Source: an uncultured Rikenellaceae bacterium (GTDB lineage: Bacteria; Bacteroidota; Bacteroidia; Bacteroidales; VadinHA17). Taken from it: a stretch of 64,000 nt of DNA. Numbering within the stretch: position 1 is the first letter of the stretch; each line of letters opens with the position of its first letter. The stretch covers positions 269 through 64,268 of the forward strand of contig CAZWUB010000003.1 in assembly GCA_964637415.1 (NCBI GenBank). Reading direction: 5' to 3'. This document shows positions 1 through 64,000 of the stretch, one piece after another. A program made the translations under genes and the position numbers. The notes beneath the pieces are model-generated. The model worked only from the letters and a program-made list of their open reading frames with translations. It made no database searches and was not told where the DNA came from.

Positions 1-936
1 CAGGCGGGTTTCATAATCAGGTCTTTGCAGATCGGCCTGAAGCCCCCATTTGAACCTCGAGAGCAGCCTTTGTTCCATTCCCTGAAGATCAACCGGAGGT
101 TTGTCGCAGGTGAGTATAAGCTGCTTTCCCGACTGATGAAGGTGATTGAATATATGGAAGAATGTGTCCTGGGTCTTCTCTTTTCCGGCAAACTCGTGAA
201 CATCATCAAGTATAAGGACGTCGATCATCTGGTAAAAATGAAGGAAATCATTTTTATTGTTATTCCTCACTGACTCAACAAACTGGGTCTGAAATTTATT
301 GGCATTAACATAAAGGACTGTTTTATCGGGATGTTTTTCCTTCACAAGTATTCCTATAGCCTGAGCGAGGTGGGTTTTGCCAAGACCTGAATCACCGTAG
401 ATCATGAGGGGGTTGAAAGCGGTACCTCCGGGACTGTTTCCAACTGCAATTCCTGCCGATCGGGCAAGCCTGTTGCATTCACCTTCAACAAAATTGTTGA
501 AATTATAATCAGGATTCAGTTTCGGGTCAAAATGAAGCTTTTTTATCCCGGGGATCACGAATGGATTTTTGATAGATGGTTGTGTAACATCGAAGGGGAC
601 CTGAAGCGGCTTGTTATTAAGATCAGTTTTATTCCTCGAAGGATATCTGACAGTATAAGGTTTGCCATCTGAATAATTTGCATTCTCCATTACGACATTA
701 TATTCAAGTTTGGCATCAGTTCCGATCTCTCGTCGGAGCGTTTTTCGGAGAATGTCAATGTACTGTTCTTCCAGGTATTCGTAGAAGAACGGACTGGGTA
801 CCTGGATAGTGAGAATGTTATTCTCAAGTTTGAGTGGTACTATTGGTTCAAACCATGTTTTATAACTGGGCGAAGGGATTATATCCCTTATAATTTGCAG
901 ACAGTTATTCCAGACATCGTGATGCGTTTTGTTCAT
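1..936 (-). CDS. dnaA: Chromosomal replication initiator DnaA, N-terminal ~312 codons; the 3' end lies beyond the window start
   Basis: Open at the window edge, so absent from the ORF track. My reverse-strand translation from the ATG at complement(934..936) gives MNKTHHDVWNNCLQIIRDI...NPLMIYGDSGLGKTHLAQAIG...VLILDDVHEFAGKEKTQ...LILTCDKPP. This shows the DnaA N-domain plus AAA+ Walker A/B. ORF 25..273(+) is an antisense shadow. Confidence 0.9.
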   Translation of the reverse strand, partial: MNKTHHDVWNNCLQIIRDIIPSPSYKTWFEPIVPLKLENNILTIQVPSPFFYEYLEEQYIDILRKTLRREIGTDAKLEYNVVMENANYSDGKPYTVRYPSRNKTDLNNKPLQVPFDVTQPSIKNPFVIPGIKKLHFDPKLNPDYNFNNFVEGECNRLARSAGIAVGNSPGGTAFNPLMIYGDSGLGKTHLAQAIGILVKEKHPDKTVLYVNANKFQTQFVESVRNNNKNDFLHFYQMIDVLILDDVHEFAGKEKTQDTFFHIFNHLHQSGKQLILTCDKPPVDLQGMEQRLLSRFKWGLQADLQRPDYETRL

Positions 937-1272
937 TTAGACAGGTTGTTTTATAAGGACGAATTCAAGCTCATTTCTTAAGCAATATTTGTAAAAAAAA
1001 AACTTATAAAAAAAATTATTTTCACTTGATTTTGTCAAAAAAAGTATATGGTTTTATACCTCAGTAACTTACCTGTGTAAAAATAATTTTGTTTCATAAC
1101 ACACAATAAATCAATCAGTTAAGTCCAATAAATCCATCTAATAAGTGTATAACAACTCATTATAAACTCAAGTTCATAATCAGGCATCATCCAAACAAAA
1201 ATGCGGATTATTCTAACATGACTTCACATCTCTTTCACGTCGAAAAGATAATGTGAATTTTTTAATATACGA

Positions 1273-2223
1273 TCATTCTGAAGGAATATTTTTTTTGCCA
1301 AATAAAGAAAAATGTACATACTTTTTCGGATTGGCTTTCATATCCTGTAAAAGGTGGTTCAGACTTTCAAGTGTACCTGAAAGATTTGTATAAAGTGAAT
1401 CGTCTGTAAGTAATTGTCCGGCACTTCCTTTCCCTTCATTAAGATTCTTCAGAATTCCGGATGTACCCTCAAGGCTCTTCTTAAGACTTGCCATTGAAGA
1501 ATAAATATCGGAAGCTGCAAGAGTATCTGTTATTGATTCAAGATTGGTCACTGCACTGCTTATTTTTGGTGAATTATCTGCAAGCATCCGGGAAAATCTG
1601 GTAAGATCTTCGACAGCTTTCTTGAGATCTGCCTCATTTGAGCCGATAATTTCGTTAACACTGCCGGCTGTGCTGTTAAGGTTTGAAACAATACCATTGA
1701 CATTTTTCCTGAATTCCGGATCAAGTACATCGTCAATAGCATTTGTTACTGAATCGAGGGCAACAACAAGTGAAAGCAGTTTATCCTTTATTGGTCCGAA
1801 CTGTTTTTCAATACTTACGATAATTGATTCAGAAAGTTTGCCGGGTATGGTGTCACCTTCATTATAAAATCCGGGACCTTCGCCGATAAGAAACTGTACT
1901 TTCATCCCTGCAATTATTGAAACAGGAAGTATTTCGGCGACAGAATTTACCGGAAGTCTGAAATCGTTGCTTACCGAGTATGTCACAAGCAGTTTGCCGC
2001 TTGTTTTGTTTAGCAGGCTTATTGACTGAACCACCCCGACCCTGAAGCCATTTATTTCAACAGGGCTTGATTCGGCGAGGCCTCCTATATCATCATAAAC
2101 ACTGTAATAGTAAACTGTTTTCTTGAAATAATCTTTGCCTTTAAGGAAATTAAAGAGCCAGATGAAGGCCAGTATAGTTAAGATTGCTGCTGCTCCTACT
2201 TTAACTTCATTTGATATTTTCAT
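1273..2223 (-). CDS. MCE/MlaD-family protein (lipid-asymmetry / Mce-type substrate-binding component)
   Basis: 316 aa. N-terminal TM helix (VKVGAAAILTILAFIWLF), then an MCE-type core (SPVEINGFRVGVVQSI...AEILPVSIIAGMKV) and a long helical tail. Lies 13 nt downstream of the amidase gene on the same strand. Confidence 0.75.
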   Translation of the reverse strand: MKISNEVKVGAAAILTILAFIWLFNFLKGKDYFKKTVYYYSVYDDIGGLAESSPVEINGFRVGVVQSISLLNKTSGKLLVTYSVSNDFRLPVNSVAEILPVSIIAGMKVQFLIGEGPGFYNEGDTIPGKLSESIIVSIEKQFGPIKDKLLSLVVALDSVTNAIDDVLDPEFRKNVNGIVSNLNSTAGSVNEIIGSNEADLKKAVEDLTRFSRMLADNSPKISSAVTNLESITDTLAASDIYSSMASLKKSLEGTSGILKNLNEGKGSAGQLLTDDSLYTNLSGTLESLNHLLQDMKANPKKYVHFSLFGKKNIPSE

Positions 2224-2236
2224 GGTTGCCGGATGT

Positions 2237-3388
2237 TTATTTCTTCTTTTTCAGGTCCAGTGCCTGTTGTAAAGGTAATATTTTGTTGTCTTTTATTGCA
2301 ATCACAAATGCATCGGGATAAATTTCCTCAATCATCCTTCTGTGTTTCACCGCATCGGCATATTCCCTGAAACTGCCTGTTGCATATTTAAATCGTTCCT
2401 GGACAACGATCTCAATAATATCTGTCAGACCTTTGAAATTTTCCGGCTTGATCCCGGTCCTTGCTGAAGCTGAGGAAACCTGCACCCTGAAAACGATACC
2501 ATCGTCTGTCTTGACAGTTTCACCGGAAGCCTGATTGTCTTTCATCAGGATCTCTTTCTCTGCTATTGAGAAATTGCTCATATTATCAATATCGTTTATA
2601 TAGTCGCGGCAAGCCCTGTAGATTGCAGATGCCAGGTAATCCTGTCCCTGTTTGGAATTAAGGTACTTCTCCTCAGCGGCATTGGTTATAAATCCGGTTT
2701 CAATAAGCACGCTGGGCATTGAAGTATTGAAGAGTACCCAGAATCCTGCCTGCCTGACGCCTCTGTCATTCCTGTTGGCTCTCTCTTTGAACTGAGTCTG
2801 CACTTTCATTGCCAGATCGGCGCTCTGCTTCTGGAAAACATTCTGTGTAAGCGTGAAAATAATATATGATTCCGGTGATTTCGGATCAAAGCCCTGGTAT
2901 TTTGTCGAATAATCTTCTTCCAGAAGGATAACCTCATTTTCTTTCATGGCCACGGCCAGGTTATCTTCATCTTTCGCGAGTCCCATTATATATGTTTCAG
3001 GACCTGATACATTTTTGTTTTTTGCCCAGTTTGCATGTATTGAAATAAACAGATCTGCTTTGTTCTTATTTGCAATCTGAGGTCTGTCGAGAATATCGAC
3101 AGTGGAGTCATCTTCCCTTGTATAGACAACCTTTACATTCTTAAGATTTTCAGTCAGGTATTCACCTGTTTTCTTTGCGATTGCAAGGTTTATGTTCTTT
3201 TCCTGGCTGAATGATCCAAGTGCACCGGGGTCCCTGCCTCCGTGTCCGGGATCTATGACTATAACCCACAGGCCATTTGTTTTAAAGGCGGGAGTGGCAT
3301 TAACATTGAGGGTAATTAAAAAGAGAGCGAATGCAACACTATATATATAAATGGTATGGTGTTTGCCGTTTTTATAAACTGTGCACAT
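2237..3388 (-). CDS. N-acetylmuramoyl-L-alanine amidase (Amidase_3) with C-terminal SPOR-like domain
   Basis: The ORF extends to 3724, but the plausible start is the ATG at complement(3386..3388). That start gives MCTVYKNGKHHTIYIYSVAFALFLITLNVNA (signal-like). Motifs follow: VIVIDPGHGGRDPGA, DLFISIHAN, PSVLIETGFITN. The C-terminus IVFRVQVSS...AFVIAIKD resembles SPOR. Confidence 0.85.
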   Translation of the reverse strand: MCTVYKNGKHHTIYIYSVAFALFLITLNVNATPAFKTNGLWVIVIDPGHGGRDPGALGSFSQEKNINLAIAKKTGEYLTENLKNVKVVYTREDDSTVDILDRPQIANKNKADLFISIHANWAKNKNVSGPETYIMGLAKDEDNLAVAMKENEVILLEEDYSTKYQGFDPKSPESYIIFTLTQNVFQKQSADLAMKVQTQFKERANRNDRGVRQAGFWVLFNTSMPSVLIETGFITNAAEEKYLNSKQGQDYLASAIYRACRDYINDIDNMSNFSIAEKEILMKDNQASGETVKTDDGIVFRVQVSSASARTGIKPENFKGLTDIIEIVVQERFKYATGSFREYADAVKHRRMIEEIYPDAFVIAIKDNKILPLQQALDLKKKK

Positions 3389-3428
3389 ATTTAGTTCGCG
3401 TTTTTTTAATAGTTTTACCGCCGACATC

Positions 3429-6137
3429 ATGACGTCACACAAAAACAGTACAAAAATAGTATTTAAGTTGTATTTTATTAAAGAAAAGCGGTTACTTGTA
3501 GTGTTCTTCGTGATGCTCCTGTCTGTTTCTCTGTTCTCCCAGGAAGACATTATTAAGCCTGATTCGCTGATTATCAGGCCTGATTCAACTATTACCGACA
3601 CTGTTTTCCTCAAAAGAATCTCTCCGGAAGCTATTGAAAAACAGGTAACATATAAGGCTGAAGGGTATAAGAGGAATGATCTTATAAGTAAAAAATCCAC
3701 CCTTGTTAAGAATGCTGAAGTCAATTACGACAATATAAAGATCACTGCAGATTCAATCGAGTTCAACATGGAGACAAGCCAGGTGTTTGCCACCGGTATC
3801 AAAGATACTGCCGGGATAGTTCAGGGAAAACCGGTTCTGGTGGTCGGTTCGGAAACATATAATGCCGATACACTTACTTACAACTTCAAAACAGGTCAGG
3901 CAGTGGTTAAGGTCATAGTCACATCGCAGGAGGATGGACTTCTCAGGAGTAAAATAGCAAAAATGCTCGATGACGGAACAACGAACATTTTTAAAAGTAC
4001 TTATTCCACATGCGATGCTGATACACCACATTTCTATATCAGCCTGCCGAGAGCAAAAGTCTATCCCGGTAAGAAGATCATTTCCGGACCGGGTAACCTT
4101 GTGCTCGAGGGGATCCCATTACCCTTGTACCTTCCTTTCGGGTATTTTCCTGTCCAGACAAAAAGAGCAGCATCAGGAATAATTATGCCAAAGCCACATT
4201 ATGAGGAAGGTCGCGGATATGCACTTACAGATGGCGGTTATTACTTCGCCCTTAATAACTATTTTGATCTGACTCTCAAGGGAAATATATTCACAAACGG
4301 TTCATGGCTCGGGACTGTAGCTACCAATTATAATAAAAGGTATAAGTACAGTGGTAATTTTTCTTTTACATATGCAAACAATGTAAATGGTCATAAGGGA
4401 TTATCTGATTATAGAAAAGCTGCAAACTACAGTATCAACTGGTCATATAACCAGAATGCCAAGGCAAGGCCGGGATCAAGGTTCTCGGCAAGCGTAAATA
4501 TGAGTTCCAGCGGATTCGACAGGAATAACAGCTATAATCTGAATGATCATATAACAACACAACGGCAGTCGAGCATCAGTTATTCGAAATCATGGGAAGG
4601 GACCCCTTTCAACTTTTCAGCCAGTATGAACCACAGTCAGAATATAAGAGGAAAATATCCCACAGTGAATCTTAACCTTCCTAAGCTTAATTTCAGCATG
4701 TCGAGAATATATCCTCTGAAAAGCAGAAAAAGAACTGGTCCCGATAAATGGTACCAGGAACTCTCATTTTCATATTCGGCAAAAGTCGACAATCAGATAA
4801 GTACCTACGACAGCCTTCTCTTTACAAACAAGGTGTGGAATAATATGAGATCCGGATTTTCTCATGAAGTGCCTCTTAGCTTCCAGCTCCGGCCTTTCAG
4901 GAATTTCTCCATTTCACCCTCAGTTTCATACAATGGTGTAATGTATACCCAGAAAATAAACAAAACATGGGATATAAATTACAGAGATCCCGAAACGGGC
5001 GAGATCACCCCTATTGTTGTAAAGGATACCCTGAGGGGATATTTCTATGGTCACTCAATAAACCCGTCAATAAGTGCCGGTTACAGTCCCCAGATCTTCG
5101 GGTTGTTCCAGTTTACCAATCCCGAATCAAGGGTTCAGGCAATAAGACATGTTATGAAGCCATCGGTAAGTTTCAGTTATATACCCTTTCTTAAAGGATT
5201 CAGTACACAGATGTACAGACAGGTACAGTCTGATACAACTGGTAGGATTGATGATTATTCGATATTTGAAGGAGGGATATATGGCACTCCGTCATTATCA
5301 AGGAAAAGCGGAAATGTATCCTTCAACCTGACAAATATTCTTGAGGCAAAAGTATTTGAGCGTAACGATACCACAGGGAAACCAAAAAATGTAAAGCTTA
5401 TTGATAATTTCGGTCTTTCCACATCTTATAACGTGTTCGCCGATTCACTGAGATGGAGCCCTCTTAACATGGTTATGCGTACTCGTCTTTTCGAAAACAT
5501 AAATGTTTCTGCAGGAAGTAATTTCTCGTTCTACGCACTCGACAGCAAAGGAAATCAAACAGCTAAGTTTTATTATTCTGAAACCGGGAAACCGCTGCGT
5601 CTGACCAATGCAACAATGAGTCTCGACTTGAGCGTAAATGAACTGCTGAGCCGTGATGAATCCAAGAAGAAATCCGAAACCACTCAGAATAATGCGGACC
5701 AGAGAAATTTTTCGGGTCTGGATAGCCGTGAGAGTAATCTCCCGGGTGCTGACAGAGCAGGGACTGAAAGTGCAGGAGTTTTCGACGAGTACGGATATAT
5801 GGAATTCGACGTGCCGTGGACAATGAATGTTGCCTACAGCATCAATTATACAAAGCAATACAATAAATCACTGCTGAGCCAGACCCTGAGTATTAACGGG
5901 AACATGTCACTTACGAAGAAGATGAACCTTACATTCAACAGTGGTTATGATTTTACCAGGAAAGAAATTACAATGACCCAGATTGCGATAACACGCGATC
6001 TTCATTGCTGGGACATGTCGTTTAACTGGGTTCCCAACGGAACAGTTAAAATGTGGGAGTTCTCGATAAGGGTTAAGGCAGCTGTATTGTCAGACCTTAA
6101 GTATGAGAGAAGGAAGGATTATCATGATAATTATTAG
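3429..6137 (+). CDS. lptD: LptD/OstA-like LPS-assembly outer-membrane protein
   Basis: The ORF opens at GTG 3381. ATG 3429 (MTSHKNSTKIVF...VVFFVMLLSVSLFSQ) gives a signal-like N-terminus. An OstA-like segment (ITADSIEFNMETSQVFATG...YNADTLTYNFKTGQAVV) is followed by a ~700-aa beta-rich region, as in Bacteroidota LptD homologues. The start is uncertain. Confidence 0.7.
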   Translation: MTSHKNSTKIVFKLYFIKEKRLLVVFFVMLLSVSLFSQEDIIKPDSLIIRPDSTITDTVFLKRISPEAIEKQVTYKAEGYKRNDLISKKSTLVKNAEVNYDNIKITADSIEFNMETSQVFATGIKDTAGIVQGKPVLVVGSETYNADTLTYNFKTGQAVVKVIVTSQEDGLLRSKIAKMLDDGTTNIFKSTYSTCDADTPHFYISLPRAKVYPGKKIISGPGNLVLEGIPLPLYLPFGYFPVQTKRAASGIIMPKPHYEEGRGYALTDGGYYFALNNYFDLTLKGNIFTNGSWLGTVATNYNKRYKYSGNFSFTYANNVNGHKGLSDYRKAANYSINWSYNQNAKARPGSRFSASVNMSSSGFDRNNSYNLNDHITTQRQSSISYSKSWEGTPFNFSASMNHSQNIRGKYPTVNLNLPKLNFSMSRIYPLKSRKRTGPDKWYQELSFSYSAKVDNQISTYDSLLFTNKVWNNMRSGFSHEVPLSFQLRPFRNFSISPSVSYNGVMYTQKINKTWDINYRDPETGEITPIVVKDTLRGYFYGHSINPSISAGYSPQIFGLFQFTNPESRVQAIRHVMKPSVSFSYIPFLKGFSTQMYRQVQSDTTGRIDDYSIFEGGIYGTPSLSRKSGNVSFNLTNILEAKVFERNDTTGKPKNVKLIDNFGLSTSYNVFADSLRWSPLNMVMRTRLFENINVSAGSNFSFYALDSKGNQTAKFYYSETGKPLRLTNATMSLDLSVNELLSRDESKKKSETTQNNADQRNFSGLDSRESNLPGADRAGTESAGVFDEYGYMEFDVPWTMNVAYSINYTKQYNKSLLSQTLSINGNMSLTKKMNLTFNSGYDFTRKEITMTQIAITRDLHCWDMSFNWVPNGTVKMWEFSIRVKAAVLSDLKYERRKDYHDNY

Positions 6138-6255
6138 TAAGCGGTAATCAGTAATCAGTAATCAGTAATCAGTAATCAGTAATCAGTAATCAGTAATCTG
6201 TAATCAGTAATCAGTAAGCGGTAATCAGTAAGTAGTAAGCAGTAAGCAGTAGTAA
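6137..6255. repeat. Heptanucleotide tandem array, about 17 units of GTAATCA and variants (GTAAGCG, GTAATCT, GTAAGTA, GTAAGCA)
   Basis: Read directly. Seven consecutive perfect GTAATCA units span 6144..6192. The array begins at the G of the lptD-like stop codon TAG (6135..6137). Confidence 0.95.
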
Positions 6256-6269
6256 ATGTACGGAATCCT

Positions 6270-6304
6270 GAACTCCAAACTCTAAACTTCAAACTCCAAA
6301 CTTA
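6270..6304. repeat. Second heptamer array, AAACTYC-type, 5 units
   Basis: Sequence reads gaactcc aaactct aaacttc aaactcc aaactta. It ends 6 nt before the ridA ATG (6311). Confidence 0.85.
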
Positions 6305-6310
6305 TAAAAA

Positions 6311-6688
6311 ATGAAACGAATCATTAAAACCTCAGAAGCCCCGGCTGCTTTAGGTCCATACAGTCAGGCAGTGGAAGTAAACGGAACCCTTTATGTTTCG
6401 GGACAGATTGCTATTGATCCGAAGACAGGCAAACTTATTGAAGGGGATATTCAGGCACAGGCCAGGCAGATTTTCAGGAATATTGAAGCTATCCTCAAGG
6501 CTGCCGGTTACAGTTTTGCAGAAGTGGTCAAATCGACTGTATTCCTGAATGATATATCGGATTTTAAGCCGATGAATGAAGTCTACGGTCAGATTTATAT
6601 TGAGAATCATCCTGCACGATCAGCCTTTGCGGTTAAGGATCTTCCGGCGGGAGCTCTTATAGAAATTGAAACAATTGCTGCGAAATAG
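6311..6688 (+). CDS. ridA: RidA/YjgF-family reactive enamine/imine deaminase
   Basis: 125 aa. Reads APAALGPYSQAVEVNGTLYVSGQIAIDPKTG...ARSAFAVKDLPAGALIEIETIA, the typical RidA layout. Confidence 0.9.
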   Translation: MKRIIKTSEAPAALGPYSQAVEVNGTLYVSGQIAIDPKTGKLIEGDIQAQARQIFRNIEAILKAAGYSFAEVVKSTVFLNDISDFKPMNEVYGQIYIENHPARSAFAVKDLPAGALIEIETIAAK

Positions 6689-6702
6689 GACAGGCTGGGT
6701 AT

Positions 6703-6740
6703 AAAAAAAAGACCGGGTCAGTACGATCCGGTCTTCAATA
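6703..6740 (-). terminator. Intrinsic terminator hairpin between convergent ridA and rplI
   Basis: Stem aagaccgg (6709..6716) pairs with ccggtctt (6728..6735) around an 11-nt loop. The A8 run at 6703..6710 becomes a U-run on the minus strand (rpsF-rpsR-rplI transcript). The T-rich flank on the plus side is weaker. Confidence 0.6.
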
Positions 6741-6755
6741 TTAATTTGCAGCAAT

Positions 6756-7202
6756 CTATTCCGCAACAATTTCAAAATCAATATCCACCTTCACATCCCT
6801 GTGAAGTTTGATGATTGCTTTATATTTCCCGATCTCTTTGATCTGATCTTCCGGAAGTGATATGTTTTTACGGTCAATTTCAAATCCCTTCTCTCTGAGC
6901 CCCTCCGCAATCTGAATTGTGTTTACTGATCCGAAGATCTTGCCTGAGGAACTTGTTTTTGCGCCTATGACAAGTTTGAGATCGGCCATCTTTGTTGCAA
7001 GCTCTTCAGCAACAGTTTTGATCTTCTCTTCCTTATGAGCTCTCTGCTTAAGATTCTCAGCATGCATCTTCCTGGCTGACGGCGAGGCTGCTACTGCAAA
7101 ACCCTTGGGTATAAGGTAATTTCTGCCATATCCATCCTTAACATGTACCAGGTCATCTTTCTGACCCAGTTTTCTGACATCCTGTAATAATATAATTTCC
7201 AT
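6756..7202 (-). CDS. rplI: 50S ribosomal protein L9
   Basis: MEIILLQDVRKLGQKDDLVHVKDGYGRNYLIPKGFAV is the canonical L9 N-terminus. 148 aa. Confidence 0.95.
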   Translation of the reverse strand: MEIILLQDVRKLGQKDDLVHVKDGYGRNYLIPKGFAVAASPSARKMHAENLKQRAHKEEKIKTVAEELATKMADLKLVIGAKTSSSGKIFGSVNTIQIAEGLREKGFEIDRKNISLPEDQIKEIGKYKAIIKLHRDVKVDIDFEIVAE

Positions 7203-7214
7203 ACCTGTTCCTCC

Positions 7215-7484
7215 TTATTTTAATAGGTCAGTTACATACGGAAGAAGGGAAATATGACGTGCTCTTTTAACTGCCTGGGCCACTTTTCTCTGATATTTGA
7301 GTGAAGTACCTGTTAATCTCCGCGGGAGTATCTTCCCCTGGTCGTTCAGGAATTTCTTTAAGAACTCGGGATCCTTGTAATCGATATATCTTATCTTGTT
7401 CTTTTTGAAGCGACAGTACTTCTTCTTCTTAACTTCGACTGTCGGTGGAGTCAAATACCTGATTTCTGATTCATTCTGTGCCAT
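7215..7484 (-). CDS. rpsR: 30S ribosomal protein S18
   Basis: Reads [61 protein letters not shown]. 89 aa. Confidence 0.95.
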
Positions 7485-7487
7485 ATC

Positions 7488-7841
7488 TTATTCCTCCTTT
7501 ACTTTACCTGATTCTTTTTGTTTTCTTTTCTTCTCTGCATATTCAACAGCAAATTTATCCATTCTGAAGGTGAGGAATCTTATGATCCTCTCATCCCTCC
7601 GGTACTGGACTTCAAGCTTGTCAACAATTGTTCCCGGGCCTTTGAACTCAAGGAGATAATAAAAGCCGGTCGATTTTTTCTGAATAGGATAGGCCAGTTT
7701 TTTCAGGCCCCAGTTCTCTTCATGAACGATCTCACCTTCATTCTCGGTGATGACCTTCTTGAATTTCTGTACCGCTTCCTTCATCTGGTTCTCAGATAAA
7801 ACGGGAGTTGCAATGAAAACGGTTTCGTACTGGTTCAACAT
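7488..7841 (-). CDS. rpsF: 30S ribosomal protein S6
   Basis: Reads [19 protein letters not shown]...[13 protein letters not shown]. First gene of the rpsF-rpsR-rplI run, 3 nt before rpsR. Confidence 0.93.
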
Positions 7842-7886
7842 AGTTTAACTGATAATTTTGTTTAATTTTTAAATGATTTCGGAGCG

Positions 7887-7894
7887 CAAAAATA
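7887..7894 (-). promoter_or_regulatory. Candidate Bacteroidota -7 promoter box (TAnnTTTG) for rpsF-rpsR-rplI
   Basis: Plus strand caaaaata equals TATTTTTG on the minus strand, 46 nt upstream of the rpsF ATG. The motif match is the only evidence. Confidence 0.3.
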
Positions 7895-7974
7895 CAATTT
7901 TTTCCTATAAAAAAATGATTATCCGAAAAATAATACTGTTTTATCACATTGTCAGTAAGAAATTAACGTAATCT

Positions 7975-8017
7975 CCGGTTTATTTTAATGTAAATCCCGG
8001 TTATTTTAATGTAAATC
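7975..8017. repeat. Tandem duplication (22 + 21 nt) CCGGT(T)TATTTTAATGTAAATC
   Basis: Copy 1 is 7975..7996 and copy 2 is 7997..8017. They differ by one T. Located in the rpsF/dnaX divergent intergenic region. Confidence 0.85.
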
Positions 8018-8105
8018 CCCGCTGATCTGTCTGCCGTTTCGATGCAAAGGATTATTCATAACAGAAGTAATTTCCTCTCCGCTTTATCAGCCAACCCTTT
8101 TTATT

Positions 8106-8113
8106 TATATTTG
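8106..8113 (+). promoter_or_regulatory. Candidate -7 promoter box TATATTTG for dnaX
   Basis: Exact TAnnTTTG match 39 nt upstream of the dnaX ATG. The candidate box upstream of exbB has the same spacing. Confidence 0.35.
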
Positions 8114-8151
8114 CAGTACATAATTTCCAAAAAGAAAGGCTCCATCCTTTT

Positions 8152-9897
8152 ATGGACAACTTTATTGTTTCAGCAAGAAAATACCGCCCGGCAACATTCG
8201 ATATGGTTGTTGGTCAGGATACTATTACAAATACGCTGAAGAGCGCAATCAGGAACAATCATCTGTCGCAGGCTTATCTTTTCTGCGGACCCAGGGGAGT
8301 AGGAAAAACAACCTGTGCACGCATACTTGCCAAAACAATTAACTGTTTTAATCTGAAAGAGAACGGCGAAGCATGCGATGAATGCGAATCCTGCCAGTCT
8401 TTCAATACCCTGAGGTCATTCAATATACATGAACTTGATGCTGCTTCAAACAACAAGGTTGAAGATATAAGAAGCCTTAACGACCAGGTGCGGATACCTC
8501 CGCAGATAGGAAAATACAGCATATATATAATCGATGAGGTTCACATGCTGTCGGCATCAGCTTTTAATGCCTTCCTGAAAACACTTGAGGAACCACCACC
8601 CCATGCAATTTTTATACTGGCAACAACTGAAAAACATAAGATCATCCCTACAATTTTGTCGAGATGCCAGATATTTGACTTTAACAGGATAAGGGTTGAG
8701 GATATTATCAACAGGTTATCATACGTTGCAAAGAACGAGTCGGTTGTTGCTGAAGAAGAAGCACTGCACATTATTGCCCAGAAAGCCGACGGTGCCTTAC
8801 GTGATGCCCTTTCAATATTTGACCAGATTGTAAGCCTTGGTGGTAAGAACATTACCTACAGGGATGTAATAGAGAACCTTAATGTTCTCGATTATGAATA
8901 CTATTTTAAAACAATCGACGGAGCTATCAAAGGTGATATATCAACTGTCCTTGTAACTTTCAATGAGATACTGGCAAAAGGATTTGACGGATATAATTTT
9001 CTTTCAGGGCTCACAAGTCATCTGCGTGATCTTCTTGTAAGTAGGGATGAAGCAACATTAAGACTGATTGAAACCACTCCGGCTGTCCGGAAGAGATACT
9101 TGCAGCAGACAGCAGAATGTCCGGCTGATTTTCTTTATAAAGCCCTCGAACTGGGTAGCTATTACGATATAAATTACCGGAACAGTAAAAATCCCAGGCT
9201 TCACGTTGAATTGTTCCTTATAAGGCTGTCCCGAATATTGACTGAAAACGGTTCTGACCCTGAAAAAAAAAAGCCTTCAGGTAAGCAGCAGATAAGTGAA
9301 CATAATGAAATTCCTCTTCCATCCCGGTCTGAAATAATCCGGCAGACTGAAGACAAGAAAGGTGATAATGTTGGTAATCAAGATAGTACGACCAGTATAC
9401 ATACTCCGGTTATCGAAAGACCGACAAGAACCTTTTCAATAAAGGATGTTATAACAGACACAGCAAGACCGGCAGTTGAAAGATCAGAGCCGGTCACCGG
9501 CACAAACACCGGAGCATCCGATGGTGTTAAGGAGGAATTCAATGAAGAAACATTTTTTGTTGCCTGGAATGAATTCCGGAATAGCCTTCAAGGCGAAGGC
9601 GTACGGATAATAAGCATGTTCAAGTCTATAAATCCAAGGCTGGAAGATGATCATACAATTATTATCCCTCTGACAAATGCCGCCCAGAAGGACATTTTCT
9701 CGGAAAATTACAGGCAAAGGCTTCTGTCATGGTTCAGGGACAGATTTCTTGTTGAGGATCTCGATATTGAAACAGCTGTCGATTTGTCGGAGACAAATGA
9801 GGCTCCCTATACAGATGAACAGAAATATAATTATCTTCAGGGAAAGTATCCTGTAATGAATGATTTTAAAAAAACATTCAATCTTGACTTTACCTGA
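8152..9897 (+). CDS. dnaX: DNA polymerase III subunit gamma/tau
   Basis: Reads ARKYRPATFDMVVGQD...FCGPRGVGKTTCARILAK, then a Zn module CDECESCQSF and the Walker B IYIIDEVHMLS. 581 aa with a low-complexity linker after about residue 370. Confidence 0.95.
   Translation: MDNFIVSARKYRPATFDMVVGQDTITNTLKSAIRNNHLSQAYLFCGPRGVGKTTCARILAKTINCFNLKENGEACDECESCQSFNTLRSFNIHELDAASNNKVEDIRSLNDQVRIPPQIGKYSIYIIDEVHMLSASAFNAFLKTLEEPPPHAIFILATTEKHKIIPTILSRCQIFDFNRIRVEDIINRLSYVAKNESVVAEEEALHIIAQKADGALRDALSIFDQIVSLGGKNITYRDVIENLNVLDYEYYFKTIDGAIKGDISTVLVTFNEILAKGFDGYNFLSGLTSHLRDLLVSRDEATLRLIETTPAVRKRYLQQTAECPADFLYKALELGSYYDINYRNSKNPRLHVELFLIRLSRILTENGSDPEKKKPSGKQQISEHNEIPLPSRSEIIRQTEDKKGDNVGNQDSTTSIHTPVIERPTRTFSIKDVITDTARPAVERSEPVTGTNTGASDGVKEEFNEETFFVAWNEFRNSLQGEGVRIISMFKSINPRLEDDHTIIIPLTNAAQKDIFSENYRQRLLSWFRDRFLVEDLDIETAVDLSETNEAPYTDEQKYNYLQGKYPVMNDFKKTFNLDFT
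9263..9272 (+). other. A10 homopolymer containing the slippery heptamer A AAA AAG inside dnaX (candidate recoding or transcriptional-slippage site)
   Basis: In frame the sequence reads CCT GAA AAA AAA AAG CCT. The -1 frame gives GCC TTC AGG TAA (stop at 9282..9284). The +1 frame gives CTT CAG GTA AGC AGC AGA TAA (stop at 9293..9295). The position is codon ~371, at the end of the gamma-like part. Confidence 0.5.
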
Positions 9898-9956
9898 TTA
9901 GTATTGAACAACTTTAAAGAATAGATGTTATTGTACAAACCTTAAAAAAGTAAAAT

Positions 9957-10445
9957 ATGTTAAAAAAGAAAGTAGAAGATCTCTGCAACAGGCAGGTTGA
10001 AAGAGAAGGTTACTCTTCAAACCTTTATCTCGCAATGGCTTCATGGGCCGAAACAAATGGTCTGGCAGGCATCGCCGCCTGGCTGTATGCCCAGGCTGAG
10101 GAAGAAAAAGTACATATGCTCAAGTTCGTAAAATATATCAATGAGCGTGGCGGGAAAGCAGTTATTCCGGCATTCAAGAAACCACCTGAAGATTTCAAGG
10201 ACGTGGTGGAAATGTTCGACGAAGTATTAAAACACGAGCAGTTCATTTCAGCAAGCATAAATGATATTGTCGACCTTACACTGTCAGAAAAGGATTTCAG
10301 TACACATAATTTCCTCCAGTGGTTTGTCGCAGAACAGGTTGAGGAAGAATCTTCTGCCCAGTCTATTGTAGATAAACTGAAACTGGGAGGAAAGAATATT
10401 ATGTATCAGATGGACAGGGATATAATGAGGCTCAGGGAACAATAA
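9957..10445 (+). CDS. ftnA: Non-haem ferritin
   Basis: 162 aa. Reads QVEREGYSSNLYLAMASWAE...AQAEEEKVHMLKFVKYINERGG...EQVEEE, which are ferroxidase-centre residues. Confidence 0.9.
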   Translation: MLKKKVEDLCNRQVEREGYSSNLYLAMASWAETNGLAGIAAWLYAQAEEEKVHMLKFVKYINERGGKAVIPAFKKPPEDFKDVVEMFDEVLKHEQFISASINDIVDLTLSEKDFSTHNFLQWFVAEQVEEESSAQSIVDKLKLGGKNIMYQMDRDIMRLREQ

Positions 10446-10463
10446 CCTGAGGATCTGGTCCTT

Positions 10464-12917
10464 ATGATTAAAAGGAATATCTTTCTGTTAGCAGTATTTT
10501 TATCAGTATTCCCCCTGAACGCGCAGAAGCTGATAAAAAATACCCTTATCACCGGCGTATGTTATGCCGGTGATAAGGTTAACAGGATCTATATTCCCCC
10601 TCCTGAAGAGTTTTATAGGAAAGCAGGAATGAAAGGAGGGGCATCTGTAACTATATATTATTCCGGATTTCCCTCATCGGCAGTAACTGCAATGGAATAC
10701 GCCGCATCAATACTCAAATCCATTCTGCCTGCAGATACAGAGTTGACTGTCCTGGCATCATGGGAGAGTATCACAACCCAGGGTGTTCTGGCCAATTCAT
10801 CAACAACCGGCTATGCTCCGGGGTGGGGAATCGACGCGCTTCAACCTTATGCATTTTATCCTGCGGCCCTTGCAGAAAAAATTTATGGAGAAAAACTGAA
10901 TTTTGACCTCGAAGGCGATATTGAACTTACAGTGAACAGTTCAATTAACTGGTACATGGGAACAGACGGTAAAACTCCCGCACTGTCTTACGACCTAGTA
11001 ACAGTTGTAATCCATGAACTTATACATGGTCTTGGCTTTTTCGACAGTATGAATGCCGGATCAGTTACAGGATATTATGGTGCGGGTTCTGTTCCGCTTG
11101 TTTATGACACTTTTGTTGAAAACACTAATGGACAGAAGCTTACCGATACAACAGTTTTCGATAATCCTTCAGCTGAACTGAAAAACGAACTTACATCCGG
11201 AAAGCTGTATTTTAATGGTCGCCTTCTAAGCAAGTATACCTCCGGAGGAAAAGCAAAATTGTACGCTCCGTCGACCTTCGATGCCGGATCAAGCATTTCC
11301 CATCTTGATGAAAGCGCAACACTTAAGGAAAACCAGCTTATGACACCTTATATAAGCAGGGGCGAGGCAATTCATGATCCGGGAAAATATACAATGTCCA
11401 TTCTGGGTGACATTGGCTGGATCAATACGAGAATAGCACATGATCCGCCTCCGGATACTGAAGATTACATTACCGGCATAAACCTTTCTGCAACAATCAT
11501 TTCTGATACTACATATTTTCGTAATAACGTTGGTCTTGTCTGGTCGTTTGATAAATTTACAACAAGCGATACCCTTATAATGAATTCCACTCCCGGAAGT
11601 GATGTTTTTAATGCAAAAATCGATATACTTTCGTATGAAACCAACCTTGAATATTATATATATGTTGAGGATGATTTCAGGCGGATGTACCGTTCTCCAT
11701 CATACATAAAGGATTTCAGACATTCTGTCTATGTTGGTACTGATACAGTCAGACCAGTTATTTCACATTCTCCTGCGGATTACTATTTTGAAGTTGTCGA
11801 TTCGGTAAAATTTGATGCCATAGCAACAGATAACCTGGGGATTGATACCGTTTATATCGAGTATAAAATTAACCAGGGCCCGGTAAAGACTCTTGGTCTC
11901 AAACCGGATGTTGATGATAAATTCAGTAATTTGCTGAATATCAAAAAGCTTTCAATAACGAGCAATGATTCTATAGGGTACAGGGTAATTGCTGTTGACA
12001 AGGCAGGTACAGCTAACAGAAAGAACCTGCCCTCTGAAGGATATTTCTATATTACTTTTGAACGTATAAATGATGTTGCATTAAGTTATCATACTGATTT
12101 TGTAAGTAGTGTTGATGACTTTTTTAATCAGGGATTTGAGATAACCACTCCTAAAGGTTTTACAAGACCTGGCCTTCATACCAGACATCCTTATGAGAGT
12201 CCGGAGGAGACAGGAGACAGCATCGGGTATACTGCCATGCTCAGAACTCCTGTTAAGTTTGATGCAGGCGGAATGATAATAAGTTATAATGAGGTGGCTC
12301 TGATAGAACCGGGAGAAACAGGATCGCTGTTTGGCTCACCTGAATTTTATGATTATGTAATAGTTGAGGGATCAGTGAATTATGGTAAATCATGGTTCCC
12401 TGTCTCTGACGGGTATGATTCCAGATATCAGAAAGCATGGGAAACTGCTTATAACAGCTCCATCGTTGACAATAATTCAACTTATCAGGGAGATGAATCG
12501 ATGCTTGTAAAGCATACGATCTTTATCAAACAATCATCACAACTACAGGCCGGTGATACATTGGTCATCAGATTCCGGCTCTTCTCAGATCCTTATGCTA
12601 ACGGATGGGGCTGGGGCATCGAAGATTTTAATTTCGGACCGTTAATTGATAATGTTGACGATATAACTCACCGGCAGTCACTTATATATCCAAATCCGGG
12701 TAACGGGATCCTTACTATCCACAGGCCTGAAGGCTCAGCTATAAGACCAGCACGTTACACCGTTTTAAATTCAGCCGGAACACGGCTTCTTGAAGGCATT
12801 ATAAATGCCGGCGATATAATATCTCTTGATATTTCAGGTTACCCAACGGGTATATACTTCATCATCCTCCATGATCCATATGGTAGTCAGGTACTTAAAT
12901 ACAGCCTGATAAGGTAA
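10464..12917 (+). CDS. Secreted metzincin-like zinc metalloprotease with T9SS C-terminal sorting domain
   Basis: Signal MIKRNIFLLAVFLSVFPLNAQ. VIHELIHGLGFFD fits HExxHxxGxxD. The C-terminus LIYPNPGNGILTIH...GIYFIILHD...VLKYSLIR resembles a Por-secretion tail. Confidence 0.7.
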   Translation: MIKRNIFLLAVFLSVFPLNAQKLIKNTLITGVCYAGDKVNRIYIPPPEEFYRKAGMKGGASVTIYYSGFPSSAVTAMEYAASILKSILPADTELTVLASWESITTQGVLANSSTTGYAPGWGIDALQPYAFYPAALAEKIYGEKLNFDLEGDIELTVNSSINWYMGTDGKTPALSYDLVTVVIHELIHGLGFFDSMNAGSVTGYYGAGSVPLVYDTFVENTNGQKLTDTTVFDNPSAELKNELTSGKLYFNGRLLSKYTSGGKAKLYAPSTFDAGSSISHLDESATLKENQLMTPYISRGEAIHDPGKYTMSILGDIGWINTRIAHDPPPDTEDYITGINLSATIISDTTYFRNNVGLVWSFDKFTTSDTLIMNSTPGSDVFNAKIDILSYETNLEYYIYVEDDFRRMYRSPSYIKDFRHSVYVGTDTVRPVISHSPADYYFEVVDSVKFDAIATDNLGIDTVYIEYKINQGPVKTLGLKPDVDDKFSNLLNIKKLSITSNDSIGYRVIAVDKAGTANRKNLPSEGYFYITFERINDVALSYHTDFVSSVDDFFNQGFEITTPKGFTRPGLHTRHPYESPEETGDSIGYTAMLRTPVKFDAGGMIISYNEVALIEPGETGSLFGSPEFYDYVIVEGSVNYGKSWFPVSDGYDSRYQKAWETAYNSSIVDNNSTYQGDESMLVKHTIFIKQSSQLQAGDTLVIRFRLFSDPYANGWGWGIEDFNFGPLIDNVDDITHRQSLIYPNPGNGILTIHRPEGSAIRPARYTVLNSAGTRLLEGIINAGDIISLDISGYPTGIYFIILHDPYGSQVLKYSLIR

Positions 12918-12960
12918 ATACTGTAAAGTCTTTTTCAAATCCATTATCGGAAAATTAAAT

Positions 12961-12968
12961 TAATTTTG
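12961..12968 (+). promoter_or_regulatory. Candidate -7 promoter box TAATTTTG for secA
   Basis: Exact TAnnTTTG match 35 nt upstream of the secA ATG (13003). Confidence 0.35.
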
Positions 12969-13002
12969 CAGGATATTTTGAAATTCCGTAAGATTATCAG
13001 CG

Positions 13003-16000
13003 ATGAGTATTATAAATAAAGTTCTTGGACTCTTTCTTGGGAATAAGTATGAGAGGGATATTAAGGAGATAAATCCTTATGTGGAAAAGATCCATATTGA
13101 ATTTAATAAGATTCAGGCTCTGTCAAACGATCAGCTTCGGGACAGAACTCAGGAGATAAAAAAAAGAATACAGGAATATGTGAATGTGGATGAGGCCGAG
13201 ATAAGGTCTCTCAGGGAAAAATCTGAAAAAGAAGCTGATGTTTATAAAAAGGAAGAGCTTTATAACGAGATCGATAAAATTGAGAAGCGTATCACAGAAA
13301 AGCTTGAAGTGATCCTTGATGAAAGTGTTCCTGAAGCTTTTGCAATAGTAAAAGAGACAGCCAGGAGGTTTAAGGAAACAGGTGTTCTTGAGGTTACTGC
13401 CAGGGATTATGACAGGGATCTTGCTGCGACAAGGGAGAGCATTACTGTAAACGGCGATAAGGCATACTGGAGCAATAAGTGGATTGCAGGAGGGAATGAG
13501 ATTGTCTGGGATATGGTACATTACGATGTACAGCTGATAGGAGGTGTGGCTCTTCATAAAGGTAAGATAGCGGAAATGGCTACCGGTGAAGGTAAAACTG
13601 TCGTTGCCACTTTACCTGTATTCCTCAATGCACTGGCCGGCCGGGGAGTTCATATTGTAACTGTAAATGATTATCTCTCAAAACGCGACTCGGAATGGAT
13701 GGGCCCGATTTACGAATTCCACGGGCTTACAGTAGATTGTATCGACAAGCACCAGCCTAACTCTGCTGACAGGCGCAAAGCTTACAATGCAGATATCACT
13801 TTCGGGACAAATAATGAATTCGGATTTGATTACCTCAGGGATAATATGGCCATTAATCCTGAGGACCTGGTGCAGCGCAAGCATCATTATGCAATTGTTG
13901 ACGAGGTCGACTCGGTCCTTATTGATGATGCAAGAACGCCTCTTATCATTTCAGGTCCTACAGCCAAAAGCGATACACAGCAGTTTGATGAGCTTAAACC
14001 AAAGATCGAAAAGCTTGTCAGCGCCCAGAAGAAACTTGTTACACAGATCCTTGCCGACTCAAAAAAACATATTACCGAAGGAAAGGAAGAGGAGGGAGGC
14101 AAACTTCTTCTCAGAGCTTTCAAAGGATTGCCAAAGAACAGTGCATTGATAAAGTACCTTAGTGAGGAAGGCAACAGAACACTTCTGCAGAAGACAGAGA
14201 ATTTCTACATGCAGAATAACAGCAAGGAGATGCCCAAGGTGACGGATGAGCTGTATTTCATTATTGATGAAAAAGCAAATTCAATAGAACTTACTGAAAA
14301 AGGTATCGATCTTATATCCACTTCGGTTGAGGATGCAAGCTTCTTCATCCTCCCTGATGTGGGATCAAAAATTGCCGATCTCGAAAAATCAGGACTTGAT
14401 GAACGGGAAAAGCTTAAGAAGAAGGATGAACTGCTTCAGGATTATTCTGTTAAATCGGAGAGAGTTCATACAATGACACAACTTCTTAAAGCATGGACGC
14501 TGTTTGACAGGGATACTGAATATGTTGTGATGGATAATAAGGTTAAGATCGTTGATGAACAGACAGGCCGCATTCTTGAAGGCCGGCGCTATTCCGACGG
14601 TCTTCACCAGGCTATTGAGGCAAAGGAAAATGTTAAAGTTGAAGCGGCTACCCAGACTTATGCAACGATAACCCTTCAAAACTATTTCAGGATGTACCAT
14701 AAACTTGCAGGTATGACCGGTACTGCTGAAACAGAAGCCGGTGAATTCTGGAATATCTATAAGCTCGATGTTGTTGTTATCCCAACCAACAAATCGATTG
14801 TAAGGGACGACCGTGAGGATATCATTTATAAAACAAAACGTGAGAAATACAATGCCGTTATAGATGAGATCTCTGCACTGAATAAACAAGGCCGGCCTGT
14901 TCTTGTAGGTACAACATCAGTTGAGATATCCGAATTATTAAGCAGGATGCTTAAGATGAAAGGTCTGAAGCATAATGTTCTGAATGCCAAACTTCATCAG
15001 AGGGAAGCGGATATTGTTGCAGAGGCAGGGAAGACAGGTACAATAACAATTGCAACAAACATGGCCGGTCGTGGTACGGATATTAAGCTTACAGAAGAGG
15101 TAAAAAAAGCCGGCGGACTTGCAATAATAGGAACGGAAAGGCATGAATCGCGAAGAGTTGACAGGCAGCTGCGGGGGCGTTCAGGAAGACAGGGAGACCC
15201 GGGTTCATCCCAGTTTTTCGTTTCACTTGAAGATGAACTGATGAGAATCTTTGGTTCTGAAAGAATTGCCGGTATAATGGATAAGCTGGGCCTGAAGGAT
15301 GGCGAAATGATTCAGCATCCGATGATAACCAAATCGATAGAGAGAGCCCAGAAAAAAGTTGAGGAAAATAACTTCGGTATCCGTAAGAGGCTGCTGGAGT
15401 ACGATGATGTAATGAATTCCCAGAGAGAAGTTATTTACAAGAAAAGACGGCATGCCCTTCTCGGGGAAAGGCTAAGTGTGGACGTTGCAAACATGATGTA
15501 TGATGTCACTGAGAGCCTTGTTGAAAATTATCAGAAAGACGGGGATTTTGAGGGATTTGATTTTGACCTTATACGCTCATTTTCAATTGATTCTCCGGTG
15601 ACTTCCCAGGATTTTCTGAAAGAGGCGTCGAACGAAATTATTGATAAGGTATATGCAAAGGTTCTGGATACATACAAGCGGAAAGAAGAATCAATTTCGC
15701 AGCAGGCATATCCCGTACTGAAAGATGTATATGACCGGATGTCACATGTATATGAGAATGTTGTCGTTCCCATAACTGATGGCATTAAGGTATTCCAGGT
15801 TGTAACAAATCTGAAAGCAACTGCCGAGTCGGAAGGAAAGGAGTTAGCAAAATCTTATGAAAAGACTGTGGTACTGGCAACGATAGATGATGCCTGGAAG
15901 GAGCACTTACGCGAAATGGACGACCTGAAACAGTCAGTTCAGAATGCCACATATGAACAGAAGGATCCTTTGCTGATCTATAAATTTGAATCTTTCGAAC

Positions 16001-16332
16001 TGTTCAAGACAATGATCAGTAAGGTTAACAAAGATGTGGTAAGCACTCTTATGAAGGGACATATTCCCACTCAGGATCCTGAACAGGTCAAGGAAGCCCA
16101 GCGTCGCAGACAGGTTGAGAACCTGAGGACTTCCAAGAGTGATTTCTCACAATATAGTTCGACCGGTGGGGGTGGGGGCGGACAGGACAGGAACCAGAAG
16201 ACTGAACCTGTGAGAGTAGAAAAGAAGGTTGGAAGAAACGACCTGTGTCCGTGCGGCAGCGGAAAGAAATATAAACACTGCCACGGTCAGCAGCAGGCTG
16301 AGGGGCCAGCCAATGCCAGACCTAACGCCTGA
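13003..16332 (+). CDS. secA: Preprotein translocase ATPase SecA
   Basis: 1109 aa. Motifs [33 protein letters not shown] and [11 protein letters not shown]-terminal Zn-binding tail [14 protein letters not shown]. Confidence 0.97.
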
Positions 16333-16339
16333 GAAAAGT

Positions 16340-17224
16340 TCAGATTAAATCTTCGGAAGCTTTCTGGATCCGTGTCATGACTGTTTTGTTCACCGGGACC
16401 AATGGGAGCCTTAAAATATTCTTGCACAGGTTCCTGACAGACATAAAAGCCTTAATTCCTGATGGATTTCCATCAGCAAAAAGCAGATCTATCACTTCAA
16501 TAAACCTGAAATGGATCTCCCGGGCCTGCTTTAAGTTATTTTTCAGTGCATGACTGACCAGTTCACTGCATTCTGCCGGCCAGGCATTCGCCAGCACAGA
16601 AATTACTCCCGATCCTCCTGATGCTATAACAGGAATAGTCAGCATATCATCACCCGAAATAACAAGGAAATTCTCCGGCTTACCTTTTATTATTCTCATT
16701 ATCTGAGCTAAATCTCCTGAAGCTTCCTTGATACCTATTATATTTTCACATTCATGTGCCAGCTCGAGAGTGGTATCTGAAGAAATATTACTTCCTGTCC
16801 TCCCCGGAACATTGTAAATTATTACGGGAAGCTGACTGCATGTTGCTATAGCTTTGAAATGCTGAATAAGACCTCTCTGACCCGGTTTATTATAATAAGG
16901 CGAAACCGACAGAATACCGTCTACTCCGGTAAGATCAAGCTCCCTGATACAGTTAATAATTTCCTGGGTGTTGTTACCGCCAATTCCGGCCATAACAGCA
17001 ACACGATTATCAACAGACTCGGTAACATATGTAAGGATCGCCTGTTTTTCATCCTTTGTAAGTGTCGGAGCCTCACCGGTAGTCCCCATAGCAACAATAT
17101 AATTCACACCTCCTGCAATGACATGATCAATTATGCGTCCCAGGGCTGCAAAATCAATGCTTGTATCGTTTTTGAATGGTGTTACAATAGCTACACCTGT
17201 TCCTCTGAATTTTTTATTGTTCAT
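16340..17224 (-). CDS. dapA: 4-hydroxy-tetrahydrodipicolinate synthase
   Basis: Reads GTGVAIVTPFKNDTSIDFAAL...VAMGTTGEAPTLT...IIYNVPGRTG...IGIKEASGD. 294 aa. Confidence 0.93.
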   Translation of the reverse strand: MNNKKFRGTGVAIVTPFKNDTSIDFAALGRIIDHVIAGGVNYIVAMGTTGEAPTLTKDEKQAILTYVTESVDNRVAVMAGIGGNNTQEIINCIRELDLTGVDGILSVSPYYNKPGQRGLIQHFKAIATCSQLPVIIYNVPGRTGSNISSDTTLELAHECENIIGIKEASGDLAQIMRIIKGKPENFLVISGDDMLTIPVIASGGSGVISVLANAWPAECSELVSHALKNNLKQAREIHFRFIEVIDLLFADGNPSGIKAFMSVRNLCKNILRLPLVPVNKTVMTRIQKASEDLI

Positions 17225-17800
17225 TTATTTTTCAACTATTTCCGGAGATTCTGATTTTATCATTTCGAGATAATGCATTACATGGTCAAGATAATTATCG
17301 ATCCTGAAAGGTTTTTTTAATTCTATCATTAAATCAAAAATAGGATTACTGTTTTCTGAGTCCCACAGACCAACCTTAAAATTAGCTGCCGATAACTTAG
17401 ATACATAATAAAGCGGGAATTTCTTGTCAAAATTTATATCTATGAGAACATCAAACTTTGTTTTAATAAATGTAGCTGCTTCAACTGATGAAACAGGTTT
17501 ATAGAAAAAGTCAAGCTCGGGTTGTCTTATGCATGAAAAGAATTTTATTGCAGTTAAATTGTTTGGAAGATCCTTCCCGGCATAGTATCCGATAATCTTC
17601 ACCTTAACATTCTTTTCGTTCATCCTGTTGTGGAACTTTGTGAGAATACTGAACTCCTCGTTATTTGATGCATCCCAGACAATTCCGATTTTTTTGATGC
17701 TTTCAATGTTGGAATAATGTACTTTCCTTTTAGACCTCGATCCTTTTCTTTCCAGGATGTATATCCCAACTTTTTGCCTGAATTCACCTAGTAATTCCAT
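17225..17800 (-). CDS. Conserved-looking hypothetical protein (191 aa)
   Basis: Its stop codon directly abuts the dapA start codon (17225/17224). It lies between ligA and dapA on the same strand. I cannot name any motif in it. Confidence 0.6.
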   Translation of the reverse strand: MELLGEFRQKVGIYILERKGSRSKRKVHYSNIESIKKIGIVWDASNNEEFSILTKFHNRMNEKNVKVKIIGYYAGKDLPNNLTAIKFFSCIRQPELDFFYKPVSSVEAATFIKTKFDVLIDINFDKKFPLYYVSKLSAANFKVGLWDSENSNPIFDLMIELKKPFRIDNYLDHVMHYLEMIKSESPEIVEK

Positions 17801-17844
17801 TCTGCAAACCTAACAGTTTTTTTTATATGCTACAGGGCATTATC

Positions 17845-21004
<3,160 letters not shown>

Positions 21005-21035
21005 ACCTGTATCTTATTGGGAAGAATAAATAAAA

Positions 21036-23141
21036 CTAATACTTGTTCCTCTTTCTGCCAAAAAGAATACCGGCAAAAATCAGGCCTGAAAGAAGAAAAA
21101 CCGATGACCTGATCCCGAAAATGGGGATCAGGACACCTGAGATAAGTATAAATCCCAGAGCTGAACCTGCCAGATCAGAGCTGTAAACGGAGGCTGCCAG
21201 TGATCCGCTGGTGTCAGCAATTGTGAGCTTCCTGAAAAGATAACCTGTAATAAAAGACGGTATCAGAACGATTGCAACAATAAGAAGTGTTGCCGGAGCT
21301 ATCCCTGAGACTGACAGAATGGGATCAAGGAAGAATGCAATAACAATATAAAACAATAGCAGAGCAAGGGCAATTACTTTCACCGGTATATCCTGTGATA
21401 CCCTGAGGCTAATTCCTGATCCTGCAGCCAGACCTGCCATAAGTGAGGCGATTATTATACCTGTGAGCTGGTACATATTCCCGATAGTAAGCTGAAGGAC
21501 CAGAAGCATTATGATCTCAAATCCGGCAAGGGATGATGCAGCGAAATACATAAGGATGTTTTCCCTTTTTACTGAAAGAAAAGAAAATACGAATGCCACG
21601 ATTAATATAATAATTGCAGTGTTCTTCGCTGAAAGGTCTCTTGAAAGATTATATGACTGGTAATAAAAGCAGGCAATTGGGAAGGCAGATGTGTTCTGTT
21701 TTATACCCCTGTCAATGACAGAAACAATTTCATCAGACTTTCTTTCTATAAGATCGTCAGACATAAAATCTGAACTGACATAGATATTGCTGATACCTTT
21801 TCTCAAAACCGTTTCACAAAAAGTCAGCTTTACTTCCGAATCGGATGCTATCAGATAAAGTTTATTACCTGCTACCGGTTTAATGTTTCTGAAGACACCG
21901 GACATACTGTTGAATACGGATGAATACAGATTAACAGATTCCGGGTTAAGATAATAATCACCGGGTCCCGGTGAACACATAAAAACACCTCCGGGTGAGA
22001 GTATCTCTTTTACATCCTTAAAGAACTCTGTTGTATAATACCTGTTCAGGGCAAGTGTTGAAGGCGGAGGGAGAAGAAGGATCACTGCATCAACAGATTC
22101 GTTTTTTTTCTTAACGTAATGGAATGCATCTTCCGTTTTAATTTCCAGATTGAATGGAACCATAAAATCTCCCGGGGAGATATCTTTTGTAAGCGCCGGG
22201 TCCGTTTCAACATAAATCACTTTTTTAAGGCTGTATTTGTTGAGTTCGGGCAGACACGACCCGATAGATCCGGAGATCAGGAGAACCTTTTCCGGATTTT
22301 CTGCCTGTAAAAGAGCGTAGTGGATATTTTCTTCCCTCTCAATGGCATCATCATGCCAGGTAAGAAGCCTGTGATTATAATAGATACTCCGCTCTTCACC
22401 ATACACCCCACTTGTTATATTACCATAAGGAGTATCTTTTGTCCCGCTTACTTTAATTCCCGGTAAAAGCATCTGGCGGAGGCAAACATCAGGTTCTGAA
22501 ATAAGTGCAAGAACTGTTAACAGGGAAAAGATCGTTTTTGTGATAAGTTTTTCACGCCTGCCGGAAATATAGTATGTGAGCAGAGTATACGCAAGACTCA
22601 GAATCACTATTACAAGGAGGATTTGTCCTGTATTAAGTAATCCTGAAGTTAAAACAGAAAGAAGGATTCCTGCAACAATACTTCCTGTGGTCTCAATTGA
22701 GAAGGATTTGCCGGGAACATAATTATGCAGTGTTTTTGCTAACGAGATAAGTTTAATAAATGCAAACCCGGATACAAAACAGAAGGGTAGCAGCATAAGG
22801 AAAGTCATAATTATGCTCGTTCCGAAACCTGGGGTTTCTCCGGATTCCAGAAAAAGACGGGAAACCAGAATCAGAAGGACGATTGAAATAACCTGGCTTG
22901 CAGAAAAAGCAAGGTTGATCTTCCTTATATCATTAATGCCTGATCTGCCTGCCATTGCTGCTCCTGCAGCAGAAGCAAGAAGCCATGATCCGAAGAATAT
23001 TCCGGTAATGAGTTCATAACCTCCTGAAATATTCATTATCTCCCTCATCAGAAGGAGTTGTAAAGAAGTGCTTACAAAACCGGTAATGAACAGATTTGTA
23101 CTGATGCCTTCCTGGTTAATTGCAGCCCGATTGACAGACAT
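21036..23141 (-). CDS. Polytopic membrane protein with central spermidine-synthase (PABS)-like domain
   Basis: The ORF runs to 23210. ATG at complement(23139..23141) lies 4 nt after the upstream stop. By eye there are about 7 hydrophobic helices, then VLLISGSIGSCLPELNK...VIYVETDP...VDAVILLLPPPSTLALNRYYTTEFFKDVKEILSPGGVF, then about 7 more helices. Confidence 0.7.
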   Translation of the reverse strand: MSVNRAAINQEGISTNLFITGFVSTSLQLLLMREIMNISGGYELITGIFFGSWLLASAAGAAMAGRSGINDIRKINLAFSASQVISIVLLILVSRLFLESGETPGFGTSIIMTFLMLLPFCFVSGFAFIKLISLAKTLHNYVPGKSFSIETTGSIVAGILLSVLTSGLLNTGQILLVIVILSLAYTLLTYYISGRREKLITKTIFSLLTVLALISEPDVCLRQMLLPGIKVSGTKDTPYGNITSGVYGEERSIYYNHRLLTWHDDAIEREENIHYALLQAENPEKVLLISGSIGSCLPELNKYSLKKVIYVETDPALTKDISPGDFMVPFNLEIKTEDAFHYVKKKNESVDAVILLLPPPSTLALNRYYTTEFFKDVKEILSPGGVFMCSPGPGDYYLNPESVNLYSSVFNSMSGVFRNIKPVAGNKLYLIASDSEVKLTFCETVLRKGISNIYVSSDFMSDDLIERKSDEIVSVIDRGIKQNTSAFPIACFYYQSYNLSRDLSAKNTAIIILIVAFVFSFLSVKRENILMYFAASSLAGFEIIMLLVLQLTIGNMYQLTGIIIASLMAGLAAGSGISLRVSQDIPVKVIALALLLFYIVIAFFLDPILSVSGIAPATLLIVAIVLIPSFITGYLFRKLTIADTSGSLAASVYSSDLAGSALGFILISGVLIPIFGIRSSVFLLSGLIFAGILFGRKRNKY

Positions 23142-23145
23142 AGAT

Positions 23146-24654
23146 TCATTTTCGGTTTTCTTCAAGGACCACACCTTCATAAACAAAGAGTTCGGCATCT
23201 TTCCAGCCATCCCATCCTAATCCGGCCTTATCTCTTGATGTGTGGCCGAGAAACTCTTCCACGGTCCATCCGTACTCAGTTGCAACCTGAGGCAGCATAG
23301 TGCCCGATCTTGAATCTTTCTTTATATAAATACCATGTTTACCAAGGATGATTTCATCAATACTTTTGATCTTCTTCATCGGTCCCAGGACAGTTATCTC
23401 CATATCTGTTTTTTCATAATCCTGCAGAGTGAGAGGATTAAATCTGGGATCTTCAAAAGCAGAAGAGACAGCTGAAGCTTTTACAACTTCATAAAGTGGA
23501 TCGGATGAAATGAACCGGCCTATACAGCCCCTTAGTTCACCGTTAATCTTAAGAGTGACAAATGCTCCCAGCGGCTGTTTCAGGGCTTCAGGAATCATAC
23601 TCTCATCAGTCGTATACCTCCTGTGCCCGGCAAGCATTGTCTTTATGCTGCTCCTTGCAATATCAAAAAGCTTATCAGTCTCCTCTTCCGAAAAAGTAAA
23701 ATCACCTTCTGATAATGTTCCGGTGGCTGTTTGTGCATTTTTTTCAACCAGAGCTATTGCGTGGTATCCTACTACTCCTTCCTTGTCGCCGTAGGGCGAG
23801 TCACCCGAATTACAGTAATCTATTTTCTTGAATGTCAAGTCTTTATTTTCCTGAGCCAGATACATAAGTACCAGCCCGGATGTATACCCGCACATACTGG
23901 TCGCCAGTCCTGCAATATTTTTTGATGAGTTCTTTTTAAGAGTAGTCATAAATACCTGGGGATCGCCTGACAGTATCCCATCGGCAGTAAGGTTGTCTAT
24001 TGTGTTGGCATCATTATATGAGGGGTAATGGGAAAAGTCACTGCTTATTATAAAAAGATTATCGGGTGTAAACCAGGGTCTGAGAGCTTCTGCTATGCTT
24101 TTAAGAGTATTATTATTACTTGTACCGATAATTACCGGCACAATTCCGGGCTGGTTTTTATAATAATACTGTATTAAAGGTACCTGGACTTCAAGGCTGT
24201 GTTCCTGGTTATGGGCATTTACCGGGAAGTTAAACACTTTGTTCTCTTTACGGAGTTTCGCCGCAATCTCCCTGTTTACAACAGCCCGGCCCAGGGGAGT
24301 GATAAAATCGCCGGTATGATAGACCGAAGCGCCGTCAAATGCCATTATGTGACTTGAACCTATTATGAAGATATTGTTGAAGTTAGAATACTCCGAAGTT
24401 GTCGAAATAGCTGATGCTGCAATTTTTCCTGAATAAACATATCCGGCATGAGGACAAATAATTGCCCTGACTTTCAGATTACCGGGAGTTTTTTTACATC
24501 CTGAAAAAAGTCCGGCGATATCTTTAGTCAGTGTTTCCCTGCCTGCTGAGTAAAACCTTCCGGCTGCAACCGGCTGCCTGTCAGTTACTCTGTCCTGAGA
24601 ATAAATATCCATGATGCTGAAAATTGATAAGAGAATAAGTAAAGCGCTACGCAT
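23146..24654 (-). CDS. amrB: Fusion of AmmeMemoRadiSam system protein B (Memo-like) and protein A (AMMECR1-like), with N-terminal signal peptide
   Basis: Begins MRSALLILLSIFSIMDIYSQ. Memo motifs follow: AGRFYSAG, ICPHAGYVYSG, NQEHSLEVQVP, SSDFSHYP, SMCGYT. AMMECR1 motifs follow: GAFVTLKINGELRGCIG, FEDPRFNP, GTMLPQV. Confidence 0.85.
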   Translation of the reverse strand: MRSALLILLSIFSIMDIYSQDRVTDRQPVAAGRFYSAGRETLTKDIAGLFSGCKKTPGNLKVRAIICPHAGYVYSGKIAASAISTTSEYSNFNNIFIIGSSHIMAFDGASVYHTGDFITPLGRAVVNREIAAKLRKENKVFNFPVNAHNQEHSLEVQVPLIQYYYKNQPGIVPVIIGTSNNNTLKSIAEALRPWFTPDNLFIISSDFSHYPSYNDANTIDNLTADGILSGDPQVFMTTLKKNSSKNIAGLATSMCGYTSGLVLMYLAQENKDLTFKKIDYCNSGDSPYGDKEGVVGYHAIALVEKNAQTATGTLSEGDFTFSEEETDKLFDIARSSIKTMLAGHRRYTTDESMIPEALKQPLGAFVTLKINGELRGCIGRFISSDPLYEVVKASAVSSAFEDPRFNPLTLQDYEKTDMEITVLGPMKKIKSIDEIILGKHGIYIKKDSRSGTMLPQVATEYGWTVEEFLGHTSRDKAGLGWDGWKDAELFVYEGVVLEENRK

Positions 24655-24733
24655 AATGCTAAATCATTTTGGCGTAATAAAGTTATGCCAAAAAATTGAA
24701 AAAATGATGAAAAAGCCGATTTGCTGACAAGGA

Positions 24734-25189
24734 TCAGATGAGTACCATTGATTCTTTAATTATTTCTCCCTTCTCGTCAGTTCCGTAGATTTTTATACCA
24801 AGACTTATTGAGGGTGTTCCAACCATATCAAGTACAGGGCTCAGAGCTTCCTTTACATCATCAGCCTCCATGGTGTCGAATTCCTCAATATCAAAATAAA
24901 GATGAATTAGGAGAGTGTTTTCTGTTTCACTCATTCCGCAAAGAGCTTTTACAATCTTTGCTATCCATATAACTGATGCAGTATTGAAATATTCAATATT
25001 TAGCCGCAGATTGGTTGTTTTCCGCGGATTTTTAGCATATTGCTGTACCCATTCAAGAAGACTTTCATAAATTTTGGCAGGATTTTCGGGTATCGATTTT
25101 CCTGAAAAAATTAGTTCACCGGTCAGAGGGTTAAAGTCAACATGAGGTGTCTTGGCAGTAGCTTCAATATAGATATTCTTTAGTTCCAC
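24734..25189 (-). CDS. DUF1987 / SiaC-like protein
   Basis: 151 aa, GTG start. Reads IYIEATAKTPHVDFNPLTGELIFSGKSIPENPAKIYESLLEWV...LRLNIEYFNTAS, matching the SiaC-family pattern as I remember it. Lies 79 nt upstream of the amr genes on the same strand. Confidence 0.6.
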   Translation of the reverse strand: MELKNIYIEATAKTPHVDFNPLTGELIFSGKSIPENPAKIYESLLEWVQQYAKNPRKTTNLRLNIEYFNTASVIWIAKIVKALCGMSETENTLLIHLYFDIEEFDTMEADDVKEALSPVLDMVGTPSISLGIKIYGTDEKGEIIKESMVLI

Positions 25190-25234
25190 CTGATGCTGTT
25201 AGGTATAAAATTAATTTCTTATAAATCCCTGTAT

Positions 25235-25242
25235 CAAAAATA
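25235..25242 (-). promoter_or_regulatory. Candidate -7 promoter box (TATTTTTG on the minus strand) for the SiaC-like/amr gene run
   Basis: Plus strand caaaaata, 46 nt upstream of the GTG start at 25189. Confidence 0.3.
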
Positions 25243-25394
25243 GTATATCTTTTATATTATATTCATACTGAATAGAGAATCTTTATCAAAAAAAAGTAAA
25301 TAGTTATCAAATATTATTAACTTTTGATGTAACCTCATCTGATAGGACCTTCGTTTTTGATGTGGTTTTCTGATCTGTCAATCTTTTTTAATAC

Positions 25395-25402
25395 TATCTT
25401 TG
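25395..25402 (+). promoter_or_regulatory. Candidate -7 promoter box TATCTTTG for argS
   Basis: Exact TAnnTTTG match. It ends 12 nt before ATG 25414 and 30 nt before ATG 25432, which argues that 25432 may be the real argS start. Confidence 0.35.
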
Positions 25403-25413
25403 CCACCTGAAAA

Positions 25414-27219
25414 ATGAAACCAGGAACTCAGATGGAGAGCGTTTTAAGAACCAGGATTAAAGGGGCTGTCAAAGATCTTTATAACAGTGAAGTCAGTGAT
25501 GAGCTTATCCAGATACAGGAAACAAGGAAGGATTTTACAGGCGACTTTACTGTGGTTGTTTTTCCGTTGTTACGATTCTCAAAAAATACACCCGAAAAAA
25601 CCGGCGCAACAATCGGTAAACAGCTGATGGAATCATTTCCTGCCATCTCGGGGTATAATGTGATCAAGGGATTTCTGAATCTTGAAATATCAGATAAATG
25701 GTGGATTGGTTATCTTGAGGAAATCGTTTCTGATCCGGATATTCTGAAGAGATGCCGGGCTGATAAATCTGAAACGATACTTGTTGAATATTCTTCACCC
25801 AATACAAATAAACCCCTTCATCTTGGACATATCCGGAATAATCTGCTTGGTTTTTCGCTTTACAGGATACTTTCGGCATGCGGACATAAGGTCATTAAGA
25901 CAAATATTGTAAACGATCGTGGTATACATATATGTAAGTCGATGCTGGCCTGGCAGAAATTCGGAATGGGAGAAACTCCGGAATCAGCGGGAATGAAGGG
26001 CGATCATCTGGTTGGTAAATATTATGTTTTGTTTGAAAAAGAATACAGAAAGGAAGCAGAACAACTTATAGCGGCAGGAATGGACCCGGCTGAAGCGAAA
26101 AACAATGCACCTCTTATGAAAGAGGCCAGGGAAATGCTTCTTAAATGGGAAGCCGGAGAACAGGATACAATTAATTTATGGAAAATGATGAATTCCTGGG
26201 TCTATTCGGGTTTCGATGAAACATACAGAAAGCTTGGCGTTGATTTCGATAAAATTTATTACGAATCAGATACATATAAACTTGGCCGTGACCTTGTTTA
26301 TGCAGCACTCAATAAGAATCTGCTGTATAAGAATGACGACAATTCAATCTGGGTCGATCTCAAGGACGAAGGCCTTGACCAGAAGCTACTTCTGCGCTCC
26401 GATGGAACTGCAGTTTATATGACACAGGATCTGGGAACAGCAGCCCTGAGGCACGAAGAGTTTAATTTCAACAGGTGCATATATGTAGTTGGCAACGAGC
26501 AAAATTATCATTTCCAGGTACTTAAAGCTATTCTGAAAAAGATTGGATATCCCTGGTCTGATGGTCTCTTTCATTTTTCTTATGGAATGGTTGAACTGCC
26601 TGAAGGGAGAATGAAATCCCGGGAAGGGACCATCGTTGATGCTGATGATCTGATAGCTGAAATGATTGAAACAGCAAAAGAGGTATCCCTTGAACTTGGG
26701 AAGCTGTCAGATTATTCAGATGAAGAGCGGCAGGAAATTTTTCGTAAGATAGGCATGGGAGCCCTGAAATACTATATCCTGAAGGTCGACCCCAGGAAGA
26801 ATATGACTTTCAATCCGGCTGAATCAATTGACTTTAACGGAAATACTGGTCCATTAATTCAATATACATATGCAAGGATAAGGTCAGTCTTCAGGAAAGC
26901 CGGACAGATGAAGCTATCCGCCGGTTCTGCATTCAATACGGATGTTAAAGCTGGATCAAAGGAGATACAGCTCATCAGGCTCCTGAGAAGGTTCACAGCA
27001 ATCGTAATTGAGGCTGCCGATAGTTACAGCCCCTCAATCATAGCAAATTATTGCTATGAACTGGCAAAGGAGTATAATCAGTTCTACCACGATTTTTCGA
27101 TTCTTGGAGAACCTGATCCTTCAATACGCGATCTGAGACTTTCGCTTTCTGATGTTACAGGAAGGGTTCTGAGTTTGGGTATGGACCTTCTGGGCATAGA
27201 AATGCCGGAAAGGATGTAA
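25414..27219 (+). CDS. argS: Arginine--tRNA ligase
   Basis: HIGH motif SSPNTNKPLHLGHIRNNLLG, and a DALR-type C-terminus (ANYCYELAKEYNQFYH). The alternative start at 25432 (MESVLRTRIKG) is possibly better. Confidence 0.93.
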   Translation: MKPGTQMESVLRTRIKGAVKDLYNSEVSDELIQIQETRKDFTGDFTVVVFPLLRFSKNTPEKTGATIGKQLMESFPAISGYNVIKGFLNLEISDKWWIGYLEEIVSDPDILKRCRADKSETILVEYSSPNTNKPLHLGHIRNNLLGFSLYRILSACGHKVIKTNIVNDRGIHICKSMLAWQKFGMGETPESAGMKGDHLVGKYYVLFEKEYRKEAEQLIAAGMDPAEAKNNAPLMKEAREMLLKWEAGEQDTINLWKMMNSWVYSGFDETYRKLGVDFDKIYYESDTYKLGRDLVYAALNKNLLYKNDDNSIWVDLKDEGLDQKLLLRSDGTAVYMTQDLGTAALRHEEFNFNRCIYVVGNEQNYHFQVLKAILKKIGYPWSDGLFHFSYGMVELPEGRMKSREGTIVDADDLIAEMIETAKEVSLELGKLSDYSDEERQEIFRKIGMGALKYYILKVDPRKNMTFNPAESIDFNGNTGPLIQYTYARIRSVFRKAGQMKLSAGSAFNTDVKAGSKEIQLIRLLRRFTAIVIEAADSYSPSIIANYCYELAKEYNQFYHDFSILGEPDPSIRDLRLSLSDVTGRVLSLGMDLLGIEMPERM

Positions 27220-27248
27220 ATTGTTAAATAAATATAGTTTTCACAGAT

Positions 27249-28568
27249 ATGTTTGAAAATTTAAGTGAACGGCTTGAACGATCGTTTAAGATTCTTAAGG
27301 GACAGGGAAGGATTTCCGAAATAAATGTTGCCGAAACACTTAAGGAAGTGAGGAGGGCATTACTCGATGCTGACGTCAACTTTAAAATAGCCAAGCAGTT
27401 TACAGATACTGTCAAAGCTAAGGCACTGGGGCAGGAAGTACTCAGAGCTGTCAATCCTTCACAGATGATGGTCAAGATTGTCCATGACGAACTGACTCTG
27501 TTAATGGGAGGCGACAAGACAGATATTAACATCAGGATCAATCCGTCCGTCATTCTTATTGCAGGATTACAGGGTTCAGGAAAAACGACATTCAGCGGAA
27601 AGCTTGCAGCGTGGGTAAAGTCCAAAAGAAGTAAAAATCCACTGCTTGTTGCATGTGACGTTTACCGTCCTGCAGCTATTGATCAGCTTAAAATAATTGG
27701 TTCACAGATTGAAGTGCCTGTTTACTCCGGGGAAGAAAATGTAAATCCCGTGCAGATTGCGAAAAACGCTGTTAAAGAGGCAAAACTGAAAGGCCATGAT
27801 GTTGTGATTATAGATACTGCCGGCCGTCTTGCCGTTGATGAAGAGATGATGAATGAGATATCTTCAATAAAGGAAGCTGTTAACCCTCATGAGATACTGT
27901 TCGTTGTTGATGCAATGACAGGCCAGGATGCTGTAAACACTGCAAAAGAATTCAACGACCGGCTCGATTTTGACGGAGTGGTGCTTACAAAGCTTGATGG
28001 CGATACCAGGGGAGGAGCGGCCCTTTCAATAAGATCAGTTGTAAGTAAACCTGTCAAGTTTGTCAGCTCAGGAGAGAAGATGGATGCAATTGATATCTTT
28101 TACCCTGCACGAATGGCTGACAGGATACTCGGGATGGGAGATATTGTCTCACTTGTTGAAAAAGCCCAGGAACAGTATGATACCGAAGAGGCAAGAAAGC
28201 TTCAGAAAAAAATTGCAAAAGACCAGTTCGATTTTAATGATTTTATAAGTCAGATCCAGCAGATAAAGAAAATGGGTAATGTGAAAGACCTGATGTCAAT
28301 GATACCCGGAGTAGGCAAGGCTGTTAAAGATCTTGATATCGACGATAATGCCTTTAAAGGTATCGAGGCCATAATCAGGAGTATGACACCCGAGGAACGG
28401 ACTAATCCTGTCATTCTTAACGGAAGCAGGCGGAAAAGGATTGCAGATGGCAGCGGTACCTCAGTTCAGGAGGTTAACAAGCTTGTAAAACAATTTGATG
28501 AAACACGCCGGATGATGAAGATGATCTCAAAGGGTGGAAATCCGGCAAGGTTAATGGGAAGAAGATAA
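27249..28568 (+). CDS. ffh: Signal recognition particle protein Ffh
   Basis: Reads MFENLSERLERSFKILKGQGRISE, GLQGSGKTTFSGKLA, DTAGRL, TKLDGDTRGGAALS, then a Met-rich M domain. ORF 27224..27625(-) is an antisense shadow. Confidence 0.96.
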   Translation: MFENLSERLERSFKILKGQGRISEINVAETLKEVRRALLDADVNFKIAKQFTDTVKAKALGQEVLRAVNPSQMMVKIVHDELTLLMGGDKTDINIRINPSVILIAGLQGSGKTTFSGKLAAWVKSKRSKNPLLVACDVYRPAAIDQLKIIGSQIEVPVYSGEENVNPVQIAKNAVKEAKLKGHDVVIIDTAGRLAVDEEMMNEISSIKEAVNPHEILFVVDAMTGQDAVNTAKEFNDRLDFDGVVLTKLDGDTRGGAALSIRSVVSKPVKFVSSGEKMDAIDIFYPARMADRILGMGDIVSLVEKAQEQYDTEEARKLQKKIAKDQFDFNDFISQIQQIKKMGNVKDLMSMIPGVGKAVKDLDIDDNAFKGIEAIIRSMTPEERTNPVILNGSRRKRIADGSGTSVQEVNKLVKQFDETRRMMKMISKGGNPARLMGRR

Positions 28569-28589
28569 CCAATCAATCAATCAACCAAT

Positions 28590-29465
28590 ATGTACACACT
28601 TATCGACGGCAGAAAAACAGCTTCTGAAATAAAGAGTGAAATAGCAACCGAAGTTGCTGAAATAATTAAAAACGGAGGTAAAATTCCTCACCTGGCAGCT
28701 ATACTTGTGGGTAACGATCCCTCAAGCGAGACATATGTCGCAAACAAAGTGAATGATTGTAAGGAGGTGGGATTCATCTCTACTCTCATAAGACTTGAAA
28801 ACAAAATTCCTGAAGAGATCCTGATCGGAAAGATCAGGGAACTTAATGATGATGAAGATATCGACGGTTTCATTGTTCAGCTTCCACTGCCGGACCATAT
28901 TTCCGGGGACAGAGTTATTGAAGCTATCGATCCCCTGAAGGATGCGGATGGATTTCATCCGGTCAATATCGGCAGAATGGTTCTGGGCCTGCCGGGTTAT
29001 CTTCCTGCAACACCTTACGGGATAATGGAACTCATAAAAAGATATCAGATTGAAACGTCGGGCCGGAACTGTGTTGTAATAGGCCGCAGCAATATTGTGG
29101 GCCGGCCTGTAAGTATACTTCTTTCAGCGAAAGGAACTGACGCCACCGTAACAGTTGTTCACAGCCGTTCGCACAGATTGAGCGAAACAATCAGGTCTGC
29201 AGATATCATTGTGGCAGCAATAGGGTCACCGGGCTTTGTTAAAGCCGATATGGTAAAGGAAGGTGCAGCTGTTATTGATGTGGGAACGACAAGAGTTCAG
29301 TCACCAACATCCAAATCCGGATGGAAACTGGCAGGAGATGTTGATTTTCAGAATGTTGCTCCAAAGTGTTCTTTCATTACACCTGTGCCCGGTGGTGTTG
29401 GCCCGATGACAAGGGTGTCGCTTCTGAAAAATACACTTCATGCTGCAAAAACCCGTAGAAAGTAG
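28590..29465 (+). CDS. folD: Bifunctional methylenetetrahydrofolate dehydrogenase/cyclohydrolase
   Basis: Reads [40 protein letters not shown]. 291 aa. Confidence 0.95.
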
Positions 29466-29473
29466 GAGGTATT

Positions 29474-30484
29474 TTACCTCTCAGGAAAGGTGATCCCTCT
29501 TAAATACAGATCGTATTCTCCCTTGCCTCCCGGACGATCAGAGGAGAAGATCATGAAATTATTAGTAAACTCTTCGTGATATCCCAGGACCGGGCGGTAT
29601 TCATTGTCAGTTGTATTGATGTCCGGACCAAAATTGACCGGTGAACTCCACTTACCTTTTCTGAATACCGAATAATAAAGATCAAATCCTCCAAATCCTC
29701 CCGGTCTGTCAGAAGCAAAAACAAGGTACTTTCTATAAACGTACGGACATTTGTCATTTCCGGAACTGTTTATGCTGTCAGGTTTTTCCGAAACTGAATA
29801 GTCTCCGTCAAACCATTCACTTATAGTTGTTTCTGCAGGTCTTGTTTTAATAAAGATATCAAAGCTGCCCTCCCGGTCGGAGGAAAAATATACACTGTCC
29901 TGATTGGTATCAAAACAAATATAGGCATCATCTGAACCAGTATTAAGCAGCTTCACGGGATATGGACCCAGTACTGCAGGTAGATTAACACCACTTACAG
30001 GCTGATTTTTAAGATAATAAAAGTCCAGATCGCCATTTGTACTTTCAGATGCCAGAAGCAGGTATTCGAATCCGTCCGCTGCACTGAAAAGAGTATAGGG
30101 ACCCAGATCATCACCGTCTGTATTCGATGCACTGAGTAGTGTCGTAATAAACGGTTCCTGTATCATTTCACTTTCAACTTCGAAAGCTCCGCTAGTCTGG
30201 TCGAAAAAATATGAAATAACTCCCTGTACAAGATCAAATTGCTCTCCTGTGCTTATCCTGTTGCTTGAAAATATAATAATCACATAATCAAGTAACTGTT
30301 GTATGTTCGAATTATAGTCGTCATACTGGGTGTTTATTCCGGTCAACGCCATCGTTGAATCGGGAAAGGTCCCCTTCGGAAATTTTATGGGATTATCGGA
30401 CTTTTTGCAGGAAAATACGTTTAACAGGATAAGGGATATACACAATAGTAATATCCTGAGGGATTTTACAGACAGCTTGTTCAT
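29474..30484 (-). CDS. Lipoprotein with TolB-like (PD40) beta-propeller repeats
   Basis: Lipobox LLNVFSC. Repeats FSSDREGSFDIFI, FASDRPGGFGGFDLYYS and FSSDRPGGKGEYDLYL. Confidence 0.65.
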   Translation of the reverse strand: MNKLSVKSLRILLLCISLILLNVFSCKKSDNPIKFPKGTFPDSTMALTGINTQYDDYNSNIQQLLDYVIIIFSSNRISTGEQFDLVQGVISYFFDQTSGAFEVESEMIQEPFITTLLSASNTDGDDLGPYTLFSAADGFEYLLLASESTNGDLDFYYLKNQPVSGVNLPAVLGPYPVKLLNTGSDDAYICFDTNQDSVYFSSDREGSFDIFIKTRPAETTISEWFDGDYSVSEKPDSINSSGNDKCPYVYRKYLVFASDRPGGFGGFDLYYSVFRKGKWSSPVNFGPDINTTDNEYRPVLGYHEEFTNNFMIFSSDRPGGKGEYDLYLRGITFPER

Positions 30485-30648
30485 ATTGCAGAGAATTGAA
30501 ACAGATGTAAAGATATTAATAAGTACTTAAAGTGAGCTAAAGTTTGGAGTACTTAAAGTTAAAAAAATAGATGCTGTTAACAATTTGAGAGGGAAATTAA
30601 CATTTTGTCGGTTCATAAAATTAAATGATTCAATCTATTAGGATTAAC

Positions 30649-30693
30649 TTTAGACACTTTAGGCAATTTAGGCACTATAGGCACTTTATGTAC
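30649..30693. repeat. Degenerate 9-nt tandem array (TTTAGGCAC-type, 5 units)
   Basis: Sequence reads tttagacac tttaggcaa tttaggcac tataggcac tttatgtac. Located in a 515-bp divergent intergenic region. Confidence 0.8.
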
Positions 30694-30722
30694 TGATTTG
30701 TTACTAATAATTGGATAAATGG

Positions 30723-30750
30723 AAAAACCGGGTTGTGGCCCGGTCTTTCT
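30723..30750 (-). terminator. Orphan terminator-like hairpin in a divergent intergenic region
   Basis: Stem accggg (30727..30732) pairs with cccggt (30739..30744) around a 6-nt loop. An A5 run on the plus side becomes a U5 tail on the minus strand; ctttct follows on the plus strand. No annotated gene ends here. Confidence 0.3.
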
Positions 30751-30974
30751 GAGGTAGAATTTAGGTTAATTCTGGGGTAAATTTGGGTATAGGGTAATAG
30801 TATATGTTTTATACCCGGAAGATGAATAAAATGCCTCCGGGGTTGCGTATGTTTATTAAAAAAAACGATAAAAATGCAAAATAATTTATATAACATTGAA
30901 ATTGAATAGTTTGAAAAAATGTTAAATTGTTAATAATTGAATTCATGTGTATTAAACCTGATAAGAAATAATAC

Positions 30975-30982
30975 TAATTTTG
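30975..30982 (+). promoter_or_regulatory. Candidate -7 promoter box TAATTTTG for the TPR gene
   Basis: Exact TAnnTTTG match 18 nt before ATG 31000. It lies inside the longer 30937 ORF, which supports 31000 as the start. Confidence 0.35.
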
Positions 30983-30999
30983 TGACATATCGGTTGGAG

Positions 31000-32412
31000 A
31001 TGGAAGAGGATAAGTATAAATACTCGTTGGAGGAAGAAATCAGGCAGGCCGTTCAGAAATTCGAAAGGATGAAAAGAAATAATGAAAAATATTTCTTTGA
31101 TGTCGTTGAATTCGAATCTATAATTGATTATTACATTGAAAGCAATAATTCCCCCAAGGCTTTTGAGGCAGCAACACTTGCTACCCAGCAACATCCCAAT
31201 TCTGTATCGATTCAGGTAAGAAAAGCCAGGGTACTGCTCGATAAAGGCAGGGCAGTTGAAGCCCTGAGGATACTTAAGAACCTTGAAAGCATTGAACCGG
31301 GAAATCACGAAATATTTGTTGCTAAAGGGACTGCACTCGGAATGCTCGGAGATATTCAGGGAGCGAAAAAGATTTTTGATTATGCACTCACACTCGATTC
31401 GGATGAGACCGGGAATATCCTTTTTGCTATCGTCTCTGTACTCCAGAACCTTAATTATTATGAACATCTGATCCCATACCTTGTAAGGCTCATAGGTATG
31501 GAACCTAATTATAAAGCTCATCTCTACGATCTGGCGTATGCTTACGAAAAGGTCGAAAAGTATAATGAAAGCATTTTTTATTACAGGAAATACCTCGAAG
31601 AAGAACCTTTTTCAGACAGTGCCTGGTATAACCTGGGCATCATTTATAATAAGACGGAGCAGTTTGATGAGGCACTGGAAGCCTATGACTTTGCTCTTGC
31701 AGTTAACTCACTGAATACTTTTGCCATCTTTAATAAAGCAAATATTCTCAGTAATCTTGAAAGGTATTCTGAAGCAATTCCTGTGTATCATGAATATCTT
31801 GAGAATGAGCCTGATAGTTTTGAAGCCATGACTTATCTGGCTGAATGTTATGAAAAAACTGATGAGATTGAGCTGGCAGGAAAATATTTCCATGATGCCA
31901 TTGAAATTGAACCGGAATATTCGGATGCCTGGTTCGGGCTTGGGGTGATTGAGTTCAATGCAGGAAATGCTGATGACAGCCTGATATATTTCAGGAAAGC
32001 TGTAAGACTTGATGATGAGAATCCTGAATACTGGTATCTTCTGGGGAAAGCACATTATATAAAAGGTGAGATCAAGGCGGCGCTGAGCTGTTTCAGGGAG
32101 GCTCTGAAGATTGATGCATATTATGATGAAGTCTGGATCGATCTCGGGAAAATGATTCTCAGGGAAAAGCTGATTTCCAGGGCAATACCTTATCTGGAAC
32201 ATGCATACAGGGTAACAGGCGATCTTCCCGGTATCAATTATCTTCTTGCCTTATTTTATCTTTATCATGGTGACCGGGAAGATTCATTCAGGCATCTTTC
32301 ACTCGGAGTCGGATTGGATAAGGAAATGTTCATGGAGTTTAAGGAAGTATTTCCTCTGGATCTCTCTACAAAAAAAATTAACAGACTCCTCAGAAAGAAT
32401 AATCTTATCTGA
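31000..32412 (+). CDS. Tetratricopeptide-repeat protein
   Basis: Start reassigned to MEEDKYKYSLEEEIRQAV. Multiple 34-residue repeats of the W/Y-x-L-G-x-x-Y type are present (AWYNLGIIYNK, AWFGLGVIEFN, YWYLLGKAHY). Confidence 0.75.
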   Translation: MEEDKYKYSLEEEIRQAVQKFERMKRNNEKYFFDVVEFESIIDYYIESNNSPKAFEAATLATQQHPNSVSIQVRKARVLLDKGRAVEALRILKNLESIEPGNHEIFVAKGTALGMLGDIQGAKKIFDYALTLDSDETGNILFAIVSVLQNLNYYEHLIPYLVRLIGMEPNYKAHLYDLAYAYEKVEKYNESIFYYRKYLEEEPFSDSAWYNLGIIYNKTEQFDEALEAYDFALAVNSLNTFAIFNKANILSNLERYSEAIPVYHEYLENEPDSFEAMTYLAECYEKTDEIELAGKYFHDAIEIEPEYSDAWFGLGVIEFNAGNADDSLIYFRKAVRLDDENPEYWYLLGKAHYIKGEIKAALSCFREALKIDAYYDEVWIDLGKMILREKLISRAIPYLEHAYRVTGDLPGINYLLALFYLYHGDREDSFRHLSLGVGLDKEMFMEFKEVFPLDLSTKKINRLLRKNNLI

Positions 32413-32440
32413 GAAAGAAAAATCCTATCTTAGTCCGGTT
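32401..32440. repeat. Tandem ~20-nt duplication containing the TPR gene stop codon; third copy at 32587..32599
   Basis: aatcttatctgag (TGA stop at 32410..12), aatcctatcttag (32421..33) and aatcttatattag (32587..99). agaaagaaaaatc is shared at 32413..25 and 32577..89. Confidence 0.6.
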
Positions 32441-32626
32441 AATTCATAATGGTTCATAATTTACCAAATTCATTTGTGTTCCTTAGTGGGATCTCTGTAT
32501 AAGTTTTTAAATTAGTTATATAGCAGGGCCCAAAGGATTGCATAAATGGTACGCAGAGTATATGAATAATTGAAATCAGAAAGAAAAATCTTATATTAGA
32601 AAAATTACTGTAATCCTAAGCGAACT

Positions 32627-33403
32627 ATGAAAACTGTTCTTCCGTTTTTGCCGGAACGTCCTTTGAAACCAAGGGAGTCCGGACTCACTATGGTTATGGA
32701 TAAAGGCTTGAGTATCAGGGAGGCTGAGGATTTTATGTCGGTTGGAAGTGAATATACCGACTTAGTCAAGCTCGGATTTGGTACCTCGCTTATTACCCCG
32801 GGATTTGAAAAGAAGATAGAAATCTATAAGAAGCAGGGAGTTATACCCTATTTCGGAGGGACTCTTTTCGAAGCATTTATTATCCGTAATATGTTCAGGG
32901 AATTTATTGAATTTCTCGACAGATATGAGGTTGAGATGGTTGAAGTATCAGATGGTTCTTATGATATTGATCATTCTCAAAAACTTGAATATATAAGAAT
33001 TCTTGCCGGTCGCGGGAAAGTAATTTCTGAAGTAGGATCAAAAAAGAAAGAAGTGGTATATACACCTGATCAATGGGTGGCAATGATGAAGTCCGAGCTT
33101 GATGCCGGATCTCTTAAAGTCATTGCTGAAGCCAGGGAATCAGGAACAACCGGCATCTACAATGAAGATGGTTCAATTAATAATAAGATCATAGGTGCAA
33201 TTTCAGAACAGGTAAAGCTTGAAAACGTAATCTGGGAAGCTCCGCTGAAATCCCAGCAGGCATGGTTCATTAAAAACTTCGGTGCAAATGTGAATCTGGG
33301 TAATATAGCTCCGAATGAGATCATTCCTCTCGAATCACTTCGCCTTGGCCTCCGGGGAGATACTTTTTTTCAGTTTCTTCCTGATAACCTGAAGAACAGG
33401 TAG
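32627..33403 (+). CDS. (2R)-phospho-3-sulfolactate synthase (ComA-family) homologue
   Basis: 258 aa. Reads LPERPLKPRESGLTMVMDKGLS...TDLVKLGFGTSLI...YFGGTLFEAF...VEVSDGS, matching the ComA family pattern as I remember it. Confidence 0.7.
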   Translation: MKTVLPFLPERPLKPRESGLTMVMDKGLSIREAEDFMSVGSEYTDLVKLGFGTSLITPGFEKKIEIYKKQGVIPYFGGTLFEAFIIRNMFREFIEFLDRYEVEMVEVSDGSYDIDHSQKLEYIRILAGRGKVISEVGSKKKEVVYTPDQWVAMMKSELDAGSLKVIAEARESGTTGIYNEDGSINNKIIGAISEQVKLENVIWEAPLKSQQAWFIKNFGANVNLGNIAPNEIIPLESLRLGLRGDTFFQFLPDNLKNR

Positions 33404-33449
33404 CAGAAGAAATTTCTGAGAGTACCCATACACCAATTATACATATGTT

Positions 33450-34205
33450 ATGAGAAAATTCGGCCTTATCGGATATCCTCTCGGTCATTCTTTCTCTCAA
33501 AAATATTTTACTGAAAAATTCTCACGGGAAAATGTTATTGACTGTTCTTATGATAATTACCCCTTGAAACATATTGAGCTGTTACCCGGACTCATAGCGC
33601 ACAATACTGAACTTTGCGGACTCAATGTGACAATACCTCATAAAACAGCAGTTTTGAGCTTTATCGATGTCATGGATCCTTCAATCGATGAGATCGGAGC
33701 AGCTAATGTTTTAAAATTCAAAAGAGCCGGGAACAATATTACTGTTTATGGATTTAATACCGATGTAACAGGAATCAGAGATTCAATTACTCCATATCTG
33801 GGAAAAAGTATAAAAAATGTTCTGATACTGGGTACAGGAGGAAGCTCTAAGGCAGCAGCTTATACAATGAAAACACTGGGGATGAATATTACTTTCGTCT
33901 CAAGATCGGGGAAAGCTGACATTCTCTCTTACAGTGATTTATCACCTGATCATTTCAGGAATACGGATATAATAATAAATACAACACCACTTGGAATGTA
34001 CCCCGATATTTCCACAAAGCCTGATATTGACTACAGCCTGCTGAATGAAAAACACATACTTTTTGATTTTGTATATAATCCTGAATACACCTCTTTTCTG
34101 AAAGCCGGAAAGGAGAGGGGATGCACAATAATTACAGGGCTTAAAATGCTGTATTCCCAGGCAGACCGGTCGTGGGAAATATGGAATGACCCTGGTCTCC
34201 TGTAA
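33450..34205 (+). CDS. aroE: Shikimate dehydrogenase
   Basis: Reads MRKFGLIGYPLGHSFSQKYF...GLNVTIPHK...GAANVL...NTDVTG...ILGTGGSSKA. 251 aa. Confidence 0.88.
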   Translation: MRKFGLIGYPLGHSFSQKYFTEKFSRENVIDCSYDNYPLKHIELLPGLIAHNTELCGLNVTIPHKTAVLSFIDVMDPSIDEIGAANVLKFKRAGNNITVYGFNTDVTGIRDSITPYLGKSIKNVLILGTGGSSKAAAYTMKTLGMNITFVSRSGKADILSYSDLSPDHFRNTDIIINTTPLGMYPDISTKPDIDYSLLNEKHILFDFVYNPEYTSFLKAGKERGCTIITGLKMLYSQADRSWEIWNDPGLL

Positions 34206-34953
34206 ATATTTCAGGAGGATATTCAATATCTGTAAGGAATAAGCCTTTGGCAGGGGCTGATTGTCCTGCCCTGCAGCGATCCCTCGCCTGAATTATGTTC
34301 TCAAATTCCTCCAGACCAATTTTCCCGGTCCCGGCAGCGATCATTGTTCCAACTATTGCTCTGACCATATTCCTCAGGAACCTGTCGGCTTTGATTGTAA
34401 AGACCAGGATTATGTCCTTCTTATCCCAGTATGCTGAAAATATGGAACACAGGTTGGTTTTCGCGTCTGAATGTAACCTGCTGAAGCTGGTAAAGTCTGA
34501 ATATTTCATTAATACCAGGCAGGCCTTGTTCATAATATTTAAGTTAATTTTACCATGAATGAACCATGCTGAATCTTCAAGAAATGGATCCTTGCCCCTT
34601 GATATGAAATATTTATACGTCCTAGAAACAGCACTGAATCTTGCATGTGCATCAGGTACAACTTTAAAAATTCCGTTAACAGCAATATCTTTCGGGAGAA
34701 ATCTGTTGAGCCTGAAAATATTGTTTTTATTATCTGCAATATCCGGCGATATGCTTTCAAAATGAGCGCAAAAGACCAGTGCATGAACTCCGGCATCGGT
34801 CCGGCCGGCTCCGGTTGCAGAAATTTCTTCGTTAAATACAGTGCTGAGAGCATTGTCAAGAATTTCCTGTATCGTCAATGAATTTGGCTGAATCTGCCAT
34901 CCATGATAAGAAGTTCCTTTAAATGATATGTATATAAAATACCTTGTCTTCAA
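34141..34953 (-). CDS. truA: tRNA pseudouridine(38-40) synthase
   Basis: Reads YFIYISFKGTSYHGWQIQPN...GAGRTDAGVHA...FLRNMVRAIVGT. The 3' end overlaps aroE convergently by 65 nt. Confidence 0.92.
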   Translation of the reverse strand: MKTRYFIYISFKGTSYHGWQIQPNSLTIQEILDNALSTVFNEEISATGAGRTDAGVHALVFCAHFESISPDIADNKNNIFRLNRFLPKDIAVNGIFKVVPDAHARFSAVSRTYKYFISRGKDPFLEDSAWFIHGKINLNIMNKACLVLMKYSDFTSFSRLHSDAKTNLCSIFSAYWDKKDIILVFTIKADRFLRNMVRAIVGTMIAAGTGKIGLEEFENIIQARDRCRAGQSAPAKGLFLTDIEYPPEIFTGDQGHSIFPTTGLPGNTAF

Positions 34954-35134
34954 ATTTCACTTTCTGCAAAGATAGTCATAAGGTGATTTTTTTTTTGATT
35001 AAAATCTGTTAATTATTGAATCCTGTCAGTTTGAAAACCGATCTTTAAATGTATTTTTATAGGCTTTGAAACATTGATGAATCCTTTTAGAAACAGAATA
35101 ATTAAATTGAATAGAAATCAAAAATCCTTAAACT

Positions 35135-36859
35135 ATGAAAGTTGATATGAGTTGGATAGATTATCTTATTATGATAATCTATTTTGTTTTTGTTCTGGGC
35201 ATTGGCTGGTTCCTGAGAAAGCACATGAAAAATGCCAATGCATTTCTTGAAGCCGGCAGGTCGATTCCTGCATGGGTTGCCGGATTAGCTTTTATTTCTA
35301 CCAATCTGGGTGCTCTCGAAGTGATGGGAATGACCGGCTCGGGGATGAAATACGGGATGCTTACAACCCATTTTTACTGGATCGGGGCTATTCCGGCAAT
35401 GATCTTCCTCGCCCTCTTTATGATGCCTTTCTATTATGGATCGAAAGCGCGGTCTGTGCCTGAGTATCTTAAGCTGAGGTATGATGAGAAAACGAGGGGG
35501 CTTAATGCTATTCTGTTTGCTGTTATGACAATTCTGGCTTCCGGGATCTCGATGTATGCCCTGGCAATATTGCTTGAAAGGGTACTTGGTTGGGATTTTA
35601 ACATAAGCCTCTGGGTTTCGGCAATGATAGTACTTGCTTATACCTATCTGGGTGGACTTTCGTCAGCCATATATAATGAGGTGCTCCAGTTCTTCATAAT
35701 AGTGATAGGCTTGCTGCCACTCGTCTTCCTGAGCCTCAAAGATGTAGGAGGTTGGTCCGGTCTGAAAGAAGGATTAGCTCCTATAGCTACAGCAGGAGGC
35801 TATGCACCTGATACTTTTGTAACAACCTGGAAATATTCGGCAGAAGCCGCGAACAATCCTCTCGGCGTTGAGTGGTTCGGAATATTATTCGGACTGGGAT
35901 TTGTTCTTTCCTTCGGATATTGGTGTACAAACTTCCTTATCGTTCAGCGTGCCTTTGCAGCCGACTCAATTTCTGCTGCAAGAAAAGTACCCCTGATTGG
36001 TGCAATACCAAAAATGTTCATTCCCTTCCTCATTATTGTTCCCGGGATAATAGCAATTGTTCTAATGAATGACCCGGGCAAAGGTTTTGTTCTTCCTCTT
36101 GATTCAACCGGCAGACCAGTATATGATTATACAATTATAATGCTGCTTAAACAATATCTTCCTGCCGGGGTACTCGGTCTGGGTATTACTGCATTACTGG
36201 CTTCATTTATGTCGGGGATGGCAGGTAATGTTTCTGCATTCAATACTGTGTGGACCTATGATATTTATCAGAGCTATATCCGCAAGAGAACAAATAATGC
36301 AGAGGCTGATGACAGGCATTATCTGACAGTAGGACGTGTCGCAACAGTTTTCGGGGTGCTTCTGAGTATCGCTTCAGCATATATCGCCAGCAAATTCGGA
36401 AATATAATGGATTTCCTTCAGACTATCTTCTCCATGATAAATGCTCCTCTCTTTGCAGTTATCTTTCTTGGGATGTTCTGGAAACGTACAACAGGACATG
36501 CAGCATTTACAGGACTATTATCAGGTTTCCTGATGGCACTGGTTCATCATGGTCTTACAGCACCTGTCGGAGCAAATACTTTCTTCAAAGGAGGATGGCT
36601 GGGTGTAGTTCATACTTATCCGGTTGAAATGGCTCAGAATTTCTGGACAGCAATAATTGCATTTACTGTTGCAACCACTGTAACCGTGGTATTGACAGTT
36701 CTGACAAAGCAGAAAAAGACGGAAGGAGAACTGGCGGGACTCGTTTATTCACTTACCCCCCGCATCAGTGATGAACATCTGCCCTGGCATAAACGTCCCG
36801 CAGGACTTGCTGTTATCGTTGGTGTAATTTGTGTAGTTTTAAGTATAATATTCTGGTAG
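35135..36859 (+). CDS. Sodium:solute symporter family (SSS/SLC5-type) transporter
   Basis: 574 aa with about 13-14 hydrophobic helices. Reads FLEAGRSIPAWVAGLAFISTNLGALEVMGMTG...YTYLGGLSSAIYNEVLQF. The substrate cannot be assigned from sequence. Confidence 0.8.
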   Translation: MKVDMSWIDYLIMIIYFVFVLGIGWFLRKHMKNANAFLEAGRSIPAWVAGLAFISTNLGALEVMGMTGSGMKYGMLTTHFYWIGAIPAMIFLALFMMPFYYGSKARSVPEYLKLRYDEKTRGLNAILFAVMTILASGISMYALAILLERVLGWDFNISLWVSAMIVLAYTYLGGLSSAIYNEVLQFFIIVIGLLPLVFLSLKDVGGWSGLKEGLAPIATAGGYAPDTFVTTWKYSAEAANNPLGVEWFGILFGLGFVLSFGYWCTNFLIVQRAFAADSISAARKVPLIGAIPKMFIPFLIIVPGIIAIVLMNDPGKGFVLPLDSTGRPVYDYTIIMLLKQYLPAGVLGLGITALLASFMSGMAGNVSAFNTVWTYDIYQSYIRKRTNNAEADDRHYLTVGRVATVFGVLLSIASAYIASKFGNIMDFLQTIFSMINAPLFAVIFLGMFWKRTTGHAAFTGLLSGFLMALVHHGLTAPVGANTFFKGGWLGVVHTYPVEMAQNFWTAIIAFTVATTVTVVLTVLTKQKKTEGELAGLVYSLTPRISDEHLPWHKRPAGLAVIVGVICVVLSIIFW

Positions 36860-36871
36860 GAGGAAAGAAAA

Positions 36872-37075
36872 ATGGTAGATATAAGATATCCAATAGGACT
36901 GATGTTCACAATACTTGGAGTATTGGTCACAATTTTCGGAATAGCTACAATTTCTGATACCGGTTTGTATCAGAAATCACTTGGCATTAATGTCAATATT
37001 TTTATGGGCATTATAATGCTTGTCTTCGGTCTCTTTATGCTGGTTATGGCTCTAAGAAAGAAGAAAAATAAATAA
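36872..37075 (+). CDS. Small two-TM membrane protein (67 aa), possible transporter accessory subunit
   Basis: Two clear hydrophobic helices and a KKKNK tail. AGGAGG lies 9 nt upstream. The start is 12 nt after the symporter stop, and its stop TAA abuts the ltaE ATG. Confidence 0.55.
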   Translation: MVDIRYPIGLMFTILGVLVTIFGIATISDTGLYQKSLGINVNIFMGIIMLVFGLFMLVMALRKKKNK

Positions 37076-38110
37076 ATGGAAATAAAATTCGGATTTGCCA
37101 GTGACAATACCGCTGGTATTCACCCTGCTATACTGGAGGAGATCCGGTTGGCAAACATGGGTCATGCAATTAGCTATGGATATGATAAGTATACTGAAGA
37201 GGCTCTGAAACTTTTTAAAGAACATCTGGGACCAGAAACTGAGACTTTTTTTGTCTTCACAGGGACTGCTGCAAATGTTTTAAGCCTGTCAGGGGTTACC
37301 CGTTCATGGAATTCCGTTATAACAGCTTCAACAGCACATCTTGAACAGGATGAATGCGGAGCTCCTGAAAAATTTACCGGATGTAAGGTACTGACAGTTG
37401 ATACAGTTGACGGGAAAATATCTCCCTTATCTGTTGAAAAACATATGCACGGATTTGATTTTGAGCACCATTCTCAGCCTATGGTTATTTCAATAACCCA
37501 GTCTACAGAACTGGGAACTGTATATTCAGTTGCTGAGATCCGGGATCTTTCAGAATTTGCTCATCACCATGGCATGCTTCTGCATATGGATGGGGCCAGG
37601 ATAGCTAATGCAGCCGTTTCACTCAACCTGCCGTTCAGGTCATTCACAACCGATGCAGGAGTAGATATTTTATCTTTCGGGGGTACCAAGAACGGTATGA
37701 TGTATGGTGAAGCAGTCTGTTTTCTGAGCAAAGGTCTATCCGGCGGATTCAAATATATCCGGAAACAAAGCATGCAGCTGGCATCAAAGATGAGGTTCAT
37801 TTCAGCACAGTATATTGCATATTTCAGGGATGATCTCTGGAAGAAATGTGCTGAACATTCAAACAGAATGGCGTTAATTCTTGCAGAAAAAATAAGCAGA
37901 CTGAACGGAATAAAAATTACACAACCTGTTCAGTCAAATGGTGTTTTTGTAATTATGCCACAAAGTGTTGCAGAAAGTGTTTGCAGGAAATATTTCTTTT
38001 ATCCATGGGATGAAAAGACTTCGGAGTACCGGCTTATGACTGGGTGGGATACAACGGAGGAGGATATTTCTGAATTAGTTGAAATTCTTAAAAGAGAATT
38101 AAAAATGTAG
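37076..38110 (+). CDS. ltaE: Low-specificity threonine aldolase family (PLP-dependent)
   Basis: Reads FASDNTAGIHPAILEEI...FTGTAANVL...HMDGARIANA...LSFGGTKNG (PLP lysine context). 344 aa. Confidence 0.82.
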   Translation: MEIKFGFASDNTAGIHPAILEEIRLANMGHAISYGYDKYTEEALKLFKEHLGPETETFFVFTGTAANVLSLSGVTRSWNSVITASTAHLEQDECGAPEKFTGCKVLTVDTVDGKISPLSVEKHMHGFDFEHHSQPMVISITQSTELGTVYSVAEIRDLSEFAHHHGMLLHMDGARIANAAVSLNLPFRSFTTDAGVDILSFGGTKNGMMYGEAVCFLSKGLSGGFKYIRKQSMQLASKMRFISAQYIAYFRDDLWKKCAEHSNRMALILAEKISRLNGIKITQPVQSNGVFVIMPQSVAESVCRKYFFYPWDEKTSEYRLMTGWDTTEEDISELVEILKRELKM

Positions 38111-38135
38111 GGACATGCCATGGCATGTCCCTACA
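38106..38135. terminator. Perfect 30-nt palindrome between convergent ltaE and tonB
   Basis: tgtagggacatgcca|tggcatgtccctaca, with all 15 positions paired. It includes the ltaE stop TAG (38108..10). The A5 run at 38101..05 gives a U-tail for the minus-strand (tonB) transcript. Confidence 0.55.
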
Positions 38136-38159
38136 TAATATTGATTAATAAAAATGATT

Positions 38160-38945
38160 CTATTTAAGCGTGAAGGTGATTGGTACCATGTACCATACAG
38201 GAACAGGTTTTCCGCCCTGTTTACCCGGCTTAAATGCAGGAAGTGATTGAACTACCCTTATAGCTTCTTTATCAAGTTCCGGATCAACGCCTTTTAAAAC
38301 GCTAACCTGGTTTACGCCACCTTTTGATGTAACACAGAACCTAACAATTACTCTTCCCTGGATATTGTTTTCCTTGGCAACTTCAGGGTAGTTTGTATGT
38401 TCGGCAATATATTGGAGCAGTGCCGGATCCCCTCCGGGGAACATTGGCATTTCTTCAACAACTACGAAGGGTTCTGGTTCAGGTGCTTCTTCCTGGACCT
38501 CTTCCTTGATTTCTTCAACAAACTCAACTACCTCTTCGTTCTGGACTTCGACCTGGGCTTCATCGGCTGTCATAAGCTGACTTGCTTCTTCAGGTTTAAC
38601 CGAGTCAACAACAACGGGAGGAACATATCTTGCCTGTTGTACAACATCCTGTGGAGGAGGAGGTGGAGGAGGAGGAGGAGCAACAACGTCATTGGGAGTG
38701 TCGAGATTTTCCATTTGTATCTCAACCTGTCTTTCTGTACGTTTCTGACTTCTCTCTGCTGCTTTCGCATTCAGGTATGGTGCGATTATCACACTTGACA
38801 TAATAACAGTGCCGATAAGGAGCGCTATTATTACATTGCGTTTGTATTTCTTACGCAGTCTGTAAGCTCCGTAATCCTGGTTCCGGTTCTCAAACACTAT
38901 GTCATCAAATGCCGGAGCCTTCAATTTTTCTTTTGCCATCTTCAT
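38160..38945 (-). CDS. tonB: TonB-family energy transducer
   Basis: N-terminal TM anchor, Pro-rich spacer APPPPPPPPPQD, and C-terminal TonB domain (MPMFPGGDPALLQYIAEHTNYPEVAKENNIQGRVIVRF). Confidence 0.88.
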   Translation of the reverse strand: MKMAKEKLKAPAFDDIVFENRNQDYGAYRLRKKYKRNVIIALLIGTVIMSSVIIAPYLNAKAAERSQKRTERQVEIQMENLDTPNDVVAPPPPPPPPPQDVVQQARYVPPVVVDSVKPEEASQLMTADEAQVEVQNEEVVEFVEEIKEEVQEEAPEPEPFVVVEEMPMFPGGDPALLQYIAEHTNYPEVAKENNIQGRVIVRFCVTSKGGVNQVSVLKGVDPELDKEAIRVVQSLPAFKPGKQGGKPVPVWYMVPITFTLK

Positions 38946-38958
38946 CTTGGTTTACAGG

Positions 38959-39624
38959 TTAATTTGATGAAGTTGCAGACGCGGAAGCGCCACCACTGGC
39001 GAATTCCACCATCTTTTCTTCATACCATGCGATGTCAACAAACGTATAACGTGCAATTCCGCAAATATTCATTTCATCGAGAATATCTACAAAATTCCCG
39101 TAATTGGCTTCTTTATAAGCTTTAATAAGCACAATTGGTCCGGTATCGTCAACATTTTTCAGGACTCTGATAGCTCCTGCAAGTGAATCCTGTGAGATAT
39201 CAAGTTTTCCCTGAATGAACTCCTGATTAAAGTCATTGATCTTTCTGAAAAGAGTTCTGTTTCTTTCAAGGAGCAGCTGACGAACACCTGTTGGGCTGAA
39301 ATCTGTTTCCATCAATGGAGGCAGATTGTTATAGTCTTCAGGCTTAACACCACCAGGGTACCAGTATATTTTATTCTCGGGACCGAGAATAATATTAAGT
39401 GTACGGCTGGCTGAAATTTTTGGTGCTTCCTGATTCGGATCTGTAATTTTATCCGGAAGGGTGATGTCCATAACCTTGGCTTTAGCCATTGAAGTTGTGA
39501 GCATAAAGAAGGTTATCAATAACATCATTAGGTCAACCATGGGAGTCATATCCATGTGCGGGAGGATCCTCTTCGCCCTTTTCTTTCCTCCCTTGCCTTT
39601 TTCCTGTTGAATTATTTCTGCCAT
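38959..39624 (-). CDS. exbD: ExbD/TolR-family protein
   Basis: Reads MDMTPMVDLMMLLITFFMLT. 221 aa, longer than the E. coli protein. Confidence 0.85.
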   Translation of the reverse strand: MAEIIQQEKGKGGKKRAKRILPHMDMTPMVDLMMLLITFFMLTTSMAKAKVMDITLPDKITDPNQEAPKISASRTLNIILGPENKIYWYPGGVKPEDYNNLPPLMETDFSPTGVRQLLLERNRTLFRKINDFNQEFIQGKLDISQDSLAGAIRVLKNVDDTGPIVLIKAYKEANYGNFVDILDEMNICGIARYTFVDIAWYEEKMVEFASGGASASATSSN

Positions 39625-39625
39625 G

Positions 39626-40264
39626 TCACTGTTGTATTTCTTCGAGGTTAATTTTGGCTGCTTCCAGGCTTGTAATCAGACTAAACCTTTTAACATTCAG
39701 TTCCTGAAGGATGTCGAGTACTCTCTTCACAACGGGGAATTCTGTTTGTGAATCCCCTCTGATAACTGCCTGAATATTAGGATTGACAGTTCGGGCATAC
39801 TGGATCCACATGGCAAGCTGGTTGTCAGTTGAATCCATTGGAATGCCCACCTGCATTTCTTTTCTTGTTGCAGCATCTTTAGCTTCAAGGAATGCTTTCA
39901 TCTGGGCAATTGGGACACCCATTGATGAGGGATATTTCTCAAATTCCCTGAATTCAGCTTCAGTGAATTCGATTCCGTATCTTTTTCCCATTTCAGCCAG
40001 AATTTTTGGTCTGAATTTTAAAAGGGTATCGGGTCCGTTATCGAAATTCATGAAGACTTTACCTTCAGGCGAAAGCAGGAAAGTCATCGCATTAAAATCA
40101 GGAGTCGGTTTTTCTGATATCGAATAAGGCGTACTGACAGTAGCCGGTTCCGGTGAACTCATCGTAGCTGTTAACATAAGGAAAATCAATATAACAGCGA
40201 ATGTGTCAACCATCGGCGTCATGTCAATTCTGGGCGACTTTGTTGGTAATTTGATCTTTGGCAT
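39626..40264 (-). CDS. exbD: ExbD/TolR-family protein (second paralogue)
   Basis: Reads RIDMTPMVDTFAVILIFLMLT. 212 aa. Separated by 1 nt from the next exbD. Confidence 0.85.
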   Translation of the reverse strand: MPKIKLPTKSPRIDMTPMVDTFAVILIFLMLTATMSSPEPATVSTPYSISEKPTPDFNAMTFLLSPEGKVFMNFDNGPDTLLKFRPKILAEMGKRYGIEFTEAEFREFEKYPSSMGVPIAQMKAFLEAKDAATRKEMQVGIPMDSTDNQLAMWIQYARTVNPNIQAVIRGDSQTEFPVVKRVLDILQELNVKRFSLITSLEAAKINLEEIQQ

Positions 40265-40302
40265 CTTTTCTTACTTTATTAATTTAACCAAAAGATTCAT
40301 TA

Positions 40303-41121
40303 TTACTTGCTTTTCAGTGAAGCAGCAAAGTTCTGTGTCAGACTGAAACCTGCTTCGTCAATTTTGAAATTGTAGCCGTCAATATAGGATGAAAAATAGT
40401 TGAATGCAAGAATAGAAAGGGTTGAGCCTGTGATACCGAAGGCTGTGTTAACAAGTGCTTCGGAAATACCCTGTGAAAGAGCAAGTGCATCAGGTGCTCC
40501 GGATTGTGCAAGAGCAGCAAACGCCCTGATCATTCCGAGAACAGTTCCGATCAGCCCTATAAGCACGGATACTGAAGCAAGAGTTGAGAAGATCACCATG
40601 TTCCTTGATAGCATGGGCAGCTCAAGAGCTGTAGCTTCTTCAAATGATTTCTGAATTGAGAGGATTTTCTGGTCTTTTTCAAGTTCTTTGTCTGCCTGCA
40701 GATCACGATAACGGGCAAGACCGGCTCTCATAACATTTGCAAGCGATCCTTTCTGTTTGTCACATGCTTCGATGGCTTCTTCAATCTTGTCCTGCTCAAG
40801 AAGACCCTGAAGTTGTTTCAGGAATGAATTTAACCTGCCTTTTCCTTTTGCTCTCGAAAGGGTAATAGTCCTTTCAATAACGAAGATAATAAGTACCAGC
40901 ACACAGGTCATAAGAATCGGAACAATGAAACCACCTTTGTAAATAATTCCGAGATAGTTACCCTCCAGTGCATGTCCTTTCGGATTACCGCCTTCGAAAT
41001 TTATCGGATTACCCATTACATTGACGAACAATAAATAGGATACCACAAAAGCTATTAAAATAGCACTAACTGCAAAAATGTTTTGCAACGCATCTTTGAA
41101 CGAACTTCCTTGTTTACTCAT
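40303..41121 (-). CDS. exbB: MotA/TolQ/ExbB proton-channel protein
   Basis: Three TM helices. Reads LIGTVLGMIRAFAALA...ISEALVNTAFGI. 272 aa. Confidence 0.88.
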   Translation of the reverse strand: MSKQGSSFKDALQNIFAVSAILIAFVVSYLLFVNVMGNPINFEGGNPKGHALEGNYLGIIYKGGFIVPILMTCVLVLIIFVIERTITLSRAKGKGRLNSFLKQLQGLLEQDKIEEAIEACDKQKGSLANVMRAGLARYRDLQADKELEKDQKILSIQKSFEEATALELPMLSRNMVIFSTLASVSVLIGLIGTVLGMIRAFAALAQSGAPDALALSQGISEALVNTAFGITGSTLSILAFNYFSSYIDGYNFKIDEAGFSLTQNFAASLKSK

Positions 41122-41159
41122 TTTTATCGATTTGTTTAGGTTTAAGATTTAATGATTCG

Positions 41160-41167
41160 CAAATATA
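41160..41167 (-). promoter_or_regulatory. Candidate -7 promoter box (TATATTTG on the minus strand) for exbB-exbD-exbD-tonB
   Basis: Plus strand caaatata, 39 nt upstream of the exbB ATG. Confidence 0.35.
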
Positions 41168-41312
41168 TAAATTTTCAATTTTGTTTTCTCAACCGGAGAA
41201 AGAATAATATTAAACTTTTGGCAGTTTATTAATAATATTTATCAAAAACGAATATTTAGTCACAAAAAACTAATTCTGAGCTGCCGTAGCTTCTTTTTCA
41301 GTCCTCAGAATC

Positions 41313-43556
41313 TTATTTTTCTAAAGAAACGTTATAAACTCTCGATTTTGTGATAGGCACCTCTTTGGTTGTATAACCTTTTGCGCTTATCAGCAGAATT
41401 TCAGATCCCTGAGGGATTTCAAATTTATATTCACCTCTTGTATTTGACATCATCTCGGCCGCTGTATCTTTTACCCTGATAGAAGCATAAGCAATCGGCT
41501 GTTTAGTTGCCGCATCTCTTATTACTCCTTTTATCTCATTTGGATTGATACCTTTTCTTACCGAAGCTTCAAATTCACGTATATAGCTGATCTGGTTCTT
41601 TGCAGAGGCATTGTTGGGCTCTAAAGCCAGTATTTGTTCGTAAGCAGCAGCAGCTCTGGAAAGGAAAGGCAGACGTGCTTCATTAACTTTTTCCGAACCT
41701 GCAAGCCTGAGCTCGATAAGTCCGATTCCGTTATAACCGGCTATCCGGTTCTCTTTGTTTGCAGGATTGAGATTTATAAGCCTGTTGTATAAATCTCTGG
41801 AAGCATTATAGTTATCATTCGACATGTGATAATAGCCCAGATATTTCAGAGCCTCGACCATGCTATCTTCATTCTTCACAGAATCTTTTGCTGCAACATC
41901 AAGAAGTTTCTCGAATTTAGGTTTGGCCAGTCCCATTTTGGTATCAGGATCCATTCTTGAATAAGTACGGGCAATATATGTATATGCCGGAAGATAATCA
42001 GGATTTTTCTGCAGCACTATACTGAAGACAGAGTCAGCTGATTTGTACTTTTCTCCTATATAATATGCACGTCCGATCTGCATGTAGTCTTCAATCTTTT
42101 CATTGGCAGGATCGATAAGCTTAGCCCATGTCTTGGCAGCCTGATCATAACGTTTGAAGTTATAATAGTTTGTTGCCATTTCACTGAGCAGGCCTTTATC
42201 CTGAGGCTTCATTTCCAACACCTTGTCATATTCACTGAATCCCCTGTCAATTTCCTGGTCGGCTTTGTTGACTTTTGCTTTGGCTTCTTCAACCTTAGCT
42301 GTCAGCTCATCAAGGGCTGGTTTCAGTTTGGGTTTTACAGCAGCTGCGGCAGATGCATATTTACTCTGTTCTTTTTCAAGCCGGCCCTGTAGACTGGCGA
42401 GCTCATCAGAAATCTTGGAATAGTTCTGATTCTTTTTCATCAGTATTCTTGCCATATAATGATGGTCTTTCCAGAGAATCCTGTCTTCCGGAAGGGCTTT
42501 GAAAAGCTCTTCCATATAAGAAAGGGCTTTGTCGTAATCTGCATTTTTCTTTTCATAGCTCGAGTAACCTGCAAGACGGTTCATATAGGCTCTTGATTTG
42601 TCAACAGCAAGAATCTCTTCAACATTCCTGATTACCTCATCGTAATCGCCTGCATAGAATAATGCGTTAACATAACGTGTCTGGGCAGGTATATTTCCCT
42701 CGTTGAGTTCAAGGTATTTCTTATAATTTGATTTGGATTGTTCAAGTCTCTGAGCCATCCAGTAAAGCTGACCAAGTTCCCTGTAGGCAGGAGCATAATT
42801 CGGATCAAGGCTGATGGCTTCCTCGAAATAGGGTATAGCTGCATTCAGACTTTTTCCTCTTACATAAATACTACCGATCTTCATATTTGCAGTCGGCGAT
42901 TTGGGATCAGCAAACTGAGCCAGATTATAATTTTTTATTGCATTTGATCCGTCATTGGCCAGTATATAAATATCACCTGCAATGAGGTAGATCTCAGGAT
43001 TTTTTGAATCAATTGTTATCGCCTGCCTTATCAGAGGTAATGCGGAAGCGGTGTCAACCTGCTTTTCCTTTATATACGTTTCAGCAATTTTTGCAAGGGC
43101 AAATGCATAATCCTGGGCCGGAGGGCTGATCTTCCGTAGATTTTTATATGGAAGAAGAAAACTCTTTGCTTTGGCACGCATTTCTGCAGCTGTCTTTTCA
43201 TCTCCCTGATAAACGGCAACTTTGGCAAGTCCTATGTAGTTGAGAGGATCATTCGGATTGGCATTTACACCTTTCTGGAAGGTCTCTTTTGCTGTATTTG
43301 TTGCAAGACTGAATGAATTGGATATTGTATCTGCATAATAATCCAGCAGATAATTTTCACCAAGATAATAATAGTTCCTGGCGTTTGAAGGTTCTTTCTG
43401 GATCAGTTGCTGAAGCATTTCTCCGGCTTTATCATATTGTTCGCTCTTTGTAAGAAGCAACGCGCTTGAAAGGTCCTGAGCCTGGCTGTTGCTTATAAAC
43501 AAACCTGCCAGAAACCCTGCCAGAAATAAACCTTTTGTAAAAATAGAACGTCTCAT
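41313..43556 (-). CDS. TPR-repeat protein with C-terminal carboxypeptidase-regulatory-like domain
   Basis: Signal MRRSIFTKGLFLAGFLAGLFISNSQAQ, many TPR units and a coiled segment. The C-terminus IKGVIRDAATKQPIAYASIRVKD...GEYKFEIPQGSEILLISAKGY is CarboxypepD_reg-like. Confidence 0.7.
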   Translation of the reverse strand: MRRSIFTKGLFLAGFLAGLFISNSQAQDLSSALLLTKSEQYDKAGEMLQQLIQKEPSNARNYYYLGENYLLDYYADTISNSFSLATNTAKETFQKGVNANPNDPLNYIGLAKVAVYQGDEKTAAEMRAKAKSFLLPYKNLRKISPPAQDYAFALAKIAETYIKEKQVDTASALPLIRQAITIDSKNPEIYLIAGDIYILANDGSNAIKNYNLAQFADPKSPTANMKIGSIYVRGKSLNAAIPYFEEAISLDPNYAPAYRELGQLYWMAQRLEQSKSNYKKYLELNEGNIPAQTRYVNALFYAGDYDEVIRNVEEILAVDKSRAYMNRLAGYSSYEKKNADYDKALSYMEELFKALPEDRILWKDHHYMARILMKKNQNYSKISDELASLQGRLEKEQSKYASAAAAVKPKLKPALDELTAKVEEAKAKVNKADQEIDRGFSEYDKVLEMKPQDKGLLSEMATNYYNFKRYDQAAKTWAKLIDPANEKIEDYMQIGRAYYIGEKYKSADSVFSIVLQKNPDYLPAYTYIARTYSRMDPDTKMGLAKPKFEKLLDVAAKDSVKNEDSMVEALKYLGYYHMSNDNYNASRDLYNRLINLNPANKENRIAGYNGIGLIELRLAGSEKVNEARLPFLSRAAAAYEQILALEPNNASAKNQISYIREFEASVRKGINPNEIKGVIRDAATKQPIAYASIRVKDTAAEMMSNTRGEYKFEIPQGSEILLISAKGYTTKEVPITKSRVYNVSLEK

Positions 43557-43687
43557 AGCTGTTTTTTTATTTTGGTGTCAATAATACTAATTTTTCTTTT
43601 ACACTTGTCTTTAACTTATATATTTAATACTTTTTAATACTCATCTTTCACCGACTGGTTATTAATCCCTGGCTCTGTTACTTACTT

Positions 43688-43716
43688 ACCCACCCCCATC
43701 CCCTCCCGGGAGGGGA
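43688..43716. repeat. C-rich box (ACCCACCCC) followed by a 16-nt perfect GC palindrome CCCCTCCCGGGAGGGG
   Basis: The palindrome is at 43700..43715. The box plus CCTCCCG recurs at 53247..53275, and a relative occurs at 52297..52343. Confidence 0.8.
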
Positions 43717-43738
43717 GCCACTGATTCGTCACACACGC

Positions 43739-43791
43739 CTCACTACTCACTACTCACTACTCACTACTCACTACTCACTACTCACTACTCA
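43739..43791. repeat. Heptanucleotide tandem array (CTCACTA) x7 plus a partial unit
   Basis: Seven perfect units span 43739..43787. On the minus strand each unit is TAGTGAG, and the first TAG (complement 43785..87) is the stop codon of the PstS-like gene. Confidence 0.95.
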
Positions 43792-44819
43792 TTCCTTATC
43801 TGCACCAGCCTTATCGGCATTGTTGCAGGTACAAGCCCTGATTTAAGAACGATCCTCTGACCCTGTTCAGCGGTTGCCCACTGAATAAAACCTGCACCAA
43901 GCCCTTTAAAAGTTTCCCTTGTGATGAGAAAGACTTCTCTAACAAAGGGATAGGATTTATCATAGATCCAGCCCTGATCTGGTCGGTAATAAGAACCATC
44001 GTCCAGAATTGGTCGTGATATTCCCAGAATATTTACTTTATTTCTGAAACCAACACTTGTCGCATCATCCTTGTCGCTTATCCAGTTCACACTTACAATA
44101 CCCAGGGCATCCGGATTCCTTGAAACAAATTCTATGACTTCGGGATTGGTATTAACTGCATAGAAATTACCGGGTAAAGCTTCTTTTATTTCAAAAAGCT
44201 CCTTAAAGAACCTGATGTTACCCGATTTTGTATTGTCAAATATAACACGTATATCTCCAAGCTTTGATTTGGGATCAAGATCTTTCCACGATACTGCTTT
44301 TCCAAGGAAAATATCGCGAACCTGTTCGTATTTAAGCAATGTATCCTGATTCTCCTTATTTGTTACAAGTGCCAGTCCGTCGTAAGCAAAAGTGATTGTA
44401 CGGGCAACGATAAGACTGTCTCTTAAATATTTTATCTGATCTTCAGTAAGTTTTCTGCTTGTGACTATAACTTTTACTGAATCGTTCATGAAATCATTAA
44501 TCACATCAAACTCAGGTTTATACTGGGGTTTGATTTTCGCATTTGTATAAAGCTGTGTGAAAGTTGAAACTTCAGTATCAATAACCGGCTGGAACGACTC
44601 GTCTGCAGTAATTTTTATATTACCTCTGGTTGGTGTCTCATCAGTTGCCGTACCTCCTCCCATGCATGAATACAAAGCTATGAGAGACAGGCTGAGTACA
44701 GCAAACATAAATGAATTAAGGATTTTGTTTTTCCGGACACCTTTATTTTCATAAATAGCCTGCAGTATTTCCCGCGGGGAGATCATCCTGTATTTCTTAA
44801 TTAATTCCGGAATACTCAT
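43785..44819 (-). CDS. PstS-family phosphate-binding-protein-like lipoprotein
   Basis: Lipobox SLIALYSC, then GNIKITADESFQPVIDTEV...SGNIRFF...ALGIVSVNW, a periplasmic-binding fold of PstS type as I recall. The start is uncertain (M1 or M12). Confidence 0.65.
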   Translation of the reverse strand: MSIPELIKKYRMISPREILQAIYENKGVRKNKILNSFMFAVLSLSLIALYSCMGGGTATDETPTRGNIKITADESFQPVIDTEVSTFTQLYTNAKIKPQYKPEFDVINDFMNDSVKVIVTSRKLTEDQIKYLRDSLIVARTITFAYDGLALVTNKENQDTLLKYEQVRDIFLGKAVSWKDLDPKSKLGDIRVIFDNTKSGNIRFFKELFEIKEALPGNFYAVNTNPEVIEFVSRNPDALGIVSVNWISDKDDATSVGFRNKVNILGISRPILDDGSYYRPDQGWIYDKSYPFVREVFLITRETFKGLGAGFIQWATAEQGQRIVLKSGLVPATMPIRLVQIRNE

Positions 44820-44910
44820 ATCATCATTATATTAAGTCTTTGCTAATACACAATACAACAAAGTGTATGCCAAGACAAATGCAGGAGAAATAAAAAACGG
44901 AGAGGAAGAT

Positions 44911-45147
44911 TTATTCTTCATCCTCGTTTTTAGTAAAAAAGGCGTCGACCAATTGTTTATAGCTTACAAAAATTCTGTAAATTCCGTAGAGCAGGAAGGC
45001 ACCTCCCATAATACCGAATAAAGCTTTATTCAAATTGAAGTACCTGTCTGCAAAAAACAGGAAGAAAATGCCGCCACCTATATAGAACATCACCATAAAA
45101 ACCCCGAAAATGGCATAAATCTGCTGAAGTATCCTGTTATTGTCCAT
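44911..45147 (-). CDS. Small two-TM membrane protein (78 aa), hypothetical
   Basis: Two strongly hydrophobic segments (IFGVFMVMFYIGGGIFFLFF and LFGIMGGAFLLYGIY). No recognisable motif. Confidence 0.45.
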   Translation of the reverse strand: MDNNRILQQIYAIFGVFMVMFYIGGGIFFLFFADRYFNLNKALFGIMGGAFLLYGIYRIFVSYKQLVDAFFTKNEDEE

Positions 45148-45242
45148 AATGAAAAGTTAATGACAAATAAAAGAAAAATCAGTTAGAATTCAAAAGAATT
45201 AAAAATGTTATTGATAAATGAACTAAAATAATAGGTGAATGT

Positions 45243-46463
45243 TTATTTAATTAAGAGAGAACTGTCTCCATAACTCAAAAATCTGAAGTTGTTGGCGAGG
45301 GCAAAATCGTATATTCTTTTCCAGTCATCTCCGATCCATGCCGATACGAGTAGCAGGAGTGTACTGCCCGGTTGATGAAAATTTGTCACCATACCCCTGA
45401 TCATCCTGAACTTATATCCGGGAATAATAATTATTTCAGTTGAAGCATGAAGAATATCAGTCCCATTTCTTTTCATCGTATTCAGCAGAGAAGACAAAGC
45501 TTCTTCGACAGACCAGTCTGTTGCGGTGTTGTAAGGATCCCATTGTCCGGTGAAAAAATCAGAATCATCTATCAAAGAAGATTGTAGAGATTTAACACCC
45601 AGCCAGTAAATGCTTTCCAGTGTTCTGACGCTCGTAGTTCCTACGGCTATTATCCTGTTACGATCCGAAAGCAGGGTTTCAAGTGTTTCGCGGCTTACAG
45701 AAAAATGTTCGCAGTGCATTACATGATCCCTGAGATCACCTGATTTGATTGGTTTGAATGTTCCTGCTCCGACATGAAGTGTGATTTCAGAGGTTCTTAT
45801 ACCTTTATTTAATATATCAGCAAAAACCTTTTCTGTGAAATGCAATCCGGCTGTCGGTGCAGCTACAGAACCGATGATTTTTCCGAAAACGGTCTGATAG
45901 CGTACATAATCAGTCTCTTCATCTTTCCTGTTAAGGTACGGAGGCAGGGGAATATGACCTGCAGATCCGATAACTTCACCGAAACTTATATCAGATGGTT
46001 CCCAGATGAACCTTATCCGCCATACTTCTCCTGCCTGATCTCCTTTTATAGCTGTCAGCTTATATTGCTTCTCATTCAATTTAAAGATCATGGTCAAGTA
46101 TCCTTTTTTCCATTTTTTGAGATTACCGATTATGCATTTCCATTCTACATTTCTGCCAGATGCAAATGTCTCTTCGTAACTTGCCGGATCTGAAGGCTCA
46201 ATCAGAAATATTTCAATAACCGAACCTGTGTTTTTGGTAAAAAGAAGCCTTGCCCTTATAACCTTCGTATTGTTGAAAACCAGAAGGGAATCAGATTGTA
46301 TATGATTTGCGATATTACAGAAAACATCGTTTTCAATTATTCCATTTCTGTAAACAAGCAATCTGGATGCGTCCCTTTCAGCTGCCGGGTATTTTGCAAT
46401 TCTGTCTCCGGAAAGGGCATAATTATAATCATCAATATTTATTTTTCCTGTAAAATTTTTCAT
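45243..46463 (-). CDS. queA: S-adenosylmethionine:tRNA ribosyltransferase-isomerase
   Basis: Reads IPLPPYL, YQTVFGK..GSVAAPTAGLHFT, LHVGAGTFKP, AVGTTSVRTLES, TNFHQPGSTLLLLVSA. 406 aa. Confidence 0.9.
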   Translation of the reverse strand: MKNFTGKINIDDYNYALSGDRIAKYPAAERDASRLLVYRNGIIENDVFCNIANHIQSDSLLVFNNTKVIRARLLFTKNTGSVIEIFLIEPSDPASYEETFASGRNVEWKCIIGNLKKWKKGYLTMIFKLNEKQYKLTAIKGDQAGEVWRIRFIWEPSDISFGEVIGSAGHIPLPPYLNRKDEETDYVRYQTVFGKIIGSVAAPTAGLHFTEKVFADILNKGIRTSEITLHVGAGTFKPIKSGDLRDHVMHCEHFSVSRETLETLLSDRNRIIAVGTTSVRTLESIYWLGVKSLQSSLIDDSDFFTGQWDPYNTATDWSVEEALSSLLNTMKRNGTDILHASTEIIIIPGYKFRMIRGMVTNFHQPGSTLLLLVSAWIGDDWKRIYDFALANNFRFLSYGDSSLLIK

Positions 46464-46523
46464 GGTAAAAAGTCCGGTAAAATAACCAAATTAAATTCTT
46501 ACACGCAAACCGGTAATATTTAG

Positions 46524-46531
46524 TACCTTTG
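46524..46531 (+). promoter_or_regulatory. Candidate -7 promoter box TACCTTTG for rnpB
   Basis: Exact TAnnTTTG match ending 5 nt before the inferred RNase P RNA 5' end (46536). Confidence 0.45.
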
Positions 46532-46535
46532 CACT

Positions 46536-46936
46536 GCAGCAGGCTGGTCCGTCGTCCCGCTTCAGGCGGGAAGGAAAGTCCGGGCAACAAAGAGCACCAT
46601 GCTACCTAACGGGTAGATATCCGCGAGGGTATAGTAGTGTAACAGAAAATTACTTCCGGTCAAAAACTGCGAAGGTCAGCCTTCGTCAGGACTTAGGCCG
46701 GTAAAGGTGAAAAGGCGGGGTAAGAGCCCACCGGTTTCTGTGGCAACACGGGAAGCCGTACATCTCATGGGTTGAAAGATCATGTATACCGGCAGTGAGG
46801 GCTGCTCGTCCGACGCCGGGGGGTAGATCGTATGATCATACCAGCAATGGTATGACAAGATAAATGACGGAAAACGGTTTCAATTTCTTTCGCAGAAGAC
46901 GAAACCGGACAGAACCCGGCTTACAGGCCGGCTGCA
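46536..46936 (+). ncRNA. rnpB: RNase P RNA (bacterial type A)
   Basis: The universally conserved blocks are read on the plus strand: GGAAGGAAAGTCCGGGC, ACAGAAA, CCGGTAAAGGTGAAAAGGCGGGGTAAGAGCCCACCG, CAAGATAAATGAC, ACAGAACCCGGCTTAC. The 5' GCAGC and 3' GCTGC pair as P1. ORF 46676..46858(-) is spurious. Confidence 0.92.
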
Positions 46937-46939
46937 TAT

Positions 46940-46970
46940 TGTAGAGACGCCCAAATTGGGCGTCTCTACA
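46940..46970 (+). terminator. Intrinsic terminator after rnpB (also downstream of the convergent LolA-like gene)
   Basis: tgtagagacgccca / tgggcgtctctaca forms a 14-15 bp perfect stem, followed by aattttattt on the plus strand. Confidence 0.7.
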
Positions 46971-46974
46971 AATT

Positions 46975-47676
46975 TTATTTCAATTTGAAAATGCTGTCTT
47001 CCATCGGAATGTCAACCTCTACGTTTGTGAAATTAATCACCATTTCCATTCCGCTGACAGATGTTGTCGTTTTCATGGGCATGATCAGGCCGTTAATTTC
47101 CTTGTAATCTGAAGGATATGTTTCAACTGTGGCAGGCATGCCGCCCTGGGTTACATCCATTTTCTGTTTAACAAGAAGCCAGCTTGCCTTATCTATATAA
47201 AGGTAGCTTACTGTTCCCGGTTCAATTGTAGCTTTTACCTTAACCGTTTGTTTGCCGTTGACGGCCTCTTCTCCTGCTATTTCAAGCTGGCCGTTCTTCT
47301 GGTATTTGTCAAGCATGTTCTCGAAATTATTATTCCGTAAAAGTTGTTTTATTTCTTCTGAACCCATTTCAACAGGCTGTGTTGAACCGGTCATCGGATT
47401 AACAGAATATCCTTTTTCGCCATCATAGGCCTGTATGATCTCCTGGCCGCTCATATTCATTACCGATTTGATTTTATTCGGATTCTTCATCCATATCTCC
47501 ATAGGCATTTCCATACCCATCATAGACATCTTTGCTGTGATTTTTATAGTCTTCTTATTTGCGACCTGGTCAAGTTTATTGGCTTTTGTATAATTCTTTA
47601 CAATGTCATCCAGAGACTGGGCGTTTATCATCAGAGATGAAATCAGACATGTTACGATAAAAAAAATCTTTTTCAT
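46975..47676 (-). CDS. LolA-like outer-membrane lipoprotein-sorting-type protein
   Basis: Signal MKKIFFIVTCLISSLMINAQS. A 233-aa Met-rich beta protein. The assignment rests on overall resemblance only. Confidence 0.5.
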   Translation of the reverse strand: MKKIFFIVTCLISSLMINAQSLDDIVKNYTKANKLDQVANKKTIKITAKMSMMGMEMPMEIWMKNPNKIKSVMNMSGQEIIQAYDGEKGYSVNPMTGSTQPVEMGSEEIKQLLRNNNFENMLDKYQKNGQLEIAGEEAVNGKQTVKVKATIEPGTVSYLYIDKASWLLVKQKMDVTQGGMPATVETYPSDYKEINGLIMPMKTTTSVSGMEMVINFTNVEVDIPMEDSIFKLK

Positions 47677-47744
47677 TTTTATTAATTTAAGTTTATAGTG
47701 ATCGTAAAATTAATGTTTTTGAAGGCACATTATAAAATTATCTG

Positions 47745-49046
47745 TTACTTTTTATCATAATCATAAAAACCTTTCCAGAGGCCCGACAGTTTTTTTCTCA
47801 TCTCTTCTTCCCTGGGATTAGTTCCCGGATCATAAAATTTCGTCCCCTTTATTTCTTCCGGAAGAAAATCATCGGGTATGAAATTGCCCTCATAACTATG
47901 TGCATATTTATAATCCTTGTGATACCCGAGATCTTTCATCAGCTTTGTGGGTGCGTTCCTGATATGAAGGGGGACCGGCAGATCACCTTTGTCTCTCACG
48001 GCAGCTATGGCTTCTTCTATTGCCATATAAGCTGAATTGCTCTTTGGAGAGGTGGCCAGGTAAATAGCTGCTTCTGATAGTATTATCCTCGATTCAGGCC
48101 ATCCGATGACGTTTACTGCCTCAAAACACGATTGTGCAAGCAACAGGGCATTGGGATTGGCAATACCGATATCTTCCGCTGCAAGTATCAACATTCTTCT
48201 GGCAATGAATTTTGGATCCTCTCCGCCTTCTACCATACGGGCAAGCCAGTAAACTGCGGCATTCGGATCACTTCCACGCATCGATTTAATGAAGGCAGAA
48301 ATGATATCATAATGCTGTTCACCTTTCTTGTCATACATGGCGAGGTTCTTCTGGACATGCATCAGAACCTTTTCGTCGGTTATAATTATTTTTTCTTCAT
48401 TCTCCTTACTTTTTTCGGAAGATACTACCAGCTCAAGGGCATTAAACAGCTTTCTGGCATCTCCTCCTGACACTCTTAAAAGTGCCTCGTATTCAGCTAT
48501 TTCGATATCATATTCTGCAAGGTATGGATCTTTTTTAAGAGCCCTTTCCAGCAATCCGGTTAGTTCTTCCTTACCGAGAGGATTCATCACAAAGACCTGG
48601 CAACGCGAAAGGAGGGGGGATATCACTTCAAATGATGGATTCTCCGTAGTGGCACCGATAAGTGTAATGATTCCCTGTTCAACGGCACTCAGTAATGAAT
48701 CCTGCTGTGATTTACTGAACCGGTGTATTTCATCTATGAAAAGGATAGGATTTGGCTGATTGAAAAATTGTTGTTTCCGCGCCTTTTCAATAGTTTCCCT
48801 TACATCCTTAACCCCTGAATGCACTGCGCTAAGGTGATAAAAAGGTCTTTTCAGTGTGTTGGCAATGATCCAGGCCAGTGTGGTTTTGCCGACTCCGGGA
48901 GGACCCCACAAAATAAAGGACGGGATATTCCCCGATTCGATCAGCTTTCTGAGTACTGAATTATTTCCAACAAGGTGTTCCTGTCCGCAAAATTCATCAA
49001 GATCCCTTGGCCGCAATCTTTCTGCCAGAGGTTGGTTGGGCAACAT
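47745..49046 (-). CDS. rarA: Replication-associated recombination protein A (MgsA/RarA AAA+ ATPase)
   Basis: Reads LAERLRPRDLDEFCGQEHL, LWGPPGVGKTTLA, LFIDEIHRFSKSQQD, GATTENPSFE, RGSDPNAAVYWLARM. Confidence 0.93.
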   Translation of the reverse strand: MLPNQPLAERLRPRDLDEFCGQEHLVGNNSVLRKLIESGNIPSFILWGPPGVGKTTLAWIIANTLKRPFYHLSAVHSGVKDVRETIEKARKQQFFNQPNPILFIDEIHRFSKSQQDSLLSAVEQGIITLIGATTENPSFEVISPLLSRCQVFVMNPLGKEELTGLLERALKKDPYLAEYDIEIAEYEALLRVSGGDARKLFNALELVVSSEKSKENEEKIIITDEKVLMHVQKNLAMYDKKGEQHYDIISAFIKSMRGSDPNAAVYWLARMVEGGEDPKFIARRMLILAAEDIGIANPNALLLAQSCFEAVNVIGWPESRIILSEAAIYLATSPKSNSAYMAIEEAIAAVRDKGDLPVPLHIRNAPTKLMKDLGYHKDYKYAHSYEGNFIPDDFLPEEIKGTKFYDPGTNPREEEMRKKLSGLWKGFYDYDKK

Positions 49047-49151
49047 ATTAAATAAGTTTACGTAAAAGTAGTAAAATATTATTTCACCAGGGAAATGGCT
49101 GACGAAGTAGTAAGTTTTGAAGGAAGATATCAGCCTGTGGGCCGGTTTTAT

Positions 49152-49159
49152 TATATTTG
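49152..49159 (+). promoter_or_regulatory. Candidate -7 promoter box TATATTTG for ggt
   Basis: Exact TAnnTTTG match 29 nt before ATG 49188. Confidence 0.35.
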
Positions 49160-49187
49160 AGGTCAGTAAGCCATGCAGTAAAATCTT

Positions 49188-50894
49188 ATGAAGAAACCAA
49201 TTTTATTTCTGACCGTTATTTTTTTAATATCCGGCTGCAAAAATCACTCAGCAAATTTAAATTACGAATTAATTGAAGGCAGGAATATCATTTCCTCTCA
49301 TGGAATGGTCGTTTCTGCTCATCCCCAAAGCTCTGTTACAGGTGTAGTGATACTTCAGAATGGGGGCAATGCTGTTGATGCGGCAGTTGCTGTTGAATTT
49401 TCACTTGCAGTCTGTTATCCCGAAGCCGGAAATCTGGGCGGGGGAGGTTTTATGGTAGTAAGGAACAGCGATGGAACGAAAGATGTAATAGACTACCGCG
49501 AAAAAGCCCCGTTGGATGCAACCCGGGATATGTATCTTGATGAGAGCGGTAAAATAGTTGAAAACCTTAGTACTGAAACGCATTTGGCATCGGGTGTTCC
49601 CGGAACTGTAGATGGTATGATCAAAATACACTCGCGCTACGGTATACTCAATTTCAGGGATGTGATCCAGCCTGCCATCGAACTTGCTGAAAAAGGATTT
49701 CCCGTTACCAGAGGTCAGGCTGCTTCCCTGAACCGTGCCAGGGAATATTTTACAGGCAAAAATGCAACAGCCCCGGCTTTTGTTAAGGATGTATCATGGA
49801 AAGAAGGCGATATATTGAGGCAACCAGAACTTGCCGAAACCCTCATCAGGATAAGAGATCTCGGAAGAGACGGATTCTATTCAGGAAAAACGGCTGATCT
49901 GATAGTTAAGGAAATGAACAGAGGTAACGGGATAATAACAAAAACAGATCTCGAAAAATACTCATCGGTCTTCCGGAAACCATTGATGGCGAAATATAAA
50001 GGTTATGAACTGACAACAGTCCCCCCACCCTCCGGAGGCGGAATAACACTTATTCAGCTTCTTGGGATGGTTGAGCCGTTTCCGCTCAGGGAATTGGGAT
50101 TCCATTCAGGAAAATCAATTCACCTTATTACCGAGGCAGAGAGAAGAGCTTTTGCAGACCGGTCAGAATTCTCCGGCGATGCCGATTTTGTTAACATCCC
50201 CGTAAGGGAACTGCTTAATAAGAAATACCTGGAAGAGAGGATGAGTGATTTTGCTGAAAACAAGGCATCATCATCGGTACTGATAAAGGCGGGTGATCCT
50301 CCTGCCATGGAGAGTGAAGAAACAACTCATTATTCAGTTGTCGATAAGTACGGGAATGCTGTTGCTGCAACAACAACCCTGAATAACACCTTTGGAAGCG
50401 GAATAGTTGTTGAAGGCGCAGGATTTCTTCTGAATAACGAAATGGACGATTTCTCGGTCAAGCCAGGAGAACCAAATATATATGGACTTACCGGCGGTAC
50501 AGCCAATTCAATAGAACCGGAAAAGAGGATGCTGAGTTCCATGACACCCCTGATTGTTGAAAAAGAAGGAAAACTATTTCTTGTTGCTGGCAGCCCGGGA
50601 GGTTCAACAATCCCGACTACAGTTTTTCAGGTTCTGATAAATATGCTGGATTACAATATGAATGTATCTCAAGCCGTTGATACTGGCAGGTTCCACCATC
50701 AATGGCTTCCTGACTGGATAAGCATTGAAAAGAATAGTATTGATAGTCTGACAATTAATGAGTTGAAGCTGATGGGTCACGAACTCAGGGAGAGAACATC
50801 TATAGGGAGCGTCAATGCTGTTCATATCCTTCCCGATGGTAAACTTGAAGGCAGTGCAGACAGGAGAGGTTATAATTCAGCATGTGGTTACTAA
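49188..50894 (+). CDS. ggt: Gamma-glutamyltransferase
   Basis: Lipobox FLISGC. Reads NAVDAAVA, NLGGGGFM, autoprocessing/catalytic Thr context ESEETTHYSVVD, GSPGGSTIPT. Confidence 0.92.
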   Translation: MKKPILFLTVIFLISGCKNHSANLNYELIEGRNIISSHGMVVSAHPQSSVTGVVILQNGGNAVDAAVAVEFSLAVCYPEAGNLGGGGFMVVRNSDGTKDVIDYREKAPLDATRDMYLDESGKIVENLSTETHLASGVPGTVDGMIKIHSRYGILNFRDVIQPAIELAEKGFPVTRGQAASLNRAREYFTGKNATAPAFVKDVSWKEGDILRQPELAETLIRIRDLGRDGFYSGKTADLIVKEMNRGNGIITKTDLEKYSSVFRKPLMAKYKGYELTTVPPPSGGGITLIQLLGMVEPFPLRELGFHSGKSIHLITEAERRAFADRSEFSGDADFVNIPVRELLNKKYLEERMSDFAENKASSSVLIKAGDPPAMESEETTHYSVVDKYGNAVAATTTLNNTFGSGIVVEGAGFLLNNEMDDFSVKPGEPNIYGLTGGTANSIEPEKRMLSSMTPLIVEKEGKLFLVAGSPGGSTIPTTVFQVLINMLDYNMNVSQAVDTGRFHHQWLPDWISIEKNSIDSLTINELKLMGHELRERTSIGSVNAVHILPDGKLEGSADRRGYNSACGY

Positions 50895-51041
50895 CATTGT
50901 TAATTAAATATTTTTCACTAAATTGCTTTATTTATATCAACTTTTAAAAAAATTTAATACTTTTAACTGCTAATTTTGTGATAGTAAAAGGACTTACAAT
51001 AGTTTACTGTTTTTGAATTTCTTTCAGACCGTATTTTAGTT

Positions 51042-52199
51042 ATGAAAAAACCATTGCTAATTGTATTAATAATACTGGCAGTATTACTTATTCTGCCTGT
51101 GGTCAACCTGCTTCAATGGACATTCATGGAAAAGAAGCCCATGGATATAATTATTGTCAATAAGACAGTTCCATCCATCAACCGGGAAAAGCACAAACCT
51201 TTTAACTGGGTTCTGACAAATAACAGATTTGTCAAAAAGGATAAGAAGAATAGCTATTCATACCGGAAAGATTATTACGGATTTATACCAACCCGTCCGC
51301 TTAAGAAGAAGCTGTGGGACAGAAATGAATACAGACTTGCGGACCTGAAAGAACTTCCTGAAAAAGCTGATGCAATATACATAACTGATACTTATGGAGT
51401 ATTTTTCAATGAATGGTATCAGGCTTTTTCGCAAAGCAGGAGAACCAGAAAGATCTACGGAGGGCTGAATAATAATGATAATCTGCTTATTAAGGAAATG
51501 AAGGACAGGAATAAGCTGGTTGTTATGGAGTATAACTCATTTGATTATCCGACTGCCGAATATGAATCATTCAGGGCACAGGAACGACTTGGTATAAAGT
51601 TTAGCGGTTGGACTGGCAAGTATTTCAGTTCCCTTGATTCAACCAGCAGTGATTTTCCAATTTGGTTGACTACCATGTACAGAAAGCAGTACCAGAAACC
51701 ATGGACGTTTAAGAAAGCAGGAATTGTTTTACTTCAGGAACGGGCAATAATTGTTCTGGAAGAGGGTACACACCTTGTGAAACCTATGCCGGATATTGTC
51801 ACCGGGCAATCTGCAGCAGCCACATGGATGCTTCCTGAAATAATTTCATTCGACCAGTGGTTTGATATAATCGATCCTATGGCTAATAATGTCATTTCTA
51901 AATTTGTAATCTCAACAACAAGTAAAGGTGATTCATTGCTTTCGGAAAACTCACTTCTCAAGGAATTTCCCGCAGTTATTCAGGAACCATTGGAAAAAAG
52001 AACATATTATTTCTCAGGCGATTTTGCTAACAGCAATATACCTTACTGTACAGCCCGGTTCAAGGGTCTTGAAAAAATGAAGAAATTGCTTTATTCCAAT
52101 AAACCGGATGATCCGAGAAGATTTTTCTGGCTCTATTACAAGCCCCTGATTAAAGGCATTTTTACCGACTATTATAATTCGATGAAATCAGCAGGATAA
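51042..52199 (+). CDS. Hypothetical membrane-anchored protein (385 aa)
   Basis: A single N-terminal TM (LLIVLIILAVLLILPVV), then a soluble domain with no motif I recognise. Confidence 0.55.
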   Translation: MKKPLLIVLIILAVLLILPVVNLLQWTFMEKKPMDIIIVNKTVPSINREKHKPFNWVLTNNRFVKKDKKNSYSYRKDYYGFIPTRPLKKKLWDRNEYRLADLKELPEKADAIYITDTYGVFFNEWYQAFSQSRRTRKIYGGLNNNDNLLIKEMKDRNKLVVMEYNSFDYPTAEYESFRAQERLGIKFSGWTGKYFSSLDSTSSDFPIWLTTMYRKQYQKPWTFKKAGIVLLQERAIIVLEEGTHLVKPMPDIVTGQSAAATWMLPEIISFDQWFDIIDPMANNVISKFVISTTSKGDSLLSENSLLKEFPAVIQEPLEKRTYYFSGDFANSNIPYCTARFKGLEKMKKLLYSNKPDDPRRFFWLYYKPLIKGIFTDYYNSMKSAG

Positions 52200-52250
52200 G
52201 CTGAAAAAGATTAAAAATAATAAAGAGACTATCTCAAAAGTCCTGATCTA

Positions 52251-52267
52251 CCCCCCAACAAGGGGGG
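52251..52267. repeat. GC hairpin CCCCCC-aacaa-GGGGGG
   Basis: Read directly. Lies 52 nt after the stop of the 51042..52199 gene. Confidence 0.8.
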
Positions 52268-52296
52268 CTTTGTAAAAGTGTCAGTAGTTTAATAAG

Positions 52297-52343
52297 TCCC
52301 ACCCTTCGCCTTCGCGAAGCCGCTTCGGCGAAGCAGGGTGGGA
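52297..52343. repeat. Compound GC-rich hairpin (TCCCACCCT-TCGCC ... GGCGA-agc-AGGGTGGGA) with competing inner palindromes
   Basis: The outer 9-bp and 5-bp stems are verified base by base. The inner cttcgcgaag palindrome competes with gaagc/gcttc. A T8 run follows at 52387..52394. Confidence 0.75.
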
Positions 52344-52409
52344 GATTTAGGGGTAAACTATAAAAGGAGGGTTTTGAGACAGCCTCTTTTTTTTGTAAAC
52401 CGACTTTAG

Positions 52410-53180
52410 ATGAAACTATCAATAATCCAGCCTGATACAAAATGGGAAGATAAAAACGCCAATTTCAGTATCCTCGATAAAATGATATCTGAACTTGACA
52501 GCGATACAGACCTCATAATCCTCCCTGAGATGTTTAATACCGGATTCTCCATGGATACCGGAAAGCTTAGTGAATTGACGGGCGGTGAAACTTATGACTG
52601 GATGAAAAGCATATCGGAGAAACGATTGTGCGCTATCTGCGGAAGCTATATTGTCCGGTCGGGCAGGAACTTTTATAACCGGTGGGTTTTCGTAGCTGAT
52701 GACGGTAAATCGTGTTATTACGATAAACGCCATCTTTTCAGTATGGGGGGCGAGCAATTGAATTTCTGCCCGGGTAAAAAACGTATTACATTCAGCTTCA
52801 GAGGTGTAAAGATCTTTCCGGAAGTATGTTATGATTTAAGGTTTCCTGTATGGAGCTATAACACAAACAACTATGACCTGTTAATCAATACAGCTAACTG
52901 GCCTGAACCAAGGAGAGATGTCGGGATGACTCTTCTCAGAGCAAGGGCACTCGAAAATCAATGCTATGTTGCCGGGGCAAACAGGGTAGGGAAGGACGGT
53001 TTGGGAATTTCATATACCGGAGATTCTCTTATTGTCAACCCCCGTGGAGAAACACTGGCATTCGCGGAAAAGAATAAGGAGTGCTCATTAACTGCTGAAA
53101 TATCAATTCCTGAATTAAAGAAATTCCGGAAAATTTTCCCTGTTCTCAAAGATAAAGATAAGTTCAGGCTCGTTCTTTGA
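52410..53180 (+). CDS. Carbon-nitrogen hydrolase (nitrilase superfamily, omega-amidase YafV-like)
   Basis: The Glu-Lys-Cys triad contexts are LPEMFNTGF, YDKRHLF and EVCYDLRFP. 256 aa. Confidence 0.8.
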   Translation: MKLSIIQPDTKWEDKNANFSILDKMISELDSDTDLIILPEMFNTGFSMDTGKLSELTGGETYDWMKSISEKRLCAICGSYIVRSGRNFYNRWVFVADDGKSCYYDKRHLFSMGGEQLNFCPGKKRITFSFRGVKIFPEVCYDLRFPVWSYNTNNYDLLINTANWPEPRRDVGMTLLRARALENQCYVAGANRVGKDGLGISYTGDSLIVNPRGETLAFAEKNKECSLTAEISIPELKKFRKIFPVLKDKDKFRLVL

Positions 53181-53205
53181 TCTTTGATCCCAAATCCATT
53201 TTCCC

Positions 53206-53239
53206 CTGTGCCCTGAGCTCTGTGCCCTGAGCCCTGAGC
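53206..53239. repeat. Short tandem repeat CTGTGCCCTGAGC x2 plus CCTGAGC (GCCCTGA heptamers)
   Basis: Read directly. Lies 26 nt after the nitrilase-family stop. TGA is present in each GCCCTGA unit on the plus strand, and there are no stops on the minus strand. Confidence 0.8.
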
Positions 53240-53246
53240 ATAAAAT

Positions 53247-53275
53247 ACCCACCCCTTGCCTCCCGCTGCGCGGGA
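53247..53275. repeat. C-rich box ACCCACCCC-TTG-CCTCCCG plus hairpin TCCCGC-tgc-GCGGGA
   Basis: It shares ACCCACCCC, a 3-nt spacer and CCTCCCG with 43688..43708. Confidence 0.75.
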
Positions 53276-53313
53276 CAAGCTCTCCCAAGAGGGGATTCTA
53301 TGCTCGTCACTTA

Positions 53314-53348
53314 CACCTCACACCTCATGCCTCATCTCTCATGCCTCA
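53314..53348. repeat. Heptamer array (CACCTCA, CACCTCA, TGCCTCA, TCTCTCA, TGCCTCA)
   Basis: On the minus strand every unit starts with TGA. The stop codon of the FAD/Fe-S oxidoreductase (complement 53339..41) is the TGA of unit 4, and unit 5 lies inside the CDS. Confidence 0.85.
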
Positions 53349-56290
53349 TCCCTTCCTCTCAACGCCCTGTACAAGATCTCTGCAGGATGGAGCGCTATCT
53401 TTCCTGTACCATCTTTAATATGATGTCGGCAACTTGTCCCGGGAGCTGCTATAATTACATCATCTTCAGCTGCCCTGACTTCTGGAAACAGGATCATTTC
53501 ACCGATTTTGGTGGCAAGTTCATAATGTTCTTTTTCATAACCGAATGATCCTGCCATGCCACAGCAACCTGAAGGTATTTCCCTGACATTATAATTCTTT
53601 GGTATTGAGAGTATTTCAATCGTATATGAAGAAGACGATACGGCTTTTTGCTGACAATGCGCATGCAGAAGAATGTCCGATTTTGTGTCAGCGAATGAAT
53701 CACTTGTTATTCTTCCTGCCCTGTATTCGCGTGAAATAAACTCGTCAACCATAAAGCTGTTACCTGCAATCCTCACGGATTCTTCTTTAAGATCCGAATC
53801 CACAAGTTCGGGATATTCATCCCTGAAACCCAGAATGGCAGAGGGTTCTATTCCGATCAGAGGCAAACTCTCACTGACGACTGCTGACAGCCTTTTAATA
53901 TTGTCACCGGCTATCTTCTTAGCAGTTCTGATGAAACCTTTTGAGAGATATGTCCTGGCACTTTCCCCATGCTTTACAGTTATAACCTGATACCCGAGTT
54001 TTGTGAGGAGAAGTACGGTCGAAATACCTGTTGATGTATCATTGAAATTAGTGAATTCATCGATAAACAGACATACTTTTCCCTTCGGTTCAGGCGGATT
54101 AATCAGCCTGAGATTCCTGGCTGCCCAGTTTCTCAGGGTGAACTTATACAACACCGGTATAGATCTTTTCGCTGCTATTCCGATAACTTTCTTGAACAGC
54201 CCGGAGGTCACCTTATTTCTTACAAAGAAATTGAATATGGGAGGTGCAACCGATCCTATTCTGTTGATTGTTGTTATATATGCGACCAATATTGTACGAA
54301 GGGGAATCCTGTGGTTATCATGCCAGTGTTGCAGAAATTCTGCTTTAAGTTTTGCTATATCCACACCCGATGGACACTCCGATTTGCATCCCTTGCAGGA
54401 AAGGCAAAGTTCAAGGATTTCATAGATCTCCCTGTGATCCCAGGGATTTGATTCATCTTTACCCAGGAATTCCCTGAGAATGTTGGCTCTTGCTCTGGTA
54501 CAGTCCTTCTCTTCGCCGGTAGCCATGAAAGACGGGCACATTGTTCCTCCGATTTCTTTCGTCTTACGGCAATCGCCTGAGCCATTGCATTTTTCAGCTG
54601 CTCTTAGTATTCCTTCCGTTGATGAGAAATCAAATATTGTTTGTATTTCAGGTATTTTTTCCCCGGGAATATACCTCAGGAAGGTATTCATCGGAGGTGT
54701 ATCAGTTATTTTCCCCGGGTTGAGAAGGTTGTGCGGATCCCAAATCTTTTTTAATTCTTTAAGCAGATTATAATTATGTTCACCGATCACCAGCGGAATA
54801 AATTCTCCCCTCAGCCTTCCGTCTCCATGTTCTCCGCTCATCGACCCCCTGTATTTTTTTACAAGCTTCGCAGTTTCAAAACCCAGGGTCCTGAAAAGTT
54901 CTGCATCAGCAGGATCTTTGAGGTTCAGAACAGGTCTGATATGCAATTCACCCGTACCGATATGGGCATGATAAACTACATCCTTGTCATATCTGGCCAG
55001 CATTTCCTCAAAATCCTCTATATAACGGGGTAAATGCTCAACGTTTACGGCAGTATCTTCAATAAGTGAAACCGGTTTAGGATCTCCTTTCATATTGGCA
55101 AGCACTCCAAGTCCCGCTTTCCTCAGCGCCCATACCTTTGCTATGTCCCTGCCTCTGACAACAGGATATGCATAACCGTAAGGTATTGACCTCAGATCGT
55201 TTATCATATCCGAAATGACCGATTCCAGCTCCTCAGGGCTTTCTCTCTCAAATTCAACAATAACTATCGATTCAGGCCTGCCATCAAGGAAGAACCTGTT
55301 TCCCCTCTGACTTATATTATTCTCTGTCAGATCAAGGATCCTGTCATCCATCATTTCCACTGCTGACGGTTTATATTTCAGGGCGACAAGATTTGTCAGG
55401 AAGGCATCATTTCTTTTCTTCAGATGAATGCAGACAAGGGCCTTATGAGGTGGCGGCAGTTTGACAAGGTTGAGCTTTATTTCCGTAACAATGGCAAGGG
55501 TCCCTTCAGATCCTGCGATCAGATCACAGAAATTAAAAGGTCTGTGTGAGTCTTTATTGAACACAACACTGTCGAGGAGGAGATCCAGTGCATAACCGGT
55601 ATTCCGCCTGGGTATCTTCGGATCAGGATACCCGTTTATAATCTGCTCCCTGTTTTCGGGATTTTCAAGCATTTCATTTATAGACCTGTAAAGATCTCCT
55701 TCAAGACCGGGAAGCAGGCATTTCTTATCAAAGGATTCCTTTTCAATGGGACCGAAAACGGCTATACTGCCATCGCTGAGGACTGTTTTGAGTTCCAGTG
55801 TATGATCTCTGGTGGAACCGTAAATAAGCGAATGGGAACCGCAGGCATTATTTCCTACCATTCCACCAATATTGCATCGGTTTGAGGTTGATGTTTCGGG
55901 TCCGAAGAATAATCCTTTCTCCTTCAAAACCATATTCAGTTCATCAAGTACAACACCGGGTTCAACCCTGACCCACATCTCCTTCTCATTTATTTCCAGT
56001 ATATTTTTCATATACCTTGAGATGTCTGCAATTATACCTGAGCTTACAACCTGACCGGCCAGGGATGTCCCTGCAGCTCTCATTGTTACAGCGATTTTTT
56101 CGCGGGATGCAAAAGCAAGAATTTTCCTGATGTCCGATTCGTTCTTTGGCCATGCAACAGCAAGCGGAACCTCCCTGTAAACAGAAGCATCAGTCGAATA
56201 GATTGTTTTTGTTATTATATCCCGTTTCAGATCGCCGTCGAGACTGCTCCCGAGTGTATCAAGTCCTGATAATAAAGTATCGTTTTCCAT
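53339..56290 (-). CDS. Large FAD-binding (GlcD-like) plus 4Fe-4S / CCG-domain oxidoreductase (YdiJ-like 2-hydroxyacid dehydrogenase type)
   Basis: The ORF extends to a TTG at 56476. ATG at complement(56288..90) gives MENDTLLSGLD. FAD domain VTMRAAGTSLAGQ, ferredoxin motifs CNGSGDCRKT..CPS and CLSCKGCKSECPSG, and C-terminal CCG-type HCQQKA / SGCCGMAGSFG. Confidence 0.8.
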   Translation of the reverse strand: MENDTLLSGLDTLGSSLDGDLKRDIITKTIYSTDASVYREVPLAVAWPKNESDIRKILAFASREKIAVTMRAAGTSLAGQVVSSGIIADISRYMKNILEINEKEMWVRVEPGVVLDELNMVLKEKGLFFGPETSTSNRCNIGGMVGNNACGSHSLIYGSTRDHTLELKTVLSDGSIAVFGPIEKESFDKKCLLPGLEGDLYRSINEMLENPENREQIINGYPDPKIPRRNTGYALDLLLDSVVFNKDSHRPFNFCDLIAGSEGTLAIVTEIKLNLVKLPPPHKALVCIHLKKRNDAFLTNLVALKYKPSAVEMMDDRILDLTENNISQRGNRFFLDGRPESIVIVEFERESPEELESVISDMINDLRSIPYGYAYPVVRGRDIAKVWALRKAGLGVLANMKGDPKPVSLIEDTAVNVEHLPRYIEDFEEMLARYDKDVVYHAHIGTGELHIRPVLNLKDPADAELFRTLGFETAKLVKKYRGSMSGEHGDGRLRGEFIPLVIGEHNYNLLKELKKIWDPHNLLNPGKITDTPPMNTFLRYIPGEKIPEIQTIFDFSSTEGILRAAEKCNGSGDCRKTKEIGGTMCPSFMATGEEKDCTRARANILREFLGKDESNPWDHREIYEILELCLSCKGCKSECPSGVDIAKLKAEFLQHWHDNHRIPLRTILVAYITTINRIGSVAPPIFNFFVRNKVTSGLFKKVIGIAAKRSIPVLYKFTLRNWAARNLRLINPPEPKGKVCLFIDEFTNFNDTSTGISTVLLLTKLGYQVITVKHGESARTYLSKGFIRTAKKIAGDNIKRLSAVVSESLPLIGIEPSAILGFRDEYPELVDSDLKEESVRIAGNSFMVDEFISREYRAGRITSDSFADTKSDILLHAHCQQKAVSSSSYTIEILSIPKNYNVREIPSGCCGMAGSFGYEKEHYELATKIGEMILFPEVRAAEDDVIIAAPGTSCRHHIKDGTGKIALHPAEILYRALRGRDEA

Positions 56291-56475
56291 ATTTGTTTTT
56301 AGCGCTGCTAATTTAGAAAAATGATTTGATCGTGTTTTTAATAAGAAGTTTAATATGATTTTTTTTTGAAAAGTTAAAAGCCTGACAATAATCATATATG
56401 ACAAAATTGCATATTCACACTTTTTTTCCTTACATTTAGGACCTGTTTTAGAAGTAATTAATTTATTGATATACA

Positions 56476-57477
56476 ATGGACTTATTGGATAGCATCAAAG
56501 AGAAAGCCAGGAAACATAACAAACGGATAGTGCTTCCTGAGGGATATGAAGAAAGAACAATTAAGGCAGCAGATATTGCAATATCTGAAGGGCTGGCACA
56601 GATAATTTTGTTGGGTGATCCGGAGGAAATGAAGGCACATGCTGAAAAACTCGGTTTGAAAAATATATCAAGGGCCACTATGGTAGACCCCAGGTCAAAT
56701 CCCATGAAAGACCATTACACAGATATAATGGTAGAGTTGAGGAAGAATAAAGGCATGACCAAAGAAGAGGCATTAAGGCTTATTGAGGATCCGCTTTACC
56801 TGGGAGTACTTATGATAAAGAACGGAGATGCTGATGGTGAGGTATCCGGTGCCGATCACTCAACAGGTGATGTTCTGCGTCCGGCTTTCCAATATGTAAA
56901 GACTGCACCAGGTATATCTGTGGTGTCGGGCGCGTTCATAATGATTCTTCCCGATAAGAGTTTTGGTGAAAACGGAGTGATAATTTTTGCAGATGGAGCT
57001 GTGCATCCCAACCCTACTGATAAGGAACTTGCAGAAATTGCAATTGCATCGGCCAGCACTGCACGAACCCTTGGTGGTTTCGAACCCAAAGTTGCACTTC
57101 TTAGCTTTTCCACAAAGGGCAGTGCAAAGCACGAACTTGTTGATAAAGTTATAAGTGCAACCAGAATTGCACAGCAGATGGCTCCGGATCTTATACTGGA
57201 TGGCGAACTGCAGGGCGATGCAGCTCTTGTGGAAGCAATAGGAATAAAAAAGGCCCCGGGAAGCAAAATTGCAGGTAAGGCCAATGTACTTGTATTCCCT
57301 GACCTCAACTGCGGAAATATTGCATATAAACTGGTACAAAGACTCGCTCACGCCGAAGCTATAGGCCCTATCCTCCAGGGTATGGCTGCACCTATAAATG
57401 ATCTGTCACGCGGCTGCTCGGTCAGCGATATAGTAAGTATGATAGCAATCACAGCAAACCAGGCTGCAGGAAAATAA
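56476..57477 (+). CDS. pta: Phosphate acetyltransferase (short, PTA_PTB-only type)
   Basis: Reads RIVLPEGYEERTIKAA, GDADGEVSGADHSTGDVLRPA, NVLVFPDLNCGNIAYK. 333 aa. Confidence 0.9.
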   Translation: MDLLDSIKEKARKHNKRIVLPEGYEERTIKAADIAISEGLAQIILLGDPEEMKAHAEKLGLKNISRATMVDPRSNPMKDHYTDIMVELRKNKGMTKEEALRLIEDPLYLGVLMIKNGDADGEVSGADHSTGDVLRPAFQYVKTAPGISVVSGAFIMILPDKSFGENGVIIFADGAVHPNPTDKELAEIAIASASTARTLGGFEPKVALLSFSTKGSAKHELVDKVISATRIAQQMAPDLILDGELQGDAALVEAIGIKKAPGSKIAGKANVLVFPDLNCGNIAYKLVQRLAHAEAIGPILQGMAAPINDLSRGCSVSDIVSMIAITANQAAGK

Positions 57478-57505
57478 TTTCAGAATTTAAATCACAGATC
57501 TTACA

Positions 57506-58717
57506 ATGATAATTTTAGTCTTAAATTGCGGCAGTTCTTCAATTAAATACCAGCTATTCAAAATGTCATCCGGTACCGGGATGCTCGCCAAAGGCCTTCT
57601 GGAACGGATAGGTCTGAATGAAAGTATACTTACTCACAAACCCACCGGTAAAGATCCTTATAAGGTAATAACTGATATTCCTGACCATACTACAGGTATT
57701 AATATGGTGATGGAAGTTCTTTGTCATCCCCGGCATGGAGTGATAAAAAATATTAATGAGATAAAGGCAGTAGGACACAGGGTAGTTAACGGAGGTGAGA
57801 ATTATAAGGAAAGCGTCCTTGTTGATAACGATGTCAAAAAGATTATAGAAGATTGCATAGAACTTGCTCCACTTCATAATCCGGCAAATCTTAAAGGCAT
57901 ACTTTCAGTTGAGAAACTTATCCCTGGTGTTCCTCAGGTAGCTGTATTTGATACATCTTTCCATCAGACAATGCCTGATTATGCATATATGTATGCAATT
58001 CCGTACGAATATTATGAGAAATACAAAATAAGAAAATACGGCTATCATGGTACAAGCCATAAGTTTGTGGCACAGAAAGCTGCAGGGATTCTTGGCAAGG
58101 ACTATAATAAGATTAAGATCATAACCTGCCATCTTGGTAATGGAGCTTCAATAACTGCTGTTAATAAAGGACAATCAATAGATACCTCAATGGGATTCAC
58201 TCCTGTCGATGGTCTGATTATGGGTACAAGGACCGGTGAAGTCGATCCGGGTGTTTTGGTATATATTGCAGATAAAGAACATCTTAATGTTACCGGGGTG
58301 AGCAATATGATAAACAAGAAAAGTGGTGTTTTCGGGATCTCGCAGATATCTTCGGATATGAGAGACCTTGAGACTGCAGCTGACGCAGGTAACAAAAAGG
58401 CAATTCTCGCACTTAAAATGTATGCATATAAGGTGAAGAAGTTTATCGGATCATATATTGCTGCGATGAATGGGGTTGATGTTATTGTGTTTACAGGCGG
58501 GATTGGTGAGAATGATTTCAAGATGAGGAAGATGATCTGCTCTGATATGGAAAATATGGGTATTCTTTTCGATGATGGGGTGAATAACGGAAGTATGGGG
58601 AAAGATATAATAATTTCAAGACCTGATTCAAAAGTTACGGTAATTGCTGTTACGACAGATGAGGAGCTTGTAATAGCATCGGATACGAGGACGATAGTGG
58701 AGCAGCAGACCGTTTGA
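57506..58717 (+). CDS. ackA: Acetate kinase
   Basis: Reads ILVLNCGSSSIKYQLF, VGHRVVNGG, YGYHGTSH, HLGNGASI, FTGGIGEN. Confidence 0.95.
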   Translation: MIILVLNCGSSSIKYQLFKMSSGTGMLAKGLLERIGLNESILTHKPTGKDPYKVITDIPDHTTGINMVMEVLCHPRHGVIKNINEIKAVGHRVVNGGENYKESVLVDNDVKKIIEDCIELAPLHNPANLKGILSVEKLIPGVPQVAVFDTSFHQTMPDYAYMYAIPYEYYEKYKIRKYGYHGTSHKFVAQKAAGILGKDYNKIKIITCHLGNGASITAVNKGQSIDTSMGFTPVDGLIMGTRTGEVDPGVLVYIADKEHLNVTGVSNMINKKSGVFGISQISSDMRDLETAADAGNKKAILALKMYAYKVKKFIGSYIAAMNGVDVIVFTGGIGENDFKMRKMICSDMENMGILFDDGVNNGSMGKDIIISRPDSKVTVIAVTTDEELVIASDTRTIVEQQTV

Positions 58718-58742
58718 TCTGTCAAACCAAGCACTTAAATAA

Positions 58743-59645
58743 ATGGTACTGAAGAGCCTTAATGACCTGAGAAGTATTGTGGCCGGCAGGCCGGGAAAGA
58801 AACTTGTGGTTGCAGCCGCACAGGATCAGCATTCCATGGGAGCTGTTGTACGAGCATGGAAAGACAATGTAATTGAACCTGTACTTGTCGGGGACAGGGA
58901 GAGCATCCTGAATATTTCAGCAGATAATAACTATGATATAACAGGGGTCAGTATCGTTCATGAGCCGGATATTGAAATGGCCACTCAGCTTGCCGTAAAA
59001 ATGGTGAATAATCATCAGGGCGATATTCTGATGAAGGGGAAGGTAGGAACATCAATTCTTCTCAAATGCGTTCTGAACAGGGAATGGGGCTTGAGAACAG
59101 GAAACATGCTTTCGCATTTTGCTCTTTTTGAAGTAGATACTTATCATAAGGTTATTGCAGTAACAGATGTGGCGATGAATATTGCTCCAAATCTTCAGGA
59201 AAAGATTGCAATAATTAACAATTCGGTTGGCTGTCTTGTGAAGCTTGGATACCATATGCCAAAGGTTGCAATACTTGGTGCCGTGGAGATGGTGAATGAA
59301 AATATGGAAGCAACACTCCATGCAGCTTTGCTTTCAAAAATGAACCAGCGCGATCAGATAAAAAATTGTATCATCGACGGGCCTCTGGCCTTTGATAATG
59401 CCGTAAGCCTTGAAAGTGCGAAACATAAAGGTATCCGGAGTGAGGTTGCCGGTGATACTGACCTTTTGCTTATGCCTGATATAGAGGTAGGTAATGTACT
59501 TTATAAATCACTTGTTTTCTTTGCCAAAGCCAGGGTTGCTGCAGTGATTCTCGGGGCAAGGGTCCCGATAGTCCTGACCTCAAGATCCGATTCTGAACAG
59601 GCAAAATTTGACAGTATCCTTCTTGCGGCAGCTGCAAGCCGGTAA
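58743..59645 (+). CDS. ptb: Phosphate butyryltransferase-type acyltransferase (paralogue 1)
   Basis: 300 aa PTA_PTB-family protein. Reads KLVVAAAQDQHSMGAV, GDILMKGKVGTS, DGPLAFDNAVS, DLLLMPDIEVGNVLYK. Confidence 0.8.
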   Translation: MVLKSLNDLRSIVAGRPGKKLVVAAAQDQHSMGAVVRAWKDNVIEPVLVGDRESILNISADNNYDITGVSIVHEPDIEMATQLAVKMVNNHQGDILMKGKVGTSILLKCVLNREWGLRTGNMLSHFALFEVDTYHKVIAVTDVAMNIAPNLQEKIAIINNSVGCLVKLGYHMPKVAILGAVEMVNENMEATLHAALLSKMNQRDQIKNCIIDGPLAFDNAVSLESAKHKGIRSEVAGDTDLLLMPDIEVGNVLYKSLVFFAKARVAAVILGARVPIVLTSRSDSEQAKFDSILLAAAASR

Positions 59646-59660
59646 ATAACAAAATCAGCA

Positions 59661-60563
59661 ATGATCAGTTCCCTCGGTCAGATGGTCGAAAGGGTGCTTT
59701 CAATGAAGAAAAAGCACCGCATCGCTGTTGCATGGGCTCAGGATGCAAATACAATCGCCGCCATAAATCTGGCTGTAAGAAATGGTTTTGCAGATGCCAT
59801 AATGATCGGACAACCTGAAAAAATTTCTGAGGTCTGTGCCAGTAATAGTATAGATCCCGGGATATTCACAATAATTAGTTGCGAAAATGAAACCCTTGCT
59901 TCTGAGACTGCCGTACAGATGGCTAAGTCGGGAAGTGCTGATATTGTCATGAAAGGGCTGGTGGGAACAGATATTTTCCTTAAAGCCGTGATTGATAAAA
60001 GCCATGGACTGATGCAACCCGATGCCGTTCTGAGCTATGTGGGAGTGATTGAATTACCTGAATACGATAAGCTATTATTTGTTACTGATCCTGCTGTAAT
60101 TCCTTATCCCGGATTAAAGCAAAAGATCGCAATGACTGCATATGCAATTGAAATGGCACGAAAATTTGGTATCGGGAATCCAAAGGTGGCACTGATCGGA
60201 GCTTCAGAAAAAGGAAGCCGGCATTTTCTGTATTCTTCGGATTATGCGGGGATTAAAAGTATGGGTGAATCGGGGAAATTCGGTAAGTGTATTATAGACG
60301 GTCCCCTTGACCTTTACCTTGCCTGCGACAGGAAAAGTGTCGAGATAAAAGGAGTCAGTACACCCGTTGCCGGTGATGCAGACATCCTCCTTTTCCCGTC
60401 CCTTGAAGCCTGCAATCCTTTTTACAAATCACTGATGCTGTTTGGTCATGGTGAACTGGGCGGACTTTTAATGGGAACCGACAAGCCTGTTATACTTATG
60501 TCGAGAAGCGAAAGTGAAAGATCAAAGTATTACTGCATTGCACTTGCTTGTCTGATGGACTGA
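59661..60563 (+). CDS. ptb: Phosphate butyryltransferase-type acyltransferase (paralogue 2, divergent)
   Basis: 300 aa. Reads RIAVAWAQDANTIAAI, ADIVMKGLVGTD, DGPLDLYLACD, DILLFPSLEACNPFYK. By eye it is roughly one-third identical to paralogue 1. Confidence 0.75.
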   Translation: MISSLGQMVERVLSMKKKHRIAVAWAQDANTIAAINLAVRNGFADAIMIGQPEKISEVCASNSIDPGIFTIISCENETLASETAVQMAKSGSADIVMKGLVGTDIFLKAVIDKSHGLMQPDAVLSYVGVIELPEYDKLLFVTDPAVIPYPGLKQKIAMTAYAIEMARKFGIGNPKVALIGASEKGSRHFLYSSDYAGIKSMGESGKFGKCIIDGPLDLYLACDRKSVEIKGVSTPVAGDADILLFPSLEACNPFYKSLMLFGHGELGGLLMGTDKPVILMSRSESERSKYYCIALACLMD

Positions 60564-60600
60564 AAGGTCACTATATTTGTTCAACTTATTGTTAATGTGC

Positions 60601-61674
60601 ATGGGAAAACGACTGATCCTGGCAATTAATCCGGGTTCCACCTCAACAAAATTTGCTCTTTATGAAGAAGAGGAACTCATATTTGAGAAAAATCTCCCAC
60701 ATTCAATAGAGGACATAAGTCCTTTCAGGGAGATCACCGACCAGCTGGATTTCAGAAAAGAACTGATAATTAATGAGCTTAGAGACAGGAAAACCAATCT
60801 TTCGGAAATATGTGCAATTGTTGGGAGAGGAGGGTTGGTCAGACCTATTGAATCCGGAATATATGAGGTAAATGAAAAGATGATCTCAGATCTTAAGAAG
60901 GGACTTATGGGACAGCATGCCAGTAATTTGGGAGGACTGATTGCAAATGGCTTAGCTGCTGATATGCCAAACTCAAGAGCATATATTGTTGATCCTGTGG
61001 TTGTTGATGAACTACAGCCTGTTGCCAGAGTATCAGGACATCCGGAAATAGAAAGAGTCTCAATCTTTCATGCTCTTAACCAGAAAGCCGTGGCAAGGAT
61101 GTTTGCAGCATCTGAAGGTAAGCCTTATGAAGCTCTTAACCTGATAATTGTACACATGGGTGGTGGAATTAGTGTCGGTGCGCATCGAAAGGGCAGGGTT
61201 GTTGATGTGAATAATGCACTTAACGGAGATGGCCCGTTTTCTCCCGAACGGTCGGGAAGTCTGCCTGCAGGACAGCTGGCCGACCTTTGCTTCAGTGGTA
61301 AATATACCCACGCTGAAATAAAGGCAATGATAACCGGAAAAGGCGGAATGGTTGCTTATCTCGGTACAAACAGCTTTATGGATGTTTGTAAGAGAGCCGC
61401 TGAAGGTGACAGGAAAGCTATTCTGATCAGGGATGCAGCAGCTTATCAGACAGCAAGGGAAATAGGGGCAGCCGCTGCAGTTCTCGAAGGTGATATAGAT
61501 GCAATAATCCTTACTGGAGGGATGGCAAAACAGGCCGACCATGTGGAAAGGATCAGAACTATGGTCAGGTTTATTGCCCGGGTTGTGGTCTTCCCCGGTG
61601 AAGATGAATTAAAATCTCTGGCCTACAATGGTTTGCTTGCACTTGACGGCAAGATAGAAATCAGGGATTACTGA
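60601..61674 (+). CDS. buk: Butyrate kinase
   Basis: The ORF opens at TTG 60577. ATG 60601 (or 60595) gives MGKRLILAINPGSTSTKFALY. Also reads GRGGLVRP, QHASNLGG, VHMGGGISV, LTGGMA. Confidence 0.9.
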   Translation: MGKRLILAINPGSTSTKFALYEEEELIFEKNLPHSIEDISPFREITDQLDFRKELIINELRDRKTNLSEICAIVGRGGLVRPIESGIYEVNEKMISDLKKGLMGQHASNLGGLIANGLAADMPNSRAYIVDPVVVDELQPVARVSGHPEIERVSIFHALNQKAVARMFAASEGKPYEALNLIIVHMGGGISVGAHRKGRVVDVNNALNGDGPFSPERSGSLPAGQLADLCFSGKYTHAEIKAMITGKGGMVAYLGTNSFMDVCKRAAEGDRKAILIRDAAAYQTAREIGAAAAVLEGDIDAIILTGGMAKQADHVERIRTMVRFIARVVVFPGEDELKSLAYNGLLALDGKIEIRDY

Positions 61675-62356
61675 AAGCAACGGGAATTACTTTACCATTA
61701 AAAAACCTGCTTCCTTTCACGGCAAATTCTCCAATCAGTTCAGCCATCTCATCTGCTTTAACTGGTGCCTTAAATCCAGGAAAAGCTTCCTCAAACATCT
61801 CGGTCTGTACCGATCCGAGAGCAAGGCAATTAACTATTATGCCTTCTTCACGGAATTCTTCTGCAAGACATTCCGACAAACATGAGAGTGCAGCCTTTGA
61901 AGCACTGTAATAAGATAATCCCCTGTATTTTGAACTTCCCTGGAACCCTCCCATACTTGAAATATTAATAATATGAGAGCCTTTCTTCATCAGTGGCAGT
62001 AAAGTCCTGATAACAGATGCAGGTCCAAAGAAATTTGTTTCCATTATTTTTCGGACTTCCTCTGATGTGAAACCGGCAAAGCTCTTTGAAATCAGCAAAC
62101 CGGCGCTGTTTATAAGAACATCAACAGTGCCAAGCCTGGAGGAAACAGCTTTTGCGAATGCAGTTGCCTGCCCCTCAAATTCTGATATATCAAGTTGATA
62201 TGTAATTATTCTGCCCGCTGCAGGTACGGTTCCCAGCTGATTAAGGGCATCTCTATTCCTTCCGGTCACAAGTACTGTGTTGTCTTCCTTTTTTGCGAGA
62301 AAGAGGGCTGTCTCTCTTCCTATACCCCTTGTTCCGCCATTTACTATGATGTTCAT
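61661..62356 (-). CDS. Short-chain dehydrogenase/reductase (SDR)
   Basis: Reads VNGGTRGIGRETA (TGxxxGxG-type), NSAG and YSASKAAL (YxxxK). 231 aa. Convergent 14-nt overlap with buk. Confidence 0.8.
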   Translation of the reverse strand: MNIIVNGGTRGIGRETALFLAKKEDNTVLVTGRNRDALNQLGTVPAAGRIITYQLDISEFEGQATAFAKAVSSRLGTVDVLINSAGLLISKSFAGFTSEEVRKIMETNFFGPASVIRTLLPLMKKGSHIINISSMGGFQGSSKYRGLSYYSASKAALSCLSECLAEEFREEGIIVNCLALGSVQTEMFEEAFPGFKAPVKADEMAELIGEFAVKGSRFFNGKVIPVAFSNP

Positions 62357-62416
62357 TTTACAGAATGATATATAATAAAATGTTTTTTTTCGTTTATTTG
62401 TATGACAACATCAAAG

Positions 62417-62430
62417 TTACAAAAATGTAA
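62417..62430. promoter_or_regulatory. TTACA-AAAA-TGTAA inverted repeat abutting the start codon of the 62433 gene
   Basis: gTTACAAAAATGTAAttATG has the same half-sites as the palindrome array at 63614..63997 but a 4-nt spacer. Confidence 0.3.
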
Positions 62431-62432
62431 TT

Positions 62433-63026
62433 ATGGTTACTATAAAATATTTTTCAGCTACCCGAAGAATCATTCCTGCAATAATAATAACAGCAATCTT
62501 TCTGACCTGGCCTGCAATTGTCAGTTCGCAGAAAGTGAATAAAGATATACCACCGCTTCGCGAAAGGATATTCTTTGGCGGGGAATTCGGTCTCCAGTTC
62601 GGAACTTACACAGATATTGAACTAGCACCGGTAATCGGCTTATGGTTACTGCCACGTGTGGCTGTTGCAGCCGGACCGGAATATACCTATTATGCAATTA
62701 AAAACTATGGCAGCACCAGTATCTTTGGTGCAAGAGTATATACCCAGCTGGTTCTTATACAGGATATCAATAATATAATACCGGCAGGAATTCATTTAGG
62801 GCTGTTCGTTCACGCGGAGGATGAAATCCAAAGCTTCGAGTCTGATTTCTGGAACAATACTCAGGCCGGTTCGGAGCGGTTTAATGTTAATGCCCTTCTT
62901 TTCGGCGGAGGTATAAGTCAGCCGATGGGACGGCGGGGAGCACTCAATATTATCGCTTTGTGGGCATTGGATGATCCTTACGAGATCTACAGTACTCCTG
63001 AAATACGGATTAGTTTCACATTCTGA
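62433..63026 (+). CDS. Putative small outer-membrane beta-barrel protein
   Basis: Signal IIPAIIITAIFLTWPAIVSSQ. Alternating beta-like pattern and a C-terminal ...EIRISFTF ending in Phe, the classical OMP signature. Confidence 0.55.
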   Translation: MVTIKYFSATRRIIPAIIITAIFLTWPAIVSSQKVNKDIPPLRERIFFGGEFGLQFGTYTDIELAPVIGLWLLPRVAVAAGPEYTYYAIKNYGSTSIFGARVYTQLVLIQDINNIIPAGIHLGLFVHAEDEIQSFESDFWNNTQAGSERFNVNALLFGGGISQPMGRRGALNIIALWALDDPYEIYSTPEIRISFTF

Positions 63027-63126
63027 TTAATTCCAATTTTCTCTTTTCAGGCATTCATAAAAAGATATTTCTCTCAGAATATCAATTGATTTAATCATTT
63101 TTGAGAGTATTATTTTCACAAATTAA

Positions 63127-63159
63127 CCTTGTCAGAATTCAAAATTTGAATCTGACAGG
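63127..63159 (+). terminator. Imperfect hairpin about 100 nt downstream of the 62433..63026 gene
   Basis: ccttgtcagaattcaaa / tttgaatctgacagg gives about 15 bp with two single-base bulges. No U-tract follows, so the terminator function is doubtful. Confidence 0.25.
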
Positions 63160-63225
63160 AGGAGAGTCAGTGAAAATTGAACTTTACAGAAGTTAAAATT
63201 CATTTCTGCAGTTCCCGTTGGTTGG

Positions 63226-63330
63226 TTTCACAACCCATCCATCCCTTCACCTTAATTTCTATTCACAACTCTATCCCTTCCCATTCCACTTGATTCGTTT
63301 CATAACCCTATCCCTTCCCTTCCCCTTAAG
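63226..63330. repeat. Three direct ~26-nt pyrimidine-rich repeats (TTCAyAAC-CyATCCCTTCCC-type), period 35-37 nt
   Basis: The copies start at 63226, 63261 and 63298, as read directly from the sequence. Confidence 0.75.
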
Positions 63331-63344
63331 GTTAAGGGGAAGGG
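63317..63344. repeat. Near-perfect 28-nt palindrome CCCTTCCCCTTAA-gg-TTAAGGGGAAGGG
   Basis: The 13-bp arms at 63317..29 and 63332..44 were verified base by base. Confidence 0.9.
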
Positions 63345-63368
63345 TCACTAAAGTTGAATCTATGTTAC

Positions 63369-63398
63369 CCCCCTTCCCTTGGTCTTAAGGGAAGGGGG
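63369..63398. repeat. Hairpin CCCCCTTCCCTT-ggtctt-AAGGGAAGGGGG
   Basis: The 12-bp arms at 63369..80 and 63387..98 were verified. A further half-copy AAGGGGGAAGGG lies at 63402..13. Confidence 0.9.
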
Positions 63399-63438
63399 AT
63401 AAGGGGGAAGGGTTAAGATATGCAAGAGGGGAAGAGAG

Positions 63439-63494
63439 GATGAGGAGATGAGGAGATGAGGAGATGAGGAGATGAGGAGATGAGGAGATGAGGA
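63439..63494. repeat. Octanucleotide tandem array (GATGAGGA) x7, perfect
   Basis: Read directly. The minus-strand ORF 63360..63629 (SSSPHLLISSSPHLL...) is just its translation. Confidence 0.95.
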
Positions 63495-63613
63495 TAAAAA
63501 GGGGAAGACATATATAAAAGACAGGGTAAAAGGAAGAAATACTGAGGTCGGCTGGTTGCTGTGATAGGGAAGGGCAGAGACTGAAGTGGTAAACCCATTC
63601 AAAAATAACCAGG

Positions 63614-63997
63614 TTACAGATGTAAACACAGCATCAAAGCTGAATATTCACTTATGTAATCAGATTAATTATAATCATTAAATTACAAATGTAAAATTTC
63701 CTGAGATTTAAAATAAGTAATTTATAATATATATAAAATCAATACATTATACTGCCTCAAGTAACTGATTACCCATAATAAATCTGACTTTACGATGTAA
63801 AATACTGTTATTTGGTTTAGATATATCTTATATATACTTATAAACCAGTATTATAATGATCTAATCTAAAGTTTTACATCATAAATTAAAGAAAATATAT
63901 GACTGATTTACAATGGATTAATTTCATAATGATATCTGATAAACCAGTCAGGCATTTACAGAATTACACATGTAAATAACATTAATTACACATGTAA
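63614..63997. promoter_or_regulatory. Cluster of TTACA-N2-TGTAA (TTACAnATGTAA) palindromes in an ORF-free AT-rich region
   Basis: Perfect sites: 63614..25 (GA spacer), 63683..94 (AA), 63964..75 (CA) and 63986..97 (CA; 22 nt centre to centre from the previous one). A one-base-short variant is at 63790..63800. Half-sites are at 63956..60 and 63872..82. Confidence 0.5.
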
Positions 63998-64000
63998 TTT

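Follow-up and report, generated by a model that had tools for sequence, protein, structure and literature searches.

A ten-adenine run at the gamma/tau boundary of Bacteroidota dnaX as a probable transcriptional-slippage site

The dnaX gene of Escherichia coli undergoes −1 programmed ribosomal frameshifting, with a Shine-Dalgarno (SD)-like stimulator some 10 nt upstream and a stem-loop a few nt downstream of the slippery heptamer. Thermus thermophilus dnaX reportedly relies on transcriptional slippage instead, as Larsen et al. are said to have described in PNAS in 2000. As two further sources describe, both the slippage and a 1:1 product ratio were shown experimentally for Thermus (PMC1088944, PMC5009743). 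The latter also describes the IS630 element of Roseiflexus (Penno et al. 2015, via PMC5009743), in which a GCGGGCgcaaGCCCGC hairpin 5′ adjacent to a T5C5 motif stimulates polymerase slippage; T5C5 is strictly hairpin-dependent in that account, whereas a pure A-run slips unaided in Thermus and E. coli. The two-ORF class of Antonov et al. (2013, NAR; PMC3711429, Fig. S3), who predicted A10 recoding, comprises dnaX genes of Flavobacterium johnsoniae, F. psychrophilum, Cytophaga hutchinsonii, Capnocytophaga ochracea, Chlorobi and Coraliomargarita, from the phylum considered here and its sister groups. Such genes have a 0-frame stop directly behind the run, with gamma as the default product and tau made via recoding.

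The window, by which we mean the whole 64,000-nt stretch of DNA analysed, contains a dnaX gene identified by its match to NCBIfam NF011531 (score 759 bits, cut-off 685). Its relevant features, all on the forward strand, are the following.

8152..9897, + strand: dnaX open reading frame; the 0-frame product is a tau-like full-length DnaX of 581 aa
8152..9234, + strand: clamp-loader core, domains I–III (residues 1–361), common to the long and short products
9263..9272, + strand: A10 homopolymer, codons GAA AAA AAA AAG (residues E371–K374); proposed RNA-polymerase slippage site
9267..9273, + strand: A_AAA_AAG heptamer, in phase, at which a secondary −1 ribosomal shift may occur
9274..9894, + strand: tau-only part, residues 375–581, beginning with a linker that is variable in alignments
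9282..9284, + strand: TAA in the −1 frame, 3 codons past A10, read as GCC TTC AGG TAA
9293..9295, + strand: TAA in the +1 frame, 6 codons past A10, read as CTT CAG GTA AGC AGC AGA TAA
9307–9345, + strand: conserved EIPLPSRSEIIRQ motif of the tau-only part, after the variable linker (alignments)
9514–9894, + strand: C-terminal alpha/beta domain (AlphaFold2 model, pLDDT 78.7)

A single unbroken ORF encodes tau, the 0 frame staying open for 207 codons past A10, and a protein look-up found exact matches to the 581-aa DnaX on five public contigs. Pfam assigns PF13177 to residues 22–179, PF22608 to 185–231 and PF12169 to 241–361, so that domain III ends at residue 361 and the A10 lies 10 codons beyond the clamp-loader core. 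In the tau-only part, alignments place a low-complexity stretch between the EIPLPSRSEIIRQ motif and the C-terminal domain; homologues carry a precomputed Pfam PF28557 (DUF8439) in this part, and the fold matches of the C-terminal domain, to DnaA domain I and DciA, are weak.

Codons 370–374 of the gene read CCT GAA AAA AAA AAG. The original prediction for this locus had given the position of the run, these codons and both shifted readings, and is correct in every detail; its claim that a short product would end just after domains I–III likewise agrees with the Pfam boundary and the predicted lengths of 377, 380 and 381 aa. None of these three proteins occurs in public assemblies by exact look-up, a result uninformative about RNA, and no tRNA gene lies within the 64-kb window, which was checked for its tRNA-Lys complement as a guide to heptamer slipperiness; E. 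coli-type frameshifting involves a single tRNA-Lys (UUU anticodon) for both AAA and AAG. Runs of A10/T10 number three in the window against 1.81 expected, with at least three in 27 of 100 shuffles, and the other two lie outside every ORF of at least 50 aa. Such runs are thus frequent enough by chance in an AT-rich window for us to place no reliance on window-only statistics, and the significance of the dnaX A10, as judged from the sequences compared, is in its position and its conservation across relatives.

The reading that we favor, at a probability of roughly 0.7, is programmed transcriptional slippage at the A10, of the kind described for Thermus thermophilus dnaX. The RNA polymerase hybrid measures 9–10 bp (PMC5009743), which the conserved run length of about ten matches. 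With ten T's in the template, the whole RNA–DNA hybrid would consist of rA:dT during transcription, and the nascent RNA could re-register by at least one base, giving an mRNA pool of A10 together with A11, A9, A12, and so on. Messages with A10 or A13 would be translated into full-length tau of 581 or 582 aa; A11 would lead to the TAA at 9282 and a gamma-like protein of 377 aa (ending EKKKAFR, and also the product predicted from a −1 ribosomal shift); A9 or A12 would lead to the TAA at 9293 and proteins of 380 aa (ending EKKSLQVSSR) or 381 aa, which share the end SLQVSSR. All of the short forms would have clamp-loader domains I–III and lack the tau-only C-terminal region. We infer the slippage itself, RNA polymerase rather than the ribosome as its place, and its efficiency; a search of the literature found no RNA or protein evidence for this organism or any Bacteroidota dnaX.

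All of the Thermus-type properties that a sequence can reveal were found here: a single ORF, a run of at least nine, close stops in both frames, and conservation at the nucleotide level. The gene and Thermus dnaX share tau in one uninterrupted ORF, a homopolymeric A-run at the gamma/tau boundary, nearby stops in both non-zero frames, so that any mRNA length change other than a multiple of three would give gamma, and the absence of ribosomal stimulators. They differ in run length (A10 here, A9 in Thermus) and in host, a 41% GC Bacteroidales bacterium as against a GC-rich thermophile. With the two-ORF class of Antonov et al. the window shares A10, the boundary, an inferred transcriptional realignment, and the phylum or its sister groups; however, it has no 0-frame stop directly after the run, with tau expected as the default and gamma via recoding. 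Like E. coli dnaX, it has an in-phase A_AAA_AAG at the same boundary of the same gene and an early −1 stop, but the upstream SD-like stimulator and the downstream stem-loop are missing, the A's number 10, with their length and not their phase conserved, and the +1 frame is closed too.

The case for the run as a functional element comes from its relatives, for which a broad metagenome sample of dnaX loci served as an independent replicate, while the DNA of close relatives was obtained by 12 exact-protein look-ups. A9–A11 stands at the gamma/tau boundary in about 70% of some 147 Bacteroidota dnaX loci, and the longest boundary run per locus is distributed bimodally: 2–7 in 45 loci, 8 in none, and 9–11 in 101, of which 87 have exactly A10. 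Runs of at least ten A's are concentrated at the boundary, with 99 in 40.8 kb of boundary windows against 3 in 723 kb elsewhere in the same loci, and in the relatives they start in all three codon phases (0, 1 and 2). In the clade of the window, GAA AAA AAA AAG is found exactly in six of six EKKK relatives, or in seven of seven EKKK clade genes, each with p of about 0.1 by the gene's own codon usage, and the clade variants EKKT, EKKR, EKKN and GKKK still have A8–A10. The uninterrupted run that the original prediction had proposed to look for in relatives, despite the choice between AAA and AAG, was therefore found both in the clade and, in any phase, across the phylum. The run is absent altogether from about 30% of Bacteroidota, chiefly Bacteroidales of gut and rumen, so that the device is dispensable.

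The stops in the shifted frames, the other property proposed for comparison, are kept as well. For the −1 stop, the median distance from the run is 1 codon, and 99% of 78 loci have it within 5 codons; for the +1 stop the median is 4 codons, and 79% of loci have it within 5, as compared with 36% of control positions. Pooling both shifted frames gives a median of 2 codons, with 90% of stops within 5, against a median of 9 codons and 36% within 5 at control positions (Mann–Whitney p = 7e-50). The −1 stop, which corresponds to one added A, is placed more tightly than the +1 stop, an observation compatible with either slippage or frameshifting.

Furthermore, the frame layouts are interchangeable. 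Across 103 loci, tau lies in frame 0 in 78, in the −1 frame in 21 and in the +1 frame in 4; the 25 swapped loci, in which gamma is frame 0, recover the class of Antonov et al. and retain A10–A11 (mostly A10 and a few A11 when inspected one by one). GeneTack detects only the frame-broken version, and the commoner in-frame version (78/103) accordingly went unreported in Antonov et al. 2013. Swapped genomes can make tau only if the run is recoded, which requires an efficient motif in them, and shifts in both directions are a signature of realignment (Antonov et al. 2013, PMC3711429).

The rival that survives best, though we consider it unlikely, is −1 programmed ribosomal frameshifting of the E. 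coli type on A_AAA_AAG at 9267–9273, which would continue as GCC TTC AGG to the TAA at 9282 and give the 377-aa protein from a uniform mRNA. The window, all six EKKK relatives sampled and two GKKK relatives have the heptamer in phase; since it is as well conserved in this clade as A10, slippage and frameshifting cannot be told apart from the clade by itself. No feature is more tightly conserved than the −1 stop, and any run of at least nine A's, whatever its phase, holds an in-phase A_AAA_AAA heptamer. Phylum-wide, however, just 20 of 103 loci have A_AAA_AAG in phase; the emphasis of the original prediction on an E. coli-type heptamer thus holds for its presence in the window but not for what is conserved, which on the compared sequences is a run length of about ten. 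Seven A's would be enough for the ribosome, yet the length is kept at 10 with no locus at 8; four loci require a change in the +1 direction for tau; and the +1 frame is likewise closed early, which favors slippage because a −1 ribosomal shift needs the −1 stop alone.

Both known stimulators of ribosomal frameshifting are also missing. The 60 nt downstream of the run (9273–9332) form no stem-loop, with a minimum free energy of −4.6 kcal/mol and a z-score of +2.04, that is, they fold worse than shuffled sequences, and no excess of downstream structure was found across the relatives' loci (p = 0.10). Upstream, the 25 nt before A10 (9238–9262) contain no GGAG, GAGG or AGGA. The lack of a downstream hairpin and of an SD-like element was noted in the original prediction, which took it to favor slippage, and holds; the proposal of a gamma-like short DnaX made via the A-run, with its lean toward transcriptional slippage, draws its support from the comparison of loci. 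SD pairing plays only a small part in Bacteroidota, which we also count against frameshifting. Ribosomes may nevertheless contribute a minor share of −1 slippage at these A's, alongside slippage by the polymerase.

We regard it as very improbable that the run does nothing but encode a conserved E-K-K-K lysine patch in the linker, with tau as the sole product. EKKK is nearly invariant in an alignment of 120 close homologues, and A10 encodes at least KK in every phase; however, with lysine encoded by AAA in 73% and by AAG in 27% of cases elsewhere in run-bearing dnaX genes, an internal AAG would be expected often, yet run length is all-or-none (9–11 or at most 7). Residues flanking KK vary with phase, lineages lacking the run keep no KKK, the tau frame is broken exactly at the run in 25 loci, and out-of-frame stops are strongly enriched beside it. 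These comparisons place the constraint at the nucleotide rather than the protein level.

Similarly small odds attach to proteolysis of tau in the linker, in the manner of ClpXP in Caulobacter crescentus, with the A-run incidental. Gamma formed by proteolysis is documented in Caulobacter (reviewed in PMC5009743), and past the run the linker has a variable, low-complexity sequence, but proteolysis leaves unexplained why the run is conserved at the nucleotide level, why out-of-frame stops are paired beside it and why two-ORF layouts exist. It may be the source of gamma in lineages that lost the run. Least probable of all is phase variation at the DNA level, in which replication would change the length of a hypermutable tract and toggle tau-only and gamma-only genotypes: replication slips readily on homopolymers of 10 and both frame layouts occur among species, but tau is required for replisome function and gamma-only genotypes should be lost unless corrected at the RNA level, A10 is fixed in 87 of the 101 run-bearing loci and in most two-ORF genomes inspected, and the window's protein and four near-identical cluster members, on independent contigs, are all 581 aa with no truncated variant. 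The phase-variation and lysine-patch readings were both rejected on the bimodal length, the independence of phase, and the A10 (occasionally A11) of two-ORF genomes.

Relatives of the window add a further element on the upstream side. In 36% of them a hairpin lies directly against the run on its 5′ side, compared with 4.5% of control positions (p = 3e-12), and is present in 21 of 76 sequence clusters; it is a stem-loop of 6–10 bp that ends 0–2 nt before the slippery run, as in dnaX of the F. johnsoniae type, where a CCTCTATCA...TGATGGAG stem stands directly before A10. This hairpin-then-run layout, which we count in favor of polymerase slippage, resembles that of Roseiflexus IS630; unlike that element, the window has no adjoining 5′ hairpin (upstream 40 nt, z = +0.61), and its slippery motif is a pure A-run. 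The CCTGAA/TTCAGG inverted repeat around A10 folds no better than shuffles (spanning 61 nt, z = −0.39). More tentatively, and with the odds somewhat against it, we suggest a modular slippage cassette across the phylum, composed of an A-run of exactly hybrid length, two flanking out-of-frame stops and three interchangeable layouts (tau in 0, −1 or +1), with slippage efficiency tuned by a terminator-like hairpin of the nascent RNA next to the run in about one third of lineages. To our knowledge, hairpin-assisted polymerase slippage has so far been seen only in an IS element; if the cassette reading is true, this would be its first case in an essential cellular gene, and the gamma:tau ratio would be an evolvable, lineage-specific setting.

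The slippage trick in dnaX is already known, and it is the host that is new here. Judging from the conservation across loci, the A10 is most likely a conserved Bacteroidota signal that yields tau and a gamma-like protein from one gene. Most Bacteroidota dnaX genes would then probably give two replisome subunits each, about which genome annotation is silent, and it would be wrong to label as pseudogenes the frame-broken dnaX copies, which make up about a quarter of the sampled loci with a run. Similarly, homopolymer “errors” at A10 in transcriptome data may be real. Through its strict length, the run would allow slippage by RNA polymerase to be read out in bacteria that do not rely on SD pairing to initiate translation. 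Finally, the tau-default and gamma-default (−1 or +1) layouts, with or without the upstream hairpin, and the loss of the run in gut Bacteroidales would form a natural series for the role of gamma outside E. coli.

The dnaX product of the window is assigned by NCBIfam NF011531 (759 bits, with the cut-off at 685), and the gene is laid out as follows:

8152–9897, + strand: dnaX open reading frame, 581 aa
residues 22–361: clamp-loader domains I–III (Pfam)
9263–9272, + strand: A10 homopolymer, in codons 370–374 (CCT GAA AAA AAA AAG)
residues 375–581: tau-only region, with a variable linker, the EIPLPSRSEIIRQ motif, low-complexity sequence and, at the C-terminus, an alpha/beta domain
9514–9894: the C-terminal alpha/beta domain (model pLDDT 78.7; DUF8439 label on homologues)

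The original prediction had read the codons and the run correctly, as it had the two shifted frames, GCC TTC AGG TAA (−1) and CTT CAG GTA AGC AGC AGA TAA (+1). Its expected ends for a short, gamma-like DnaX were reproduced when products were predicted from simulated mRNAs with altered A-run length:

mRNA with A9: 380 aa (...EKKSLQVSSR)
mRNA with A10: full-length tau, 581 aa
mRNA with A11: 377 aa (...EKKKAFR)
mRNA with A12: 381 aa
mRNA with A13: tau plus one extra Lys

The window holds three A10/T10 runs where 1.81 are expected, and at least three occur in 27 of 100 shuffles; because this count is unremarkable, a run beyond chance has to be argued from relatives. The only other 10-nt homopolymers, A10 at 993–1002 and T10 at 34987–34996, lie outside every ORF of at least 50 aa, so that the dnaX run is the window's only one in a gene. 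A 6-bp inverted repeat, CCTGAA/TTCAGG (9259–9264 and 9276–9281), flanks the run on both sides; it is identical in one relative (L162) and reads CCGGAA/TTCCGC in another (L161), a U-A to G-C change. Its folding is not above that of shuffles (z = −0.39), and it is absent from more distant clade members.

“EKKK” is near-invariant, within an otherwise hypervariable linker, in 120 DnaX homologues that share at least 69% identity. In the 12 compared as DNA, all six EKKK relatives share the window's exact spelling GAA AAA AAA AAG, which the gene's own codon usage (AAA 19 vs. AAG 14; GAA 33 vs. GAG 12) would give with a probability near 0.1 for each gene. Where the residues differ, EKKN is still encoded by A10, EKKT (two genes), EKKR and one GKKK by A9, and a second GKKK by A8. 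Stops lie within six codons in both shifted frames in all but one of the 12 genes, with differing flanking codons, the exception being L169, whose +1 stop is 20 codons off.

For the phylum, 80 loci from GTDB species genomes and, as an independent sample, 80 from metagenome contigs were anchored by tblastn at the end of domain III, leaving about 147 relatives for analysis. Of these, about 70% have an A9–A11 run within some 25 codons of that point, and in L020 an A10 is placed about 90 codons further downstream. The longest A-run per locus is bimodal, 2–7 in 45 loci, 8 in none and 9–11 in 101, and is exactly A10 in 87 of these 101. Runs of at least ten A's number 99 in the 40.8 kb of boundary windows versus 3 in the other 723 kb of the same loci. 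Since AAA makes up 73% of the lysine codons elsewhere in these genes, the uninterrupted runs are not a by-product of codon usage. The two closed frames past the run stop after a median of 2 codons (90% within 5), compared with 9 codons (36% within 5) at control out-of-frame positions in the same genes (Mann–Whitney p = 7e-50); taken alone, the −1 frame closes after a median of 1 codon (99% within 5), the +1 frame after 4 (79% within 5). Run and nearby stops, whose persistence in relatives the original prediction had left to be established, are thus kept in the clade's DNA and at most loci of the phylum sample. On this comparative basis the A10 feature is real and conserved, and almost certainly functional.

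We favour RNA-polymerase slippage of the Thermus type, to which the original prediction had leaned, with a probability of roughly 0.7 from the sequence comparisons. It is the length of the run, about 10, that is conserved, matching the 9–10 bp RNA–DNA hybrid (PMC5009743), and not a 7-nt motif in fixed phase: the A10 begins in phase 0, 1 and 2 at 14, 52 and 22 loci, and C, G and T follow it at roughly equal frequency. The E. coli-type A AAA AAG heptamer noted at the outset does stand in phase in the window and is conserved in its clade, but is in phase at only 20 of 103 loci phylum-wide. Furthermore, both alternative frames are closed and the frame changes in both directions, a feature that Antonov et al. 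(2013) took as a sign of transcriptional realignment, as opposed to frameshifting by the ribosome (PMC3711429). Finally, the window run has no upstream SD-like element, and downstream structure is lacking in the window (z = +2.0), as first reported, and across loci (p = 0.10). All of these observations also speak against −1 ribosomal frameshifting of the E. coli type, which, despite the in-phase heptamer of the clade, is improbable as the main route; ribosomal slippage on the same A's may nevertheless contribute, especially in the window's clade, where the heptamer is kept in phase. The bimodal length, the constant A10 and the pairing of stops weigh against three further readings: a mere lysine patch, phase variation at the DNA level, and proteolysis. 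The exact 581-aa protein is present on five contigs, and truncated variants are absent, which weakly suggests that the DNA tract is stable.

Past the run, tau continues in frame 0 at 78 loci (window included), in −1 at 21 and in +1 at 4:

tau in the −1 frame: L017, L028, L029, L034, L035, L044, L065, L071, L072, L078, L079, L094, L102, L103, L134, L141, L143, L145–L147
tau in the +1 frame: L019, L041, L074, L124

At the split loci the 0 frame ends 0–5 codons past the run and an ORF of 200–230 codons follows in another frame. Those examined one by one carry mostly A10 and in a few cases A11 (L102, L134), and are therefore not homopolymer miscalls. Such genomes can obtain the long subunit only via recoding at the run, which implies that the motif works efficiently in the phylum; these loci are likely mis-annotated as pseudogenes or as two genes. 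In L048 and L054 the 0 frame stops about 20–60 codons past domain III and an ORF of about 230–250 codons lies in +1, with no homopolymer or obvious slippery motif near the break; either an assembly error or another kind of recoding signal could account for this.

Across loci, folding of the 40 nt 5′ of the run is stronger than in dinucleotide-shuffled sequence (mean z = −0.95, p = 1.6e-10). At 36% of loci, versus 4.5% of 1030 control positions (p = 3e-12), a hairpin of dG ≤ −8 kcal/mol ends at most 2 nt from the first A; after de-duplication it is found in 21 of 76 sequence clusters. It is a 6–10 bp stem-loop ending 0–2 nt 5′ of the run, its stems showing no sequence kinship between clades:

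CCTCTATCAnnTTTGATGGAG before A10: for example L057, L056, L064, L111, L115, L138, L145–L147, L156
GCTTGTGTCAACTCACAAGCGC before A10: L019
further loci with a run-abutting hairpin: L045, L120, L141, L040, L011, L015, L060

In the Flavobacteriales-type stem, 85% of cells pair in register as against 36–60% in slid registers, double-sided changes occur at two pairs, and the covariation score is higher than in 498 of 500 shuffles. The 3′ arm of this hairpin includes GGAG, an SD-like sequence directly 5′ of the run. A hairpin in this position is reported to promote slippage of the polymerase in a Roseiflexus IS (PMC5009743); the window and most of its near relatives lack one.

In a further set of loci, which come mostly from Bacteroidales of gut and rumen (Bacteroidaceae, Rikenellaceae and others), the tau ORF is uninterrupted and the boundary has neither a homopolymer longer than 7 nor KKK, so that the slippage device appears, from these sequences, to have been lost in those lineages:

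run-less loci: L018, L025, L026, L031, L032, L036, L049, L052, L061, L063, L066, L084, L087, L089–L093, L096, L097

Within the tau-only region, the EIPLPSRSEIIRQ motif (9307–9345, consensus PLPSKSEIIRQ) is strongly conserved in the clade amid the variable linker and, judging by this pattern, may serve as a peptide on which a replisome partner docks. The C-terminal domain has no sequence match in the PDB, and its fold matches are weak (best E 4.8e-3): DnaA domain I (4tps), DciA DUF721 (7ykm) and the DnaA N-terminal domain (2e0g), each a KH-like domain binding replication proteins; the 50 listed matches included no solved tau domain V. Its reading as the tau-specific polymerase- or helicase-binding part is for that reason drawn from its position. 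The gene is flanked on the opposite strand by rpsF-rpsR-rplI (6756–7841, −) and downstream by a ferritin-like gene (9957–10445, +); the rpsF–dnaX neighbourhood is retained in most close relatives sampled, and the downstream gene varies (ferritin, a PAS/histidine-kinase gene or secA).

The closest functional match is Thermus dnaX, with slippage on A9, tau in a single ORF and stops in both other frames (PMC1088944, PMC5009743). The A10 motif of this phylum has already been published for the frame-broken class (PMC3711429, Fig. S3: Flavobacterium johnsoniae, F. psychrophilum, Cytophaga hutchinsonii, Capnocytophaga ochracea, several Chlorobi and Coraliomargarita). Full-text literature searches returned no experimental work on those genes, nor did they turn up an account of the in-frame majority class or the hairpins upstream of the run; as far as it could be read, the 2013 description does not mention +1-direction variants. 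The window's A10 is a further case of a known mechanism and not a new one; the wider pattern is of most interest: a strict A10, three layouts of the reading frames, hairpins particular to certain lineages, and loss of the device in gut Bacteroidales.

Follow-up and report, generated by a model that had tools for sequence, protein, structure and literature searches.

A perfect array of heptanucleotides reaches into the 3′ end of a gene for a PstS-like substrate-binding protein in the window (the whole stretch of DNA analysed here, 64 kb long with a G+C content of 40.9%). On the gene strand every repeat unit carries stop triplets, and one of them is the stop codon of the gene. The question raised by this locus is whether the array and its stops are a selected attribute of the gene end or a repeat that grew at a stop codon already in place.

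The heptanucleotide array and the 3′ end of the PstS-like gene

The region is composed of the following features, all on the minus strand:

43785..44819, minus: gene of a PBP_like_2/PstS-family-like substrate-binding protein, 344 aa (PF12849, TIGR02136)
43788..43794, minus: GAATGAG, the terminal heptamer of the coding sequence, 5/7 identical to the repeat unit and in register with it
43785..43787, minus: TAG stop of the PstS-like gene, the first TAG of the array, followed by an in-frame TGA
43739..43791, minus: perfect heptanucleotide array (CTCACTA)x7.6, which reads TGAG(TAGTGAG)x7 on the gene strand (TRF, sequence and frame check)
43687..43732, minus: GC-rich core GTGACGAATCAG..CTCCCCTCCCGGGAGGGG..GGGGGTGGGTA with a short hairpin, adjoining the array
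43689..43707, minus: canonical G-quadruplex-type motif GGGAGGGGATGGGGGTGGG, in the core and not in the array
43557..43686, minus: rest of the spacer to the start of the TPR gene (43556), defined by comparison with relatives

TRF describes the array by a period of 7, 7.6 copies, 100% matches, the unit CTCACTA and a score of 106. A chance origin in the 64-kb window is ruled out (a perfect 53-nt run of period 7 has 46 forced matches, giving ~64000 x 4^-46). The PstS-like ORF terminates as ...ATA AGG AAT GAG TAG. Its TAG (43787..43785) lies within the array and the TGAG from the last two codons is array sequence too; apart from these 7 nt the array is found outside the coding sequence and its stop. 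When the array is translated, stops appear in the three minus-strand frames and in none of the three plus-strand frames. The first-pass annotation had proposed that a perfect CTCACTA array supplies the PstS-like stop through TAGTGAG, closing all three sense frames and leaving the opposite strand free of stops, and this description is upheld by TRF, the ORF coordinates, the sequence and the translated frames. No ORF of at least 50 aa crosses the array on the stop-free plus strand in the ORF list of the window.

The array has the attributes of prokaryotic long simple sequence repeats (SSRs): a unit between 1 and 11 nt repeated head-to-tail beyond chance length, a unit length that is not a multiple of three in non-coding DNA, and copy-number steps of whole units between close strains (see below). 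A change in copy number does not shift a reading frame, as it does in contingency loci. The first in-frame stop is in the first unit, so that the PstS-like protein does not depend on copy number. GG does not occur in TAGTGAG, which therefore lacks the runs of at least three G with which four units could form a G-quadruplex (G4).

The PstS-like protein matches PF12849 (PBP_like_2), and the PstS family model TIGR02136 with 91 bits, under the model cut-off. Its gene heads the conserved row PstS-like-TPR-ExbB-ExbD-ExbD-TonB. Homologues bearing names are annotated as Bacteroidales or Bacteroidia MAGs. The position of the C-terminus is common to all of the 120 homologues listed (66-90% identity), which finish in ...VQI(K/R)N or ...(N/T)E*. 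In L012-L014 (82% identity) the array is absent and the gene ends AAC GAG TAA|GGAAAAAAT, that is, directly at the region conserved upstream of the TPR gene. The shared end in the listed homologues and the array-free L012-L014 indicate that the NE* end and the stop position are ancestral. The suggestion that the array replaced an ancestral C-terminus of this gene is thereby contradicted; a pre-existing stop was used. The last ~70 nt of the spacer segment 43557..43686 are conserved even where relatives have neither array nor core, and hence probably correspond to the promoter and leader of the TPR gene. A scan for promoter and terminator consensus sequences around the array found nothing.

Strain variation and repeat unit turnover

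Copy number differs between near-identical strains. Over 3.6 kb the contig L001 (GCA_034677305.1) matches the window at 99.07% identity, and a single 7-nt indel separates the two arrays: that of L001 reads TAGTGAG GAATGAG (TAGTGAG)x6, with 7 nt inserted relative to the window. In other strains the 14 nt GAATGAG TAGTGAG are duplicated, a net gain of 7 nt versus the window. Both alleles are present among contigs 99.9-100% identical to the window. The sequence TGAG TAG TGAG, ancestral in the focal clade, provides a 4-nt microhomology with a 7-nt spacing across the stop, and the 14-nt duplication in L001 shows probable slippage using this TGAG microhomology.

The exact PstS-like protein is found on 13 contigs, and 7 of the 8 shown end within the array, 18-37 nt past the stop. 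Short-read assemblies of the species (L001-L009, L216) repeatedly break there, at the same distance from the stop. Arrays thus break short-read assemblies exactly at gene ends. They are systematically under-represented in short-read MAGs for this reason, and a census based on such MAGs is biased downwards.

In more divergent relatives the sequence next to the stop is retained and the unit changes. 'TAG TGAG' is kept in L011, L135, L136 and L215-L219 (PstS-like protein at least 82% identical), and L009 has TAA G TGAG. The unit found behind this shared sequence is TGAGTAG in the window, (TGAGAGG)x8 in L215, L216 and L135, and TGAGTAG followed by (TGAGGAG)x12 in L136. L009 carries a (GTGAGTT)n array, L217-L219 a CTCAGGG-type array and then (GTGAGTG)x3-5, and L011 TGAG, a 26-nt hairpin element and then GTGAGTAGTGAG. 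These differences fit an old array with rapid unit turnover. In orthologues at 65-80% identity, unrelated purine-rich heptamers are found directly past the stop (GATAAAA x9, GACGGAA x6, TAGGCAG x13, AAAAGGC, GCGTGAG, GTGTGAG, AATTGGG, AGTTTGG), and others have no array.

The 26-nt hairpin element, CCACCGAAGCTTTAGC(R)TAGGTGG, occurs inside heptamer arrays at the PstS-like gene end of two distant lineages, in L011 (10985..11020), where GTGAGTAGTGAG is on both of its sides, and in opposite orientation in L144-L146 (~1240..1265 in L144). Possibly this is a little palindrome that is mobile and inserts preferentially into arrays.

Altogether, the 71 distinct versions of the orthologous PstS-like 3′ region extend from no array to 16 copies, with many units. 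A short-period array is present in 42 of them, with period 7 in 33. The array starts -12..+8 nt from the stop end in 25/71, and at the second base of the stop in 10, which fits arrays that have their beginning in the stop codon. Across 791 kb of family loci, ~25 period-7 arrays are placed at the PstS-like end and ~9 at all other 3′ ends combined, while none of 43 is inside a gene. Arrays are ~20 times more frequent at the PstS-like 3′ end than at other gene ends of the same loci, a hot spot that a purely neutral model does not explain. In the 71-version series one can follow cleanly, in natural bacterial sequences, how a microsatellite is born, how its unit turns over and how selection pins its boundary.

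The GC-rich core and other hairpins

A core related to the one adjoining the array is found at 53246..53312, between two arrays of opposite orientation. The form common to the family is GTGACGA..hairpin..GGGGTGGGTA, or more fully GTGACGA .. CCCCTCCC-loop-GGGAGGGG .. GGGGGTGGGTA, positioned just past stops and often flanked by heptamers; a G-quadruplex-type motif is present on its sense strand. GGGGTGGGTA has two exact occurrences in the window, and the 10-nt core end GTGACGAATC, searched in the window with 2 mismatches, is at chance level. The family is present at both loci in close relatives (L215, L217-L219); L170 and L196 have it at the PstS-like gene end, where L188 has a related hairpin and GGAGTGGGTA. 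REP/BIME-type elements are imperfect palindromes with a conserved head that occur in many copies and are mobilised by a RAYT transposase. The focal array itself is not palindromic; the adjoining core has a short hairpin, with at least 2 copies in the window and others in relatives.

No inverted partner of the focal array was found. Predicted RNA folding of the PstS-like 3′ region has z = -2.0 versus shuffles, with the array unpaired save for weak G-U pairs, and that of the convergent spacer at 53 kb z = -1.4. These values are not clearly better than shuffles, and a structured RNA at either 3′ region is not supported. A search of the whole window against Rfam at gathering thresholds returned RNase P RNA only (class A, 46536..46939, plus strand, 235 bits). 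It lies between the QueA gene and one whose counterparts in relatives have a weak TP_0789-like Pfam match. In L137 and L183, hairpins of related C-run/G-run type, with TTGGGGGTGGGT behind them, are located downstream of the RNase P RNA. The window also contains REP-like perfect palindromes with GTAG heads, TGTAGGGACATGCC|ATGGCATGTCCCTACA at 38106..38135 and TTGTAGAGACGCCC..GGGCGTCTCTACAA at ~46940..46970. The GTAG head of the former holds the TAG stop of the gene 37076..38110, so that hairpins overlap stop codons here too.

Other arrays of the window and the tail of the YdiJ-like gene

The other period-7/8 arrays and the sites with array-encoded tails are:

6136..6251, plus: AGTAATC x16.6, with a first unit that starts within the TAG stop (6135..6137) of ORF 3381..6137
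6271..6302, plus: AACTCCA x4.6 array, ending 8 nt upstream of the start (6311) of a RidA-family gene
53174..53189, plus: TCTTTGA x2.3, in which the TGA stop of an amidohydrolase gene and the 4 preceding bases are duplicated
53204..53239, plus: CCCTGAG/CCCTGTG x5 array, 23 nt past the amidohydrolase stop, with TGA on the sense strand of that gene
53313..53353, minus: GGCATGA/GAGATGA/GGTGTGA array holding the last 4 codons and the TGA stop of a YdiJ-like gene
63439..63494: perfect octamer array GATGAGGA x7
53339..53356 in the window, 1568..1670 in L011, 3272..3320 in L136 and 2208..2236 in L196: array-encoded tails of YdiJ-like genes

Stop codons are overlapped by 4 of the 7 period-7/8 arrays of the window; two of the four (6136..6251 and 53174..53189) come in addition to the sites of the first-pass annotation. 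The amidohydrolase gene (52410..53180, plus) has its TGA within TCTTTGA x2.3. The YdiJ-like gene (53339..56476, minus) stops at 53339..53341, and its array reads GATGAGG/GGCATGA on the minus (sense) strand. It had been claimed that the orientation rule of the focal array also applies at two further sites, delimited here as 53204..53239 and 53313..53353; this holds, with stop triplets on the sense strand at both. The AACTCCA array has no G on the sense strand, the opposite polarity, as found at 5′ ends. The repeat units differ at every locus of the window. Arrays of AGTAATC are shared by the window (6136..6251) and L072, a Verrucomicrobiales MAG (162..188 and 4860..4886). The octamer array is preceded by a G-rich hairpin cluster (CCCTTCCCCTTAAGG TTAAGGGGAAGGG and related). 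Over 400 nt separate this whole region (63260..63494) from the closest end of an ORF, and beyond it the DNA is AT-rich and without long ORFs up to the end of the window.

Replacement of a C-terminus, rejected above for the PstS-like gene, does apply to the YdiJ-like gene (FAD/Fe-S oxidoreductase), in which an array encodes the final 1-6 residues and relatives have different tails. Five orthologues end in ALK*, ALRK*, ALRD*, VLKFGV* and ALRGRDEA*. In the last three the residues after the LY(R/K)(A/V)L motif (or after its next residue), as well as the stop, are encoded by the array. The tail arrays are composed of heptamers or octamers (in L011 the octamer (GGGACTGA)x13) and start inside the coding sequence. 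Arrays can thus rewrite the last residues of a protein.

Placement and strand polarity across phyla

Genome contigs were scanned for TGAGNNN x4, yielding at least 120 loci of Planctomycetota, Verrucomicrobiota, Acidobacteriota, Cyanobacteria, Bacteroidota, Chloroflexota and other phyla. The census covers these loci from other genomes and 86 family loci, with flanks of related contigs of up to 10 kb. Genes were assigned by greedy longest-ORF calls, an approximation. TRF on the listed loci provided a second set, made up of 157 additional period-7/8 arrays chosen without regard to sequence. Of the 246 arrays that TRF found among the census loci listed, 198 have a period of 7.

Arrays of both sets are concentrated at 3′ ends. 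Among the listed loci, 33 arrays are at most 8 nt from a 3′ end against 10.7 expected under uniform placement in the free spacer, about a threefold excess, and 24 against 8.5 in the TGAG set, which substantiates the predicted bias toward the 3′ ends of coding sequences. Taking the TGAG strand as top strand, 36 of the 137 arrays at the loci listed have the stop of a top-strand gene close to their start (-30..+25 nt); it lies inside the array in 16 of these, and 15 are in phase with the repeated TGA. The stop of a bottom-strand gene is beside the other end in 6, plus ~4 read-through cases. Among the listed loci, stops are confined to the sense strand in 32 TGAG-type arrays and to the antisense strand in 7. 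Of the arrays not selected by sequence, 49/157 are within 25 nt of a 3′ end at the loci listed, and carry stops on the sense strand only (22), the antisense strand only (4), both strands (10) or neither (13), with p = 5e-4 for sense-only against antisense-only. The expected sense-strand bias of stops is thus apparent in both sets of listed loci (22 vs 4, and 36 vs 6 + ~4).

Where an array touches or overlaps the stop, G is in excess on the coding strand, both in the focal array (G - C = +23 on the sense strand) and in 37 of 48 3′-abutting arrays of the listed loci (37 vs 11). We considered the background composition of 3′ flanks as the cause and rejected it, because array-free flanks have a G/C ratio of only 1.16-1.20. 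The polarity is much stronger than that, and some selective or mutational asymmetry must be at work.

Further regularities were observed in the census. Arrays placed 2-15 nt upstream of start codons are G-poor, with a CTCA-type sense strand in 20 + ~15 versus 7 of the listed loci. Some TGAG-type units recur across phyla, TGAGTGC in at least 13 loci and TGAGGAC and TGAGAGT in at least 8 each; it seems that certain heptamers are more prone to expansion. Two arrays built from one heptamer are often arranged head to head (TGAG..spacer..CTCA) at a distance of 14-117 nt, forming potential long hairpins with tandem-repeat stems. Convergent pairs exceed divergent ones by 9 to 1 among the loci listed (L031, L053, L070, L075, L078, L079, L111, L129). 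Identical inverted units would not be produced by independent slippage alone.

Stops as a likely by-product of composition

Stop triplets contain no C, and a C-poor strand is automatically rich in stops. The stop content expected from composition was estimated by shuffling the bases within each unit. Arrays of the listed loci that lie wholly downstream of the stop have 14 sense-strand stops against 12.5 expected, and those that overlap the stop or the coding sequence 16 against 11.0. An excess confined to the overlapping arrays follows by construction. Among the 13 stop-less arrays 10 start -1..+4 nt from the stop and 10 have G>C on the sense strand. Selection for sense-strand stops, which had been offered as one explanation of the orientation, finds no support in the arrays downstream of the stop (14 vs 12.5), nor in the stop-less arrays, which abut the gene end equally tightly. 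The shuffling and the stop-less arrays together indicate that the underlying regularity is a strand polarity of composition and not of stops; the stop-rich strand looks like a by-product and not a selected feature. For genome annotation, a stop codon inside a repeat carries no meaning per se.

The other explanation advanced was seeding of arrays by duplication of the stop codon plus 4 flanking bases. As a general rule, copying of the upstream coding sequence is rejected, the heptamer just upstream of arrays having 2.5 matches to the unit versus a background of 2.6. Because the upstream heptamer is no closer to the unit than background, an array seeded from the end of the coding sequence is indistinguishable from a neutral spacer filled up to the stop. 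The left edge of the arrays is sharp, most often at the second base of the stop. The last two positions of a stop codon may be AA, AG or GA without loss of function, which makes them the first ones open to an A/G-rich unit. The sharp edge fits a duplication that includes the stop as well as an array that spreads through neutral DNA until selection halts it.

Origin of the array and alternative explanations

We interpret the focal array, with a probability of about 0.7, as a hypermutable heptanucleotide long SSR that occupies the unconstrained spacer between the PstS-like stop and the GC-rich hairpin core. Slipped-strand mispairing in 7-nt steps would make it grow, shrink and change its unit, while purifying selection on the gene itself would hold its gene-side edge in place. 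The ancestral sequence was probably '...AAT GAG TAG TGAG', with TGAG twice at a spacing of 7 nt, which puts repeat and stop in the same register. Translation of the protein always ends at the first TAG, whatever the copy number, and the protein is never altered. The presence of TAG and TGA in each unit would result from the unit including the stop and from 3′-end arrays being C-poor and G-rich on the sense strand. No function is indicated for the array, which is most likely neutral or nearly so; a role in mRNA stability or termination is conceivable.

The array could belong to a composite extragenic element, REP/BIME-like or terminator-like, in which two arrays flank a GC-rich hairpin core; the element would spread or persist as a unit, and its TGAG and CTCA units would pair across the core in a longer stem. 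The core family is indeed found beside arrays at 43687..43732, at 53246..53312 and in relatives, and at 53.2-53.35 kb the core is set between a TGAG-type and a CTCA-type array with periodic pairing in the predicted fold. TGAG..CTCA inverted pairs, often of identical units, outnumber divergent ones 9 to 1 at the listed loci, and the 26-nt hairpin sits inside arrays in L011 and, inverted, in L144-L146. However, the focal array has no inverted partner, the folds are unremarkable (z = -2.0 and -1.4), Rfam has no match there and no terminator-like site was found. Array and core also come apart, arrays being found without core in L136, L153, L168 and L177 and a core without array in L170. We regard such an element as unlikely here. 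The array could instead be selected as a multi-frame stop buffer against readthrough and frameshifting that keeps ribosomes off the downstream hairpin and promoter region. The TGA in frame after the TAG, the closure of all frames and the excess of sense-strand stops at the listed loci (sense-only 22 vs antisense-only 4 in 3′-abutting arrays, 32 vs 7 in TGAG-type arrays) are what such a buffer would look like. One backup stop would be enough, however, and seven units are unneeded; close relatives (L012-L014) are array-free. Arrays wholly downstream hold only the stops expected from composition (14 vs 12.5), 13 of the 49 3′-abutting arrays have no stop on either strand and are equally tight to the gene, and the GGGAATC arrays of Xanthomonas, stop-free by eye, have the same polarity (PMC4692102). 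This makes selection for stops very unlikely.

Copy number and unit vary between near-identical strains, and SSR-based switches are well known in bacteria (see also PMC4679880); in a contingency (phase-variation) locus, copy-number changes would turn the PstS-like gene or the downstream TPR-ExbBD-TonB genes on or off or adjust how strongly they are expressed. This is a highly improbable explanation, since the protein is unchanged at any copy number of an array that starts at the stop, over 140 nt separate the array from the promoter-like segment that is conserved upstream of the TPR gene, and such arrays are found at housekeeping gene ends across many phyla. A more general process is conceivable, in which heptamer arrays are actively nucleated or preferentially expanded in a strand-specific manner at translation boundaries across phyla, G-rich on the sense strand after stops and C-rich before starts, with hot spots at gene ends and inverted pairs serving as bidirectional 3′-end hairpin stems. 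Transcription-coupled single-strandedness or R-loops that promote slippage of the non-template strand are a possible cause. We consider this reading unlikely; what speaks for it is that the polarity exceeds background composition, together with the ~20-fold hot spot. If it is true, gene ends such as that of the PstS-like gene would be long-lived hot spots, and inverted array pairs would have been recruited as bidirectional 3′-end hairpin stems. The cause of the polarity and the PstS-like hot spot are the only leads toward something new.

Comparison with known repeat systems

Heterocystous cyanobacteria carry STRR (short tandemly repeated repetitive) heptamers, which are tandem, non-coding and often downstream of genes. 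STRRs are built from few genome-wide consensus units, whereas in the window, which belongs to another taxon, the units differ at each locus. Contingency loci resemble the focal array by a slippage-prone SSR with copy-number variation between strains, and differ from it because the array starts at the stop, causes no frame shift and is not placed between promoter elements.

Among prokaryotic long SSRs the heptanucleotide class is the commonest, and slippage of the polymerase along a contact of ~7 nt has been put forward to account for it (Mrazek et al. 2007, as cited in PMC4679880 and PMC4692102). According to these citing accounts, the heptamers of this class are, like the focal array, perfect head-to-tail 7-nt units of intergenic location and beyond-chance length; they are patchy among lineages and variable in copy number, and period 7 dominates our census too. 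On the same accounts nothing essential distinguishes the focal array, found in an uncultured Bacteroidales with a TAGTGAG unit that includes the stop of the gene.

The closest similarity in placement is to the G-rich heptamers of Xanthomonas and Nostoc (GGGAATC and GGGGA(T/C)T), which are on the coding strand when at most 50 bp from the stop or overlapping it; upstream of starts it is the non-coding strand that bears them (Rehm et al. 2015, PMC4692102). The census arrays share with them the position at or overlapping the stop and the G-rich coding strand, and in both cases length and sequence vary widely between close relatives (PMC4692102). TAGTGAG differs by having no G-runs, so that no G-quadruplex is possible, the G4-type motif being located in the adjacent core; it also has stop triplets, which the Xanthomonas unit has not. 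The TAACTGA repeats of Beggiatoaceae, Cyanobacteria and some Bacteroidetes, for which 7-nt indels between strains and assembly breaks were reported (MacGregor 2015, PMC4679880), are like TAGTGAG in being intergenic, with two stop triplets and 7-nt indels. They are mostly found just upstream of starts, in forward orientation and with one unit across genomes (PMC4679880), while TAGTGAG is at a 3′ end and specific to locus and lineage.

Elements of this class, and their tendency to sit at stop codons, have been described before. What is new is a Bacteroidales example whose unit contains the stop, together with a long comparative series at one orthologous stop codon, the ability of arrays to encode the last residues of the neighbouring YdiJ-like protein, and the extension of the strand polarity to many phyla and to units unable to form G4.

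Follow-up and report, generated by a model that had tools for sequence, protein, structure and literature searches.

The predicted control region and the gene past the edge

The right end of the window (the whole analysed stretch of 64,000 nucleotides from an uncultured Rikenellaceae bacterium) is a tract of 22–28% GC, free of open frames as the initial annotation had described it, all six frames being closed on inspection; it leads into the gene of an XRE-type helix-turn-helix (HTH) regulator. The tract holds every perfect copy of the palindrome TTACANNTGTAA present in the entire 64 kb: a whole-window scan found four, at 63614 (TTACAGATGTAA), 63683 (TTACAAATGTAA), 63964 and 63986 (both TTACACATGTAA). 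These are the four perfect 12-mers that the annotation had reported; the identical cores of the last two, 22 nt apart, and the shared context CATTAA(A)TTACA are likewise as it described them. Its rough estimate that chance could hardly produce such an array also holds. Shuffling the whole window gives 0.05 perfect sites expected for the 4 found, and under a stricter control, the dinucleotide-preserving shuffling of the tract 63550–64000 itself (26% GC, 20,000 times), the mean was 0.004 sites and the maximum 1. The "several half-sites" noticed earlier amount to 13 in the tract for 2.6 expected.

Two imperfect copies call for a separate comment. The 11-nt variant TTACGATGTAA, listed in the annotation as a one-base-deleted site at 63790, is present as described, but it is probably not a site since the stretch surrounding it is unconserved among relatives. 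At 63648, on the other hand, the degenerate TCACTTATGTAA, overlooked at first, aligns with a conserved site of the relatives in spite of its 2 mismatches. With this site the predicted operators, to which no strand is assigned, form two triplets, one distal (D1–D3, spaced 34–35 nt) and one proximal (P1–P3, spaced 22–24 nt). D1 (63614..63625, perfect) corresponds to invariant columns in an alignment with 7 relatives; D2 (63648..63659) starts 34 nt after it and aligns with the TATTTACAnATGTAA block conserved in the relatives; D3 (63683..63694, perfect) starts 35 nt after D2. In the proximal triplet P1 (63964..63975, perfect) starts 74 nt before the ATG of the XRE gene and 350 bp from D1, P2 (63986..63997, perfect) starts 22 nt after P1, and P3, a fifth perfect site reading TTACATTTGTAA, lies past the edge at window-equivalent 64010–64021.

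The continuation that contains P3 was found with the closest relative's XRE protein as query, which led to the homologue P0138 in the same samples, SRR27710296 and SRR8925737; the homologues P0010 and P0093 led to syntenic relatives, P0138 to the true continuation. Four Logan contigs (L227–L230) show 100% identity to window positions 63465–64000, over 536 nt, and extend beyond the edge, where they read ATATTATAT-TTACATTTGTAA-AACTGATTAATATTAA-ATG. A site near 64009 and an ATG near 64038–64040 had been forecast from the relatives before this continuation was found. An exact 34-mer of the window end had no match in the JGI metagenome collection, and the short-read assemblies carrying the 197-aa gene of the window (62433–63026) all break at about 63250–63400, in a hairpin-rich stretch of low complexity.

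Extending the contig, a check that the initial annotation had itself proposed, thus places an XRE-family HTH gene downstream of the array, with its ATG at window-equivalent 64038, 38 nt past the window end. The 138-aa product matches Pfam HTH_3/HTH_19, and no S24 peptidase domain was found in it with Pfam. Its AlphaFold model (mean pLDDT 69) is confident for a five-helix domain and for a C-terminal beta-hairpin, which a disordered linker connects; with the N-domain of the model Foldseek retrieves SinR, 434 Cro, HigA, DdrO and HipB. Linker length ranges within the family from near zero up to about 150 residues, while the hairpin motif ExIVxFYxDxTFxxYxP, which matches no Pfam family, is kept in most members and may serve either in oligomerisation or in the binding of a partner. 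The recognition-helix residues S31, H32, R37 and N38 are invariant among members that are only 25–45% identical overall. The similarities of the protein in NCBIfam and PHROGs are generic, to repressors or antitoxins only, and a PDB sequence search is equally generic; the family had no match among viral contigs, and the locus shows no toxin or SinI-like partner gene. Short variants of 113–119 aa, in Chitinophaga and others (L037, L045, L079, L060), are devoid of the C-terminal hairpin, and their loci display three to five sites at a uniform spacing of 22–23 nt up to the ATG.

After the XRE gene come a pyrK-like gene, a pyrD-like gene and a gene for an AsnC-type regulator. Co-transcription of pyrK with the XRE regulator is possible; since a TATATTTG box lies immediately 3' of the XRE stop codon, pyrK may also have a promoter of its own.

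Between the two triplets lie further conserved blocks (63734–63750 and 63816–63881), reading TTTAGAwAT ... TATACCAG ... ATCTAAACT. The mid-block on the plus strand (63816..63881) is conserved between about -225 and -160 in many loci; RNAalifold finds 0 base pairs in it, hence no conserved RNA structure, and Rfam has no match on the palindrome tract. A sigma-70 promoter scan gave 7 promoter-like sites for 5.1 expected and a terminator scan called none, both scans being uninformative for the phylum Bacteroidota.

The DNA to the left of the tract deserves a few remarks of its own. The 8-mer GATGAGGA stands 7 times in perfect tandem at 63439–63494; the copy number of this repeat is polymorphic, the sole difference between the window and contig L225, from another sample, being a 32-nt gap (four copies) within it, and short-read contigs start or end at or beside it. 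The repeat lies in a low-complexity stretch (63212–63600), C/T-rich then G/A-rich, with inverted repeats such as the perfect 13-nt arms 63317–63329 and 63332–63344; this stretch is missing in the closest relative, L159, and relatives have an SDF symporter gene there. For the G/A-rich inverted repeat 63296–63422 Rfam gave only sub-threshold matches to miRNA hairpins. Relatives share the 197-aa ORF at 62433–63026 (78% identity in L159), whose product has a hydrophobic N-terminus and belongs to no Pfam or NCBIfam family; about 100 nt after the stop of this ORF a strong hairpin, TGTCAGAATTCAAA/TTTGAATCTGACA (63129–63158), also found in L159, went uncalled by the terminator scan. Only 2 nt upstream of its ATG, at 62417–62430, stands TTACAAAAATGTAA, made of the same half-sites with a 4-nt centre. 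L049 keeps this element at the orthologous position and L159 also has it; in the variants of L052 and L106 the centre measures 3 nt. The element could belong to a promoter or be one more target. Farther left (56476–61674) come, one after another, three genes of PTA_PTB-type phosphotransacylases and two of the acetate/butyrate-kinase type, then a divergent short-chain dehydrogenase gene; the domains are assigned from the matching contig L001.

Conservation of the sites in Bacteroidota

Conservation in relatives, also put forward as a check by the annotation, was approached from the protein and from the motif. On the protein side, 80 metagenome loci were fetched by similarity of the XRE protein alone, of which 78 had enough upstream sequence; the sample is mainly a Bacteroidales subgroup with 49–65% identity to the query protein. 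A perfect site is present within 110 nt of the ATG in 76 of these 78 loci, and 61 have two or more there; when 500 nt of upstream sequence were available, 57 of 58 loci had at least two sites within them. The site density reaches 6.2 per kb upstream of the gene for a single site in 174.7 kb of flanks, an enrichment of about 1000-fold. Site starts peak at -29 (P3), -52 (P2, often degenerate) and -75 (P1) from the ATG, then at -425 (D1), -391 (D2) and -356 (D3), and D1 is the most conserved block over 42 upstream regions. The distance between D1 and P1, 350 bp in the window, is 349–352 bp in 33 of 36 loci.

When the window tract is aligned with those of relatives, the palindromes stand out as the invariant columns. 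More precisely, the TTACA/TGTAA half-sites are invariant while the central two bases are free at D1–D3, P1 and P2. The sites stay with the XRE gene although its neighbours change (SDF symporter, queA, M14 peptidase, pyrK); in the clade of the window, 56 of 64 loci have a pyrK-like gene after XRE in the same orientation. Orthologues across Bacteroidota have these sites at matching positions, and this conservation of position and spacing constitutes, at the level of sequence, the signature of a regulatory operator array.

On the motif side, one genome per species was scanned for two TTACANATGTAA sites 8–12 nt apart, which returned at least 120 loci with paired sites. Eighty-one of them carry one and the same XRE-type HTH family, all 81 with Bacteroidota titles. 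Eleven further Bacteroidota loci remain among the matches listed: five have neighbours usual for the family (M14 peptidase in four, SDF symporter in one) and two more end at a contig edge. Four loci, L019, L064 and L087 (Bacteroidaceae) and L082 (Rikenellaceae), have a pair but lack an XRE gene within the 8 kb retrieved; nearby are metG, a xanthine/uracil permease gene, a DUF6078 gene and fmt. The pair of the three Bacteroidaceae loci is embedded in a longer palindrome, TTACAyTTGTAACACAsCCACTGTTACAAATGTAA.

With its thousands of sequence clusters, the XRE family extends over Flavobacteriia, Bacteroidales, Chitinophaga and Cytophagaceae. In Flavobacteriia (37 loci among the matches listed) the pair and a third site adjoin the 5' end of a divergently oriented M14 peptidase gene, one or two more sites being located at the XRE promoter, about 250 nt from those of the M14 side. 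In L008 (3053–3088) and the 36 other loci the pair is mostly within about 50 nt upstream of the M14 gene; the nearest NCBIfam model of this peptidase is the murein tripeptide amidase MpaA, at 28 of 157 bits, far below the cut-off. In a Prolixibacteraceae locus (L051, 7310–7344) a pair lies 2 nt upstream of a beta-lactamase-family gene (PF00144), right after XRE-pyrK-pyrD; this gene may be a second target of the XRE regulator.

A predicted self-repressing switch and its alternatives

We propose, with a probability of roughly three in four, that the tract is the conserved upstream control region of the XRE gene, and that its palindromes would be autoregulatory operators acting by promoter occlusion and possibly by looping. 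The annotation had imagined a multi-operator region for a dimeric DNA-binding protein controlling the gene past the edge, and the XRE gene together with the sites of its orthologues supports this prediction. The XRE protein is the candidate binder because its gene is adjacent and because its invariant recognition helix parallels the invariant half-sites; its dimers would bind the TTACA/TGTAA half-sites. Since P3 holds the -7 element, occupancy of P1–P3 would block RNA polymerase there, so that the XRE gene would repress itself, and D1–D3 would be auxiliary operators, probably looping to the proximal sites. The circuit may reach the pyrK/pyrD-like genes downstream of XRE. Because the same layout recurs across the phylum Bacteroidota, a self-repression switch is the probable function. 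Besides, the nearly fixed 350 bp, kept across poorly conserved AT-rich DNA, suggests that the triplets maintain their helical register, as a loop or a higher-order complex would require.

The role ascribed to P3 rests on the published -7 element of Bacteroidota, TAnnTTTG. The centre of P3 is TT in 67 of 67 perfect instances among relatives, giving T-TACATTTG-TAA; in the continuation of the window the box extends from 27 nt to 20 nt before the ATG. P3 is the only site with TAnnTTTG at the right distance from a gene start, and through it the array overlaps the predicted core promoter of the XRE gene itself. The constancy of its centre therefore argues that P3 is constrained twice, as palindrome and as promoter, and would be operator and -7 box at once. 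The annotation had cautioned that the AA-centred copy reads as a perfect -7 box on the minus strand, so that some copies could be promoter elements. The caution was right for one copy, P3, but not for the one it pointed to: at 63683 (D3) no gene faces the minus-strand TACATTTG, and the central dinucleotide varies among relatives.

Two points count against this proposal. The half-site centres are 7 bp apart, which is short for a classical dimer of the Cro/CI type; the XRE-type MqsA has a similarly short spacer. Moreover the predicted regulon comes down almost entirely to the regulator's own locus, which leaves its physiological role unexplained.

The alternative that survives best concerns the identity of the binder. 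The core TACANNTGTA is the experimentally established operator core of BlaI/MecI/CopY, refined for CopY into the consensus RNYKACANNTGTMRNY (PMC7253601), and the OP1 oligonucleotide of B. licheniformis BlaI contains TTACATATGTAA. This identity, which the initial annotation did not mention, extends to all four window sites for the core, and three of the four fit the 16-nt CopY consensus, for 0.2 expected in the window. Since the sites fit both, their sequence alone cannot tell the binder. The palindromes might then be operators of a BlaI/MecI/CopY winged-helix repressor encoded elsewhere, the XRE gene being a target and not the binder. Loci of the motif scan carrying a Penicillinase_R gene (BlaI/MecI/CopY) lend this some weight: there are 16 among the matches listed, 13 have this gene directly facing the pair, and they show the same preferred pair spacing of 24 nt. 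This common spacing might nevertheless be explained without homology if two operators cover the upstream and the downstream promoter elements.

The genomic distribution speaks the other way. Fifteen of these 16 loci have non-Bacteroidota titles and one is unclassified, in a scan restricted to pairs of sites having A at position 7, which BlaI-linked sites of Bacteroidota could escape. No locus among the matches listed has both the XRE family and Penicillinase_R, and no BlaI-family gene appears within the fetched 8 kb of the roughly 92 Bacteroidota loci among those matches, 81 of which have the XRE gene. In the window, a Penicillinase_R (PF03965) profile built from 12 proteins matched no ORF; downstream, the XRE, pyrK-like, pyrD-like and AsnC-type genes are present, whereas a BlaI-type locus would have PF03965, usually with BlaR1/M56 or a cop ATPase. 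Plasmids searched with tblastn for a BlaI gene of Bacteroidota gave mainly Firmicutes, with no Bacteroidota in the listed genera or in 40 sampled rows. Operators of known BlaI/CopY repressors sit at the repressors' own operons, whereas the sites described here track the XRE gene, and XRE-linked regions have 2–5 perfect sites when BlaI-linked ones have exactly 2. Such a distant winged-helix repressor thus seems to us an unlikely binder.

It may also be asked whether the palindromes bind another factor (architectural, nucleoid-associated or a second regulator), the XRE protein acting elsewhere. That the XRE protein binds these sites is indeed something we only infer, and the additional conserved block at 63816–63881 indicates that other factors probably act in this region. 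Yet the sites are enriched about 1000-fold at one gene family and nearly absent elsewhere, which argues for a locus-specific factor, the adjacent regulator being the obvious candidate, and the DNA-reading residues of the XRE protein are conserved together with the sites. We consider a factor of this kind quite improbable.

A reading by which the sites would be promoter elements only, repeated -7 boxes for the primary sigma factor, has in its favour the TAnnTTTG contained in TTACATTTGTAA, invariably so at P3, and the minus-strand box at 63683; we judge it very improbable, for the other three window sites (63614, 63964 and 63986, with centres GA, CA and CA) have no TAnnTTTG on either strand, the centres vary at D1–D3, P1 and P2 around invariant arms, which is the opposite of what a -7 box needs, and five or six copies at fixed spacing are no feature of a promoter. 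Two other candidates were rejected: an invertible, phase-variable promoter flanked by the two clusters, as the segment between them has one and the same orientation in the 42 aligned upstream regions and the -7 box lies outside it, and a replication origin with iterons, as no DnaA-box-like or rep-gene context was seen and the sites track one regulator gene.

Autoregulation by the XRE protein remains our preferred reading. Bacteroidota transcription factors with known binding sites are few, and here operator, promoter and site architecture are precisely predicted for a small family, whose regulator thereby becomes directly testable. A more ambitious proposal, to which we grant little credence, would make the family a phylum-wide regulator converged on the BlaI/CopY operator, acting through a looped complex of six operators as a BlaI counterpart for cell-envelope or nucleotide metabolism. 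What points to it is the M14 peptidase gene in Flavobacteriia, the beta-lactamase-family gene in one Prolixibacteraceae genome, and the regulator heading pyrK/pyrD in the clade of the window; the C-terminal beta-hairpin would in that case be a docking site for a signal-transducing partner.

Comparison with known repressor systems

The literature searched on the 12-mers, on XRE regulators in Bacteroidota and on BlaI in Bacteroidota gave no description of the regulator or of its sites, and public sources have only generic names for the protein. The XRE family, the six-site layout and the use of a bla/cop box by this family appear undescribed; the kind of system is textbook, namely an autoregulated HTH repressor with multiple palindromic operators.

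With BlaI/MecI/CopY the locus shares the core TACANNTGTA/TTACAnnTGTAA, the pairs about 24 nt apart over the promoter and the position upstream of the repressor's own gene; the pair upstream of the PF00144 gene in L051 further echoes the BlaI-blaZ arrangement. The protein, however, is an XRE-type HTH and not a Penicillinase_R winged-helix, neither a BlaR1/M56 sensor nor a copper ATPase lies nearby, and the six sites, arranged as two triplets separated by 350 bp, contrast with the two or three adjacent operators of BlaI/MecI/CopY. The window sites qualify as bla/cop boxes by sequence, not by genetic context. Because the paired sites of Bacteroidota are almost exclusively linked to another protein fold, a bla/cop box TACANNTGTA is in this phylum no evidence of a BlaI/CopY regulon.

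Non-canonical LexA proteins of Bacteroidetes are, like the regulator described here, CI-like HTH repressors binding palindromes upstream of their own genes. They recognise GGA-N5-TCC and CTAA-N5-TTAG and possess an S24 peptidase domain; with another motif, and no such domain in the XRE protein, this identification was rejected.

Another parallel is offered by SinR of Bacillus subtilis, HigA, HipB, DdrO and MqsA, which are autoregulators of the XRE family, all but MqsA being also among the best structural matches of the HTH domain. Palindrome-based autoregulation is usual in the XRE family, according to PMC12565409. The regulator of the window differs from these proteins by its tail, a disordered and very variable linker followed by the conserved beta-hairpin.

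The overall architecture recalls the operator arrays of lambdoid phages and 434 (OR1-3, OL1-3): a regulator of the Cro/CI fold, a triplet of palindromes over its own promoter, and a second, distant triplet. In lambda this distant triplet supports cooperative looping. The XRE gene, by contrast, is chromosomal and vertically conserved, outside any phage context, and it has neither a divergent cro-like partner nor an S24 peptidase domain; the palindrome measures 12 bp with a 2-bp centre, as compared with operators of 14–17 bp, and the two triplets are separated by 350 bp instead of 2.4 kb. This nearly fixed distance provides an unusually clean natural case for length-constrained DNA looping.
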